Made by a program: the position numbers and the translations under genes. A stretch of 59,261 nucleotides of DNA from Gemmatimonadota bacterium (GTDB taxonomy: Bacteria; Gemmatimonadota; Gemmatimonadetes; Gemmatimonadales; GWC2-71-9). The number at the start of each line of letters is the position of its first letter. The first letter of the stretch is position 1. Shown here one piece after another: positions 1 to 59,261 of this stretch. Below the pieces are notes generated by a model. That model was given only the letters and a program-made list of their open reading frames with translations. It ran no database searches and was not told the origin of the DNA. The stretch spans positions 1-59,261 of the forward strand of contig JBDHDE010000033.1 of assembly GCA_039591655.1 (NCBI GenBank), written 5' to 3'.

Positions 1-1
1 C

Positions 2-823
2 CTGGACGACTGGCTGGCGGGGCGGGGCATCCCCATCGTGGAGGGTGTGGACACCCGGCGCCTGGCACGCCACATCCGGTCAGCCGGCGCCATGCGGGGC
101 ATCGTAGCCCCCGGTGAGGCACCGACCGACGAGGTCCGGGGGCAGCTCGAGACCAGCCCCCGGATGGAGGGCCTCGATCTCGCATCCCAGGCGACCGTGC
201 CGGGGGAGCAGGTCGTGGGCGATCCGGAGGCCCAGCGTCACGTGGTAGCGTACGACTTCGGCATGAAACGGAATATCCTGCGGCTGTTCGCCGCGCTGGA
301 CTGCCGCGTCACGGTGGTTCCAGCCACTACCCCCGCCGCCCGGGTGCGGGAGCTGGCCCCGGACGGCCTGTTCCTTTCGAATGGCCCCGGCGACCCGGCG
401 GCGGTGAAGTACGTGCTCCCCGAGATCCGCTCGCTCCTGGAGGCCGGGGTCCCGACCTTCGGGATCTGCCTCGGGCACCAGCTCATCGCCCTGGCCCTGG
501 GGGGGGAGACCGCCAAACTCCCCTACGGCCATCGGGGAGGGAATCACCCCGTGAGGGACCTCGATTCGGGGCGGGTTCTCATCACCAGTCAGAACCACGG
601 ATTTGCAGTAACGGGAAGCAGTAAGGGGGTCTCAGGTGTCAAATCACTTGAGGTGACGCACCTTAACCTCAATGATGGCACCGTAGAAGGCCTACGGCAC
701 AGGGACCTCCCCATTAGCGCTGTGCAGTACCATCCTGAGGCCTCCCCGGGTCCCCACGATGCCAGGGGACACTTCGCCCGGTTCGCCCAAGCCCTTGACA
801 GTCAACAGGTAAGCCCATATTAA
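2..823 (+). CDS. carA: Carbamoyl-phosphate synthase small subunit (5'-truncated by window edge)
   Basis: [23 protein letters not shown] (catalytic Cys), [29 protein letters not shown] motifs; frame open from base 2. Confidence 0.97.
795..823 (+). promoter_or_regulatory. Putative sigma70 promoter for the HU/IHF gene, inside the carA 3' end
   Basis: TTGACA (795-800), 17 nt spacer, TATTAA (818-823). Confidence 0.5.
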
Positions 824-890
824 TGACGGCCCAAGTGCGCACCTGAGGGTGCCAAATTCCGCCATTCCCGGGCCAAGCGAGCGAGGAACA

Positions 891-1214
891 ATGACCAAGG
901 CGGATCTCGTCGAGAAAGTCACGGCCGCGATAGCCCGAACTGCGGGCCCGATGATCTCGAAGAAGGACTGCGCACGGGTCGTCGACGCGTTCCTCGATGC
1001 CATCAAGGGCGCGTTGGCCGACCAGAACAACATCGAAATCAGAGGGTTCGGGACCTTCAAGATCCGGATGCGGAAGACCCGCATGGCCCGGAACCCCCGC
1101 ACCGGAGACCCGGTCGAGGTCGCTGCGCGGCCGGTCCCGGTCTTCAAGCCGTCCAAGGAGCTGCGCGGCATGGTGGCGGAGCAGGCCGAGCAAGAGGCCT
1201 CCCGACAGCAGTGA
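891..1214 (+). CDS. HU/IHF family DNA-binding protein
   Basis: MTKADLVEKV, IEIRGFGTF, ARNPRTG, PVFKPSKEL; ATG 891 preceded by GAGG. Confidence 0.95.
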   Translation: MTKADLVEKVTAAIARTAGPMISKKDCARVVDAFLDAIKGALADQNNIEIRGFGTFKIRMRKTRMARNPRTGDPVEVAARPVPVFKPSKELRGMVAEQAEQEASRQQ

Positions 1215-1322
1215 CCGACTGAATCGCAGACCCCGAGCATGCGACGGGGCGGCTGCCACTGGGCAGCCGCCCCGTTGTGCTTCCCGGCCGGCGCTGGGCT
1301 GGAGCGAGGTACGCGACCCCGC

Positions 1323-3935
1323 CTAGTGTCGGTCCCGGAAGGCCTCCCACAGCCTGGTGTGCCTGCTCTCCAGGGACACCTCTTCCCCGGCGATGAATGC
1401 CCGCTCGACCCGAGTCACGATCTGCAGCGGGTCGCCTGTCGTGACGATCAGGTCGGCCCGCTTGCCGGCCTCGATGCTCCCCAGCTCCCCTCCCAGGCCG
1501 AGGATCTCGGCCGGGGTGAGAGTCACTGCGCGCAGCGCCACGTCCCGGGGAAGGCCGTAGGCGGCGGAGCGCGCCCCGTGGTACGGCAGGTTCCGCGCCT
1601 GGCCCACGCTGGACGTGCCGAAGGCCACTGTGACCCCCGCCGCGTGGAGCATCGCCGCGTTTTCCCATGCCGTCGTGACCGGGTCCTCGCGATCGCTCGT
1701 GAGCCCAATGGCCGAGGTAACGATCACCGGGATCTCGCGCTGGGCCAGCTCATCGGCCAACCGGAACGCGTGATCACCACCCAGGATGACCGGCTTCACA
1801 TCGGGGAAGCTGTCCAGGAACAGGAGCAGCGATCTGATGTTCCGCTCCTGAGACGCCCAGAAGAACACCGGCACGCGGCCCGTGACCGCGGGCACCATGG
1901 CCTCCAGGAAGAGGGCGTCGCGGTTCGTGACGTTGGGCTCGAACGGGGCGGTGGGGTCGTCGGCCGTGCTGGGGCGCCGCGCATAGAGCGTAGCGCGCTC
2001 GAACAGCGCCACGAACTCCTCAATGTCATCACCCTCCAGGGAGGGGTCGTCCCATTGCTCGCCGTCCGGGTTGGGGAAGTCGATGACCAGGGCGGCGGTG
2101 TCCTTGATCGCCATGCGCTCCGGAGTGTCGCCGGACAGCTGAATGACAGTGCCCATGCCCCGGATGATCCCGCTGGCCGGCGCGCTCATGGCCGTGGTGA
2201 TCCCGTTGGCCCGGGCCACCGGGATTGCCTCGGCGTGAGGGTTGATACCGGTGAGCGCCCGGATCTGGGGGTTGTAGCGGCCCACCTCACGGTCGTCCCG
2301 GCTGGCCGGTACCTGGCCGATCTCGACCATCCCCAGCTGGTTGATGGGATCGATCAGTCCGGGGTAGACGTGCTTGCCCGCCAGGTTGATCACCTGCGCG
2401 CCCTGCGGGATCGCCAGAGCGGACGCTGGCCCGACGTCGGCGACGCGACCGTCGGCGATGAGCACGACGCCGTCGGAGATGGGAGGGCCCGACACCGGAT
2501 GCACCGTGGCTCCCACGAGGGCCGTGACGGGGCCCTCCGGGGCGGCCCGGGAGACGGTCCCGACCGCATCGGCGGGCGCTGCCTGGGGCGCCGCCGCCAG
2601 CGTTGTTGCCGCCACCCGCGGGATGGTTCGCACCGGCTCGCCCCGCGTCTCGGCCTCGCGCCGCCAGTCGTAGTAGACGATACCGTCCACGATGGTCTTC
2701 TCGACCCGGGTGTAGACATCGAACGGATCTCCGGTGAGCAGCACGATGTCGCCCTGCTTACCCACCTCGATGGTGCCGACCTCGTCCTCGATGTGGAGCT
2801 GCTCGGCAGGGTAGCGCGTGAGCATCCGCAGGGCGTCCTCGCGGGAGACCCCACCGTACTTCACAGGCTTGTTGAGCTCGTAGACGAAGAACGCCTGTAG
2901 CAGCTGGCTGTCGGAATTGAGCGTGGTCAGCACCCCGTGGCGGTGCATGATCGCCGGGTTGTAGGGCGTCGCGTCGTACGCCTCCAGCTTGTACATCCAC
3001 CAGTCGGCGAACGTGGAGCCCCCGGCACCGTGGGCAGCCATCTCGTCGGCGACCTTGTACCCCTCGAGCACGTGGGTGAAGACGTCAATGGTGAAGCCGA
3101 ACCGCTCAGCCACCCGCATCAGCATCAGGATCTCGTCGCCCCGGTAGGAGTGGGCGTGGACCAGGATCCGCCCCTCCATGATGTCCATCAGGGCCTCGAG
3201 CCTGAGGTCGCGGCGGGGTGGCGTGCGGTGGCTCCGGGGATTCCGGCGGTACTCGTCCCACGCCCGCCTGTACTCCTGCGCAGCCGTGAACGCCTGGACG
3301 TAGACCGCCTCCACTCCCTGGCGTGACAGGGGGAACCGCTGCGGGCCGTCGGTCTGCCACGCCTTGCGGGTCACGTTCTCGCCCAGGGCGAACTTGACCG
3401 TCTGCGGGGCGCCCTGCACCAGGAGCTGCCGCGGGTCGTCCATACCCCAGCGGGTCTTGATGATGGCGCTCTGAGCGCCGATGGGGTTGCAGCTTCCGTG
3501 GAGCACCTGCGCCACGGTGACCCCGCCCGAGAGCGCGCGGTAGATGGAGTAGCTCTCGTGATCCAGCACGTCCATCACCCGCAGCTCAGGCACGACGGGA
3601 GCCGTGCACTCGTTCACGTTCCGCATGGCAATGTGCGAGTGCTCGTCCACCAACCCGGGGATCGCCGTATAGCCGGCGCCCTCGACCACCGTTACACCGG
3701 ACGGCGGCGTGAGGCCCGCGCCGATGCGACGAATCACGCCGTCGCGGATGAGGATGGACACCTCGCGGAGCACGGTATCGGTGGCGGTCCAGACGGCGTC
3801 CAAGTCGCGAATGAAGAGATCGCCCCGCGGCACCTCCACCGCACCCGGCTCGATCTGCGGCCTCCACTGGGCTGCCGCGGGGGCCGCGGCCAGAACCGGC
3901 AGCGCCAGCATCAGAATCGTGCGGATGCCTCTCAT
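1323..3935 (-). CDS. Secreted tandem two-domain amidohydrolase family protein
   Basis: Signal peptide; domain 1 has PGLVDEHSH, HAH, FTH, NSD metal ligands; domain 2 has PGLIDPINQ (no HxH) and GSIEAGKRADL. Confidence 0.88.
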   Translation of the reverse strand: MRGIRTILMLALPVLAAAPAAAQWRPQIEPGAVEVPRGDLFIRDLDAVWTATDTVLREVSILIRDGVIRRIGAGLTPPSGVTVVEGAGYTAIPGLVDEHSHIAMRNVNECTAPVVPELRVMDVLDHESYSIYRALSGGVTVAQVLHGSCNPIGAQSAIIKTRWGMDDPRQLLVQGAPQTVKFALGENVTRKAWQTDGPQRFPLSRQGVEAVYVQAFTAAQEYRRAWDEYRRNPRSHRTPPRRDLRLEALMDIMEGRILVHAHSYRGDEILMLMRVAERFGFTIDVFTHVLEGYKVADEMAAHGAGGSTFADWWMYKLEAYDATPYNPAIMHRHGVLTTLNSDSQLLQAFFVYELNKPVKYGGVSREDALRMLTRYPAEQLHIEDEVGTIEVGKQGDIVLLTGDPFDVYTRVEKTIVDGIVYYDWRREAETRGEPVRTIPRVAATTLAAAPQAAPADAVGTVSRAAPEGPVTALVGATVHPVSGPPISDGVVLIADGRVADVGPASALAIPQGAQVINLAGKHVYPGLIDPINQLGMVEIGQVPASRDDREVGRYNPQIRALTGINPHAEAIPVARANGITTAMSAPASGIIRGMGTVIQLSGDTPERMAIKDTAALVIDFPNPDGEQWDDPSLEGDDIEEFVALFERATLYARRPSTADDPTAPFEPNVTNRDALFLEAMVPAVTGRVPVFFWASQERNIRSLLLFLDSFPDVKPVILGGDHAFRLADELAQREIPVIVTSAIGLTSDREDPVTTAWENAAMLHAAGVTVAFGTSSVGQARNLPYHGARSAAYGLPRDVALRAVTLTPAEILGLGGELGSIEAGKRADLIVTTGDPLQIVTRVERAFIAGEEVSLESRHTRLWEAFRDRH

Positions 3936-5380
3936 CGGAGCACCTCCTCCTCCGGCGCGTCGGTGTCCTCGGTGGGGGCCTTGCCCTCCTCGAGCTCCCC
4001 CTCGACGAAGGTGTAGAGGATCTTCGTGTCCTCATCGAACAGCGGGCCGTCGGTCACCACGAAGGTCGCCGGCATCTGCTCCTCGACCCGCGCGAGATAC
4101 CCCACGCCGAGCAGCGAGGCCGGCGTACTGGTGAGCGCCGCCACGGCCTGCTCCTCGGTAAGCCCGTACTCGATCGCCTTCCGGGCGCCCTCGAGGAGAT
4201 CGGCCTCGCCACCGCCGCTGGTGAGTGCCAGCGACACCCCGGCCTGCGCCAGGCGGCCGGCGTTGGCGTAGATGTCTTCCAGCCGCTGCTTCTCCCGCTC
4301 CTCGGCGGCATCCAACGGCTCGGGCTCCTGAGCCTCCGCTGTATCGGGCTCCTCGGCCTCAGCGGTGTCGGGCTCCTCGGCCTCAGCGGTGTCGGGCTCC
4401 TCGGCCTCAGCGGTGTCGGGCTCCTCTTCGGGCTGCCAGCGCTCGGGCTCCGGGAAGTCCAGCGACACGAACACGGGGACCCCACGCGCCCTGAGCTCGC
4501 CGGCCACCTTCCACGCCTCGGCGCCCCCGACGATGACCGGCTGGAGCTCGTACTCCTCGGCCATCCCGAGGATCGTGCGGATGTCCAGGGCGCGGTCGGC
4601 GCGGAAGAAGACGCGCACCGCACCGCTCATTGCCTCGCGCAGCACTGCGTAGTCGGGATCCCAGGGCGGCGCCTTCATGCCCCGGGGGTCCTGCTGGTGC
4701 GCCGCCACGAGTATGCCGTGATGCCGCGCATCCTCGAGGCCCTGCCGGATCACCGCCGCCGCGCCGAAGATGGTCGAGGGGTACATGCCGTTGGCTCCCA
4801 CCAGGGCCATCTCGGGACCCAGCGCCGGTGCCAACACCAGCTCGGCGGTGGTCTCCGCATCCTTGCGGAGCAGCAGCACCGCTCCGCGTCCCGGCATCAG
4901 GGCTCCCCCCGGGTGCACTGCAACGGCGACCACGCCAGCCTGGCGCGCGTCCTCGAAGTCCGCGCCGCTCGCTGCGATATGGTCCACCACCCGGCGGTGA
5001 GGCTGGAAGCCCTGCGCGGCTCGCGGGGGGGCCCAGAAGGGGAGCTCGGACCGGTCTATTTCGGCTTCGGGGAACTCCACTTCGGCCTCACCGTAGGCAT
5101 CGATGAGCCCCGGATAGACCTCCAGCGAGTCGCCCTCGAGGAGCTTCGCGTCGGGCGGGATCGCGACGCCCGGGCCGATCGCCTCGATGAGGCCCCGACG
5201 CACCACGATGGTCAAGCCGGGGCGCCGGCTGCCGTCCGCGCTCACGACGGTGGCTCCCCGGATCGCGTAGGCGGCCGGCGGCGGCGGGTCGTCGACTTGG
5301 GCCGTCGCGGCGGCCGGCCAAGCAGCGCCGTGGAGCGTCGTGAGCAGCACGAGCGCGAGAAATGGGTTGGTGTTGCGCAT
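3932..5380 (-). CDS. Secreted amidohydrolase-fold protein, metal ligands degenerate
   Basis: Signal peptide; YPGLIDAYG where PGLIDxHxH is expected; 4-nt overlap with the downstream amidohydrolase. Confidence 0.8.
   Translation of the reverse strand: MRNTNPFLALVLLTTLHGAAWPAAATAQVDDPPPPAAYAIRGATVVSADGSRRPGLTIVVRRGLIEAIGPGVAIPPDAKLLEGDSLEVYPGLIDAYGEAEVEFPEAEIDRSELPFWAPPRAAQGFQPHRRVVDHIAASGADFEDARQAGVVAVAVHPGGALMPGRGAVLLLRKDAETTAELVLAPALGPEMALVGANGMYPSTIFGAAAVIRQGLEDARHHGILVAAHQQDPRGMKAPPWDPDYAVLREAMSGAVRVFFRADRALDIRTILGMAEEYELQPVIVGGAEAWKVAGELRARGVPVFVSLDFPEPERWQPEEEPDTAEAEEPDTAEAEEPDTAEAEEPDTAEAQEPEPLDAAEEREKQRLEDIYANAGRLAQAGVSLALTSGGGEADLLEGARKAIEYGLTEEQAVAALTSTPASLLGVGYLARVEEQMPATFVVTDGPLFDEDTKILYTFVEGELEEGKAPTEDTDAPEEEVLR
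4327..4422. repeat. In-frame 24-bp tandem repeat x4 (EPDTAEAE)
   Basis: CCTCGGCCTCAGCGGTGTCGGGCT exact at 4351, 4375, 4399; degenerate copy at 4327. Confidence 0.95.
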
Positions 5381-5616
5381 GGTCGGCTGATCCGTTGCTG
5401 GTTCGGCTTGTTCCGTGGGTCAGGAGCGGGCAACCTCACCGCGCGAACGGCGAGTGTCAAGCGCCCGCTGGTCACTCCCTCTACCAGATGGCATGCCGGG
5501 AGGTTGCACGTCCAGGCGCGGGAGCTGCCGGGCGACGCACGCAGGCTGCGCCCGGCGGAACCAGGCACGGTGCAGGATTGGTCGCGATATGTGACCAGGG
5601 TATATTTCCCGATTGT

Positions 5617-5901
5617 ATGCCTCCGCACCAAGAGCGAGCGGCTGCGCCCGTGACGATCAGCGTCTCCTGCCGGCTCTTCGCCCGGTACGCGGAGGCGCTC
5701 GGTCGGGACGAGTGCCGTCTCATCCTCCCGGCGCCGGCAACCGTCGCCGACGCAGTGCACCAGCTGCGCCACACGCTGACCGGGGGCGAGCAGCTCCCCG
5801 AGCGGCCGCTGGCGGCCGTCAACCGGGAGCACGCTTCGCCGGAGACGCCGCTCGCCGACGGTGACGAGCTGGCACTGCTGCCGCCGCTGGCCGGAGGCTA
5901 G
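5617..5901 (+). CDS. moaD: Molybdopterin synthase sulfur carrier subunit (start ATG 5617 or GTG 5650)
   Basis: LFA, AVN, LADGDELALLPPLAGG with C-terminal GG; adjacent to moaE. Confidence 0.9.
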   Translation: MPPHQERAAAPVTISVSCRLFARYAEALGRDECRLILPAPATVADAVHQLRHTLTGGEQLPERPLAAVNREHASPETPLADGDELALLPPLAGG

Positions 5902-5902
5902 C

Positions 5903-6310
5903 GTGGAGTACCTCACCCGCGACCCCATCGACGTGGTGGGTCTCATGGCGGCCGTGGGAGACAGCGGGTGTGGTGGCACAGTGGTGTTTCTCGGTTCCGT
6001 CCGCCGGGCACCGGAAGACGGTCCGGTCATTGCGATCGACTACGACGCCTATGAGGAGATGGCGGCCGCCGAGCTGGGGCGCATCGTGGAAGAGGCTAAG
6101 GTGCAGTGGCCGGGGGCGGGGCTGTCGGCGCAGCACCGGCTGGGCCGGGTCCCGCTGGGCGAGCCGAGCATCGCCGTGGTGGTGGCGGCTCCACACCGCA
6201 CCGAGGCGTTCGCGGCATGTCGCTGGGTGATCGATGAGGCAAAGCGACGGCTGCCGGTCTGGAAGAAGGAGCGCTTCGACGACGGCGCGGTGCGCTGGAG
6301 AGAGCAGTAA
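5903..6310 (+). CDS. moaE: Molybdopterin synthase catalytic subunit
   Basis: GGTVVFLGSVR, YDAYEEMA, HRLG, AAPHR, PVWKKE; GTG start just after moaD stop. Confidence 0.93.
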   Translation: MEYLTRDPIDVVGLMAAVGDSGCGGTVVFLGSVRRAPEDGPVIAIDYDAYEEMAAAELGRIVEEAKVQWPGAGLSAQHRLGRVPLGEPSIAVVVAAPHRTEAFAACRWVIDEAKRRLPVWKKERFDDGAVRWREQ

Positions 6311-6373
6311 CCGCAACGCGTAGCCGGCGTCAGCCGGTGCGCGAGGGGTGGATGGCGTGACGATGGGAGTGTC

Positions 6374-6901
6374 ATGGCGCTAGCGATCGCACTGATCGAG
6401 CCGCAGATCCCTCCCAATACCGGCAGCATCGCCCGGCTCTGTGCTGCGACCGGCGCTTCGCTTCACCTCGTCCGCCCACTCGGGTTCTCGCTCGAGGATC
6501 ACCGGCTCAAGCGCGCCGGGCTCGACTACTGGGACGCGGTGGATCTCTGGATCCATCCACACTGGCATGCGTTCCGCCACGCCGTGGCGCGGGACCGTTG
6601 CCTATACTTCTCAACTCACGGCACGCGGTCGTATTTGGCCGCACCGTACGCACCGAATTCCGTTCTCGTCTTCGGGAATGAGACCAAGGGGATGCCCGAG
6701 CGCATCCGGGAGAAGCACCCCGAGCGGGTCTTTCGCATCCCGATGGGCGAGGCCGTCCGGAGCCTGAACCTTGCCGCCTCAGCGGGGATCGTGCTGTACG
6801 AGGCGATCCGCCGCCTGGAGATTCCCATCGAGGCCGCACCGGCAGGTGTCCGCACGGAAGCACCTGCAAACACTTTGGATCAGGATGGGATGGGACGATG
6901 A
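6374..6901 (+). CDS. trmL: tRNA (cytidine/uridine(34)-2'-O)-methyltransferase, SPOUT family
   Basis: [30 protein letters not shown]. Confidence 0.93.
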
Positions 6902-7824
6902 AGAAGATTACCGTAGTGGGAGCAGGCCACGTTGGTGCCACCACGGCGCAGCGCCTGGCGGAGAAGGAGCTGGCGCGAGAGGTGGTGCTGGTGGACATCC
7001 TGGAGGGCATCCCGACAGGGAAGGGGCTCGACCAGACCCAGTCCGGACCCGTCGAGGGGTTCGACACCCCCGTGATCGGCGCCAACGATTACGGGCCCGC
7101 CAAGGGAAGCGAGATCTTCGTGGTGACGGCCGGGATTCCGCGCAAGCCCGGCATGAGCCGCGACGATCTGGTCAAGACCAACGCCGACATCGTGAAGTCG
7201 GTCAGTCAGGAGATCAAGAAGGTCGCCCCCAAATCGATCATCATCTTGGTCTCGAACCCGCTCGACGTCATGGCGTGGGTAGCCAAGGAGGTTACCGGAT
7301 TCCCGCGTGAGCGTGTCGTGGGCATGGCGGGCATTCTCGATACCGCCCGCTTCCGTACCTTCCTCTCCGAGGCTATCGGCATCTCGGTCGAGGACATTCA
7401 GGCCATGGTGCTGGGCGGACACGGCGACTCGATGGTGCCCCTCATCTCCTACACCACCGTCTCCGGTATCCCGGTGACGCAGATGATCGACAGGGAGAAG
7501 CTCGACGCCATCGTGGCGCGTACCCGCAAGGGCGGCGGCGAGATCGTGAGCTACCTGAAGACGGGCTCGGCCTACTACGCGCCGTCCTCGGGTGCCGTCC
7601 AGATGGTCGAGGCCATCGTGAAGGACAAGAAGCGGCTGCTCCCCTGCGCCGCCTGGCTCGAAGGCGAGTTCGGGCTCAGCGGCTTGTTCGTCGGCGTGCC
7701 CTGCAAGCTGGGCGCAGGCGGCATGGAGAAGATCGTGGAGATCGAGCTGACGGCCGAGGAGCAGGCTGCACTCGAGAAGTCCGCCGAGGCGGTCAAGAAG
7801 ACATGGGGCGTGGTCAAGCTCTAG
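6898..7824 (+). CDS. mdh: Malate dehydrogenase (LDH-like)
   Basis: [44 protein letters not shown]. Confidence 0.96.
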
Positions 7825-7921
7825 GCCTGCCCACCGGCTCGCTGGCCACAGAGTACGGCCTGGCCCTTTGTGGGCCAGGCCGTAGTTTTGTCAGCCAACC
7901 ATCCACACCGGAGGTCTCGCA

Positions 7922-8473
7922 ATGGACGTCACAATCCTCTCGTTGTGGCTCCCCATCCTCCTCTCAGCCATCATCGTCTGGATCCTCAGTGCCTTGATCT
8001 GGACCGTCTTGCCCCACCGCAAGAACGAGTACAGCGGCGTACCGAACGAGGAGGCGGTCCGCAGCGCGCTGAAGGGAGCCGGTCCAGGCCAGTACTGGAT
8101 GCCGTGGGGCCAGGACATGAAGGACGAGGCCCTGAAGCAGAAGTACCAGGAGGGCCCGACGGGCATCGTGCAGCTGTGGCAGCCGGGATTGCCCAACATG
8201 CCCAGGAGCATGGTGCTGTCCTTCCTGTTCTACGTAGTCGTGGGGATCGTGGTGGCGTACATCACGAGCCGCACGCTGGCGACGGGCACGGAGTACCTCC
8301 AGGTGCACCGGGTAGCGGGCTGCACCGCGTGGCTCGCTTACGCCTTCGCGGTCATCCCCGACTCCATCTGGTTCGGCAGGCCGTGGAACTCCACGGCGAA
8401 GACCGTGATCGAGGCGCTGGTGTACGGGCTGTTCACAGGGGGCGTGTTCGGCTGGTTGTGGCCCGGCGCGTAG
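7922..8473 (+). CDS. Hypothetical integral membrane protein (about 4 TM helices)
   Basis: GGAGG RBS; hydrophobic segments; genome-typical codon use. Confidence 0.75.
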   Translation: MDVTILSLWLPILLSAIIVWILSALIWTVLPHRKNEYSGVPNEEAVRSALKGAGPGQYWMPWGQDMKDEALKQKYQEGPTGIVQLWQPGLPNMPRSMVLSFLFYVVVGIVVAYITSRTLATGTEYLQVHRVAGCTAWLAYAFAVIPDSIWFGRPWNSTAKTVIEALVYGLFTGGVFGWLWPGA

Positions 8474-8477
8474 GGCG

Positions 8478-8888
8478 CTAGGGACCCTCGTACACCACGT
8501 AGTTGCGGGGCGTCTCCCACAGGGTGAGCCGTGCCAGCTCACCTGGGAGGCGCCCTTCGAGCAGCCGCCAGATGACCACGACGAGGTTCTCGGTCGTGGG
8601 GTTGAGGTCGCGGAACTCCGGCACATCGAGGTTCAGGTTCTTGTGGTCCAGGTAGGCCACGACGCGCTCCACGACGACCTGTTTGACCGAGTCCAGGCTC
8701 GCCACGAATCCCGTCACCGGATCCACCTCACCGCGCACCGAGACCTCGAGCTCGTAGTTGTGGCCGTGGTAGTTGGGATTGTTGCAGCGCCCGAACACCT
8801 TGCGATTGTCCTCGTCGGATAGGGCAGGGCTGTGCAGCCGGTGCGCCGCGTTGAAGTGCACCCGGCGGGTGACGGTCACGGTGGGCAT
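8478..8888 (-). CDS. 6-pyruvoyl/6-carboxy-tetrahydropterin synthase (PTPS/QueD family, CX5HGH type)
   Basis: FNAAHRL, CNNPNYHGHNY, LDHKNLN, TTEN, LWETP. Confidence 0.92.
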   Translation of the reverse strand: MPTVTVTRRVHFNAAHRLHSPALSDEDNRKVFGRCNNPNYHGHNYELEVSVRGEVDPVTGFVASLDSVKQVVVERVVAYLDHKNLNLDVPEFRDLNPTTENLVVVIWRLLEGRLPGELARLTLWETPRNYVVYEGP

Positions 8889-8948
8889 GGGTGGTAGTTA
8901 GGCGCCGCGTGGCGGCGGCGTCAACCACTCTGCGCCCGGGGGTGTGCC

Positions 8949-9161
8949 TCACCGCCGCGCCCTGAAGAAAGCCCGTCGCTCGTGGGAGGGACCTACCTCC
9001 GCGAACTGCAGTTCGCCAGGCCTCCCTGAAGGCCAGCCTCTATCGCAAACGGTCTCCCTCCATTTACGAGCTGCTCTCGCAACGCGCTGCACTGACGTTC
9101 GCTCCGGCAGGTCCCTCACGACTCGCTCGACCACCAAGAGGCACACCCCCTCGCCCTCCAC
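8949..9161 (-). CDS. Possible small hypothetical protein (70 aa)
   Basis: Fills an otherwise empty gap; TAGAAT -10-like box on the - strand at 9194-9189; no recognisable motif. Confidence 0.3.
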   Translation of the reverse strand: MEGEGVCLLVVERVVRDLPERTSVQRVARAARKWRETVCDRGWPSGRPGELQFAEVGPSHERRAFFRARR

Positions 9162-9175
9162 CTGGCGCCAGTCCG

Positions 9176-9204
9176 TTGACCCACACCTATTCTATTGCTA
9201 CTAT
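9176..9204 (+). promoter_or_regulatory. Sigma70 promoter with extended -10 for the NlpC/P60 and AhpD-like genes
   Basis: TTGACC (9176-9181), 17 nt spacer, TG-c-TACTAT (9196-9204) in an AT-rich patch. Confidence 0.7.
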
Positions 9205-9218
9205 TGGAGTTACACTAC

Positions 9219-10235
9219 GTGACCACCCTCCGGCTCTCGCGCGGCGCGGTGCTCCTCGGAGCGCTCGTCCTCCCCGGCGCCTCCGTCCTCGAGGCTCAGG
9301 GCGGAGGGCTCGACATCACCTACGGGCGGTGGTGGCACGACTCGTCGGCGTCCAGCGTCACCGTCGCGGCTTCCTATCACAACCGTCTCTTTGGACCCTT
9401 CGATTACGGACTGGGGATCTTCCACCTCGACGACAGCCGCTCGCCGGTCGACCGCTCCCTGAGCGGTCTCGAAGTGTCCCTCGCCGTGGGGCGCGCCGGC
9501 GGGGGACTGTACCTCGTGGGGTCCGTGGACCTCGGCATGCGGCACGACAATGGCAGCCTGGATGCCATCTGGAGCGCAGGGGCCGGCTACGGCCTCAGCG
9601 TGCTCAGCTTCATTCAGCTGGGGGTGGAGGCCCGCTACCGGATCGAGGATCAGTCGGTCGGAGGGTTCTGGCGGGTGGCTCCCGGAGAGCGACGGGGATT
9701 CTCGCTCCAGGCACGCCTCGCTCTGGGGCTCCCCGGGGGTCGCGGCGGGAGTACTCGGCCGCCCCCGGGACCGACGTTCACGCCCCCCTCCGAGACCGAG
9801 ATCTCGGATGCCGCCCACGGGGGCGGCGTGACGAATGAGTCCGCCGATTTGAGCGTGCAGGTGGTCCAGACCGCGCTGGATGTCATGGGGACCCCCTATC
9901 AATGGGGCGGCAGCGACGAGAACGGCTACGACTGTTCCGGGCTGATCCAGTACGCCTACGGCGAGCACGGCATCCTGCTGCCCCGGGTGAGCCGCGGCCA
10001 GGTCCGCACGGGAACCCTGATCGAGAAGGACGTGGCGGCGCTGCTCCCCGGGGACATCCTCGGATTCTCCATCAACGGCGGCGGCGTGAGCCACGTGGGG
10101 TTGTACGTGGGCCAGGGAACGTTCATCCACAGCGCGTCCAGCGGCGGCGTCAAGCTCTCGGGCCTCACTGGGGGCGACCCCGAAAGCCGCTGGTGGCGCC
10201 AGCGGTGGGTCGTGGCCCGCAGGATCCTGAACTGA
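9219..10235 (+). CDS. NlpC/P60 (C40) peptidase with N-terminal outer-membrane beta-barrel-like domain
   Basis: GTPYQWGG, GYDCSGLIQYAY, SHVGLYVG, FIHS; signal peptide, alternating beta-strands, Pro/Gly linker. Confidence 0.88.
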   Translation: MTTLRLSRGAVLLGALVLPGASVLEAQGGGLDITYGRWWHDSSASSVTVAASYHNRLFGPFDYGLGIFHLDDSRSPVDRSLSGLEVSLAVGRAGGGLYLVGSVDLGMRHDNGSLDAIWSAGAGYGLSVLSFIQLGVEARYRIEDQSVGGFWRVAPGERRGFSLQARLALGLPGGRGGSTRPPPGPTFTPPSETEISDAAHGGGVTNESADLSVQVVQTALDVMGTPYQWGGSDENGYDCSGLIQYAYGEHGILLPRVSRGQVRTGTLIEKDVAALLPGDILGFSINGGGVSHVGLYVGQGTFIHSASSGGVKLSGLTGGDPESRWWRQRWVVARRILN

Positions 10236-10237
10236 GC

Positions 10238-10810
10238 ATGCCCTGGATCGAGTGGATCCCCGAGCACGAGGCAACCGGCAGCCTCAAGGAGCTGTACGAC
10301 CGGTACACCGGTCGCTTCGGGGTCGACCACATTCTCAAGATCCACTCGCTCAACCCCGAGTCGCTGGAGGGACACCACCGGTACTACGACCACATCATGC
10401 GGGGGCCGTCAGGGCTGTCCCGCGCCGAGCGCGAGATGATCGCAGTCGTCGTGTCCGCCGCCAACGACTGCTTCTACTGAGTGCGCCACCACGGGGCGGC
10501 GCTCCGTCGGCACATGAAGGACGAGGAGAAGGTCGGGGCCATCGAGTCCGACTACCGCGGTGCGGCGCTGTCCCAGCGCGAGCGCGCCATCTGTGACTAC
10601 GCAGTGAAGCTCACCATGACCCCGCAAGAGATGGAAGAACGAGACGTCCATGCGCTGCGGGGTGCGGGACTGACCGATGCCGAGATCCTCGACACCTGCC
10701 AGATCACCGCGTACTACAACTACGTGAACCGCATGGCCGACGGTCTGGGCGTCGAGCTGGAGGAGTACTGGGAGCGCGTGGAGCGCTCCCGGCCGGTGCC
10801 GCCCCGCTAG
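10238..10810 (+). CDS. AhpD/CMD-like peroxidase-related protein, probable selenoprotein (TGA 10478-10480 = Sec, C78-F-Y-U81)
   Basis: Two same-frame ORFs abut at one TGA; joined sequence LSRAEREMIAVVVSAANDCFY(U)VRHH...NYVNRMADGLGV matches the AhpD CxxCxxxH core; SECIS-like hairpin follows; selC is in the window. Confidence 0.88.
10481..10513 (+). promoter_or_regulatory. Putative bacterial SECIS element
   Basis: Upper stem ACGGGGC (10491-97)/GCTCCGT (10501-07), GGC apical loop 17 nt after UGA; lower stem GTGC/GCAC. Confidence 0.7.
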
Positions 10811-10860
10811 GCTCCGGCCGCCGGCTCGGCCGCCGTTTGGACCCCCCCCGCTCCCTCCCC

Positions 10861-10890
10861 TTGACACCGGTCGGGACCACTATCTATCAT
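10861..10890 (+). promoter_or_regulatory. Sigma70 promoter of groESL
   Basis: TTGACA (10861-66), 18 nt spacer, TATCAT (10885-90). Confidence 0.75.
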
Positions 10891-10898
10891 TCTAACTG

Positions 10899-10925
10899 TT
10901 AGCACTCTAAGTGGGGGAGTGCTAC
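10899..10925 (+). promoter_or_regulatory. CIRCE element (HrcA operator)
   Basis: TTAGCACTC-N9-GAGTGCTAC, one mismatch to consensus, just downstream of the groESL promoter. Confidence 0.95.
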
Positions 10926-10976
10926 TCGTCCGTAACAAACTATTCCACAAAGACTTACGTATAGGAGACATCTGCT

Positions 10977-11291
10977 ATGGCTCCTGCCACGAAGAGCAAG
11001 GCGAAGCTGAAGATCCAGCCCCTGGGCGACCGCGTGGTCGTCCGTCCGCTGGAGGAGGCCGAGGAGATGCGCGGCGGCCTCTACATCCCCGACACGGCCA
11101 AGGAGAAGCCGCTGCAGGGCGAGATCGTCGCGGCCGGACCGGGCCGCTTCGAGAAGGGCGCCCGGGTCCCCATGGAGGTGAAGGTCGGACAGAAGGTGCT
11201 CTACTCGAAGTACGCCGGCACCGACGTCCGCATCGGCGACGACGAGGTCCTCATCATCAAGGAATCCGACGTCCTCGCCATCATCGAGTAG
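10977..11291 (+). CDS. groES: Co-chaperonin GroES
   Basis: IQPLGDRVVV, GGLYIPDTAKEKP, KYAGT, ESDVLAI. Confidence 0.98.
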   Translation: MAPATKSKAKLKIQPLGDRVVVRPLEEAEEMRGGLYIPDTAKEKPLQGEIVAAGPGRFEKGARVPMEVKVGQKVLYSKYAGTDVRIGDDEVLIIKESDVLAIIE

Positions 11292-11311
11292 CGAGGAGGA
11301 GGTTGAACTGA

Positions 11312-12949
<1,638 letters not shown>

Positions 12950-12975
12950 TAGCTCAGTTGGCTGTTACGCAGGAA

Positions 12976-13010
12976 CGAGACGCCCCGGCAGTGCCGGGGC
13001 GTTCTCTCTT
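12976..13010 (+). terminator. Intrinsic terminator after groEL (possibly bidirectional)
   Basis: ACGCCCCGGCA/TGCCGGGGCGT inverted repeat followed by TCTCTCTT, between convergent genes. Confidence 0.8.
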
Positions 13011-13039
13011 GGGGGCGCACTGAGTGCACGAGCGCCACG

Positions 13040-14029
13040 CTACTGCGCCCGCCGCACGATCGATGCGATCGTTGTGGAGTCCGCGCCAAAGAGCCCCACC
13101 TTCGGGAGCCGCCAGAGCAGCTCGATCCAGCTCTCGTCCTGAGCGAAGGCCCGCCTGAACAACGGAATCGCCTCGTCCACCTGGCCCAGATCCGCCAGCG
13201 TCACGGCCTGCCAGTAGACGAGCTCGCCGTTCGTCGCCTCGTCCGACAGGAGGGCCGCAGCCCGCCCGTAGGCAGCCAGGGCCGAGTCCACGTTGCCGGC
13301 GGTGAGGTAGTTGTCGCCATCGGTGGCAGCCCGGTAGGCGCGGGCGACCTGGAGCAGCCGCCGCAGCTCCCCCAGCGGATCGGGGGAGTCCTCCACCCGC
13401 AGGTCGTAGAGCTTCTCCCAGGATGGGGCGTTGCGGTCGCCGCTCACGACGACCAGAGCCGCCGACTGCTTGCCACGGATGTCGCCCCCTTCCGCCTCGG
13501 CGGCCTCCATGGCTGCGAGCAGGCGCTCGGCCAGATCGCCGGGAGTGGATTCGAACGCCCGGGCCATGGCGGGCCAGACTGCTTCGCTGCGCATCAGGTT
13601 GGCCTGGACCGAGTACCACCGGGCCACGTGGTTGCCCGCGGCCGGGATGTTCCGTGATCCAGTGTGCGCCGCCGCCCGCCCGGCGGCGTCGATCATCGCC
13701 ACCTGACGCACCTGGCTGTCGGGATCGGCGCGCAGCAGCGCCGCCAGAGCCTCCGGCGCGGGCACGCCGCTCCCCATGAGATAGAGGCCGCGAGGCCCGT
13801 ACGCCGGGTTCACGAAGGACTGCGTGGCCACGGCGCCGACGCCGGGCTCGGCCCATGTCACGATGGAACCCACGCTGAACCAGTGCGACTGCACGGCCGC
13901 ACCGATCTCACCGGTTGCCGAGTCGACGGCAACGATCGAATAGGTATGGAAAGGACGGAGCGGCTGCACCTGCTGCGCCGCCGCCGGCGCAGCCAGGAGC
14001 ACCAGGAATACGGGGATCACCGGCCGCAT
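13040..14029 (-). CDS. DUF1028 family (Ntn-hydrolase-like) secreted protein with C-terminal TPR-like region
   Basis: Signal peptide; TYSIVAVD, GVGAVATQS, GGDIRGKQSAAL, DLRVED. Confidence 0.85.
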   Translation of the reverse strand: MRPVIPVFLVLLAAPAAAQQVQPLRPFHTYSIVAVDSATGEIGAAVQSHWFSVGSIVTWAEPGVGAVATQSFVNPAYGPRGLYLMGSGVPAPEALAALLRADPDSQVRQVAMIDAAGRAAAHTGSRNIPAAGNHVARWYSVQANLMRSEAVWPAMARAFESTPGDLAERLLAAMEAAEAEGGDIRGKQSAALVVVSGDRNAPSWEKLYDLRVEDSPDPLGELRRLLQVARAYRAATDGDNYLTAGNVDSALAAYGRAAALLSDEATNGELVYWQAVTLADLGQVDEAIPLFRRAFAQDESWIELLWRLPKVGLFGADSTTIASIVRRAQ

Positions 14030-14111
14030 CGTAGGTCTCCTATCGGGGTATGGGGTGTGACCGGCGCCACGGCATGTGGCGCACCTGCTGGCTCATTCTT
14101 ACTTTCGGATT

Positions 14112-14516
14112 ATGAGGACTTTCTCTCTCGCGATCGCAAGCACGGCGCTGCTCGCGGCGCCGCCAACTGCTCTCGCTCAGGCCAATCCCAGCGAGAACCT
14201 GGCGGACATTACCGGCACTTGGCAAGTGGACACTCCCGACGGACCGGAGACCGTGGTGGTGCGGCCTGACTCGTCGGCGAGCTTCGGAGAGGAGACCATT
14301 CGGTGGCGTCTCGTCGCGGACACCGTCTTTCTGGCGTTCGGCGACGAATGGATCGGCTACAACTTCAAACGCCGCGGTCGGACCCTCACCCTCTCGGGCG
14401 GGGATCTGGAAGAGCCCTACGACCTCGAGCGCGTCGGTCCGCCGACGCCGCGTCCCGAGGGCGTGGAGGTCCCGCCGCCGCCACCCATGGAGCCGGGCAC
14501 CGCGGGACTGCCCTGA
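14112..14516 (+). CDS. Hypothetical secreted protein
   Basis: Signal peptide ending ALA-Q; ITGTW beta-rich domain; Pro-rich tail. Confidence 0.7.
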   Translation: MRTFSLAIASTALLAAPPTALAQANPSENLADITGTWQVDTPDGPETVVVRPDSSASFGEETIRWRLVADTVFLAFGDEWIGYNFKRRGRTLTLSGGDLEEPYDLERVGPPTPRPEGVEVPPPPPMEPGTAGLP

Positions 14517-14547
14517 GCCGCCAGCCCCGCACGCCGAGCACATACGG

Positions 14548-16689
14548 ATGACCGAATCACCAGCGACCCCCCCGCAAGAGCAGGCCGAGCGCGCCACTCT
14601 GTCGCGCGACCTGGCGGACTTCCTCATCGAGTTCTCCATCGCGCTGAACAAGCACGCGATGTATCCCAGCGGCCACCCCTCGCTCCAGCCGGCCGCCGAC
14701 CGCGTCATCTTTCGCATCGAGCCGCTGCTGGCCAACCGCGGCAGTCTCTCCCTGGGAGTGGCCCGAGACCAACTCGTGATCGAGGGGGTGGCCACCGATC
14801 CCAAGAACCCCGTGCTGGCCGACCTCGCAGCCCGGCTGCATCGCCACCATCTGGGAGCCCTCGCCTTCCGCCGTGGCGTGGAGACCGAAGAGCTCCGTGA
14901 GGTGCTACGCCTGTTGGCAACCGACGCCGACCGCACGGGAGCGGCTCTCGGCATGGGACCGCCGGAGCAGCTGACGGCGTGGCCGCACCTCCAGATGTTC
15001 CCGCTCCACTACGACCGGCTGGACCTGATCGAAGAGGAGCGACCGGAGGGTGAGGAGAGCGATGAGGCGCGCACCCGGGCGGCCCAGCTGTGGGTGGGGC
15101 TCGCCCGGGCCGCTCTCGCCGCCGTCGCCTTGGACGAGAGCGACGAGTCGCTCGATAGTGATCCGGACTCGGTGGCCAAGGCCATCGTGGAGCACGAGCG
15201 GACCGCGGCTTACGACCAGGTCATCGTGGGTTACATGCTGCAGATCGCCGAGGAGCTGCGCTCGGCCAAGGGGCGCGAGGCGGTCGAGCTCAAGAAGCGG
15301 ATGCAGAAGCTAGTCAAAGGTCTCGATTCGGGCACGCTCGAGAGCCTGGTGGACATGGGTGGCGACCGGCCGCAGCGCCGCCAGTTCATGCTGAACGCGT
15401 CCGAGGGGATGGCGGCCGATGCCATGATCGACCTGCTCACCGCCGCGGCCAATACCGAGCAGAAGCAGATGTCCCACTCGCTGCTGCGCATGTTCCAGAA
15501 GCTCGCCCAGCACGCCGAGTCGGGAAGGGGCAAGCGGAAGCTGGAGGCCGAGTCCACGCTGCGGGACCAAATGGCCGCCATGATCCAGGGCTGGTCGCTC
15601 AGCGACCCGAACCCCGACGGCTACGCGGAGGCCCTCCAGCGCATGACGTCGGCCGAGTCGGTCTATGCGGTCTCCCCGGAGCAACGCTACCGGCCTGAGG
15701 CCGAGCGGGTGTTCAAGATGGCCGTGGAGACCGACGCCATGGGCGAGCAGGTGAAGCGGGCGGTGGACGAGCTGACGGAGCAGGGGAAGCTCAAGTGGGT
15801 GCTGGATACGCTGCACGCCGAGGGGGCTCCCCAGGTGACCGACGGCGTTTGGCAGCACGCCGCCACGGCCGAGAACGTCGGACGGGTCGCCACCACCGAG
15901 CCGATCGACGAGGAGCTCCTGGACCTCATGTTGCCGAAGGTCGGCCTCTCCGCCGCCGAGCCCATGCTGGATGCGCTCGCCCAGGTCGATTCGGGTCACG
16001 ACCGCCAGTTGTTGATCAATCGGATCGTGCGCCTGGGCTCGGAGGTGGGGCCGTTGGCGATGGAGCGGATAGAGGACTCACGCCCGCATGTCGTGCGCAA
16101 CATGCTCACCATCATCGGGCACCTGCCGGAGGCGCCGGCCGGTTTCAACCCCGCGGACTACATGCGGAACGCCGACTCCCTGGTCCGGTCGGAGGCAATC
16201 CGACTCGTGCTCCACGACCCGGCGGGCCGCGAGCGCGCCATCTGCGTGGCGCTCGCCGACCCGGATGAGCGCATCGTGCGGATGGGATTGGCGGGAGCGC
16301 AGGAGGCCTGTCCCGACTCGGCCGTCTCCCTGGTCACCTCTCGTGCGACCGAGGCCAAGGACACCGGCCTGAGAGCGACCGCCGTCCGGGTGCTCGGCAG
16401 CACGAGGCACCCGCTCGCTCTGCGCACGCTCCTCACGTTGGCGGAACCGCGGCGGAAGTTCCTCTTCTGGTCGAAGCTGCCGCCCAAGACGCCCGAATAC
16501 CTGGCGGCTCTCACGGCGCTGGTGCGGCACGCCGCTGCCCCGAGCGCGCAGCGCGCCCTGGCAGCGGCCCTCAAGTCCCGCGACCTGGAGATTGTGCGGG
16601 CAGCGGCAGACACCGCGACGGAGACTCCGGCCACGGAACCGCCGGCCACAGAGACCCCGGTCTCAGGGACGTCGGAGGAGGTGCAGTGA
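14548..16689 (+). CDS. HEAT-repeat protein with N-terminal YPxGH domain
   Basis: HEAT-like repeats (HVVRNML, LVRSEAI, DPDERIVR); GTGA overlap with the HD-GYP gene. Confidence 0.8.
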   Translation: MTESPATPPQEQAERATLSRDLADFLIEFSIALNKHAMYPSGHPSLQPAADRVIFRIEPLLANRGSLSLGVARDQLVIEGVATDPKNPVLADLAARLHRHHLGALAFRRGVETEELREVLRLLATDADRTGAALGMGPPEQLTAWPHLQMFPLHYDRLDLIEEERPEGEESDEARTRAAQLWVGLARAALAAVALDESDESLDSDPDSVAKAIVEHERTAAYDQVIVGYMLQIAEELRSAKGREAVELKKRMQKLVKGLDSGTLESLVDMGGDRPQRRQFMLNASEGMAADAMIDLLTAAANTEQKQMSHSLLRMFQKLAQHAESGRGKRKLEAESTLRDQMAAMIQGWSLSDPNPDGYAEALQRMTSAESVYAVSPEQRYRPEAERVFKMAVETDAMGEQVKRAVDELTEQGKLKWVLDTLHAEGAPQVTDGVWQHAATAENVGRVATTEPIDEELLDLMLPKVGLSAAEPMLDALAQVDSGHDRQLLINRIVRLGSEVGPLAMERIEDSRPHVVRNMLTIIGHLPEAPAGFNPADYMRNADSLVRSEAIRLVLHDPAGRERAICVALADPDERIVRMGLAGAQEACPDSAVSLVTSRATEAKDTGLRATAVRVLGSTRHPLALRTLLTLAEPRRKFLFWSKLPPKTPEYLAALTALVRHAAAPSAQRALAAALKSRDLEIVRAAADTATETPATEPPATETPVSGTSEEVQ

Positions 16690-17855
16690 CCGAGGCCGTG
16701 CGGTTCCTGAACGCCCTGGCGCAGGCGCTCTCAGCCTTGGCGCTGTACCCCGCCGGACACACGACCAGGCTCAAGGCGCTGGACGCCCTCTACGAGCACC
16801 TCCAGGAGCTCCTCAAGCACGAGAAGCGTCCCCTGTTCTCGTTCCTCGGCGACGAGGTCATCTTCGGGGATCACCCGCTGCGGGAGCTGCGGGACTGGGA
16901 GTGGTGCCGGAAGCTCGCGGACCTCGGGATCCAGCGGATTCAGTTCGACGAGACCGCGACCCACGACGAGCTCGAGGAGTTCCTGGACGAGGTGTTGGCC
17001 CGGATCACCCACCAGGCCATCGACACCGCCGAGGCACGCCAGATGCGGCCCAGCGGCATCAAGTTCGGCATCGTAGGGGTGAAGGGCGAGGATCAGAAGG
17101 AGCTGGAGGAGGTCAAGACCGCGACGATCTCCTACACGCTGCGGGATGAGGCCGAGGCGGTCCGCTGGATCCACAAGGAGGTCTCCTCCCACAACGATCT
17201 TCCCCTGGCCGAGGCGGAAGCCGTGGTGCGGGCGCTCACGGTCGCGATGCACGGCGACCAGCAGATGATGTTGCCGCTGCTCAAGATCCGGCAGTTCGAC
17301 GAGTACACCACCACGCACTCGGTGAACGTCTGCACGCTCACCATGGCTCTGGCCGAATGGATCGGAATGGGAGCGCGCGACGTACGGGCGTTCGGCGTCG
17401 CGGGGCTGATGCACGACATCGGTAAGGTGAAGATCCCCCTCGAGGTCCTCAACAAGCGCGGCAAGTTCACCGCCGAGGAACGGGCCATCATGCGGGCCCA
17501 CCCGGTCGAGGGAGCGCGCATCATCATCACCTCGGAGCCGGATCTCGATCTCGCCGCAGTCGTGGCCTACGAGCACCACATCATGCTCAACGGAGAAGGC
17601 TACCCGACGCTCCACTTCAAGCGCGACTGTCACAAGGCGAGCAACCTCGTACATGTCTGCGACGTGTACGATGCGCTGCGCACCGACCGGCCCTACCGGG
17701 ACGCCTGGCCGGCAGACAAGGTCCTCGCCTACATCGAGGAGCGATCGGGGTACGAGTTCGACGGGGAAATCGCCCACGCGTTCACGCGCATGATGCGCGA
17801 GTGGGAGCCCCAGGTCACCCAGCTCGGGGAGGACGACCCGCTTCCCGAGGGCTAA
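16686..17855 (+). CDS. HD-GYP domain cyclic-dinucleotide phosphodiesterase
   Basis: YTTTHSVNV, MHDIGK, HPVEG, EHH-x-GEGYP, DVYDAL-x-RPY. Confidence 0.9.
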   Translation: MTEAVRFLNALAQALSALALYPAGHTTRLKALDALYEHLQELLKHEKRPLFSFLGDEVIFGDHPLRELRDWEWCRKLADLGIQRIQFDETATHDELEEFLDEVLARITHQAIDTAEARQMRPSGIKFGIVGVKGEDQKELEEVKTATISYTLRDEAEAVRWIHKEVSSHNDLPLAEAEAVVRALTVAMHGDQQMMLPLLKIRQFDEYTTTHSVNVCTLTMALAEWIGMGARDVRAFGVAGLMHDIGKVKIPLEVLNKRGKFTAEERAIMRAHPVEGARIIITSEPDLDLAAVVAYEHHIMLNGEGYPTLHFKRDCHKASNLVHVCDVYDALRTDRPYRDAWPADKVLAYIEERSGYEFDGEIAHAFTRMMREWEPQVTQLGEDDPLPEG

Positions 17856-18655
17856 TCCAACCCGAAGGCGTACTGCTCCTCCGCCAACTCGAACGGCGGG
17901 AGCGGCTCCTCCTGCGGCGCCACCAGGACCCTGCCTCGATACCCTCGCCCCTCCAGCGCGCAGCGTGCCGTCGCCAGAGCCAGCTCGGGACGGTTGCAGC
18001 GATCGCTGAGGTGCGCGAGCACCACCGTGTGAAGCCCCGGATGGAGCAGCTCGACCAGCAGCTCGGCGCTCTCGCGATTCGAGAGGTGGCCTCCCGGCCC
18101 CGCAATACGCTGGCGGACGTGGGCAGGGTAGGGACCCGCTCGCAGCAGGACGTCGTCGTGGTTGGCTTCGAGGATGAGCGCCGTGGCGTCGCGCAGCAGG
18201 TAGCGCACCTGTGCGGTGGGACGCCCCAGATCGTACGCGATGCCCACCCGTTGGCCGCTACTGGGTTCGGCCACCATGAGGGCGAGGGGCTCAGCAGCGT
18301 CATGACTGGTGTGGCAAGCCGTGACCGTGAGGGCGCCGATCCGTGTGCGCTCGTGGCTCGCCAGCGCCCGGGCGGGCACCTCGCCGAGGCAGCTTTCCAA
18401 CGCGGCGAGCGTCCCGGCCGAGCCGTAGATGGGGCAGGCCGCACGATGCGCGGTCCGGGCCGCTCCCCGGGCGTGATCGCCGTGCTCGTGGGTGAGGACG
18501 ATAGCCTCGAGCCGTCGCAGGTCGAAGCCGGCGGAGCGGGCCCGCCGCTCGAGGCCGCGAACCCCGAACCCGGCATCCACCATTATCACTGTGTCGCCGG
18601 AGGCAAGCAGGATCGCGTTACCGCGGCTCCCCGAGCCGAGAACCGCCACCCTCAT
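17852..18655 (-). CDS. MBL-fold metallo-hydrolase (YycJ/WalJ-like)
   Basis: LGSGSRGN, THEHGDH, SHDA, LEANHD, GHLSN, LAHLS. Confidence 0.9.
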   Translation of the reverse strand: MRVAVLGSGSRGNAILLASGDTVIMVDAGFGVRGLERRARSAGFDLRRLEAIVLTHEHGDHARGAARTAHRAACPIYGSAGTLAALESCLGEVPARALASHERTRIGALTVTACHTSHDAAEPLALMVAEPSSGQRVGIAYDLGRPTAQVRYLLRDATALILEANHDDVLLRAGPYPAHVRQRIAGPGGHLSNRESAELLVELLHPGLHTVVLAHLSDRCNRPELALATARCALEGRGYRGRVLVAPQEEPLPPFELAEEQYAFGLD

Positions 18656-19818
18656 CGGGTGGCTTGATCGTAGATACGACCCAGGGTCGCTCGCACCCCG
18701 TCGGTGACGCCCACCTGGCGCCGCGGCATGACACGGGTCGCAACTGTGAGGAATCCGTCGCGGCTCATCGTCTCCCGGTCCACGCCCCAGGCGAACGGGC
18801 GGATGTACTTCGGGGGACGGGTGACCCCGAAGACGTTGGCACCGGCACCCACCACCGTGCCGGTCTCCAGCAGCGTGCCTATGGCGATCTTGGCATGGTC
18901 CCCGAACAGCGTACCGAGGTTCTGCAGCCCCGTCTCCAAGCGCTCACCGGCCACCTCGAGTCGGATGACACCATAGGTGTTCTTGAGATCGGACGTCGTG
19001 GTACCCGCCCCGAGGTTGACCCAACGGCCCACGACGGAGTGTCCCACGAACCCGTCATGCGCCTTGTTGGCGTAGCCCAGGAGCACGCTACCCGCGATCT
19101 CGCCCCGGACCCTGCAGCGGGGCCCGATACTGCATCGCTTCACGAAGCCGCCGAGGATCTCGCACCCGGGACCCACGTACACCGGTCCCTCGAACCGCGT
19201 CCCGCCTCTCACGTGGGTGTGCTGCTCGATCACGACGGCACCCCCGCGGACGTCGAACACGACCCCCGGCTCCACTGCGGCGCCGAGGATGACGACATCC
19301 GTAGGGTCCCCTATCACCACGGATCCCTCGGGGAGGGCATCGCCAGGTTCATGCGTGAAGTCCGCCGCATCGGCGACCAGCAGGTGCTCCAGGGCGGTGA
19401 TCAGGTCATAGGCGCCGTGGAGCACCATGCCGTCAATGGGCAGCTCGGCCTCCGCCTCCCCATCGGGCTCCCACCGCTCCCCTTCAGGCACCCACCAGCC
19501 CACGGTGACGCCGTCGTTGACCAATCGTGCCACTGTGTCGGGGAGCTCCGGGCGAACGCCCGCCGGGGCGAAGGCGCTGTATCCGATGAGCGCGGGACCA
19601 TCTACCGCCGTCGCCGCCGCGACGGGCGGTACCCCGTCCTCAACGTACTCCCAGAGGTGCTCCGGGCCGAACACGGCCCGTGTCTCGCCGTCGGCGATCG
19701 CCTCCCAGCGCTCCCGAATGAGCCATGCGCCCGCCCGAAGCTCGGAGATCGGCCGACAGTCGGCGAAGGGGAACCATGCCGGCGACGCTGCCGGGTCGAG
19801 GAGATACAGATCCGTCAT
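18652..19818 (-). CDS. Putative sugar nucleotidyltransferase, GlmU-like left-handed beta-helix protein
   Basis: ELRAGA, NKAHDGFVGHS, WVNLGAGTTTSDLKNTYG; ATG 19818 overlaps the upstream gene's stop. Confidence 0.85.
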   Translation of the reverse strand: MTDLYLLDPAASPAWFPFADCRPISELRAGAWLIRERWEAIADGETRAVFGPEHLWEYVEDGVPPVAAATAVDGPALIGYSAFAPAGVRPELPDTVARLVNDGVTVGWWVPEGERWEPDGEAEAELPIDGMVLHGAYDLITALEHLLVADAADFTHEPGDALPEGSVVIGDPTDVVILGAAVEPGVVFDVRGGAVVIEQHTHVRGGTRFEGPVYVGPGCEILGGFVKRCSIGPRCRVRGEIAGSVLLGYANKAHDGFVGHSVVGRWVNLGAGTTTSDLKNTYGVIRLEVAGERLETGLQNLGTLFGDHAKIAIGTLLETGTVVGAGANVFGVTRPPKYIRPFAWGVDRETMSRDGFLTVATRVMPRRQVGVTDGVRATLGRIYDQATR

Positions 19819-20852
19819 GACGGAAGGTCTCTGAGTTCGGCGGGTAGGTCTTCCAGCAGCGCCTTCAGTTGCGCCGCCCGCTCGCGGGTAGTCACCAGAG
19901 TCACGCCCCTTGCCCGCACGATCACGAGGTCGGTGACTCCGTCGGCGACGACCGCGCCATCGTCCGCCCACAGAACGCAGCGCCGGGAGTCGCGAGCCAC
20001 CGCTGTACCCACGGTGACGTTACCGCCATCGTCGGGCTCGCGCACTCGCGCCAGGGCGCCCCAGGTGCCGACGTCGTCCCATGGGAAGTTGCCGGGGACA
20101 ACGGCCACGCAATCGCTCCGCTCGAAGTGGGAAACGTCCACGGCGATTGGGGTAACCGCGGCGAAGAAGCCTGCGACATCGCCTGCCGCCAGCCGCGGTA
20201 GGTGGGGCGCGATCTCCGGCGCGTGGGCTTCGGTCTCCGCTGCGAAGCGGCTCGCCGTCCAGGCGAACAGCCCGCTGTTCCACAAGGCGCCGGCGGCGAT
20301 GAGCTCGCCGGCGCGTGCGGCGTCGGGCTTCTCGATGAAGCGGCGCACCCGGCGCGCATCACCCTCGAGCTCGTCCCCCGGCTCGATGTAGCCGTATCCC
20401 GTTTCCGGACGGCTCGGCACTATCCCCACCGTGACGAGAACGTCGTGGCGCTCAGCGACCTCCAGCGCCCGTGCCGCCGCAAGGCAGAACGCCTCTTCGT
20501 CTCCCACGTGCCAATCGGCATGGAGCGAGAGAACGGAAGCATCGGGATCCCGCTCCTGCACCGCCGCCGTCGCCCAGGTCAACGCGGGTGCGGTGGAGGC
20601 CGCCTGCGGCTCCCCCAGCACGTTTTCTCCCGGGACGTCGGTTAGGAGGGCGCGGGTTTGGGCGACGAGCCCGGCTCCCGTCACCACGACCACCCGCTCC
20701 GGCGGCAGGAGTCTCCGCAACCGGTGGACCGCCTCTTCCAGCAGAGGGCGATCTCCGGAGAGCGGCAGGAACTGCTTCGGCCTGTTGGGGGTCGACAGGG
20801 GCCAGAACCGCGTTCCGGACCCGCCCGCCAACACCGTTGCCCATCGACTCAT
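19815..20852 (-). CDS. manC: Mannose-1-phosphate guanylyltransferase
   Basis: LAGGSGTRFWPLS, PKQFL, PETGYGYI, FIEKP, WNSG, WDDVGTW. Confidence 0.9.
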   Translation of the reverse strand: MSRWATVLAGGSGTRFWPLSTPNRPKQFLPLSGDRPLLEEAVHRLRRLLPPERVVVVTGAGLVAQTRALLTDVPGENVLGEPQAASTAPALTWATAAVQERDPDASVLSLHADWHVGDEEAFCLAAARALEVAERHDVLVTVGIVPSRPETGYGYIEPGDELEGDARRVRRFIEKPDAARAGELIAAGALWNSGLFAWTASRFAAETEAHAPEIAPHLPRLAAGDVAGFFAAVTPIAVDVSHFERSDCVAVVPGNFPWDDVGTWGALARVREPDDGGNVTVGTAVARDSRRCVLWADDGAVVADGVTDLVIVRARGVTLVTTRERAAQLKALLEDLPAELRDLPS

Positions 20853-20885
20853 CGCGGCCGGACGCTGGGGGAGTGAAGGAGCGGG

Positions 20886-21239
20886 CTAGAGGAGATCGGC
20901 GATGGCTGCCCGGTGGCGCTGCAGCTCATAGAGCAGACCGCCGATGTTGGTGCCGGGCCTGAAGAACATCGCGAGGAGCGTTTCCGGCGTGAGCTCGGTG
21001 ACCAACGCGATCCCCTGCGCGAACTCGACCACGCCCGTGCCGAAGTCGCCGCGCTCGGCGGCCGATCCCAGACGGTTGCAGGCACTCACGACCGCGGGCA
21101 CCAGCGCGGCGAGTCCATCTGGGTCTAGGCCGTCACCCGCTCGTGAATCGATGGTGAGGCCATCGCGGCCCAGGACGATCACTGCATCCACACCGTCACG
21201 GTGTGCGAGCGCCTGCACGACGTCCCGGATGGTCGGCAT
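20886..21239 (-). CDS. Roadblock/LC7 (MglB-like) domain protein
   Basis: GVDAVIVLGRDGLTID, LAAL, NIGGLLYEL pattern. Confidence 0.85.
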   Translation of the reverse strand: MPTIRDVVQALAHRDGVDAVIVLGRDGLTIDSRAGDGLDPDGLAALVPAVVSACNRLGSAAERGDFGTGVVEFAQGIALVTELTPETLLAMFFRPGTNIGGLLYELQRHRAAIADLL

Positions 21240-21246
21240 GCGCGCC

Positions 21247-21318
21247 AAGGTAGAGGGGCACTACAGTGAAGTCAAGCGAGTATCGCGGCTTGACCGGGTG
21301 TTCGGGGCTCAGTACTGT
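21247..21318. promoter_or_regulatory. Back-to-back divergent sigma70 promoters
   Basis: - strand TTGACT (21275-70), 17 nt, TACCTT (21252-47); + strand TTGACC (21290-95), 17 nt, TACTGT (21313-18). Confidence 0.7.
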
Positions 21319-21331
21319 TCGGCGGTCTCTC

Positions 21332-21907
21332 ATGCCTGCTATATCGTTGTCACGGTTTCGCTTGGGCGTCGCAGCGGCGGCCGCGTTCCTCGCTGCGGCA
21401 GCCTGCGGCGAAGACGTCAACCTACCGGACCCCGTCTTCGCAAATGAGGTGGACACGGCTACGCTGTTTGCACTTCACAACACGCCAATTGGCGAGCCCA
21501 GCGCTTACGACATCGTGGATGCGGTGCGCGTGCGGACGGACCTCACCCCTGCTTTCGACTTCGCGTTCGAGCTGGATCCCAGCGGCAACGCTTTCCTCAC
21601 CCCCGCGACCGTGCTGGGGGTGCCCAGCGAGGCGGGCATCCTGGTCTCCGCACTTTCCTTCGACGCGATCGAGACCGCGCCCTTGGAGGACTACGTCACC
21701 GACAGCCCGGTCTCCGTGACGGTGGGAACCAACTTCGTTGGGCGCTCCCGTTCGTCTGACCTGTCGTGCGATTTGGGCTCGTTGCCTCGCTACGGGAAGT
21801 TCCACGTCTTGGAGGTAGACACCGAGGCGCGCACGATGACGCTCGAGCTGCTAGTCGACCGCAACTGCGGGTACCGAGGGTTACAGCCCGGACTGCCAAC
21901 GTCCTGA
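21332..21907 (+). CDS. Hypothetical lipoprotein
   Basis: Signal peptide with lipobox-like LAAAAC; beta-rich mature domain with two Cys. Confidence 0.75.
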   Translation: MPAISLSRFRLGVAAAAAFLAAAACGEDVNLPDPVFANEVDTATLFALHNTPIGEPSAYDIVDAVRVRTDLTPAFDFAFELDPSGNAFLTPATVLGVPSEAGILVSALSFDAIETAPLEDYVTDSPVSVTVGTNFVGRSRSSDLSCDLGSLPRYGKFHVLEVDTEARTMTLELLVDRNCGYRGLQPGLPTS

Positions 21908-21908
21908 C

Positions 21909-23183
21909 GTGATCGACATCCGCCTCATACGCGAATCGCCCGACATGGTTCGGGCGGCGCTAGCGCGCCGCGGCGGAGATCTCTCGGGTGCACTCGACAC
22001 GGCTCGGCGCCTCGACACGCGGCGGCGCGAGCTGCTGCAGCGAACCGAGAAGCTCAAGGCCGAGCGGAACCGTGCCTCCGAGGAGGTGGCGCACCTCAAG
22101 CGGGAGAAGGCGGACGCCTCCGAGCTCATCTCCCAGCTCAAGACGCTGAGCGATACGATCAAGGATCGCGACGCGCAGGTCCGCGCAGTGGACGACGAGC
22201 TCGAGGCGCAGCTGCTCATGCTCCCCAACCTGCCGCTGCCCGAGCTCCCCGAGGGTGACGCATCGGCCAACGAGACCCTGCGGAGCTGGGGGGAGCCTCC
22301 CCAGTTCGCGTTCGCCCCCAAGCCGCATTGGGAGGTCGGTGAGGCCCTCGGCATTCTCGACCTGGCACGGGGCGCGCGGATCGCCGGCAGCGGGTTCCCC
22401 CTGTTCACCGGGCAGGGGGCGCGCCTCGTGCGCGCCCTGGTGTCCTTCATGGTGGATCTGCACACCGCAGAGCACGACTACGTCGAGGTTGCACCGCCGT
22501 ACCTGGTGTCGCGGGACGCGGCCCAAGGAACCGGTCAGATTCCCGACCTCGAGAACGTCATGTACGTGACCGAGGACGGTCTCTATCTGATCCCGACGGC
22601 GGAGGTACCCGTCACGAACCTGCACCAAGGTGAGATCCTCCGGGCCGAGGACCTTCCCAGGGGCTACGTGGCCTATAGCCCTTGCTTCCGCCGCGAAGCG
22701 GGCGCCCATGGCAAGGACACCCGAGGGCTGATCCGGGTGCACCAGTTCGACAAGGTGGAGTTGGTGCGGTTCTCCGCACCCGAGGAGTCACCCAACGAGC
22801 ACGAGCGGCTCACGGCCCACGCCGAAGCCGTGCTCCAACGGCTGGAGCTGCCCTACCGGGTAGTGCTGTTGGCAGCCGGGGATGTGGGCTTCGCCAGTGC
22901 CAAGACCTACGACCTCGAAGTGTGGGCCGCCGGGGTCGAGAAGTGGCTGGAGGCGTCGAGCTCCTCCAGCTTCACCGATTTCCAGGCCCGGCGGGCCAAC
23001 ATTCGTTTCCGGCCACGCCCCGACGCGAAGCCCGAGTTCGTGCACACACTCAATGCTTCGGGCGTCGCCTTGCCGCGCACCATCATCGCCTTGTTGGAGA
23101 ACAACCAGGAGGAAGACGGTAGCGTCAGGATCCCGGACGCCCTGGCTCCCTACCTGGGAACGGAGCGCCTGAGCCCCCCGTGA
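21909..23183 (+). CDS. serS: Serine--tRNA ligase
   Basis: N-terminal coiled coil; LIPTAEVP, CFRREAG, RVHQFDKVE, HTLNASG. Confidence 0.98.
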   Translation: MIDIRLIRESPDMVRAALARRGGDLSGALDTARRLDTRRRELLQRTEKLKAERNRASEEVAHLKREKADASELISQLKTLSDTIKDRDAQVRAVDDELEAQLLMLPNLPLPELPEGDASANETLRSWGEPPQFAFAPKPHWEVGEALGILDLARGARIAGSGFPLFTGQGARLVRALVSFMVDLHTAEHDYVEVAPPYLVSRDAAQGTGQIPDLENVMYVTEDGLYLIPTAEVPVTNLHQGEILRAEDLPRGYVAYSPCFRREAGAHGKDTRGLIRVHQFDKVELVRFSAPEESPNEHERLTAHAEAVLQRLELPYRVVLLAAGDVGFASAKTYDLEVWAAGVEKWLEASSSSSFTDFQARRANIRFRPRPDAKPEFVHTLNASGVALPRTIIALLENNQEEDGSVRIPDALAPYLGTERLSPP

Positions 23184-24364
23184 ACACCCGCAGGATCGTC
23201 GGCTGGCTGAGACGGGCCGCACCCGAGATTGTGCTCGGGCTCGTCATCGTGCTCGTAGCCATCTCGCTGTGGCAGGCGTGGGCGCTGATGAATCACCTCC
23301 GCGAGGAAGCGCGCCAGGCATCGCAGATCTACGCCAGGGTCATCCCGGCGCTCGCCGATCCCGATCCGGGCGCCGCCACCGAGACGATCTTCGCTCTCGT
23401 CGCTGAGATCCGTGCCACCGGCATTCCGCTGGTTGTGACCGACACCGCGGGCCGACCCACGGCGGTGGCCAACTTGCCCACCGCCGTACGACCCGACGAA
23501 GCGGTCTTGCGCGACATCATTCACGACTTGGATCGCGCGAACGATCCCATCGTCGTGCCGGGGGTGGGAGTGCTGCATTTCGGGGCGGTCCCGGCGGCTC
23601 GCCGTCTGGCGCGTCTCACGATCATCCAGTTCGCGGTGCTGGCCGCCGCCCTCGCCATCGGCATCTGGGCCTACCGCAGCGCCGTGAGCCGCCACCGCGA
23701 CCGCCTCTGGGTAGCCATGGCGCGGGAGTCGGCGCACCAGCTCGGTACGCCGCTAATGAGCGCCGGCGCCTGGGTGGACAGGCTCACCGACGGGACCTCG
23801 CCCCCACCCCAGATCGCCGCGCACCTGAGGGCCGATCTGGAGCGGCTCCACCGCGTGGCACAACGCTTCGAGCGCATCGGCCGGCCAGCACGGCGGGACC
23901 ATATCGCCCTGGGCGCGATGGCCGAGCGCGTGGCCGGCTACTTCGAGCCGCGTCTGCCGCGACGCTCACACCCCATCAAGCTCTGCGTGGACGCCCCGCG
24001 CGCCGGCCCCATGATCCGGGGAGACGCCGTGCTCGTCGAGTGGGCGCTCGAGGCACTGGTGCGCAACGCAGTGGACGCTCTGAGCGGCCGCGGCGGCAAG
24101 ATCGACCTGACAGTGTGGGACGAAGGCAACTTCGCCCGAGTAAAGGTGGCCGACGACGGTCCTGGGATCCCGGCGGACGTCCGTGCCACCCTGTTTGAGC
24201 CCGGGGTGTCGACGAAGTCGGGGGGATGGGGCATCGGCCTGGCGCTCGCTCAGCGCATCGTGGAAGACGTTCACCGGGGCCGCCTGGGGATCGAGCAGAC
24301 GTCGGAGGGTGCCGTGTTCGTGGCGGATCTTCCCGTCTCCGCCGTCGGCCCCGACGATGATTGA
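23180..24364 (+). CDS. Membrane sensor histidine kinase (no adjacent response regulator)
   Basis: Two TM helices; H-box ESAHQLGTPL; RNAVDA, DDGPG, FEPG-STK, GWGIGL. Confidence 0.92.
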   Translation: MNTRRIVGWLRRAAPEIVLGLVIVLVAISLWQAWALMNHLREEARQASQIYARVIPALADPDPGAATETIFALVAEIRATGIPLVVTDTAGRPTAVANLPTAVRPDEAVLRDIIHDLDRANDPIVVPGVGVLHFGAVPAARRLARLTIIQFAVLAAALAIGIWAYRSAVSRHRDRLWVAMARESAHQLGTPLMSAGAWVDRLTDGTSPPPQIAAHLRADLERLHRVAQRFERIGRPARRDHIALGAMAERVAGYFEPRLPRRSHPIKLCVDAPRAGPMIRGDAVLVEWALEALVRNAVDALSGRGGKIDLTVWDEGNFARVKVADDGPGIPADVRATLFEPGVSTKSGGWGIGLALAQRIVEDVHRGRLGIEQTSEGAVFVADLPVSAVGPDDD

Positions 24365-26567
24365 CCTCGCTCTCAATCCGGAGCAGCGTCGGGGGGTCGA
24401 GTACCGCGATGGGCCGCTGATGGTCCTGGCGGGCGCCGGGTCGGGGAAGACCCGGGTGCTCACGGCCCGCATCGCGCATCTCATCAGCGCTCACGGCGTA
24501 CGCCCCGAGCGTGTCCTGGCTGCCACCTTCACCAACCGAGCCGCCGGCGAGATGAGGCGCCGCGTCGCCGCCCTCCTGGAACGCGAGCCCGCCGGACTGT
24601 GGATCGGAACCTTCCACTCGCTCTGCGCCAGGCTGCTCCGCCGCGAGGCGGCCAGGATCGGCTTCACGCCGCAGTTCACCATCTATGACGAGGACGATCG
24701 GCTCGCGCTGATCAAGCGGCTGCTGGAGCGAGCGGGGTACGCGCCGCGCAGCTATCCGCCCCGCCAGATCCAGTCCGTCATCTCCGGTGCGAAGAACCGC
24801 ATGGTCACCGCCGAGGAGCTGGGGGCGGCGGCCGAGGACCGCTTCAGCAGGGTTGCGGCGGAGATGTATCACGAGCTCGAGCGTGCCCTGGCGCTGGCCA
24901 ACGCCATGGACTTCGACGACCTCCTGCTCCATCCGTTGACGCTCTTCCGGGAGCACCCGGAGCGACTGTCCTACTACCAAGGCCGCTTCGACTCGGTCCT
25001 CGTGGACGAGTTCCAGGACACCAACCGCGCGCAGTACCTCCTGGTGCGCCAGCTGGCGGCGCAGCATCGCGACATCTGCGTCGTGGGAGACGATGACCAA
25101 TCCATCTACAGCTGGCGCGGAGCGGACATCCGCAACATGGTCGACTTCCAGCACGATTTCCCCGACGCCGAGCTCGTGCGCCTCGAAGAGAACTATCGAT
25201 CCACCCAGGTGATCCTCAGCGCCGCCAACGGCGTCATCGCGGAGAACGAGCAGCGCCTCGGCAAGACGCTCTACACGACGCGGGCCGGCGGTGACGCCGT
25301 CGTCGTCGTGGCCGCGGCCGACGAACGTGACGAAGCCGAGTGGGCCGCCCGCGAGTTTCGCGAGCGGGCCGCCGCCGACCTTCACGCGTACGCTGATTTG
25401 GCGGTGCTGTACCGGACCAACGCACAGTCCCGCGCCTTCGAGGAGGCATTCCGACGGGCCGCGATCCCCCATCGGGTAGTCGGCGCGGTGGCGTTCTACG
25501 ACCGCCGGGAGGTGAAGGACATCCTGGCCTACTTGCGGCTCGTCGCCAACCCGGCGGACAACGAGGCGTTCCTGCGCGCAGTCCAGGTTCCGCGGCGCGG
25601 CATCGGCATAGCGAGCCTACGCACGCTGCAAGAGGCGGCCGCGCAGTGGCAGAAGCCCCTGCTGAGTGTCGCCGCCATCGCCGACCGGGTCATGGAGCTG
25701 AGACCACACGCCAAGGAAGGCCTTCGGGACTTCGCCTCCCTGATCGAGCGTCTGCGAGACCGGCGCGCCGAGGCCACGCCGGCGGGGATGCTGGAGGACA
25801 TCATCGAGGCGACGGAATACGAGGCCTGCCTGCAGGAGGAAGGCGTCGAGGGCATCGAGCGCATGGAGAACGTGCGCGAGCTCGTGGCCGCAGCCGCCGA
25901 GTGGTCGGAGGAGGTCGACCCCGACGAATCCTCATCGCTGGTGGAGCAATTCCTCCAGCGCACCGCCCTCGCGTCACCCGACGAGTCCACCTCCGGGGAC
26001 GCGGAAGGCATCACCCTCATGACGGTGCACACGGCCAAGGGTCTCGAGTGGCCCGTGGTGCTCCTCGCGGGAATGGAGGACGGCCTATTCCCGTTGAGCC
26101 GCGCATTGGACACCGCAGAGGGCCTCGAGGAGGAGCGACGCCTCGCCTACGTCGCGCTCACGCGCGCACAGGACCGAGCGTACGCGAGCTGGGCCCGCGC
26201 GCGGCGCCGGGGCGGCCAACTGATGCCGGGGACAGCGTCGCGCTTCCTGGATGCCCTGCCACCGGAGGTAGTGGAGGAGCGGCGCACCAGCGGGTTGTTC
26301 GGCGGGGAATGGTATTCCCGCCCGCAGCCGGCCGCCGAGTGGGTATCGCTGGATGAGGCCGACGAGATCCTCGAGTCGCAGGATGCGCCGCGCTACGTGA
26401 AGGGCGAGCGGGTATTCCACCGTCGGTTCGGCACGGGGGTGATCCGGGAGCTCTCCGGGCAGGGCCGCAGCCTCAAGGTGACGGTCGAGTTCGACGACGA
26501 TGAGGTGGGGACCAAGCAACTTCTCGTGGCGTACGCCGGGCTGGAACGCGCGTTGGAGGGCGCGTAG
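24357..26567 (+). CDS. pcrA: ATP-dependent DNA helicase PcrA/UvrD
   Basis: LNPEQ, AGAGSGKT, VDEFQDTN, VGDDDQSIY, NYRST, MTVHTAKGLE, EERRLAYVA; C-terminal Tudor-like HRRFGTG. Confidence 0.95.
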   Translation: MIDLALNPEQRRGVEYRDGPLMVLAGAGSGKTRVLTARIAHLISAHGVRPERVLAATFTNRAAGEMRRRVAALLEREPAGLWIGTFHSLCARLLRREAARIGFTPQFTIYDEDDRLALIKRLLERAGYAPRSYPPRQIQSVISGAKNRMVTAEELGAAAEDRFSRVAAEMYHELERALALANAMDFDDLLLHPLTLFREHPERLSYYQGRFDSVLVDEFQDTNRAQYLLVRQLAAQHRDICVVGDDDQSIYSWRGADIRNMVDFQHDFPDAELVRLEENYRSTQVILSAANGVIAENEQRLGKTLYTTRAGGDAVVVVAAADERDEAEWAAREFRERAAADLHAYADLAVLYRTNAQSRAFEEAFRRAAIPHRVVGAVAFYDRREVKDILAYLRLVANPADNEAFLRAVQVPRRGIGIASLRTLQEAAAQWQKPLLSVAAIADRVMELRPHAKEGLRDFASLIERLRDRRAEATPAGMLEDIIEATEYEACLQEEGVEGIERMENVRELVAAAAEWSEEVDPDESSSLVEQFLQRTALASPDESTSGDAEGITLMTVHTAKGLEWPVVLLAGMEDGLFPLSRALDTAEGLEEERRLAYVALTRAQDRAYASWARARRRGGQLMPGTASRFLDALPPEVVEERRTSGLFGGEWYSRPQPAAEWVSLDEADEILESQDAPRYVKGERVFHRRFGTGVIRELSGQGRSLKVTVEFDDDEVGTKQLLVAYAGLERALEGA

Positions 26568-26582
26568 CAACGGCCCCCGCGG

Positions 26583-27539
26583 TCAGCTAGCGGTCCGGAG
26601 CCTTCCCCCATTCCGCTTGCGGTCACGCCAAGGCCGCTGTGCGGAGGAAGCGTCCCAGAATCCCAGCTCGTAGCGCGGCAAGCCAAAGTGGTCATCGGCC
26701 AGGAGGCTCAAGGAGTCGCGGTCGGCGGGTATCCGACTCCGCACCACGTCCAGCCGCATGCGCTTGGCCAGGTTGAGCGATGCCTCGCCCGACGGATCAA
26801 GCTTGCGTCCCATCCCCTCGGCCTCGCCCAGGAGTTCCATGATCAGCTGAAAGCTGATCGCCATATGGTGCTCCACCATGTTGTCGCTCAGATCCCACCG
26901 ACTCTTCTCCGCGATGATCTGGAACGCCCGCTGCCAGCTCTGTGTCTCGGTGATGCCCACCATACCACGAAACAGCCTGCGGCTGGTGCGCACGGAGAAG
27001 ATGGTAGGCGCGAGGATGCGATCCAGGTGCGTGTCGGCATTCGTATGATCCAGACGGATCACGTCCATGGCGGTGCGGGCGTAGTGCTCACCGACGTGCG
27101 TCTCGAACCGGCTCTCCCAGTACGAGTGCCCCAGGGCGATCGTGGAGGAGGTCACCACCAACTGGCGTGGCACGTAGTAGTTGTGTGCCACCGCGTCCGC
27201 TGCGAGGTGGGCCAGATACCCGAGGCCGAATACACGAAGGGCATCGGTATCGGCACGGTCCACGATCTCCCGACCCACGTGCCACGAGTGACAGTGCCGT
27301 CCCACCGGCGCGTACTTCTTGGCGATCGAGGTATCGGCGGCGATGCTGCCGTAGAGGAAGTCGTATGGGTAGGCCCGCAGCAGCCCGGCCACCGCCGCCG
27401 GAAGCTGTGCGAGGTTGGCAAGCACCGACTCGCCCAGGAAGATGTGCGTTCCCGGCGTCCACGCCTGGGCGACGGACGGCCACAGAACGAGGGCGAGGAG
27501 GGCCATCGCCGCCGCGATTGTGAACTGCCGCAGACTCAC
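26583..27539 (-). CDS. Zinc-dependent phospholipase C family protein
   Basis: Signal peptide then mature W-TPGTH; YGSIAAD; GYLAHLAADAVAH; HSYWE. Confidence 0.8.
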   Translation of the reverse strand: MSLRQFTIAAAMALLALVLWPSVAQAWTPGTHIFLGESVLANLAQLPAAVAGLLRAYPYDFLYGSIAADTSIAKKYAPVGRHCHSWHVGREIVDRADTDALRVFGLGYLAHLAADAVAHNYYVPRQLVVTSSTIALGHSYWESRFETHVGEHYARTAMDVIRLDHTNADTHLDRILAPTIFSVRTSRRLFRGMVGITETQSWQRAFQIIAEKSRWDLSDNMVEHHMAISFQLIMELLGEAEGMGRKLDPSGEASLNLAKRMRLDVVRSRIPADRDSLSLLADDHFGLPRYELGFWDASSAQRPWRDRKRNGGRLRTAS

Positions 27540-27542
27540 CCG

Positions 27543-27989
27543 CTAGCGGCCCCGGCGGAGAAACGCCCGCTTCATCGCGCGAAAGACCGTTGCCCCGCGC
27601 CGCGTCGTGCGGAGGGCAGCAGCGACGTCCAGCGCGGTCTCTTCCACCTCGTACTGCAGGACATCCACCAACGCATCCAGATCCTGCAGCCGCTCCTCGA
27701 CCCGCAGCACGAGATCGTTCACCCGGACGCGCACGTCGTGCACGCTACCCACGAACCCGTCTGCCTCGTCCCGCAGGGCGCCGACGACTCCAGTGGCGTC
27801 CTCCACCGCCTTGCGGACCGACTGAATCACCGGCTGCGCGTCACGCTGCAGATTGTCTGAAGCACGTTGCACGACGCCCCGGACCCCCCGGATCTCCCTC
27901 AGCACCAGCAGCAGGCCCACGCCCACCAGGAGCATCACGAAGGCGATGACCGCCGTCGATATGGCTGTGACTACCTCCGCCCACGCCAT
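27543..27989 (-). CDS. DUF948-like membrane-anchored coiled-coil protein
   Basis: N-terminal TM helix then heptad-like region; GGAGGAG RBS before ATG 27989. Confidence 0.7.
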   Translation of the reverse strand: MAWAEVVTAISTAVIAFVMLLVGVGLLLVLREIRGVRGVVQRASDNLQRDAQPVIQSVRKAVEDATGVVGALRDEADGFVGSVHDVRVRVNDLVLRVEERLQDLDALVDVLQYEVEETALDVAAALRTTRRGATVFRAMKRAFLRRGR

Positions 27990-28137
27990 GCGTCTCTCCT
28001 CCTCCGGCGGAACTCCATTTCCCGCGGCCGCCAGCCCGCGTGCCCGCGGTGGAGCCCACACCGCCGCAAACGTTCCCGCAAGGTAATCACCCTAAGGGCT
28101 GGGCGCCGATCCACCGTGACCTAGGACACCACCGAGC

Positions 28138-28491
28138 TCAGTCGGGGGGCGTGCCCAGATCCCGCGCGAGCCCTACCGTCCTGGTCACGGGAACGGTGAA
28201 CACGATGCCGCTGCCCGGGTCGTCCAGATCCCCCGCGATCCGCTCGATCAGCCGCACGGCGGCCTCGGCCTTCTCCTTGGTTTCGATCACCGAGAAGATC
28301 GTCGTGTTGTTGGGGCGGGATCCTGACAGCAGCTCCTGCAGGCCGGCCAAGACCGGAACGCCGCGGCTCACCAGTCGGCCCATGCCCTCGCTGCCCACCA
28401 CAGTGGCCCCTTTCACGCCCAGATCGAGAAATCCCGACAGGATCTCGTCGACTTTCTCTTCACGATTGATGACGCAAACGAGCAGTTCCAT
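28138..28491 (-). CDS. P-II-like signal protein
   Basis: LLVCVIN, GVKGATV, GMG, GSGIVFTVPV; 117 aa. Confidence 0.8.
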   Translation of the reverse strand: MELLVCVINREEKVDEILSGFLDLGVKGATVVGSEGMGRLVSRGVPVLAGLQELLSGSRPNNTTIFSVIETKEKAEAAVRLIERIAGDLDDPGSGIVFTVPVTRTVGLARDLGTPPD

Positions 28492-28575
28492 AGGCCGTGG
28501 CGCGGTGTCAAAGCTCGGAAACGGGCGCAACGCCAAGATAATCCCCCAACCGAGGCGAGTGTCAAGCGACGCCGC

Positions 28576-28604
28576 TTGCGCGGGGGGCGGGGGAACCATA
28601 TGGT
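28576..28604 (+). promoter_or_regulatory. Putative sigma70 promoter of murA
   Basis: TTGCGC (28576-81), 17 nt spacer, TATGGT (28599-604). Confidence 0.5.
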
Positions 28605-28637
28605 ACGCCGCAAGATGGAGAGCCCCTCAGGGGAACC

Positions 28638-29885
28638 GTGCGGCCCTCGGGCAACAAGAACGCGGCGCTGCCGATCATCGCAGCGTCTCTCCTGGCCGAC
28701 GGGCCAAGCCGGCTCACCAACGTGCCGCGGATCCGCGACGTCGAGACGATGCTGGCGCTCGCCGCCGATCTGGGGGCCGAGATCGCCTGGGAGAGCGACC
28801 ACACCGTCACGGTCGATCCCGCCGGACTGCAGCCCAAGCGCCTCGATCCGGACCTGTGCGCCTCCATGCGAGCCTCGATCCTCTTCGCCGGCCCGCTGCT
28901 CGCCCGGTTTGGCCGCGTCACCCTGCCGCCGCCGGGAGGCGACGTGATCGGCCGGCGTCGCCTCGATACGCACTTCATCGCGTTCGAGCTCCTCGGCGCG
29001 ATCGTGGAGCTGGGGACCGACTACCAGCTAGAGGCGAAGGAGCTCAGCGGCGCGGACATCTTCCTGGACGAGCCTTCCGTCACAGCCACCGAGAATGCCC
29101 TCATGGCAGCCACCCGGGCCCGCGGCCTCACCGTGCTGCATAACGCCGCGTGCGAGCCCCACGTGCAGGACCTGGCTCGAGCCCTCGTCACCATGGGCGC
29201 GCATATCGACGGCATCGGTACGAACGTGTTGATGGTGGAGGGCGGCCACGCACTGCGGGGAGCCACGCTGGAAGTGGGCCCCGACCACGTCGAGATCGGC
29301 AGCTTCATTGGGCTTGCGGCGGTAACCAACGGAGAGATCGAGATCGTGGATACGCGACCCGACGACCTGCGGAGCATCCTGCTCAATTTCGACCGGCTCG
29401 GGGTGCGGCCCCGCATCGAGGGAAACAGCCTCATCGTCGATACCAACCAGGAGCGCCGCATCAAGCCAGATCTGGGCGGCCACGTCCCCAAGATCGAGGA
29501 CGGCCCCTGGCCCGCGTTCCCCGCAGATCTCACGTCCATTGCGGTCGTGGTCGCGACGCAGTGCGAGGGCATGATCCTCGTCTTCGAGAAGATGTTCGAG
29601 TCACGCCTGTTCTTCGTAGACAAGCTCGTCGGCCTCGGTGCGCGGCTCCTCCTGTGCGACCCCCATCGGGTCGTGATCTCCGGTCCATCGCAGCTCACCG
29701 GGGGGGTGGTAGAGAGTCCCGATATTAGGGCCGGCATGGCCATGCTGCTGGCCGCCCTCGCCGCCGATGGAGAGAGCATCATCCACAACATCGGTCAGAT
29801 CGACCGGGGGTACGAGCGCATCGACGACCGCCTCCGGGGGCTGGGAGCGACCATCGAGCGCACCGAGTGGGAAGGACGGCGGTGA
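28638..29885 (+). CDS. murA: UDP-N-acetylglucosamine 1-carboxyvinyltransferase (Asp-type; 5' end anomalous)
   Basis: SGNKNAALP, MRASI, PGGDVIGRR, SVTATEN, NAACEP, PAFPADL, SPDIRAG, IDRGY. Confidence 0.95.
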   Translation: MRPSGNKNAALPIIAASLLADGPSRLTNVPRIRDVETMLALAADLGAEIAWESDHTVTVDPAGLQPKRLDPDLCASMRASILFAGPLLARFGRVTLPPPGGDVIGRRRLDTHFIAFELLGAIVELGTDYQLEAKELSGADIFLDEPSVTATENALMAATRARGLTVLHNAACEPHVQDLARALVTMGAHIDGIGTNVLMVEGGHALRGATLEVGPDHVEIGSFIGLAAVTNGEIEIVDTRPDDLRSILLNFDRLGVRPRIEGNSLIVDTNQERRIKPDLGGHVPKIEDGPWPAFPADLTSIAVVVATQCEGMILVFEKMFESRLFFVDKLVGLGARLLLCDPHRVVISGPSQLTGGVVESPDIRAGMAMLLAALAADGESIIHNIGQIDRGYERIDDRLRGLGATIERTEWEGRR

Positions 29886-30649
29886 GCCACACCGCTGGTG
29901 GGGCGCTCAGCGAATCACTCATCACAGGAAGCGGCGTCGAGCGGTACGAATTGGCCGACTGGCGCCACGATTACGGGATTGCCGCCGGAGTCACCGCCGC
30001 CGGCGACGGGCGCGACTACGGGCTCCGGACGGCGCCACCTGCAGGCGCCACCCGGGAACGCTGGAACGGCCTGCCGGCGGCTCTCGTCGGTGGCTGGCGC
30101 GGCGTGGTGGTGAGCCGCCAGGTACACGGACGCGACGTCGCCGTGCACCAGGAGACCGGCACCGGGCTCCGGATCCTGGAGGGGCTGGACGGCCACGTGA
30201 CGCAGCGCCGGGACCTGCTCCTGAGCGTCACGGTAGCCGACTGCGTGCCCGTCTATCTGCTGGAGCCGCGCTCCGCCACACTGGGCCTGCTGCACGCCGG
30301 ATGGCGCGGCATCGCCTGCGGCGTGTTCGAGGCCGGGATTCATGCGATGTGTGAGGTTGCCGGCGCCGCGCCACCGGACCTCATAATGCATTGCGGTGTA
30401 GGTATTTGCGGATCCTGCTACGAGGTCGGACCTGAGGTCGTGGAGGCCGTCATCGGCACCCGCGCCACGGGCCCCGCCGGGCTGGATCTGAGGGAGGTAC
30501 TGCGGGTGCGGGCCGCAGCGCTGGACCTGACGCGCGTGACGGTGAGCCCCTGGTGCACCGCCCATGACGGCGGTCGGTTCTACTCGCACCGGCGCTCCGC
30601 CGGTGCCGATGGGAGGATGGCGGCCTATCTGGGGGTCGCCGCGCCTTGA
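29882..30649 (+). CDS. pgeF: YfiH/PgeF family (purine nucleoside phosphorylase/laccase-domain) protein
   Basis: QVHG, DGHVT, VADCVPV, HAGWRG, CYEVG, CT-x-FYSHRR, GRM. Confidence 0.88.
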   Translation: MSHTAGGALSESLITGSGVERYELADWRHDYGIAAGVTAAGDGRDYGLRTAPPAGATRERWNGLPAALVGGWRGVVVSRQVHGRDVAVHQETGTGLRILEGLDGHVTQRRDLLLSVTVADCVPVYLLEPRSATLGLLHAGWRGIACGVFEAGIHAMCEVAGAAPPDLIMHCGVGICGSCYEVGPEVVEAVIGTRATGPAGLDLREVLRVRAAALDLTRVTVSPWCTAHDGGRFYSHRRSAGADGRMAAYLGVAAP

Positions 30650-30718
30650 GCGGATAGCCGCAAGGCTGTACATTTGTCGGGTACACGGTGCGGGCGTAGT
30701 GGGCCCGCGCTTTTTTTT
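30646..30718 (+). promoter_or_regulatory. rimP-nusA-infB promoter with a terminator-like leader hairpin
   Basis: TTGAGC, 17 nt, TACATT (30646-30674); stem GTGCGGGC/GCCCGCGC (30688-30710) then T8 ending 7 nt before the rimP ATG. Confidence 0.7.
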
Positions 30719-30725
30719 GGAACGC

Positions 30726-31232
30726 ATGGACGACACAGCGGCACTCACAGCCGAGATCCGGGCCCGCGTTGCGGAGCTGGGCTACGAGCTGGTGGACCTG
30801 CGGCAGCGCGGCTCCCCCCGACGGGTGGTGCTGCAGGTGCGGGTCGACCGGCCCGATGCGGAACCTGGACAGGGCATCACGATCGAGGAGTGCGCCGCCG
30901 TGAGCCGCGTGCTCGAGGCCTGGCTGGACGAGGCGGATGTCCTGGGGCCGCGCTACGCGCTGGAGGTCTCATCGCCCGGCATCGAGCGCCCGGTGCGGTG
31001 GCGCGAGCACTGGGAGCGATTCGCCGGCCGCGACGTGAACGTGCGGTTGCACGAGCGCCGCCGTCTCAAGGCCACGATCGTCGGGGTCGTCCCAGATGCC
31101 GACGCCGTGATCCTGCGGCCCACAGACGGTGGCGAGGACCTCACGGTCGCGCTCGACGATGTGCGGGAAGCGACGCTGGTCGTGGACTGGACTGCGCTCG
31201 AGCGCTCAGCGGCGCGGCGCAAGAGACACTGA
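30726..31232 (+). CDS. rimP: Ribosome maturation factor RimP
   Basis: GYELVD, GITIEECAAVSR, YALEVSSPGIERP; upstream of nusA. Confidence 0.94.
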   Translation: MDDTAALTAEIRARVAELGYELVDLRQRGSPRRVVLQVRVDRPDAEPGQGITIEECAAVSRVLEAWLDEADVLGPRYALEVSSPGIERPVRWREHWERFAGRDVNVRLHERRRLKATIVGVVPDADAVILRPTDGGEDLTVALDDVREATLVVDWTALERSAARRKRH

Positions 31233-31251
31233 GAGGGATAAAGGAGTACGG

Positions 31252-32772
31252 ATGACAACTCCCGCCGAGATCATAACCGCGTTGCGGGAACTGGCGAACA
31301 CCAAGCAGCTCGATCGGGAGGAGTTGGTCGACTTGCTCAGGGACGGCATTCACGCTGCCCTGGTGAAGCGCTACGGCCCCAACGTGAGGGCGGAGATCGA
31401 AGTCGACGATCTGAAGGGAACGATCCACACGACGGTGCTGAAAGACGTGGTCGAGGATGTCGAGGATCCCAGCTCCCAGGTCGCGCTGCAGGATGCGCAG
31501 TGGGAGGACCCCGAGTTCCAGGTGGGCGACGTGCTCGAGGAAGAGGTTCCATTCGAGGCTTTCGGGCGCCTAGCCGTGCAGGCTGCCAAGCAGCGCATCA
31601 TCCAGCGAGTTCGCGAAGGGGAACGGGCGCGGATTCGCGAGGAGTTCGGACCCCAGGTCAGTGAGTTGGTCTCCGGAGAAGTGCAGCAGATCGAGCGAGG
31701 GCGGCTCGTGATCATGCTGAACAAGTTCCGTGAAGCCGAGGCCATCATCCCGTACCGCGAGCAGAACCCGCGCGAGCATTTCCACCAGGGCGACCCGATT
31801 CGGGCCGTGCTCAAGCGCCTGGAGGAGACGCCCAAAGGACCGCGGCTCATTCTCTCGCGGGCCGACCCGCATTTCGTGCAGGCGCTCTTCAAGCTCGAGG
31901 TCCCGGAGATCCAGCAGGCGATCGTCGAGATCCGCGCCTCAGCGCGGGAGGTCGCGTCCCGCACCAAGATCGCGGTGGTGAGCCGCGACGACTCCATCGA
32001 TCCGGTAGGCGCCTGCGTTGGCATGAAGGGCAGCCGGGTCCAGGCGGTCGTGAATGAGCTCGGTGGGGAGCGGATCGACATCGTACCGTGGTCCCCGGAT
32101 CCGGAGCGCTTTGCCAAGCTGGCCCTGGCGCCGGCGCGGGTCTCACGGGTGTTCTCCGATCCGGAATCCAAGACCATTCAAGCCATCGTGGACGAGGATC
32201 AGCTGTCGTTGGCCATCGGCAGGAACGGGCAGAATGTCCGGCTGGCGTCGGAGCTCACCGGTTGGAAGATCGATCTCTACTCGAGCCGCGAGTGGCTGGA
32301 GCGGGGCGGGGAAGGACCACTGTTCGCGCCCCTGGAGCCAGAGGATGAGCTCGTGGCCGACGTGCTGCTGAACGAGCTCAAGGGCATGCCACTCGACCTC
32401 GTGGAGACCCTCGAAGCAACGGGGAAGAAATCACTGCGGGACATCCTGGATCTCGAGCGGGACGACGTGCTCAAGATCGAGGGCATCACGGGGGACCAGG
32501 CCGACTTCCTCATGGCGTTCCTGACTGAGCTCACCGAGGAAAACGTCGAGGCCGAGGCCGAAGCCGCCAAGGAGAAGGAGGAGGCGTCCTCCGAGGACTC
32601 CGAGCCGGAGGCGACACCGATGGCGGCCGAGGCCGAAGCGGCGGCGAAGGAGAAGGAGGAGGCATCCTCCGAGGACTCCGAGCCGGAGGCGACACCGATT
32701 GCGGCCGAGGCCGAAGCAGCGGCCAAGGAGAAGGAGGAGGTATCCTCCGAGGACTCCGAGCCGGCGGCGTGA
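31252..32772 (+). CDS. nusA: Transcription elongation factor NusA
   Basis: FGRLAVQAAKQ; S1 and KH domains (DPVGACVG, AIGRNGQNVRLA); AAGGAG RBS. Confidence 0.97.
   Translation: MTTPAEIITALRELANTKQLDREELVDLLRDGIHAALVKRYGPNVRAEIEVDDLKGTIHTTVLKDVVEDVEDPSSQVALQDAQWEDPEFQVGDVLEEEVPFEAFGRLAVQAAKQRIIQRVREGERARIREEFGPQVSELVSGEVQQIERGRLVIMLNKFREAEAIIPYREQNPREHFHQGDPIRAVLKRLEETPKGPRLILSRADPHFVQALFKLEVPEIQQAIVEIRASAREVASRTKIAVVSRDDSIDPVGACVGMKGSRVQAVVNELGGERIDIVPWSPDPERFAKLALAPARVSRVFSDPESKTIQAIVDEDQLSLAIGRNGQNVRLASELTGWKIDLYSSREWLERGGEGPLFAPLEPEDELVADVLLNELKGMPLDLVETLEATGKKSLRDILDLERDDVLKIEGITGDQADFLMAFLTELTEENVEAEAEAAKEKEEASSEDSEPEATPMAAEAEAAAKEKEEASSEDSEPEATPIAAEAEAAAKEKEEVSSEDSEPAA
32551..32763 (+). 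repeat. About 3 copies of a 75-78 bp in-frame repeat in the nusA tail
   Basis: Units start at 32551, 32626, 32704 and encode AEAEA(A)AKEKEEASSEDSEPEATP[MI]A. Confidence 0.95.
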
Positions 32773-33092
32773 TGACCGACGAGCAGCTCAGATTGCTGGG
32801 GCTCGGCATGCGGGCGGGACATGTGGTCGTGGGCACCGGTGGCGTGCGCGCCGCTTTGCAGCGCGGCGAGCTCGACCTGGTGGTGGTGGCCGTCGATCAC
32901 AGTCCCCGCACGGCCGACAAGGTAGTGCGACTCGCCAGGGCTACGGGTGTTGAGACGCTGGAGGGACCTCCGGCCGGCCAGCTAGGACGTCGCCTGGGCC
33001 GGAGTAGCGTTCAGTCGGTCGGAGTGCGCGACCGGCAGTTGACCGCCGGCATCCTCGGCGGGCGGGTGCGAAAGCACGCGAGGAGGACGTAG
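32772..33092 (+). CDS. L7Ae/YlxQ-like RNA-binding protein
   Basis: LLGLGMRAG, VVG, LGRRLGR; lies between nusA and infB. Confidence 0.85.
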   Translation: MTDEQLRLLGLGMRAGHVVVGTGGVRAALQRGELDLVVVAVDHSPRTADKVVRLARATGVETLEGPPAGQLGRRLGRSSVQSVGVRDRQLTAGILGGRVRKHARRT

Positions 33093-35821
33093 TGGGCAAG
33101 ACGCGGATCCATGATCTCGCGGCGGAGTTCGGCATGGAGAGCGGGCAACTGATCCAGTTGCTCGCCGACATGGGCGTTCACGTGCGCAGTCACCTCTCGG
33201 GGCTGGACGAGGGCCAGGTAGCTCGCATCCGCACGCGGTGGGAGCGAGAGAAGCGCCGCGCCGCGCAACCGGAGCCGAAGAGCGGCACGGGGAGACGCAA
33301 GAAGGCCACCCGCAAGAAGGCCACCAAGACCGCAAAGGCCCCGGCGCCGGAGGCGCGACCCCGCCGCAGGCGGCGCACGGCAGCGGAGGTCGCCGCCCGG
33401 GCCCAGGCCGATGAGGAGGCGCGCGCCCAGGCGGAGGCCGAGGCGGCTGCGGTGATCGAGGCAGAGGAGCCCGCTGCCGAGGAGAAGCCCTCGCTCGAGG
33501 AGCGCGCCGCCGCACTGTTCCGTGAGCCCGCTGAGGCCAGCACGACCGCCGAGCCCCTTGATGAGGTGGCAGTGGAGGCCGGGGCACCGGCGGAGCCCGA
33601 GGTCCCGGTGGAGGAGGAGGAGCTGGCTCCCGCCGAGCTCGAGGTGCATCCTGAGCCGCCGGCTGCCCCTGCGGAGCCGACCAAGAGGCGGGCCAAGCCG
33701 AAGCGCGTCGAGCGGGTCGCCCCCCCGCCGCGCCTGAGGCCCGTCGCCTCGTCCGGCCCGCGCCCGGTGGCGTCTGCCGCCCCCGGAGAGATCGCCGAGG
33801 AGCGGCGCAGGGACAAGAAGCGCCGCCGCAAGGGCAAGCGCTCGCAGGTGGACAAGGAGGCGGTCGCCGCCAACATCTCCCGCACCCTCGCCTCGATCAA
33901 GGGGCCCGCTCCGAGGAAGACCACCCGGCGCCGGGACGACGAGCCCTCGGCGCGCGAGATCGCCGAGCAGCGAAGGGCCGAGGAGCAGGAACGGGAGAGG
34001 ACCCTCGTCCGGGTCACCGAGTTCATCACCGTGTCGGAGCTCGCCGGCAATCTCAATGTGAACCCCACCGAGATCGTCACCTTCTGCTTCAAGGAGCTGG
34101 GGATGATGGTCACGGTGAACCAGCGTCTCGACTTCGATCAGATCGATCTCATCGCCGGCGCGTTTGGCTTCAATGCCGAGCGGGAAGAGGAATACGTCCC
34201 GACCGATGCCATCGTGGAGGAAGAGGCCGACCAGCCCGAGGATCTGCATTCCCGCCCGCCGGTCGTGACCGTCATGGGCCACGTGGACCACGGCAAGACC
34301 TCGCTGCTGGACTACATCCGGAACACGAACGTCATCGCCGGCGAGTCGGGGGGCATTACGCAGCACATCGGCGCCTACCATGCCCAGCTGCCCAACGGCA
34401 AGGTGGTGACGTTCCTCGACACCCCGGGCCACGAAGCCTTCACAGCCATGCGTGCCCGGGGCGCCCAGATCACCGACATCGTGGTGCTGGTGGTGGCCGC
34501 CGACGATCAGGTGATGCCCCAGACCGTCGAGGCCATCAGCCACGCCAAGAACGCCGGCGTGCCCATGGTCGTGGCGATCAACAAGATCGATCTGCCGGCA
34601 GCGGACGCCGAGAAGGTGAAGCAGGGCCTGCTGCAGCACGGCGTGGTGGCCGAGGAGTACGGCGGCGACACCATGGCCCAGGCGATCTCCGCCAAGTCGG
34701 GGCAGGGCGTGGACGAGCTGCTGGACAAGATCCTCCTGCAGGCGGAGCTGCAGGACAAGAAGGCGAACCCCGATCGCCTGGCGCGGGGGACGGTGCTGGA
34801 AGGCACCCTCGACCCCGGCAAGGGCCCGGTGGCCACCGTGCTGGTGGAGAACGGCACCATCCAGGTGGGCCACGACTTCATCTGCGGGAACCTGGCGGGC
34901 CGTGTCCGGGCACTGATGGACGAGCGAGGCCAGCGGGTGGAAGCCGCCGGTCCCTCGATTCCGGTGCAGGTCCTCGGATTCGACGGCGTACCCCAGGCCG
35001 GTGACACGTTCATGGCCGTGCCGAGAGAGGCCGACGCCCGGGAAATAGCGCAGAAGCGCCAACGGCTCGACCGCGAAGCATCGCACCGGCGGAGCCTGCG
35101 CGGCGTCTCCCTGGAAGAGATCTCCAAGCAGATCGAAGAGGGGGCCATCCAGGCGCTCAACATCATCATCAAGGCGGACCAGGGCGGTCCCGCCGAGGCG
35201 CTGGCCGATGCGTTCGCGAAGCTCTCCACCGACGAGGTCAGGGTCGAGGTGATCCACCGCGGAGTCGGCGCGATCACCGAGAGCGACGTGATCCTCGCCA
35301 GGGCCTCCGATGCCGTCGTGGTGGGCTTCAATGTGCGACCGGACGCCAACGCCCGCATGATGGCGGAGCGCGAAAAGGTGGACCTGCGCACCTACCGGGT
35401 CATCTACGAGGCGGTGGAGGACGTCAAGGCGGCGCTGGAGGGCATGCTCGCACCGGAGGAGAAGGAGATCGTGCTGGGCGAAGCCGAGGTGCTGCAGACC
35501 TTCAAGATCTCCGGCGTCGGCACCATCGCCGGCTGCTCGGTGCGCCACGGGATGATACGGCGCGGTGCCAACATCCGCGTGCTCCGCGACGGCGTGGTCA
35601 TCTACGACGGCCAAATGGCCAGCCTCAAGCGCTTCAAGGACGATGTCCGGGAGGTGAAGGAAGGCTTCGAGTGCGGTATCGGCGTCGAGAACTTCAACGA
35701 CGTCAAGGTCGGGGACATCCTGGAGGCCTACCACATCGAGCAGATCGCGCGCTCGCTGGAGGACACCGATTCCGCAGGCACCATACGGGCGCAGGCGCAG
35801 GTCGAGACGAAGGGCGGCTGA
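33092..35821 (+). CDS. infB: Translation initiation factor IF-2
   Basis: [40 protein letters not shown]. Confidence 0.99.
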
Positions 35822-35838
35822 GCGAGGGGAACCCTGAC

Positions 35839-36120
35839 GTGGTAGTCGCGATCGTAACCTGGGAGCTGCACCTCAACGGGTGCCAGTCCCTCAAGGACAA
35901 GCGACGGATCCTCAAGAGCCTGAAGGACCGGCTCCACCAGCGCTTCAACGTCTCTGTGGCCGAGACCGCCCATCACGACCTCTGGCAGCGGGCCGAGCTC
36001 GCGTGTGGCGTCGTCGCCCGGGATCGGCGCCAGGCGATGGCGGTGCTCAGCCAGGCCGACAAGCTCGTCGAGGGCAACGGGCACGTGCGTATCATCGACT
36101 CCGCCACCACCGTCCTATAA
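35839..36120 (+). CDS. DUF503 (YlxP) family protein
   Basis: SLKDKR, RFNVSVAE, DLWQRA; canonical position between infB and rbfA. Confidence 0.9.
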   Translation: MVVAIVTWELHLNGCQSLKDKRRILKSLKDRLHQRFNVSVAETAHHDLWQRAELACGVVARDRRQAMAVLSQADKLVEGNGHVRIIDSATTVL

Positions 36121-36479
36121 TGGCAACCGGCCGACACCGACCGGAGCGCGTAGCCACGCTCGTGAAGGAAGCGCTCGCCGCCGCCCTCGCCACCCAGCTC
36201 AAGGACCCCCGCGTCGGGTTCGTCACGATAGTGGGAGTGAGCGTCTCTCCCGACTGCACCCACGCGGAGGTGCGGGTCAGTGTCTTGGGCGGCGACGAGG
36301 ACAAGGCCAGCGCCATGAACGGTCTGGCGAGCGCCACCGGCTACCTTCGCTCGTGCCTCGCCCGCACGCTCACCCTGCGTTCCGCTCCCGAGCTCCACTT
36401 CGTACTGGACCGGGGCTTGGAGCACGCGCAGCGTATTGATCATCTCCTCGACCAGCTTAGACGCGAGGCCGAGTCCTGA
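36120..36479 (+). CDS. rbfA: Ribosome-binding factor A
   Basis: KDPRVGFVTI, VSPD, GYLR, LRSAPELHFVLD. Confidence 0.94.
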   Translation: MATGRHRPERVATLVKEALAAALATQLKDPRVGFVTIVGVSVSPDCTHAEVRVSVLGGDEDKASAMNGLASATGYLRSCLARTLTLRSAPELHFVLDRGLEHAQRIDHLLDQLRREAES

Positions 36480-37333
36480 GCGACGGATTCCTGCTCCTCG
36501 ACAAGCCGCCGGGCCCCACCTCACACGACGTGGTCGACATGGTGCGCCGTGCCCTGGGTGTGCGGCGGGTAGGGCACGCCGGAACCCTGGACCCCTTCGC
36601 AACCGGGCTGCTCATCGTGCTGGTGGGGCGCGCCACCCGGCTCTCGCAATACCTCGTCGACCTCCCCAAGTCCTATGCCGGCGTCCTCGTGCTCGGGACG
36701 GAGACGGAGACCGACGACCGCACTGGTGTGGTGGTGCAATCCCTGGACGCGTGGCGCGGGGTGACGCAGGCAGCCATTGCCCAGGCCATGACGGACCTCA
36801 CGGGGCAGATCGAGCAGCGTCCCCCGGCGTACTCCGCCAAGCACACAGGCGGCCGGCGCGCGCACCACCTGGTCCGTCGGGGGCAGACCGTGGAGCTCGA
36901 GCCCCGGACGGTCGTGGTGAGCCGGTTCGAGCTGCGCGAGCAGGAGGGCCCGCGGGTGTCCTTCGCCGCGGAGGTGAGTGGCGGTACCTACGTCCGCGCC
37001 CTGGCCCGGGACTTGGGGCGGAGCCTGGGCTGCGGCGCCCACCTCGACGAGCTGCGCCGCACCGCCGTGGGACCGTTTCGCGTGGAGGATGCCGTAGCGC
37101 TCGACGCCCTCGAGCGCGACCCGCCGGCGCTCCACCCACCGAGCGAGGCCGTGCCGCACCTCTCGCAGCTCGAGCTGGACGAGGCCCGGCGGGCCCAGGT
37201 GGTACACGGCCAACCCGTGCCGGGAGAGGGCGTCGGCACCGAGCCCGTGGCCCTGGTGGCCCACGGCCAGCTCATCGCCATCGCCGAGCCCACCGGTGGC
37301 TTCCTCAAGCCCCGGGTCGTGCTCGAAGGATGA
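36476..37333 (+). CDS. truB: tRNA pseudouridine(55) synthase (probable CTG start)
   Basis: GFLLLDKPPGPTSHDVV, GHAGTLDPFATG, PPAYSAK, GTYVRAL; the conserved N-terminus lies upstream of the first GTG/ATG. Confidence 0.95.
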   Translation: MSDGFLLLDKPPGPTSHDVVDMVRRALGVRRVGHAGTLDPFATGLLIVLVGRATRLSQYLVDLPKSYAGVLVLGTETETDDRTGVVVQSLDAWRGVTQAAIAQAMTDLTGQIEQRPPAYSAKHTGGRRAHHLVRRGQTVELEPRTVVVSRFELREQEGPRVSFAAEVSGGTYVRALARDLGRSLGCGAHLDELRRTAVGPFRVEDAVALDALERDPPALHPPSEAVPHLSQLELDEARRAQVVHGQPVPGEGVGTEPVALVAHGQLIAIAEPTGGFLKPRVVLEG

Positions 37334-38247
37334 TCGACATCCCGCCACTCCCCCAGGACGGTCGGGGCACGGTGGTCACCGTGGGCACCTTTGACGGCGT
37401 CCACCTGGGCCACCGGGAGGTGCTCGCCGAGATCGCGGTCCGAGCCAGGCGAGCCAACCGCCGCAGCCTGCTCGTCACGTTCGAGCCCCATCCGATGGAG
37501 ATCGTGAACCCTCCCGCCGCCCCGGGCCTCCTGACCCTGGCCCACGAGCGCCGTGAGTTCCTCGCCCAGTGTGACGTGGACGTGGTCGTCTTCCTGGCCT
37601 TCACGCGCCGGCTCTCCCGGTACTCGCCGGAGGCCTTCGTGCGGTTCCTGCTGGAGCGATTCGAGATGCGCGAGCTCGTCATCGGCCACGACCACGGGTT
37701 CGGTCGGGGCAGAACGGGCAACGTGCAGCTGTTGCAGCGCCTCGGGCGCGAGCTCGGCTTCGAAGTGGACGTCGTCGAACAGGTGGACGTGGGTGGGCGG
37801 GCCGTCTCGTCCACGCTGGTACGCCGCGCGGTGGCCGGCGGCGACCTGGAGACGGCGGAGCGCATGCTGGGCCGCCCGTACTCCCTCTCCGGAACGGTGA
37901 TCCGGGGGGCCCGGCGTGGGCGGAACCTGGGCTACCCAACCGTGAACCTGGCCCTGCCGGACCGTCGCAAGCTGCTGCCGCCCGATGGCGTGTATGCGGT
38001 GCGGCTCGAGTGGGCCGCGGGAGTGGCCGGAGCCATGATGCATCAGGGGCCCCGTCCCACCTTCGGCGAGACGGACCGCAGCCTCGAGGCCCACGTCTTC
38101 GACACCGACCTCGACCTCTATGACCAGGAGGTCAAGCTGTCTTGGATCGCCCGTTTGCGGGACGTGGTGAGGTTCCCCACGCCTGCGGCGCTCAAGCAGC
38201 AGCTGGACAAGGACTTTGCCGCCGCGCACGCCGCGTTGACACGGTGA
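37330..38247 (+). CDS. ribF: Bifunctional riboflavin kinase/FAD synthetase
   Basis: GTFDGVHLGH, TFEPHP, GHDHGFG, VSST-x-R, GYPTVN, GVYAV, EAH-x-D. Confidence 0.95.
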   Translation: MIDIPPLPQDGRGTVVTVGTFDGVHLGHREVLAEIAVRARRANRRSLLVTFEPHPMEIVNPPAAPGLLTLAHERREFLAQCDVDVVVFLAFTRRLSRYSPEAFVRFLLERFEMRELVIGHDHGFGRGRTGNVQLLQRLGRELGFEVDVVEQVDVGGRAVSSTLVRRAVAGGDLETAERMLGRPYSLSGTVIRGARRGRNLGYPTVNLALPDRRKLLPPDGVYAVRLEWAAGVAGAMMHQGPRPTFGETDRSLEAHVFDTDLDLYDQEVKLSWIARLRDVVRFPTPAALKQQLDKDFAAAHAALTR

Positions 38248-38290
38248 GGTATGATCAGTAGTCATTAACGCCCCTACAGCACGCGACATC

Positions 38291-39931
38291 ATGCTTTCGA
38301 CGATACGTAACCGTCTCATTGTGATCTTGATCCTGGTGGTGGGGGCCGTTGTCTCCCTCATCCCCCGGAACGTGACCATCCGGGAGCGCGGGCCCGACGG
38401 CAGCATGCGGGACACCACCGTCAAGCGGGTCCCCATCAAGCGAGGGCTGGACCTGCTCGGCGGGATCCACCTGGCGCTGGAAGTGGACGAGAGCGGCGGG
38501 CCCGTGGCGGACCGCGCCGGGGCCCTCGAGCGCGCGCTCACCGTCATCCGCTCGCGCGTCGACGAGTTCGGCGTGGCCGAGCCGCTCATCCAGCGGGTGG
38601 GTGACGACCGCATCATCGTGGAGTTGGCCGGGATCACCGAGCCCGGCCGCGCCAAGCAGATCGTTGAGCGGTCGGCGTTCCTCGAGTGGCGCTTCACGGA
38701 CATGCAGAACCTCTTCCGGGACGCCCTGCCCACCATCGACGCCGCTCTCGTGAGGGCGGGGGTGCGCAGCACCGGGGGCGCCGCGCCCACCACGGCGCTG
38801 GAGCAGCTCCTGGGTGCAGACACGGCCGTAGCCGGGGGCGACACGGCGACGGCGGACACGACGGCCGGCCTGGACCAGCCCGGCCCCCTCAGCACGCTGC
38901 TCTACAACGGGGCCATCCCGGGGGAGTTCCTCGTCCCGGAGGAGGACTTCCTCCTGGTGGACAGTCTGATCCGACTTCCCGAGGTGGAACGGGCCCTGCC
39001 CCGGGGGAGGGAGCTGGTGTGGGCCGCGGAGCCCATTTCGCAGGGCGCCCGCTCGTACCGACCCATGTACGCGGTAGACCGACGGTCGGTGCTCACCGGC
39101 ACGGAGCTGCAGGATGCTCGGGCCACGATCGACCCGACCAGCAACCAGGCCATCGTGCTGTTCCAGCTCTCCCGCTCGGGCGGCCGCCGCTTCCGCCAGG
39201 AGACACGGCAACACGTGGGTGATTTCATGGCCATCATGCTGGACGGGCGGGTGTTCCGACAACCGCCGGTGATTCGCAGCGAGATTGGCCGGGACGGACA
39301 GATCGAGTTGGGCAATGCCAGCCTGCAAGAAGCGCAGGACCTGGCGCTGGTGCTCAGGGCCGGCGCGCTGCCGGCGCCCCTCATCATCGTGGAGGAGCGC
39401 ACAGTGGGACCGAGCCTGGGGCGGGACTCCATCATACAGGGCCAGCGGGCGGCGATCATCGCGGCGGTCCTCGTGATTCTCGTCATGTTGGCCTATTACC
39501 GCGCAGCCGGAGCGCTGGCGGTGGGCGCCCTCTTGTTCTACGTGCTGTTCACCCTCGGCGGACTGGCCAGCTTCGGAGCGACCCTGACGCTTCCGGGCCT
39601 CGCCGGCTTCGTGCTGTCTCTCGGGATGGCCGTGGACGCCAACGTGCTGATCTTCGAGCGAACCCGTGAAGAGCTGAAACTGGGCAAGACGGCACGCGCG
39701 GCAGTGGATCAGGGCTTCGAGCATGCCATGCCCGCGATCATCGACGCCAACGTCACCACGGTCATCACGGCGGCGTTCCTGTTCCAGTTCGGCACCGGAC
39801 CGGTGCGGGGCTTCGCGGTCACCCTGATCGTGGGCATCATCGCGTCCCTGATCACCGCCGTGTTCGTGACTAAGACCTTCTTCCTGATCTGGCTGCAGAT
39901 GCGGTCGGCGACGAAGGAGCTGGCATTCTGA
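38291..39931 (+). CDS. secD: Protein translocase subunit SecD
   Basis: GLDLLGG, RVDEFGVAEP, LRAGALPAP, VGPSLG, GMAVDANVLIFER, GPVRGFAVTL. Confidence 0.97.
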   Translation: MLSTIRNRLIVILILVVGAVVSLIPRNVTIRERGPDGSMRDTTVKRVPIKRGLDLLGGIHLALEVDESGGPVADRAGALERALTVIRSRVDEFGVAEPLIQRVGDDRIIVELAGITEPGRAKQIVERSAFLEWRFTDMQNLFRDALPTIDAALVRAGVRSTGGAAPTTALEQLLGADTAVAGGDTATADTTAGLDQPGPLSTLLYNGAIPGEFLVPEEDFLLVDSLIRLPEVERALPRGRELVWAAEPISQGARSYRPMYAVDRRSVLTGTELQDARATIDPTSNQAIVLFQLSRSGGRRFRQETRQHVGDFMAIMLDGRVFRQPPVIRSEIGRDGQIELGNASLQEAQDLALVLRAGALPAPLIIVEERTVGPSLGRDSIIQGQRAAIIAAVLVILVMLAYYRAAGALAVGALLFYVLFTLGGLASFGATLTLPGLAGFVLSLGMAVDANVLIFERTREELKLGKTARAAVDQGFEHAMPAIIDANVTTVITAAFLFQFGTGPVRGFAVTLIVGIIASLITAVFVTKTFFLIWLQMRSATKELAF

Positions 39932-40899
39932 TGATCCGCCTGTTCGACAAAGCGAACTACGACTTCCTCGCGGTCTGGCAGGTCGCCTTCGCAGTCTCGG
40001 CGGCCTTCACGGTCCCGGGCCTCATCCTGCTCGGGATCCGCGGCCTCAACAGCAGCATCGAGTTCACTGGCGGGACCGTGATTCAGGTTCACGCGCTGGA
40101 TCCCGATATGCGCACGGCTGAGATCCGCTCCTCGCTGGACCAGGCGGGGATCGCCGGCGCCGAGATCCAGACCTTCGGTGGGCCCGACGAGTTCATTATT
40201 CGCGCTAGGCTCGACCCCCGCGCGGAGGTCACGGAGGAAACGACGCAGGAGACCGCGACGGCGGTACGCCAGGCGCTGTCGGACACCTTCGGTGAGGACA
40301 GCTACACGGTGGAGCGCGTGGAAGCCGTCGGACCGAAGGTGGGCAGTGAGCTGCGGGAGCGGACCGTTCTGGCGCTGCTGATGGCCACGGGCGCCATCTT
40401 CCTCGTGATCTGGTTCCGGTACGAATGGCGGTTCAGCCTCGCGGCTGTGCTGGCCACGGTGCACGACATCGTAACGACCACCGCCTTCATCTCGTACCTC
40501 AACCTCGAGGTCTCTCTGGTGGTGGTGGCGGCACTCCTCACAATTCTGGGGTACTCGCTCAACGACACCATCGTGACCTTCGACCGGGTCAGGGAGAACC
40601 TCAAGAAGTACCGGCGCGACAACATCTACGAGATCCTCAACCGGAGCATCAACGAGACGCTGCCCCGCACGGTCCTCACCTCGGGTACGACCCTCGGCGC
40701 CCTCGTCGCCCTCCTCGTGCTCGGAGGCCCCGTCATACGGCCTTTCGCGTGGGTAATGACCTTCGGCGTGGTGACGGGCACGTTCTCGTCCATCTTCATC
40801 GCGTCACCCGTACTCCGAGCCATTGAGCGCCGCTGGCCGGGCGAAGACGTACGGGGCGCTCGGGCTATCTCGCCGAGGGGCGCAGCCGTCGTTTCCTGA
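39931..40899 (+). CDS. secF: Protein translocase subunit SecF
   Basis: IEFTGGT, VGPKVG, HD, GYSLNDTIVTFDRVRE, TLPRT, GTFSSIFIA. Confidence 0.96.
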   Translation: MIRLFDKANYDFLAVWQVAFAVSAAFTVPGLILLGIRGLNSSIEFTGGTVIQVHALDPDMRTAEIRSSLDQAGIAGAEIQTFGGPDEFIIRARLDPRAEVTEETTQETATAVRQALSDTFGEDSYTVERVEAVGPKVGSELRERTVLALLMATGAIFLVIWFRYEWRFSLAAVLATVHDIVTTTAFISYLNLEVSLVVVAALLTILGYSLNDTIVTFDRVRENLKKYRRDNIYEILNRSINETLPRTVLTSGTTLGALVALLVLGGPVIRPFAWVMTFGVVTGTFSSIFIASPVLRAIERRWPGEDVRGARAISPRGAAVVS

Positions 40900-40920
40900 G
40901 GCGCCGGGGCGGGCGGAGCA

Positions 40921-41694
40921 GTGCTGGTCGACACCCATTGCCACCTCGGCGACGCACGCTTCGACGCCGACCGTGACGCAGTCGTGGCCCGCGCCCGCGC
41001 ATCGGGTGTGGGCCACGTCGTCGTGATCGCCGATACCGCCGACGCCACCGACCAGGCGATAGCGCTGGCCCGGGCTTACGGGCTCTCTGCCACCGCCGGA
41101 GTGCACCCGCATGAGGCCTCCAGTTGGTCCGGGGACGTGCCGGCCCGTATCGTGGCGGCGCTGGACGATCCTCTCGTGCTGGCGGTCGGCGAGACCGGAC
41201 TGGACTACCACTATGACCATTCCCCGCGCGACGTGCAGCGACGGGTGTTCGAGACGCACCTCGCGATTGCCGCCGAGCACGACATGCCTGTAGTAGTCCA
41301 CGCGCGGGAGGCCGACGATGATGTGGCGGCAATCATCGGGGAGTGGGGGGATCGCGTGCCAGCCCTTGTGCTCCACTCGTTCAGCTCTGGGCCGGCAGTG
41401 TTCGACGCCGGGATGAACGCCGGAGCGTACTTCGGCTTCTCGGGCATGGTCACGTTCAGGAACTGGAGGCAGACGGATCAGGTGGTGGCCTGCCCGGCCG
41501 AGCGACTCCTCCTCGAGACGGACGCACCATATCTTTCGCCGGTACCCCATCGCGGCAAACGCAACGAGCCGGCGTACGTCACCCACGTTGCCGAGCGCGT
41601 GGCGGAGCTGCGGGGCGTATCGCGCGAGCAACTGAGCGCGCAAACCACGACCAACGCGGAGCGTTGCTTCGGCGCCCGCGTAGCGCAACCATAG
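40921..41694 (+). CDS. tatD: TatD family DNase
   Basis: DTHCH, GVHPH, VGETGLDY, VVHAR, LHSF, LLETDAPY, NEPA. Confidence 0.93.
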   Translation: MLVDTHCHLGDARFDADRDAVVARARASGVGHVVVIADTADATDQAIALARAYGLSATAGVHPHEASSWSGDVPARIVAALDDPLVLAVGETGLDYHYDHSPRDVQRRVFETHLAIAAEHDMPVVVHAREADDDVAAIIGEWGDRVPALVLHSFSSGPAVFDAGMNAGAYFGFSGMVTFRNWRQTDQVVACPAERLLLETDAPYLSPVPHRGKRNEPAYVTHVAERVAELRGVSREQLSAQTTTNAERCFGARVAQP

Positions 41695-41714
41695 GGAATG
41701 GGAAGACGGGGATC

Positions 41715-43394
41715 ATGACGACCACTACCGTACCTACCGACATCGCGATCGCCCAGGCCGCCGAACCGCGCCCGATCGCCGACGTGGCCGCCGACCTCGA
41801 CCTCGGGGCCGACGACCTCATCCGCTACGGCGAGCACAAGGCCAAGGTGCGGCTCAAGAGCCTGGAGGATCGCCCGCGGAAGGGCCGCCTCGTACTGGTC
41901 ACCGCCATCAACCCGACAGCGGCCGGTGAAGGGAAGTCCACGGTGACGGTCGGTGTCACCCAGGCGCTGCGCAAGCTGGGGCACAACGTAGTCCTCACGA
42001 TGCGCGAGCCCAGCCTAGGGCCCGTGTTTGGCATCAAGGGGGGAGCGGCCGGTGGCGGCTATGCACAAGTGGTCCCAATGGAGGACATCAACCTCCACTT
42101 CACGGGCGACTTCCACGCCATTACCAGCGCGCACAACCTGCTCTCAGCGCTGCTGGACAACCACCTGCAACAGGGGAACCCCCTCGGGATCGACCCCAGG
42201 CGCATCACGTGGCCGCGCACCATCGACATGAATGACCGGGCGCTGCGTGGAATCGTGATCGGGCTGGGCGGCCCGCTGGGTGGGGTGCCGCGGGAGGAGC
42301 GCTTCGTCATCACGCCGGCCAGCGAGATCCAGGCCATCATGTGCCTGGCTCGTGACATGGATGATCTCGAGGAGCGGCTGGGCCGCATCATCGTGGGGAT
42401 GACGCGGCAGCGGGAAGCGGTGCGCGCCGACCAGCTGAAGGCGCAGGGCGCCATGACCCTCCTCCTGAAGGACGCCCTCAACCCCAACCTGGTGCAGACG
42501 CTGGAGGGCGGACCCGCATTGGTACACTGCGGCCCGTTCGGCAACATCGCCCACGGCTGCAATTCGGTCGTGGCCACCGACGCGGCGCTGCGCCTCGCCG
42601 ATATCGTCGTGACGGAGGCCGGCTTCGGAGCCGACCTCGGCGCCGAGAAGTTCTTCGACATCAAGTGCCGGGTGGGCGACCTGGAGCCCGAGGCGGCCGT
42701 GGTCGTAGCCACCGTCCGGGCGCTCAAGCTCCATGGCGGTGTCGCGAAGGACAAGCTGACCGAGCCCGACGCCGCGGCGGTCGAGCGGGGGTTTGCCAAC
42801 CTCCGGCAACATGTGGAGAACGTCGCCAAGTTCGGCGTCCCCACCGTGGTCGCGATGAACCGGTTCCTCACCGACAGCGACGAGGAGCTGGAGGCGGTGC
42901 GCGCCGGCTGTGAGTCGATGGGAGTGCAGGTGGCGCTGTGTGAGGTATGGGAGAAGGGCGGCGACGGCGGAATCGAGCTCGCCGAGGCGATCCTCGGGCT
43001 GCTCGACGGCGGTGGGGCCGGCTTCCGGCCGCTGTACGACGCGGCACTCCCCATCCGCGACAAGATCGAGATCGTTGCACGCGAGGTCTACCGGGCGGAC
43101 GGGGTCACGTACCTGCCGGTGGCCGCTCGTGCCGCCGACCGGCTCGCGGAGTGGGGCCTCGGAAACACGCCCGTCTGCATGGCGAAGACCCAATACTCCT
43201 TCAGCGACGACGCCGCCTTGCTGGGGGCGCCGCGAAACTTCAAGATGACGGTGCGGGACATCTACCCGTCGTCCGGTGCGGGGTTCGTGGTGGCACTCTG
43301 CGGTGACATCATGACGATGCCCGGATTGGGGAAGACCCCCGCCGCCGAGAAGATGCGGGTGGCCGGGGACGGCACCATCGAAGGGCTCTTTTAG
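41715..43394 (+). CDS. fhs: Formate--tetrahydrofolate ligase
   Basis: TAINPTAAGEGKST, REPSLGPVFGIKGGAAGGGYAQV, GPFGNIAHG, AKTQYS, IMTMPGL. Confidence 0.97.
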   Translation: MTTTTVPTDIAIAQAAEPRPIADVAADLDLGADDLIRYGEHKAKVRLKSLEDRPRKGRLVLVTAINPTAAGEGKSTVTVGVTQALRKLGHNVVLTMREPSLGPVFGIKGGAAGGGYAQVVPMEDINLHFTGDFHAITSAHNLLSALLDNHLQQGNPLGIDPRRITWPRTIDMNDRALRGIVIGLGGPLGGVPREERFVITPASEIQAIMCLARDMDDLEERLGRIIVGMTRQREAVRADQLKAQGAMTLLLKDALNPNLVQTLEGGPALVHCGPFGNIAHGCNSVVATDAALRLADIVVTEAGFGADLGAEKFFDIKCRVGDLEPEAAVVVATVRALKLHGGVAKDKLTEPDAAAVERGFANLRQHVENVAKFGVPTVVAMNRFLTDSDEELEAVRAGCESMGVQVALCEVWEKGGDGGIELAEAILGLLDGGGAGFRPLYDAALPIRDKIEIVAREVYRADGVTYLPVAARAADRLAEWGLGNTPVCMAKTQYSFSDDAALLGAPRNFKMTVRDIYPSSGAGFVVALCGDIMTMPGLGKTPAAEKMRVAGDGTIEGLF

Positions 43395-43408
43395 GAGGAA
43401 CCGGAACG

Positions 43409-43786
43409 ATGGAGTTCGTCACGACCAGAGACGCGCCGGAGGCCATCGGGCCGTACACCCAGGCGGTCGTCGTCGGTGACTTCGTGTTCGCCTCGGGACA
43501 GATCCCGCTCGATCCGGAGACCATGGAGATCGTGGGCGACGACGTGAAAGCCCAGACCGACCGAGCGCTGCGCAACATCACGGCCGTACTGCGGGAGGCC
43601 GGCGTCGATCTGTCCAAGGTGGTCAAGAGCACTGTCTACCTGGCGAACATCGCCGATTTCCAGGCCATGAACGAGGTGTACGCCGCGCACTTCGGCGAGC
43701 ACCGCCCCGCGCGGGCGGCGCTGCAGGCGGCGGCACTGCCCAAGGGCGCGCTCGTCGAGATCGAAGCGATCGCGGTACGGAGCTAG
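43409..43786 (+). CDS. ridA: RidA family imine/enamine deaminase
   Basis: APEAIGPYTQA, SGQIPLDP, MNEVY, PAR, LPKGALVEIEAIA. Confidence 0.92.
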   Translation: MEFVTTRDAPEAIGPYTQAVVVGDFVFASGQIPLDPETMEIVGDDVKAQTDRALRNITAVLREAGVDLSKVVKSTVYLANIADFQAMNEVYAAHFGEHRPARAALQAAALPKGALVEIEAIAVRS

Positions 43787-43795
43787 CCACGAGAC

Positions 43796-43892
43796 GGGGG
43801 CGGATCGGGCCTGGTGGCCCGTACGGTCTTCAAAACCGCTGGGAGGCGCCTGAGGCGGCTCCGGTGGGTTCGATTCCCACACGCTCCCGCCA
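43796..43892 (+). tRNA. selC: tRNA-Sec (anticodon UCA)
   Basis: Acceptor GGGGGCG/CGCTCCC plus GCCA; 6-bp D stem CGGGCC/GGCCCG with 4-nt loop; anticodon loop CTTCAAA (TCA 43830-32); long variable arm; T arm GTGGG-TTCGATT-CCCAC. Confidence 0.95.
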
Positions 43893-43907
43893 GTGTCGTC
43901 GACTTCG

Positions 43908-44807
43908 ATGAGCTCCGCCTGCTTCATCCTCAATGCAGCCGCCGGGCGCGGCATGGGACACAGGCTGAGGCCACGGTTGGCCGAGTCCGTCGCCGCGCTG
44001 GGGTGGGACGCCAAGATCGAAGAGACTACCCACGCCGGCCACGAAGCCGACCTCGCGGCCCAGGCCCGCGCTGACGGCTGGCCCCTGGTCGTGGCCGTCG
44101 GCGGCGACGGCACGGTACACCACGCGGCGAACGGATTGCTCGCCGACGGCCCCACGGACACGGTGCTCGGGCACGTCCCGATCGGGACGGGCAACGACTA
44201 CGCCTACGCCCTCGGCCTGGGCAAGGCGCCATTCGAGCGCAACCTCGCCACGGCACTCAACGGCACCCCGCGGCCGCTCGACGTGGGACGCGCTCTCGGC
44301 GAGTACTTCGTGAACGCCTTGGGAGCGGGGTTCGACGCCGAGGCGGTGCGGCACACGCTGCGCATGAAGCACCTGCGGGGCTCCCTCCTCTACCTGGCCG
44401 CCGTTTACCGCACCTTCGTCTCGTTCCGGCCGCCGCAGCTCGAGGTATCGGCCACGGAGCACACCGAGCGCGGGCGCATGATGATGATGGAAGTCGCAAT
44501 CGGCCCGCGCATCGGCGGCGGGTTCAAGATCGCCCCCGACGCCGTGCCGGACGACGGTATGTTCGATGTCTGTGTGATCAGGCGGGTGGGCCTGTGGCGG
44601 TTCCTGCGCTACGTCCCCCGCGTCATCAAGGGAACGCACGCGACACTGCCGGACGTGGCGCTGTTCCGCAGCAGCCGCGTGACCCTGACCGGCATCTCCG
44701 GCCCCGTGTGGCTGCACCTCGACGGCGAGCTGCGCCAGCTCGACGGCGATGCTCCGGAGACCGTGGAGATCCTCCCCCGGTACCTCAAGGTGCTATGCGC
44801 GCGCTGA
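43908..44807 (+). CDS. Diacylglycerol/lipid kinase family (YegS/DagK-like); alternative GTG start 43893
   Basis: LNAAAG, VGGDGT, PIGTGNDYA, GAGFDA, GGGF, DDG-x-D, LDGE. Confidence 0.9.
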   Translation: MSSACFILNAAAGRGMGHRLRPRLAESVAALGWDAKIEETTHAGHEADLAAQARADGWPLVVAVGGDGTVHHAANGLLADGPTDTVLGHVPIGTGNDYAYALGLGKAPFERNLATALNGTPRPLDVGRALGEYFVNALGAGFDAEAVRHTLRMKHLRGSLLYLAAVYRTFVSFRPPQLEVSATEHTERGRMMMMEVAIGPRIGGGFKIAPDAVPDDGMFDVCVIRRVGLWRFLRYVPRVIKGTHATLPDVALFRSSRVTLTGISGPVWLHLDGELRQLDGDAPETVEILPRYLKVLCAR

Positions 44808-45304
44808 TCGCCACTCTGGGGCTGAGCATCTTCCTGGCGGCTGCCGCGCCGGCCCAGGTCGTCGAGCGCCCGCCCGCCCAGCAGCAGCCTCAGCCCAGCG
44901 ACACGATCAAGGTACCCCAGTTTCGCACCGAGCCGCCGGTCTCCCCCCTGGGGGCCATGTGGCGCTCCCTCCTCCTGCCGGGATGGGGACAGTCCGTGCT
45001 GGGGCGCCGGGTCACCGGTGCGGTGTTCATCTTCTGGGAAGGCCTGACGCTCACCATGGTGGTGAAGTCGGCCCACCAGCTCGACTACTTCCGCAGCATC
45101 GACGACGGCAGCGACGAGATGGCCGAGAAGATCACCGGCAAGAAGCAGGAGATCGAGGACTGGGCAGTCCTCCTCGTGTTCAACCACCTGCTTGCCGCCG
45201 CCGAGGCGTACGTGTCCGGGGTGCTGTGGGACTTCCCGGCGGATCTCGCGGTGAGGGCCCTGCCCAGTGGGGATGTGATGGCGGGGGTGAGTCTGTACTG
45301 GTGA
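44795..45304 (+). CDS. Hypothetical exported/membrane protein (DUF5683-like)
   Basis: Signal peptide; SLLLPGWGQ and AEAYV patterns. Confidence 0.7.
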   Translation: MRALIATLGLSIFLAAAAPAQVVERPPAQQQPQPSDTIKVPQFRTEPPVSPLGAMWRSLLLPGWGQSVLGRRVTGAVFIFWEGLTLTMVVKSAHQLDYFRSIDDGSDEMAEKITGKKQEIEDWAVLLVFNHLLAAAEAYVSGVLWDFPADLAVRALPSGDVMAGVSLYW

Positions 45305-45356
45305 AGCCGTGGCGCCCGCCCGCCCATGCGGGTCGCGGCCCTCGAAGCCTGTCGTC

Positions 45357-46091
45357 CTAATCCCCGAAGCGCTCGAGCGCGGGCCCCTCCGGCGTGATCC
45401 GAGCGTAGCGGAAGCCGTCCATCCACGCACCCGGATTGAGATACCAGCGTCGCTCGCCCACGCGCTCGAGGGTCGCCCGGTGCGTGTGCGCCAGCACGAC
45501 CAACTGGAGATCACCGCGCTCGGCGAGCAACTGCCGGGCGTATTTGGCCTGAGCCGCGGCGGCGCGCTGCACGATCGCCTCGTCCCCGGTCTTGCCGGCC
45601 AGGAGCGGCGCCAACCGGCGGACGAGTCCGAAGCCCACGTCCGGGTGCAAGGCGCGGAACAGTCGTGCAGTCAGCGGGCGCCGGATGAGGCCGTGTACGA
45701 GCCGGGCTCCCAGCTCGGCCTCGGCGATCCCGTCACCGTGAGCCACGTACGCTTTGAAGCCCGCCAGCTCCAGCTCGGCCGCTTCGGGGTGGAAGGCCGC
45801 ATCCAGGTGATCGCGCCAGAAGGCGCCACCCCACCGGTCGTGGTTCCCACCGATCACGGTGAGCGCCACCCCCGCGCTCCGCACCTCGGCCAGCGCGGCT
45901 AGGGTGGGGAACGCCTCCCGGGGGATCACGGCGCGATACTCCATCCAGAACTCGAACAGATCACCGCCGATCACCAGGTGGTCGGCCATCCCCGACACCC
46001 GGCCGAGGAAGCGGCTGAGCGCCTGCGCCCGGTCCTCGGAGGCGCGTTGCAGGTGCGCGTCGCAAACGATGATGGTGGCGTGAGGCGGCAC
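45357..46091 (-). CDS. lpxH: UDP-2,3-diacylglucosamine diphosphatase (LpxH-like metallophosphoesterase)
   Basis: DAH, GDLFEFW, GNHD, AHGD, AHTH, NPGAW; GTG 46091 lies just downstream of a TATACT box. Confidence 0.82.
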   Translation of the reverse strand: MPPHATIIVCDAHLQRASEDRAQALSRFLGRVSGMADHLVIGGDLFEFWMEYRAVIPREAFPTLAALAEVRSAGVALTVIGGNHDRWGGAFWRDHLDAAFHPEAAELELAGFKAYVAHGDGIAEAELGARLVHGLIRRPLTARLFRALHPDVGFGLVRRLAPLLAGKTGDEAIVQRAAAAQAKYARQLLAERGDLQLVVLAHTHRATLERVGERRWYLNPGAWMDGFRYARITPEGPALERFGD

Positions 46092-46252
46092 GGCCGCAGT
46101 ATAGAGGAGCCACCTCAGCCACCGCAACCACCTGTGGTTATTGGCTTTCCGCGCGGCCGGCAGCCATTAGATTGAGCAGGTGCCGCCGCGGCACGCGCGC
46201 CGGAACGGCGCCGTGCCGGTTCGCAGCCGGCGGCGCCCAACAGCACCGTCAC

Positions 46253-47209
46253 ATGAGCGATTCACTCGAGGCAGTCGAGCCGGTGGCGCCGGGGCCGACC
46301 AACCCGGGCACGCCCTTCGACCGGGAGGCCGTGTTCGGGCCGCCGGTGGACGAGGGCGAGATCGAGCGGCGGGTGAGGGCGCTCGACGCTTCTGTCCAGA
46401 GCAAGGACGAGGCTGTTGCCGACCTGCTGGCGATCGTCGCGTGCCTCGATCTCACGTCGCTCGGGGGTGACGAGTCGATCACCCGAATCCGGGAGCTCTG
46501 CGCCGCGGCCCGAAGGCCGCTCCCAGACCCCCTGGTCGAAGGACTCGGGCCTGCTGCCCGAGGGGTGCACGCCGCGGCGGTGTGCATTCACACTCGGCAC
46601 GTTGCGCTGGCAGCGGCGGAGCTTGCGGGCTCGGGTATCCCGGTTGCGGCCGTCGGCGGCGGCTTTCCGGCGGCCCTCGACGACCTGGCGCTGAGGGTGG
46701 CCGACGTGGGGCGGGCCCTCGAGGCCGGCGCCCGGGAGATCGACCTGGTCATCCGCCGGGAACTGGCTCTTGCGGGGGCCTGGGAGGAGCTTTACCGAGA
46801 GCTCCGTGAGTTGCGGCGGGCGAGCGGCTCCGCACGTCTCAAGGTGATCCTGGCGGCGGGTGACCTCCCTGACCTCGCGTCGGTGGCCCGGGCGGGCAGG
46901 GTAGCGCTGATGGCGGGGGCCGATTTCCTCAAGACGTCCACCGGCCGCGATCGCACCGGCGCCACCCTGGCGATGGGAATCGTCATGGCTCGTGCCGTAG
47001 CCGCGTATCGCGACGAGACAGGCGTCGCGGCGGGCCTCAAGCCGGCAGGCGGCATCGGCACCACCCACCAGGCCCTCGGGTGGCGCACGTTGGTGAAGGA
47101 GGAGCTCGGCAGCCACTGGCTGAGGCCGGAGCGCTTTCGCATCGGAGCGAGCGCGCTGCTGGCGAACGTGGTGCGGGAGCTGGAGGATCACATACCAGGA
47201 GTGAGATGA
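46253..47209 (+). CDS. deoC: Deoxyribose-phosphate aldolase (long form)
   Basis: LDLTSL, AAAVC, GAREIDLVI, LKVIL, GADFLKTSTG, GLKPAGGI, FRIGASALL. Confidence 0.92.
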   Translation: MSDSLEAVEPVAPGPTNPGTPFDREAVFGPPVDEGEIERRVRALDASVQSKDEAVADLLAIVACLDLTSLGGDESITRIRELCAAARRPLPDPLVEGLGPAARGVHAAAVCIHTRHVALAAAELAGSGIPVAAVGGGFPAALDDLALRVADVGRALEAGAREIDLVIRRELALAGAWEELYRELRELRRASGSARLKVILAAGDLPDLASVARAGRVALMAGADFLKTSTGRDRTGATLAMGIVMARAVAAYRDETGVAAGLKPAGGIGTTHQALGWRTLVKEELGSHWLRPERFRIGASALLANVVRELEDHIPGVR

Positions 47210-47647
47210 ATGTCAGTCGATCCCGGTCGCGCATGCTCCGCCAGCGAGCTGCGCGTTCGCTACTCCGAAACCGACCAGATGGGCGTGGCCCACCACTCCG
47301 CCTACGTCATCTGGTGCGAGCAGGCTCGCACCGACCACATGCGCCGGCTGGGCGTGAGCTACCGGGAGCTGGAGCAACAGGGCCTCCGACTGCCTGTCGT
47401 CGAGGTCCACCTCCGCTACCGGGCCCCGGCTCGCTACGACGACCTGCTCCGCATCCGCTGCTGGGTGCGCGACGCCACGAGCCGGCGGGTCGTTTTCGGG
47501 TATGCCGTGGAGCGGGCCGCGGACGGGCAGCTCCTGGCGACGGCACAAACGGCTCTTATCGCGGTAGATTCAACATATGCCCTCACGAGGCTCCCTCAGG
47601 ATGTGCGTGAGAAGCTCCTGGTCGCTCCTGATCCTGTACGCCTGTAG
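47210..47647 (+). CDS. Acyl-CoA thioesterase (YbgC/FadM hot-dog family)
   Basis: [15 protein letters not shown]-x-[11 protein letters not shown]. Confidence 0.9.
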
Positions 47648-49664
47648 CGCAATCGCCGCCGCAGGCGTGAGCCCCACAGCGGCCCACGCCCAGGACGAAG
47701 CGATCGTCGACGTGCTGGCTGGTGTGCTCGCCGCCGAGGACGCCCGGCGCCACGACCGACTTCTGTTCCAAGAGGCGGCGCGCCACCAGGAGCCCATCGT
47801 TCGACGCCATGCCGCGCTGGCGATGGGACGCATCGGGGACCCGGACGCCGCCCCGGCACTCATCGAGCTGCTGTCCGACCCGGATAGCGCAGTCCTGGAG
47901 GAAGCGGCATTCGCACTCGGCCTGCTCGCCGACTCCTCGACCTTCCTGCACCTGCACGATCTGGTGGCGGACGTCGGGCCGGACGAGCAGACCGATCTCC
48001 ACAGCGAGCTGGTGACGGCCATCGCGAAGATCGGCGGGCCGGAGGCCGGAGCGTTCTTCCGGGAGCTGCTGGTACGCTGGTCCTCCGACATCGAGTCCGG
48101 GACGCCACCCTACATCGCGCCGACGCTTCTCGGGGAGGCGTGGCGTCTGGGGCCGGACGCCCCGCTGCAGATGCTGTCCGAGTTTGCCGATGCGCCGAGG
48201 GATCAGGTGCGTCGCGGGGCGGTGTACTCCCTGAGCCGCCTGCGGGCGCCCGATGCGGCCGCGGTCCTCCTCGCTGCGACCGATGACGAGGATGTCACCG
48301 TGCGGGGGTGGGCCGCGAGGGCGCTCACCAGGGCGTTCGCGGATTCGGCTGGTCTCGACCGGGACGCAGTGGCGACCCGGCTCACGCTGTTGGTGGCGGA
48401 CACCGACGCCGGGGTGCGGGTGAACGCCCTCCGGACGCTGGCGACTTACCGAGACGAGCGGCATGCCTCCGCGGCCGCCGCCGCCGTGTCGGATCCGGAA
48501 GCGAACGTGCGCATCCAGGCGCTGGCCACCCTGGGAGACCTGGGCGGGGCGGACGCAGCGGCGCTCCTGGCGGACAAAGTCGACGACGGCTCCCTGGCCG
48601 TGCGGCAACAGGCACTCCTGAGCCTCGCCCGGGTCGACCGGGGCGCCGCGCTCACCGCGAGCGCTACATGGATCACCGACGCTGCCGACTGGCAGCGGCG
48701 CGCAATGGGCGCCGCCGCCCTGGAGCGCATCGCCGGCGACACCGCTCTGGGGTGGCTTGAGAGCCTCGTCTACGACGACCCGGACGGCCGGGTGGTGGCC
48801 CGGGCCTTCGAGGGCCTCGCCAGGCACGACGAGGAGGCGGCCCGCTACCTGGCCGGTCGGCTGCTGGGTCACGCGGATCCCGTAGTCCGCACCCTCGCGG
48901 CACAGCAGGTCCGGGAGCGACCCACCGCCGCCGACGTCGATCCGTTGATCGAAGCCTACGGCATGGCCCTCGAGGACCCCATCCCGGACGCGCGCATCGC
49001 CAGCGTCGAGGCACTGGGGGCCGTCGCCGCGCTGGGGTGGTCTGAGCGCATGGCGGTGGAGGACCGATTCCTCCGCCGCTTCCCCACGTGCGGCGATTAC
49101 CTCGTTCGCCGGGCGGCGGAGCAACATCTCTCCTCCGCAGTCACTCGCTGGGGGCCCGCCCAACCGGTGGCCACGGGGCGCGACCTGAACGACTACCGGG
49201 ACATCGCCAGGCGTCTACTGCTCCCGGCCGAACGGGGTGAGGCGATCCCCGAGCTCGTCATCGCCACCGACCGGGGAACGATCACCTTCTCGCTGTTCGG
49301 CGCTGATGCTCCCATCACGGTCAACGCGCTGCTCGAGCTCGCTGATCGCCACTACTTCGACGGCGGTTCATTCCACCGGGTGGTTCCCAATTTCGTCATC
49401 CAGGGAGGGGACCCCCGGGGCGACGGCTGGGGTGGGCCGGGGTTCGCGCTGCGCGATGAGATTAACCGGAACCGCTACGAGCGGGGCACCGTTGGGATGG
49501 CGCTCTCGGGACCGGACACCGGGGGCAGTCAGTTCTTCGTCACACACACGGCGCAGCCTCACCTCGATGGGACGTACACCGTGATCGGGCAGGTCAGCGG
49601 CGGGATGAGCGTAGTGGATCGCATCATGCAGGGCGACCGGATCCGGTCCGTGCGGAGACAGTGA
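47601..49664 (+). CDS. Exported HEAT-repeat protein fused to a cyclophilin-type PPIase (start uncertain, 47577-47607)
   Basis: Signal peptide ending AHA-Q; many HEAT/PBS repeats; [35 protein letters not shown]. Confidence 0.88.
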
Positions 49665-49665
49665 G

Positions 49666-52524
49666 ATGCGACGCGCCGGGCTCCTCGGGTTGGCACTCGT
49701 GGCCCTCGCAGGGACGGGGGTGCCCGCACGCGCGCAACTCAACTACTTCGGCCAGAACAAGATCCACTACCGGGGCTTCGAGTGGCAGGTGCTGCGGGGC
49801 CCGCACGTCGATCTCTATTTCTACCCCGAGGAGCGCGAGCTCGCGCGGGTGGCGCTGGCGTATGCCGAGGAGAGCTTCGACTACCTCGAGCGCAAGTTCG
49901 GACACTCACCGAGGCGGCGCATTCCGCTCATCATCTACGCGTCGCACGCCGACTTCGAGCAGACGAACATCCTGCCGTTCGTCCCGCCGGAGGGGGTTCT
50001 CGGTGTCACGGAATTCCTGAAGTCGCGCGTCGCGCTGCCGTTCAACGGGAATTACTCCCAGTTCCGCCACACCTTGCGTCACGAGTTGGTGCACGCATAC
50101 CAGCTGAGCTTGGTGGCCGACACGTATCTCCGGCATCCAAGGGCGGGGCGGCCCTTCCTGCCCCTGTGGTGGTCTGAGGGGCTGGCTGAGTATTGGTCGG
50201 AGGGCGAGGATGCCCTGGATGAGATGGTGCTGCGTGAGCTCACGGTGTCGGGGCGGATGCCGCGTCTGCGGCAGCTCACGTACGTGTTCGGCGGCGTGGT
50301 GTACCCGCTAGGCGGGGCGATTCATCGTTGGCTCAGCGAGCGGTACGGGGATTGGCGGGTCCAGGTTCTGTACCGGGACCTGTGGAAATACCGCACGTTC
50401 GATGAGGCGCTGGAGGGTGTGTACGGAGTACCCATCGAGCAGCTAGAGAACGAGCTCCAGTTCCACTTCCAGCAGACGTACTTCCCGGTAATCAACGAGC
50501 GGCGACCTCTCACCGTAACCGCCAACACCCTGGCCAAGGTCGCGGCCAAGCCCCTGGCCTACACGCTCCCCGGCGACTCGATCACCCGGTACATGTACCT
50601 GTCCCCCCACACCGGGTACATGAACATCTACGAGGGGGTGCTGAACCAGCCCGGCCGCCGTCGCATCATGGTGAAGGGCGAGCGGTCGGCACAGTTCCAG
50701 TCGTTCCACGCGATGGCCTCGCGCTTCTCCGTACAGGAAGGCGTGGTGGCATTCTCCAGCCGCTACCTGGAGCGCGACGCCCTCTACTTTTGGGACGTGC
50801 GCAAGCGCCGCGTGGTGGGTCGCTATCAGTTCGAGGGCCTCGTCTCGATCCTGTCGCCCAGCTGGGCACCGGACGGGGAGAGCGTCGTGTTCAGCGGCCT
50901 CTCCATGAGTGGCCTATCCGATCTGTACCGCGTGTGGTTGCCCGAGGGCCGCCTCGAGCGGCTCACCAACGACCGCTTCCAGGACGTCGACCCGAGTGTG
51001 AGTCCGGACGGTACGTCCGTGGTGTTCGCCTCGGACCGCACCCGGTACGGTCCGGACGGCGGCCTCAACCTCTATCTCCTGGATCTCGAGACGGGAGACT
51101 TCCGCTACCTCACATTCGGACCATGGCGCGACCAGGGCCCGCGCTGGGCCCAGAACGGGCGGATCTATTTCTCCTCCGACCGCGACGGCGTATACGATAT
51201 CTACTCCACGGATGCCCGGGGCAACGGCAGGCGGGAGACTCGCACCCTGACCGGAGCGTTCGACCCCCAGTGGGTCGAGTCCGAGAACCTGCTCCTGTTC
51301 GGGGGCTGGGGCGACCTCTCGTTCAACATCTACCGCGCCTACCTGCAGCCCGACACGATAGACGCAGCCGAGCTCTTCGCCCTCGCGGAGGAGGCAGCCA
51401 CCGACGGCCGCGAGGCGGCCACCGGATCGTGGACCTGGCCCGAGCTCACCGAGTCTCCGTACGCCAAGGAGGATCCTCAGCCCTACAGGGCACGCTTCGC
51501 CCTGGACTTCGCCGCCGGCGACGTGATCGTGATTCCCGGAACCGCCACGGCCCAAGGTCTGGTGTTCCGGTTCTCGGATCTGTTGAGCGACCAGCTCTTA
51601 TTCTTGGCCGCTACGTCCTTCCAGGGGCGTGATGTGGGAGACTTCGTCGAGAACATCAATGCCACAGTGTTCTACCTGAACCGCAAGCGCCGGCTCAATT
51701 GGGGACTCGGGGGCTTCCGCGTCCGCGGGGTGTTCTTCGAGGGAGACTTCCGCACGCAGTACGAGGAGAAGTCCACCGGTGGATACATCGACCTTCGGTG
51801 GCCGATCTCGCGGTTTAGCCGCATCCAAGGGCAGTTCAGGCTCGAGTACTCCAAGCGCTTCGACCCGTTCATTATCGAGGAGCCGTTTCGCGAGGGATTA
51901 CTCGCGTCCAACATCCTGCTCTGGGTGCACGACAACACGCTGTGGCTGCCAACGGGCCCCATCGACGGCCAACGCACGAACCTGACGGGGAGCATCACCA
52001 ACGATCTTACCAACGGTCGCTTCGACGCCTGGATGCTGTCCCTGGACCACCGGCGCTACCTGCGGGCCGGTCGGTTCGCAGCGTATGCGGTGCGCCTCTA
52101 CGGGTATGTGGCGGGCGGCAACCGGCCGCGGCGTGTTTCCATCGGCGGGCCGTGGGGCCTGCGCGGGTACCCGCGGACCGGAGGGATCTCGGGCACGCGG
52201 GCGTTCTTGTTCAACAATGAGCTTCGCTTCCCTCTGTTGAGCTTCCTCACCTTTGGAACGCCGTTGGGACCGCTGCGCTTCCCCGGGATCCAGAGCGCGC
52301 TGTTCCTCGACTTCGGCGGTGCGTGGAGCCATGACGACGCCCCCAACCGGGGTGTGCTGGGAAGCGGGGGCTTCGGATTCCGCATGGGCATGGGCGGCGC
52401 GCTGGTGCTGCGACTCGATATGGGTTGGCGGTTCGACCTCACCGGGAGAACGGGGGCTCAGATCCTGGACCCCGGATTCGAAGAGGGCTGGTTCACCTCG
52501 TTCTTCTTCGGATTTAACTACTGA
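49666..52524 (+). CDS. Omp85/BamA-family protein with N-terminal zincin-like peptidase and TolB/PD40 propeller
   Basis: Signal peptide; HELVH and WWSEGLAEY; SPSWAPDG and PSVSPDG repeats; GLRGY, NELRFP, LRLD; ends in aromatic residues (FFFGFNY). Confidence 0.85.
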   Translation: MRRAGLLGLALVALAGTGVPARAQLNYFGQNKIHYRGFEWQVLRGPHVDLYFYPEERELARVALAYAEESFDYLERKFGHSPRRRIPLIIYASHADFEQTNILPFVPPEGVLGVTEFLKSRVALPFNGNYSQFRHTLRHELVHAYQLSLVADTYLRHPRAGRPFLPLWWSEGLAEYWSEGEDALDEMVLRELTVSGRMPRLRQLTYVFGGVVYPLGGAIHRWLSERYGDWRVQVLYRDLWKYRTFDEALEGVYGVPIEQLENELQFHFQQTYFPVINERRPLTVTANTLAKVAAKPLAYTLPGDSITRYMYLSPHTGYMNIYEGVLNQPGRRRIMVKGERSAQFQSFHAMASRFSVQEGVVAFSSRYLERDALYFWDVRKRRVVGRYQFEGLVSILSPSWAPDGESVVFSGLSMSGLSDLYRVWLPEGRLERLTNDRFQDVDPSVSPDGTSVVFASDRTRYGPDGGLNLYLLDLETGDFRYLTFGPWRDQGPRWAQNGRIYFSSDRDGVYDIYSTDARGNGRRETRTLTGAFDPQWVESENLLLFGGWGDLSFNIYRAYLQPDTIDAAELFALAEEAATDGREAATGSWTWPELTESPYAKEDPQPYRARFALDFAAGDVIVIPGTATAQGLVFRFSDLLSDQLLFLAATSFQGRDVGDFVENINATVFYLNRKRRLNWGLGGFRVRGVFFEGDFRTQYEEKSTGGYIDLRWPISRFSRIQGQFRLEYSKRFDPFIIEEPFREGLLASNILLWVHDNTLWLPTGPIDGQRTNLTGSITNDLTNGRFDAWMLSLDHRRYLRAGRFAAYAVRLYGYVAGGNRPRRVSIGGPWGLRGYPRTGGISGTRAFLFNNELRFPLLSFLTFGTPLGPLRFPGIQSALFLDFGGAWSHDDAPNRGVLGSGGFGFRMGMGGALVLRLDMGWRFDLTGRTGAQILDPGFEEGWFTSFFFGFNY

Positions 52525-53234
52525 TGTGGCAATGGGTTGCGCGAGAGGGAGGGCGCTGTTATCACTTGTGCGTGCTCGCTCTCGCTGGGGTGGGCGCCTG
52601 TGCGCCCAGGCCGGCGCCCCTGGCTCCTGAGGAGCTGCCGGCCATTCCCCGAGCCGAGGTGAGCGAGTGGGTGGACGGATACGTTCCGGACCACCCGACG
52701 CGGTACGAGTTGCGTTGGCGCTACGAGACGCAGAAGGGCGAGGCGCGAGGCAGGGCGGTCGTGCGGTTCGTTCCGCCTGACTCGGTCCGCTTCGACTACC
52801 GGGCCCCGTTCGGACGATCGGGCGCGGCCGTGGTTGTAGGCGACGATGTGCTGTGGGCCGAGCCCGAGGAACAGGCCGGCGGGTTCGTCGCTGTGGCGTC
52901 CCTCTTCTGGGCCGCGTTGGGCATGCCCAGGCAACCGCCGGACGACGCGGCGGTGTCCGGCCGCATGACTGACTCGACGCGGGTGTGGCGCTACGTGCGG
53001 GGGCTCGACACCCTGACGTACCTGGCGGTGGAAGGCCTGTCCGGCACGCTCGCGGCGGAGATGGTGCGTGGCAAAGAGCTGCTCGGCACGGCAGAGGTGG
53101 AGCTGACGGGATCGACGGACGAGCCGCAGAAGGCCACCATGCTGTTCCCGAGCGAGGCGACGATCGTCCTTTTCACGGTTCAGGCTATTGAGCCGCTCAC
53201 ATCGATGGCAGAAGACATTTGGCGGAGGCCCTAG
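52524..53234 (+). CDS. Hypothetical lipoprotein (start uncertain)
   Basis: Lipobox-like GVGAC; beta-rich PPDSVRFD-x-PFG segment reminiscent of LolA/LolB-like folds. Confidence 0.65.
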   Translation: MWQWVAREGGRCYHLCVLALAGVGACAPRPAPLAPEELPAIPRAEVSEWVDGYVPDHPTRYELRWRYETQKGEARGRAVVRFVPPDSVRFDYRAPFGRSGAAVVVGDDVLWAEPEEQAGGFVAVASLFWAALGMPRQPPDDAAVSGRMTDSTRVWRYVRGLDTLTYLAVEGLSGTLAAEMVRGKELLGTAEVELTGSTDEPQKATMLFPSEATIVLFTVQAIEPLTSMAEDIWRRP

Positions 53235-53721
53235 GGCCATCCGATTCGCATTGGTGGCGGTGTGGGCAGTGCTGGCCTGCTATGGGTTCGCGGGCGGCGG
53301 CCTCCCCAGCCACATCAACACCGTCGCCATCCTCCCCTTCGACAACCGGACCGCGGAGCCCCTCCTCACGCAGGAGGTCTCCAACGCGGTGCGGATCGCC
53401 ATGGAGCAGCGCCTCGGCCTGCGTCCGGCCGCGGAGGCCTCGGCCGATGCCGTCGTGCGCGGCACCATCGTACGGTACGAGCCGGACCTCCTCCTGGCCC
53501 ACCAGACCGACCCGGCGGGCGACGTCACGGTGACCCGCCGCCGGGTGCAGCTGACGCTGAACCTGGAGATCTATGACCAGCAGGAAGGCCGGACGCTGTG
53601 GCAGCGCACCAGCCTCATCGTGGACGGCGAGTATCTTCCGCCACTGGAAATCGACGGGAGGCAGGTCGCGCTCGAGAAACTGGTGAACGACATCGTCGAT
53701 GGAGCGCAATCTCAATGGTAG
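53188..53721 (+). CDS. lptE: LptE-like LPS assembly lipoprotein (true start probably near 53239-53251)
   Basis: VLAC-YGF lipobox; TVAILPFDNRT, ADAVVRGTI, LVNDIV, terminal W. Confidence 0.75.
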   Translation: MSRSHRWQKTFGGGPRAIRFALVAVWAVLACYGFAGGGLPSHINTVAILPFDNRTAEPLLTQEVSNAVRIAMEQRLGLRPAAEASADAVVRGTIVRYEPDLLLAHQTDPAGDVTVTRRRVQLTLNLEIYDQQEGRTLWQRTSLIVDGEYLPPLEIDGRQVALEKLVNDIVDGAQSQW

Positions 53722-54095
53722 CCCGACACCGCAGGCGCATGCGCAGCTCCAGCGGGATGAGCAGGCTCGGGTGTCTCTTCTCCCTGCTGATCATCGTGGT
53801 AGCTGTCTACTACGGGGTCAACATCGGCGGCGTCTACCTCCGCTATTACCAGCTGGTCGACGAGATGCGGACGCAGGCTAAGGTCGCTCCGAGCATCGAC
53901 GATGCCACGATTCGACGCCGCCTGCTGCGCAAGATCGATGACCTGGACCTACCGGCGGACGCCCGGCAAGTGACGATTCGGCGCACCAACCGGCCCCGCG
54001 AGATCCAAATCGCCACCACGTACCGGGACACCCTCGAGCTCCCGTTCTACAAGTACGTGATCACCCTCACTCCTGAAGCCAGACAGCCGCTCTGA
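53715..54095 (+). CDS. Hypothetical single-pass membrane protein (DUF4845-like, pilin-like N-terminus)
   Basis: Basic N-terminus, G-MS, hydrophobic helix, small periplasmic domain. Confidence 0.65.
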   Translation: MVARHRRRMRSSSGMSRLGCLFSLLIIVVAVYYGVNIGGVYLRYYQLVDEMRTQAKVAPSIDDATIRRRLLRKIDDLDLPADARQVTIRRTNRPREIQIATTYRDTLELPFYKYVITLTPEARQPL

Positions 54096-54099
54096 CGCG

Positions 54100-55473
54100 A
54101 TGAAACTCACGGCACGGATTGCGGGGGCCACCCTCCTGTTGCTTGCGGCGGTCCCGACCTCCTTGTGGGCCCTGTCGAGCCAAGCGGAAGGTAATTCCGT
54201 CATCGTCCGCCTCTTCTTGGTTTTCGGCGTCATGCTGCTCGCCGGAAAGTTCTCGGGCGAGCTGTTCGAGCGCCTGGGCCAGCCCGCGGTTCTCGGCGAG
54301 CTGATAGCCGGCATCCTGCTGGGCGCCAGCGCCCTCGGCGTGATCCCCACGTCTCCGGATGACCCACTGACCGAGATCATTTACATCTTCGCAGAGATCG
54401 GCGTGGTCATCCTGCTATTCGAGATCGGACTCGAGACCGACCTGAAGCAGATGTTCCGGGTGGGGCCCGGGGCGACGGCGGTCGCCGCAGTCGGGGTCGT
54501 GCTGCCAATGGTAGGGGGCTTCCTGTTCTGGATGTCGCCCATCGTACGGCCCGAGCTCAGCAACGCCGACCAGTTCACCACGGGTATCTTCATCGGCGCG
54601 ACGCTCACGGCCACTTCAGTAGGGATCACGGCACGGGTGCTCAATGATCTCCGGGTCATGCACTCGATTGAAGCCCGTGTGATCATTGGCGCCGCGGTGG
54701 TGGACGACATCATCGGCATCATCTTGCTGGGCGTCGTCACATCGTTGGTGGCCGGGCATGCGGTCTCCGCGCTGGCAGTAGGACGGTCGGTGGCGCTGGC
54801 GATCGGCTTCCTCGTGATCGCCGTGGGCGCCGGGCTCATGCTCGCCCCGCGCATCTTCGGTGTGCTGGACCGCATGCGAGTGCGTGGCATCCTGCTGGTC
54901 TCCGCATTCGCATTCGTCCTGTTCATCGCGGCCTTTGCTAGCCTTGCGGGCTCGGCCCTCATCATCGGGGCGTTCGCAGCGGGGATCATCCTCTCGGGAA
55001 CGAACCAGTTCGACACGATCCACGAGCGGACGAAGCCGGTGGCGGACATCTTCACGCCGATCTTCTTCCTGAGCATCGGCGCACAATTCGACCTCTCGCT
55101 GCTCAATCCGTTCGGTGAAGGGAACCTGACCATTCTGGGACTCGGGCTGGTGCTCTTCCTGATCGCCATTGTCGGCAAGATCGCGGCAGGGTGGGCAGTG
55201 CCGTGGCAGAAGTTCAACCGGCCAGCCGTGGGCGTCGGCATGATCCCGCGGGGCGAGGTGGGCCTCATCTTCGCCAACATCGGTCTCACCTCGGGCGTGC
55301 TCACCCGGGAGCTCTTCTCCGCCATCCTCATCATGGTGATGGGCACGACGTTCCTGGCACCGCCGTTCCTCAAGGTTGCGTTCGGCCGCGGCGGCGTGAC
55401 TCACGCCTCAGACCGGAAGCCCGAACCGCTCATGGAGGCCGTCGAGGAACCGCCGGCCAAGCTCGAGGAGTGA
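54100..55473 (+). CDS. Cation:proton antiporter (CPA2 family)
   Basis: GQPAVLGELIAG, LFEIGLE, ATSVGIT, AAVVDD, IGAFAAG, GMIPRGEVGLIFA. Confidence 0.93.
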   Translation: MKLTARIAGATLLLLAAVPTSLWALSSQAEGNSVIVRLFLVFGVMLLAGKFSGELFERLGQPAVLGELIAGILLGASALGVIPTSPDDPLTEIIYIFAEIGVVILLFEIGLETDLKQMFRVGPGATAVAAVGVVLPMVGGFLFWMSPIVRPELSNADQFTTGIFIGATLTATSVGITARVLNDLRVMHSIEARVIIGAAVVDDIIGIILLGVVTSLVAGHAVSALAVGRSVALAIGFLVIAVGAGLMLAPRIFGVLDRMRVRGILLVSAFAFVLFIAAFASLAGSALIIGAFAAGIILSGTNQFDTIHERTKPVADIFTPIFFLSIGAQFDLSLLNPFGEGNLTILGLGLVLFLIAIVGKIAAGWAVPWQKFNRPAVGVGMIPRGEVGLIFANIGLTSGVLTRELFSAILIMVMGTTFLAPPFLKVAFGRGGVTHASDRKPEPLMEAVEEPPAKLEE

Positions 55474-56187
55474 TTGGTGCCGCGCCCTGATGGCCGGGGT
55501 CCCGAAGAGCTGCGCCAGGTGGTGCTGGAGCGGGGGGCCAGTCCCCATGCCGAGGGTTCCTGCCTTGCGCGCTTCGGCGGAACCCTGGTGCTGTGCACTG
55601 CGAGCGTGGAGGAGAGCGTGCCCCTGTGGCGCCGGGGCAGGGGGTTGGGGTGGCTCACCGCCGAGTACGCCATGTTGCCCCGCGCGACCACCGAGCGCAC
55701 GGTGCGGGAGCGCCGCGGCCCGGGGGGACGGACCTCCGAGATCCAGCGCCTGATCGGGCGCAGCCTGCGGGCGGCGCTCGGGACCTTCGCCTTCGGCGAG
55801 CGCACAATCACAGTTGACTGTGACGTGCTTCAGGCGGACGGCGGCACCCGGACGGCAGCCATTACCGGCGGGGCGGTGGCCGTCGCGGATGCCTGCGCTT
55901 GGCTCGCGGAGACCGCCAGGCTGCCCAACCCGTTCGGCCGCCTCGTGGCAGGGGTCTCGGTGGGCATCGTAGACGGAGAGCCCCGGCTGGATCTCTGCTA
56001 TGCCGAGGACAGGGATGCCGAGGTGGATGCAAACATCGTGACGGCCGAGCCCGACAGCTACGTGGAAGTGCAGGGCACTTCCGAGGGCACGCCGTTCGCG
56101 CGTGCGGTGCTAGACGGACTTCTGGACCTCGCCGATGACGGCATCCGCCGGTTGTTCGCCGAGCAGCGCCGCGTGCTAAACACATGA
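55474..56187 (+). CDS. rph: Ribonuclease PH
   Basis: [54 protein letters not shown]. Confidence 0.96.
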
Positions 56188-56819
56188 CGGCGCAGCTCTT
56201 CATCGCCACCCGCAATCCCGGGAAGAAGCGCGAGATCAGCGCTATCCTGCAAGACCTGCCCTACAAGCTGAGGTTTCTCGACGAGAGCGGCGTCGTGGAG
56301 GGACCCGAGGAGCAGACGCTGGAGCATGCCGACTCGTTCGAGGGCAACGCCCGCCGCAAGGCGCAGCACTTCGCGAAGATCACGGGGGCGCCCACGGCGG
56401 CGGACGACTCCGGGCTCGAGGTGTTTGCCCTGGGCGGCCTGCCGGGCGTCAAGTCGCGGCGCTTCGCCATGTTCGACGGCCCACCGGACGAGCAGGACGA
56501 AGCGAACAACGCCGAGCTCCTGCGCCGGCTCGCGGGATTGCCGGAGGACAGGCGTCGAGCCCGTTATCGCTGCGTCGTTGCCTTCGTGCCGCGCCCCGAT
56601 GCCGCGGCCGTGACCTTCGAAGGCACCTGCACCGGCTCGATCCTCGAGGCCCCCAAGGGCACCGGCGGCTTCGGCTACGATCCCCTGTTCTTCTCTGACG
56701 ACCTGCAGAAGGGCTTTGGCGAGGCAACACCTGAGGCCAAGGACTCCGTGAGCCATCGGGGCAGGGCGTTCCGGGCGTTCGCGGAATGGCTGCGGGAGAA
56801 CGCCATCCGCGGCCGCTAG
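56184..56819 (+). CDS. rdgB: Non-canonical purine NTP pyrophosphatase (RdgB/HAM1)
   Basis: [32 protein letters not shown]. Confidence 0.95.
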
Positions 56820-56953
56820 GAGGGTCAGTCATAGATCGGCCGCTCCTGCAACGCTCGGTATGCGCGCGTGTGCGCACGTCAATGGGGCCTGTCTAGCCAT
56901 CCGCCACCCCGGGCCGCATGTTTGCCGACAGCCCCCCGTCCGGGAGATCGCCA

Positions 56954-57824
56954 ATGCCGACGACCAAACCGAGCGGCGAGATCGCCGCCCACCGCAAGCC
57001 CCGCGATGACGAGGTGGACGTCTACGGTGTGACGCACGCGGGCAACGTGCGCAAGGTCAATCAGGACCACTTTCTCATCTGCCAGCTGGAAAAGCGGGTG
57101 CGCATCTACCAGACGAGCCTGCCCAACGGCGACGCGTTCGCGCCAGTGGGCGAGCGGGTGGCGTTCCTGGCACGGCGTGGGAGCCGGCACCAAGGGCGAG
57201 GCGGCGGCCCGCCTGGCCCTGCATGCCGTCACCGAATACGTCGCGCTCAGCATGCGGTGCTACCACACGCTCGACACGACCGACGACCAGATGTTCCTCG
57301 ACGCGCTGCAGGAGGCAGCCTGGAAGGGGCAAGCCCGGGTCCTGGCCGAAGCGGAAGGTCATCCAGAGCTGCGCGGCATGGCGACGACGCTGACCCTGTG
57401 GCTGGCGGTTTGGCCCCGCGCCTACCTGCTCCAGATCGGCGATTCCCGGTTCTATCAGTTCGCAAATGGGGAGCTGCTGCGCCTGTCGCGCGACCAGACC
57501 ATGGCGCAGGAACTGGTGGACAAGGGCGTGCTGCACCACTCGACCGCCTTCGATACCCGGTGGGCCAACGTGCTGTCGAGCTCGATCGGCGGCGAGCAGA
57601 CCGCGCCGGTGGTGACGCAGATGGACCAGGATTGGAACACGGTCTACCTGCTGTGCAGCGATGGCCTCACCAAGCACGTGCCGGACGAGCGCATCGCCGA
57701 ACGCCTCGGCGCCCTGACCTCGGCCAAGCAGGCGTGCGAAGCCCTCCTACAGGACGCCCTCGATGCGGGCGGCAGTGACAACATCTCGATAATCGTCGGG
57801 CAAGACGTCAAGAAGGATGACTGA
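56954..57824 (+). pseudogene. PP2C-family Ser/Thr phosphatase, frameshifted at about 57171
   Basis: Frame 1 has THAGNVRKVNQDHF...AFLA; frame 2 has GVGAG, GMATTLT, IGDSR, DQT, LLCSDGL, GGSDNISII; the VAD of the VADG motif is missing at the junction. Confidence 0.85.
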
Positions 57825-57892
57825 GGGGCGACGCTCACCCGAGCTACGTGGCTCACTTCGCTGCCACCACTTAGCTGCATGAAGAGGAGACT

Positions 57893-58096
57893 ATGAAGGA
57901 GCGCCATCTGGAAGGCCGCCGTCGGGCGCAATTCGATCGCCGGTCAGGCAAGGAGCGACGCCGGGGCGAAAGACGATTGATCCCGATGTCCACGGCTGCA
58001 CTCAAGGGCAGGAAGGAGCGCCGAAAGGGTGAACGACGTAGCGGCAAAGAGCGAAGGGGGGCACTCACGCCCGCAGCTGATCCGCCAAGTCGTTAG
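57893..58096 (+). CDS. Small Arg-rich protein with tandem [DE]RR-x-G repeats
   Basis: GAGGAG RBS; DRRSGKERRRGERR and GRKERRKGERRSGKERR; its stop lies inside an attC core GTTAGAC. Confidence 0.6.
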   Translation: MKERHLEGRRRAQFDRRSGKERRRGERRLIPMSTAALKGRKERRKGERRSGKERRGALTPAADPPSR

Positions 58097-58098
58097 AC
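58066..58098 (+). mobile_element. Right half of an integron attC site (L'-R')
   Basis: CGCCCGCAGCTGATCCGCCAAGTC-GTTAGAC (GTTRRRY at 58092-98); no matching left half upstream. Confidence 0.65.
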
Positions 58099-58132
58099 AG
58101 CCCCGAGGATTCGGGGGGCACCCATAGCTAGT

Positions 58133-58591
58133 GTGCCCGATTCCGTGAGCCGGTTCCTTGGCCGTGAGCGCTTTGCGGTCGCTGGCGTCTCGCGAAACAC
58201 ACGCCAGCCGGCCAACGCCATATACCGGAAGCTCCGTGACACCGGGTATGAGGTGGTGCCAGTCAATCCCAACGCTTCCGCGGCCGAAGGGGCAACCTGT
58301 TATCCCGACCTCGCTGCTGTTCCCGGGCAGATCGACGGCGTTGTCGTTGCCACACACCCGGATGTCTCGGCGGAGCTCGTGCGCCAGTGCGGAGAGCGCG
58401 GCGTTGGCCATGTGTGGTTTCACCGCTCTTTCGGACAAGGCAGTGTGTCGGAGGAAGCCATCCAGGAGTGTGATCGGCTTGGCCTACAATGCATTGTTGG
58501 TGGGTGTCCGCTCATGTATTGCGAACCAGTGGACATCGGCCATCGGTGCATGCGCTGGTGGCTTCGGCGACGACGTCGTGTGCCGAGCTGA
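58133..58591 (+). CDS. CoA-binding domain protein (cassette 1)
   Basis: FAVAGVSR, PVNP, CYPDL, VWF, GCP; bounded by complementary attC cores. Confidence 0.88.
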   Translation: MPDSVSRFLGRERFAVAGVSRNTRQPANAIYRKLRDTGYEVVPVNPNASAAEGATCYPDLAAVPGQIDGVVVATHPDVSAELVRQCGERGVGHVWFHRSFGQGSVSEEAIQECDRLGLQCIVGGCPLMYCEPVDIGHRCMRWWLRRRRRVPS

Positions 58592-58595
58592 GGCT

Positions 58596-58637
58596 GTCTA
58601 ACCCGCACATGCACCTGCTGAGACGCTGACGTTAGAC
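58596..58637 (+). mobile_element. Internally deleted attC site (42 bp)
   Basis: GTCTAAC (RYYYAAC) ... GTTAGAC (GTTRRRY); left arm matches the site at 59141 in 25/29 nt; no L' box. Confidence 0.75.
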
Positions 58638-58647
58638 GCCACATTAT

Positions 58648-59145
58648 GTGTCGCGGGCGAATCTGCACCTTCCGGTGAACGAGCACGCTGGCCGCAAGAT
58701 CATCCGGGCTGACAGGGCTCTCAGGAGGTTGACCCTGGTCGGCGTGGCGGTGGTGCTGTTGGCTGGAGTCATCGCTTTCGTCTACACAGAGTCATTCTTG
58801 CATGACATGAAGGCGCTAGCCCGGGAGTCGCCGAGTCACGCAGCAGCGAGAGTCGGCCTGGTACTGAAGCTCGTCGCCATAGGTGCCGCCGTGATCCCCA
58901 TTGCGGTTGGCGCCTACCTCACTCGCGTTGCGATGCTGACATGGCGGAGCAGCGAGTTTCCACCCCCAGGGACCCGAGTCCTCAGGAACACTACGGTCAC
59001 CACAGGACCGACAAGCCGACGTTGGGCCGTCTTCGCGTTTCTCGTGGCGGTGGTACTTCTGTTGGGTGGAATCTTGGTCCCGCTGGTGACATGGAATCTG
59101 GTGGAGGGCCGTCTCCGGAGCAGCGCTGTTCCCGGTGGCTTCTAA
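58648..59145 (+). CDS. Hypothetical 3-TM membrane protein (cassette 2)
   Basis: Three hydrophobic helices, FPPPG motif; TAA stop lies inside TTCTAAC. Confidence 0.7.
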   Translation: MSRANLHLPVNEHAGRKIIRADRALRRLTLVGVAVVLLAGVIAFVYTESFLHDMKALARESPSHAAARVGLVLKLVAIGAAVIPIAVGAYLTRVAMLTWRSSEFPPPGTRVLRNTTVTTGPTSRRWAVFAFLVAVVLLLGGILVPLVTWNLVEGRLRSSAVPGGF

Positions 59146-59261
59146 CCCGCGCATGTACCTGCAGAGGCGAGAGAAGCGTGCTGTCCGCGACGGTGTCGTA
59201 CTGTGCGGGCTTGGCCCGGGGGTCCAACGGACCTAAGTTGTTCGATGGTCACCACCTCGGG
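59140..59261 (+). mobile_element. attC site, left part (runs off the window)
   Basis: TTCTAAC-CCGCG-CATGTACCTGCAGAGG overlapping the ORF stop; GAGG (59164-67) can pair with CCTC (59255-58). Confidence 0.7.

Follow-up and report, generated by a model that had tools for sequence, protein, structure and literature searches.

The present study analyzes a stretch of 59,261 nucleotides from a Gemmatimonadota genome (the window, meaning the stretch at its full length) and identifies in it one conserved gene that open reading frame calling divides at an in-frame TGA. This TGA, at codon 81, is very likely decoded as selenocysteine, and we hold with high confidence that the product is a 190-residue AhpD-like protein of the TIGR01926 family, likely a cytoplasmic thiol/selenol oxidoreductase in antioxidant defence. 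On the plus strand the frame runs for 190 codons from the ATG at 10238 to a TAG at 10808-10810, its sole internal stop being the TGA, around which the read-through text is AANDCFY-U-VRHHG. A mechanical list of open reading frames gives two pieces instead, 9902-10480 and 10481-10810. An earlier note, made from the letters, had claimed that the halves share a frame and meet at this single TGA, that the ATG lies 2 nt past the stop of an NlpC/P60 gene (TGA 10233-10235), that a stem-loop with a G-first loop follows the UGA by 17 nt, and that selC lies in the window; all its coordinates are correct and the split selenoprotein gene is confirmed as observed. Its further proposal of a 190-aa selenocysteine protein is supported by the frame, by conservation of UGA and hairpin, by the selenocysteine machinery, and by family membership, all of them read from sequence. 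Features are collected in Table 1.

Table 1. Features of the selenoprotein gene and its surroundings, in window positions.
Feature	Position	Strand	Basis or detail
Sigma70-like site before NlpC/P60	9176..9204	+	consensus match only
NlpC/P60 gene, upstream	9219..10235	+	PF00877 84.8 bits; hydrophobic N-terminus; C-H-H motifs
AhpD-like (TIGR01926, CMD/PF02627) selenoprotein gene (predicted)	10238..10810	+	190 aa; motif C78-F-Y-U81-x-x-x-H85
Relay-residue codons E66, C78, Y80, U81, H85 (AhpD-type)	10433..10492	+	homologue alignment; AhpD spacing
In-frame TGA, predicted Sec81, second position of CxxC	10478..10480	+	homologous loci, PDB homologues
Extended hairpin including predicted lower stem	10481..10515	+	minimum-energy fold, UGA+40 nt
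bSECIS upper stem-loop	10491..10507	+	7 bp, GGC loop 10498-10500, 17 nt after UGA
Sigma70-like site (10861-10890) and, from 10899, CIRCE-like inverted repeat, both before groES	10861..10925	+	outside selenoprotein gene
tRNA-Sec (selC), anticodon TCA	43796..43892	+	RF01852 77.6 bits vs 47

Homologous loci were pooled from the genome itself, its relatives, and database matches, giving 135. Column 81 is covered by 125 distinct loci, and the remaining 10 were duplicates, missed the column, or gave no match; the pool is skewed to close relatives, one source being the best 80 matches. Among the matches listed, TGA stands at codon 81 in 120 of the 125 distinct loci and TGC or TGT in five, with TAA, TAG, and TGG in none. 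The loci closest to the window gene are, among the same matches, titled Gemmatimonadota, and the TGA loci extend to Chloroflexota, Acidobacteriota, and Bacillus records; their terminal stops are TGA in 57, TAG in 43, and TAA in 20. Across 61 genomes (our own and 60 relatives) 37 match the selenoprotein, and a 201-genome sample of the phylum gave strong matches in 79 genomes, most with one TGA, so far as sequence goes showing the predicted selenocysteine form to be the rule across that sample. Contigs from four sequencing runs carry no other letter at 10478-10480, neither TGC nor TGT, which the earlier note had named as contrary evidence, being found there; an identical contig, which comes from the study of the possible source, covers the site comfortably, and a contig from a different study begins 3 nt before it. 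No RNA run was listed among those that carry the window DNA. Five Bacillus and Pseudalkalibacillus records (L085, L093, L094, L100, L119) have the same TGA gene with a near-identical hairpin, and selA was present in all three tested. Locus L023 (genome G001) has a second in-frame TGA at codon 21 and a weaker hairpin (GCG loop region); this copy may be decaying, or the assembly may be in error there.

The upper stem of the hairpin (10491-10497 with 10501-10507) has a predicted energy of -9.0 kcal/mol, and together with the lower stem it forms the minimum-energy fold of the UGA plus 40 nt, at -17.1 kcal/mol. Rules for bSECIS elements given in a passage of PMC13188914 call for a loop of 3-9 nt, a stem of 4-16 bp, G in the first two loop positions, spacing of 16-37 nt, and an energy of -7.5 or lower; the hairpin, checked with our own script in place of bSECISearch, falls within all of these (3 nt, 7 bp, GGC, 17 nt, -9.0), as the earlier note anticipated. 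Against shuffles, folding energy gave no signal over five stretches of this GC-rich DNA (z between -0.22 and +0.67), and the hairpin is absent from the best fold in three of the five. Of 1730 long frames in the genome that end in TGA, 134 satisfy the same rule and 77 have an energy of -9.0 or lower (9 of the 1730 when the spacing is held to 16-18 nt). An Rfam scan of the window matched tRNA-Sec only, with no SECIS model reaching its gathering score. Judging from the alignments, it is through conservation and not energy that the hairpin stands above chance, and it is apparently under selection. A pairing test on 16 sequences (15 distinct), from which four distant sequences pairing in a shifted register had been dropped out of 20, found 96.2% of 105 cells paired in the distinct sequences, compared with 36-53% in slid controls and with none of 500 shuffles reaching this level, and two stem pairs carry compensatory changes. 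Pairing is 78.9% once the four distant sequences are included, and RNAalifold on all 20 recovered only three pairs at an energy near zero, partly because those four pair in the shifted register. Codons 85-90, which carry the stem, show the least synonymous divergence of 169 six-codon windows in 11 close orthologues (0.084 vs 0.395 overall). Among the matches listed, a rule-fitting hairpin at -5 kcal/mol or lower follows the TGA in 110 of 120 loci and occurs in none of the five Cys loci; an unbulged stem at the -7.5 threshold is found in only 53 of the 120. Two Chloroflexota loci (L115, L128; HHARNL) have the TGA without the 17-nt hairpin, their best hairpin being at 28 nt, and selA is present in both genomes; L028 and L030 have a different hairpin, at 24 nt.

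The machinery for selenocysteine insertion, for which the earlier note had looked to selA, selB, and selD, is all present: in a profile search of the genome these three genes score above their cut-offs on three other contigs, and selD carries a TGA of its own. The gene selA occurs in each of the 22 relative genomes with a TGA locus, and in 55 of the 61 genomes, so that co-occurrence within the order discriminates little. Among ten genomes picked by locus, their completeness unstated, selA is present in all eight with TGA (one shared with the 22 relatives) and in neither of the two with a close Cys homologue; genome G054, 85% complete, is without selA and has a weak match with two TGA. Two other CMD-family TGA genes in the genome are followed by hairpins of 7 bp with a 3-nt G-first loop, at 18 and 20 nt. 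One of these is a second AhpD/CMD CxxU gene, with CRY-U-LASH, TGA 14299, and the hairpin at 20 nt. It shares the region G000:C52:13976-16802 (minus strand; L045, L157) with a peroxiredoxin-like gene with TPG-U (TGA 16679), which lies some 2 kb upstream of it; between the two, thioredoxin reductase-like and metallo-beta-lactamase-fold-like frames were recognized by eye, and this is a better redox context than that of the window gene. Downstream of the peroxiredoxin-like TGA, a search for an unbulged hairpin fitting the rules found none. The other is a short CMD gene with CYP-U and the hairpin at 18 nt (G000:C20:44201-44407, minus strand; L047), and this gene and a second peroxiredoxin-like gene with TPG-U (G000:C15:22476-22871, plus strand; L158) are probable additional selenoproteins of the genome.

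Profile scans and structure modelling were run on the read-through protein with Cys substituted for Sec. The protein scores 170.6 bits against TIGR01926 (cut-off 81.8) over residues 2-173, its N- and C-halves matching profile positions 1-81 and 85-174, and falls below the cut-offs of TIGR00777 for canonical AhpD (20.6 vs 191.95), NF041238 AhpD_rel_CFYUT (62.2 vs 175), and NF053654 for YciW-related proteins (27.9 vs 310). The earlier description as an AhpD-like peroxidase accordingly stands as to AhpD-like and not as to canonical AhpD, while the word peroxidase is carried over from Cys homologues. The AlphaFold model (pLDDT 95.5) places residue 81 within helix 79-93 and has as its top PDB match 6K40, the AhpD-like DR1765 of D. 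radiodurans (TM 0.87, 38% identity). Solved homologues 6K40 (E 7.8e-35), 2PFX, and 2OYO align across the TGA with Cys opposite, so that, as the earlier note expected, homology lies on both sides and homologues carry Cys or TGA at residue 81. Alignment, model, and fold search agree on an all-helical AhpD fold with the relay of Glu, Cys, Tyr/His, Cys/Sec, and His. In the best 120 of 1427 database homologues E66, Y80, and H85 are invariant and C78 is found in 119; at column 81 there are 94 with C, 23 with W, 2 with G, and 1 with R. Since TGG is absent from this position in all the DNA loci, we infer that the W and G entries reflect TGA translated with code tables 4/25. The Trp-bearing proteins (P0002, P0006, P0007, P0010, and 19 others), many of which continue with HHGAGL or HHGEGL as in the TGA loci, probably arise where gene callers, given short contigs, switch to table 4.

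It could be that the TGA is a true stop between separate proteins of 80 and 109 residues, since codon 82 of the window gene is GTG, directly after the TGA, the public collection entry is an 80-aa N-terminal fragment only, in a 36-member cluster, and the C-half by itself exceeds the TIGR01926 cut-off (89 vs 81.8). This would not account for a break that falls at a conserved Cys and, in the predicted model, mid helix, for a stop that is always TGA and never TAA or TAG, or for a hairpin under apparent selection. Moreover, among the matches listed only 29 of 120 TGA loci have ATG or GTG as codon 82, which counts against a split gene and makes separate expression of the halves, the contrary outcome raised in the earlier note, unlikely; we regard two proteins as very improbable. 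That the TGA stems from a sequencing error or a recent nonsense mutation, or is read as Trp or Gly in this organism, deserves still less credence. The W and G residues in database proteins would favor recoding, but the TGA is common to 120 loci among the matches listed, none of the 125 DNA loci has TGG, the three Trp codons of the gene are all TGG, the four sequencing runs agree at the site, and the adjoining NlpC/P60 gene ends in TGA here and in TAG or TAA in close relatives. Error, mutation, and recoding are largely refuted by the contigs, the loci, and these NlpC/P60 stops.

With selenocysteine as the preferred reading of codon 81, the known bacterial pathway would have Sec-tRNA (selC charged via SelA, with selenium from SelD) and SelB bind the G-first hairpin 17 nt downstream, the SelB complex delivering Sec at UGA81. 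By analogy with AhpD homologues, Sec81, aided by the Glu66-His85 relay and Tyr80, would then attack a peroxide or a partner disulfide such as that of an oxidised peroxiredoxin, Cys78 would resolve the Sec81 intermediate to a selenenylsulfide, and a lipoyl or thioredoxin-type donor would re-reduce it. The spacing E66/C78/Y80/U81/H85 equals that of E118/C130/H132/C133/H137 in M. tuberculosis AhpD. A passage of PMC3141380 gives this relay, with Tyr at the third place in PA0269, and a section of PMC6300522 gives the relay residues for Deinococcus. Which cysteine attacks appears to vary: as far as an excerpt of PMC6626918 goes, the second Cys of M. tuberculosis AhpD attacks AhpC and the first matters more in B. 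thailandensis, and sestrin retains the first Cys only, in the portion of PMC4674687 concerned with it. Sec at the second position would fit the M. tuberculosis model of attack. Deletion of DR1765, the closest solved relative, led to greater H2O2 sensitivity and both Cys matter, according to a passage of a review (PMC8945050). Given Sec insertion, a cytoplasmic reductase of peroxides or oxidised peroxiredoxins is, on the strength of these analogies, the probable function. No ahpC partner lies beside the window gene, and none of the nine PF00578 matches in the genome is on the window contig. Our literature search found no 75Se work on AhpD-like selenoproteins and nothing relevant on peroxidase activity of selenocysteine AhpD.

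The NlpC/P60 gene upstream has an alternative in-frame start, TTG at 9195. The N-terminus of its product is hydrophobic (KD 2.25) and that of the selenoprotein is not (0.20), so that the former protein looks exported and the latter cytoplasmic by these predictions. A promoter-like site before NlpC/P60 and the lack of any terminator-like site in 8800-11400, a scan of little weight since 0.8 were expected, make the co-transcription of the two genes proposed in the earlier note plausible. Downstream, the sigma70-like site before groES matches 11 of 12 positions, and the inverted repeat before groES-groEL, which we take to be CIRCE-like, suggests possible HrcA control of these genes. Within flanks of up to 1.5 kb, the 22 largest neighbour clusters of the 120 TGA loci include NlpC/P60, GroES/GroEL, and a frame resembling QueD in the close clade, with unnamed frames outside it, and none of them was recognized, by inspection rather than Pfam, as a recurring redox partner.

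These surroundings might function as one unit, with the selenoprotein protecting the catalytic Cys of the peptidase or the chaperonin, a case made by the 2-nt gap, the promoter-like site with no terminator-like site after it, and an NlpC/P60 gene no more than 1.5 kb away in 22 of the 24 loci whose identity is at least 60%. We consider such a unit quite improbable, for among the matches listed NlpC/P60 occurs in 0 of 96 TGA loci below 60% identity (flanks up to 1.5 kb), the spacing to the selenoprotein varies from overlap to more than 45 nt, the hydrophobic N-terminus of NlpC/P60 alone points to probably different compartments, and a separate promoter-like site and CIRCE-like repeat serve groES. 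A functional link with NlpC/P60 appears doubtful because this neighbour is confined to close Gemmatimonadota relatives and the predicted compartments differ, and our search found no literature linking NlpC to selenocysteine AhpD; that the gene sits with NlpC/P60 on one side and groESL on the other likely reflects a gene order particular to the lineage rather than a functional module. A different alternative keeps the selenoprotein and changes its substrate. Bmp8 is a debrominase with the AhpD fold, and the selenol could likewise reduce another electrophile such as a carbon-halogen bond, which we think unlikely; that the widespread CxxU subfamily as a whole is a selenol-dependent reductive dehalogenase acting on sediment haloaromatics, and not an antioxidant, is a good deal less likely again. 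If true, the subfamily would be the selenium counterpart of Bmp8 and would parallel, in bacteria, the Sec deiodinases. Bmp8 is indeed among the fold matches (6OHJ, TM 0.75; profile E 4.6e-7), the metagenomes in which the window DNA is best represented come from marine sediment and sediment, the selenoprotein gene has no peroxiredoxin gene beside it, and peroxidase activity is weak in the AhpD-like relatives so far tested, at least as a passage on PA0269 (PMC3141380) reports. Identity to Bmp8 is, however, 15-16% (TM 0.71-0.75) compared with 38% to DR1765, which does not indicate a close relationship, the CxxU subfamily spans many phyla with varied neighbours among the matches listed, and no halogenase or bmp-like genes were seen beside the window gene. 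Reduction of peroxides or oxidised peroxiredoxins is the function we continue to favor.

The main value of the finding is an annotation fix, in that public collections carry only the 80-residue N-terminal fragment and some relatives appear in databases with Trp at the Sec position. In addition, the 120 aligned loci offer a clean, covarying example of a bSECIS element. As a test case for the biochemistry of the AhpD-like selenoprotein family the window gene offers nothing beyond its many relatives, some of them in cultured Bacillus strains. Papers on Gemmatimonadota selenoproteins found in our literature search do not, by their listings, deal with the window gene.

Several known systems bear comparison. 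DR1765 (6K40), 2PFX, 2OYO, 3C1L, and 2PRR share the fold (TM 0.81-0.87), the length, and the E-x11-C-x-Y-C-x3-H site with the window protein at 30-38% identity, but have Cys at the second position where the latter has predicted Sec. M. tuberculosis AhpD (TIGR00777), the mechanism model, has the same helix-turn-helix site and relay-residue spacing, whereas its motif lies in a different part of the chain and its His132 is Tyr in the window protein. NF041238 also combines the AhpD fold with CxxU, and its name shares the letters CFYU, but it is a 357-position model against which the window protein scores below cut-off, as it does against the YciW-related (seleno)proteins of NF053654, again an AhpD fold with CxxU. 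Closest are the AhpD-like CxxU selenoproteins (COG2128/TIGR01926), known since 2005 from 27 Sargasso Sea sequences in a passage of PMC1088965, counted as 299 'AhpD-like 1' sequences in part of the GOS survey (PMC2398784), and entered as 'AhpD-like protein, TIGR01926, CxxU' in an excerpt of a 2026 review (PMC13188914). Because family and motif are thus already published, the window gene is an ordinary further member: likened to them by published descriptions, it shares the family model, CxxU, a single Sec, and bSECIS geometry, and differs only in host lineage and neighbourhood.
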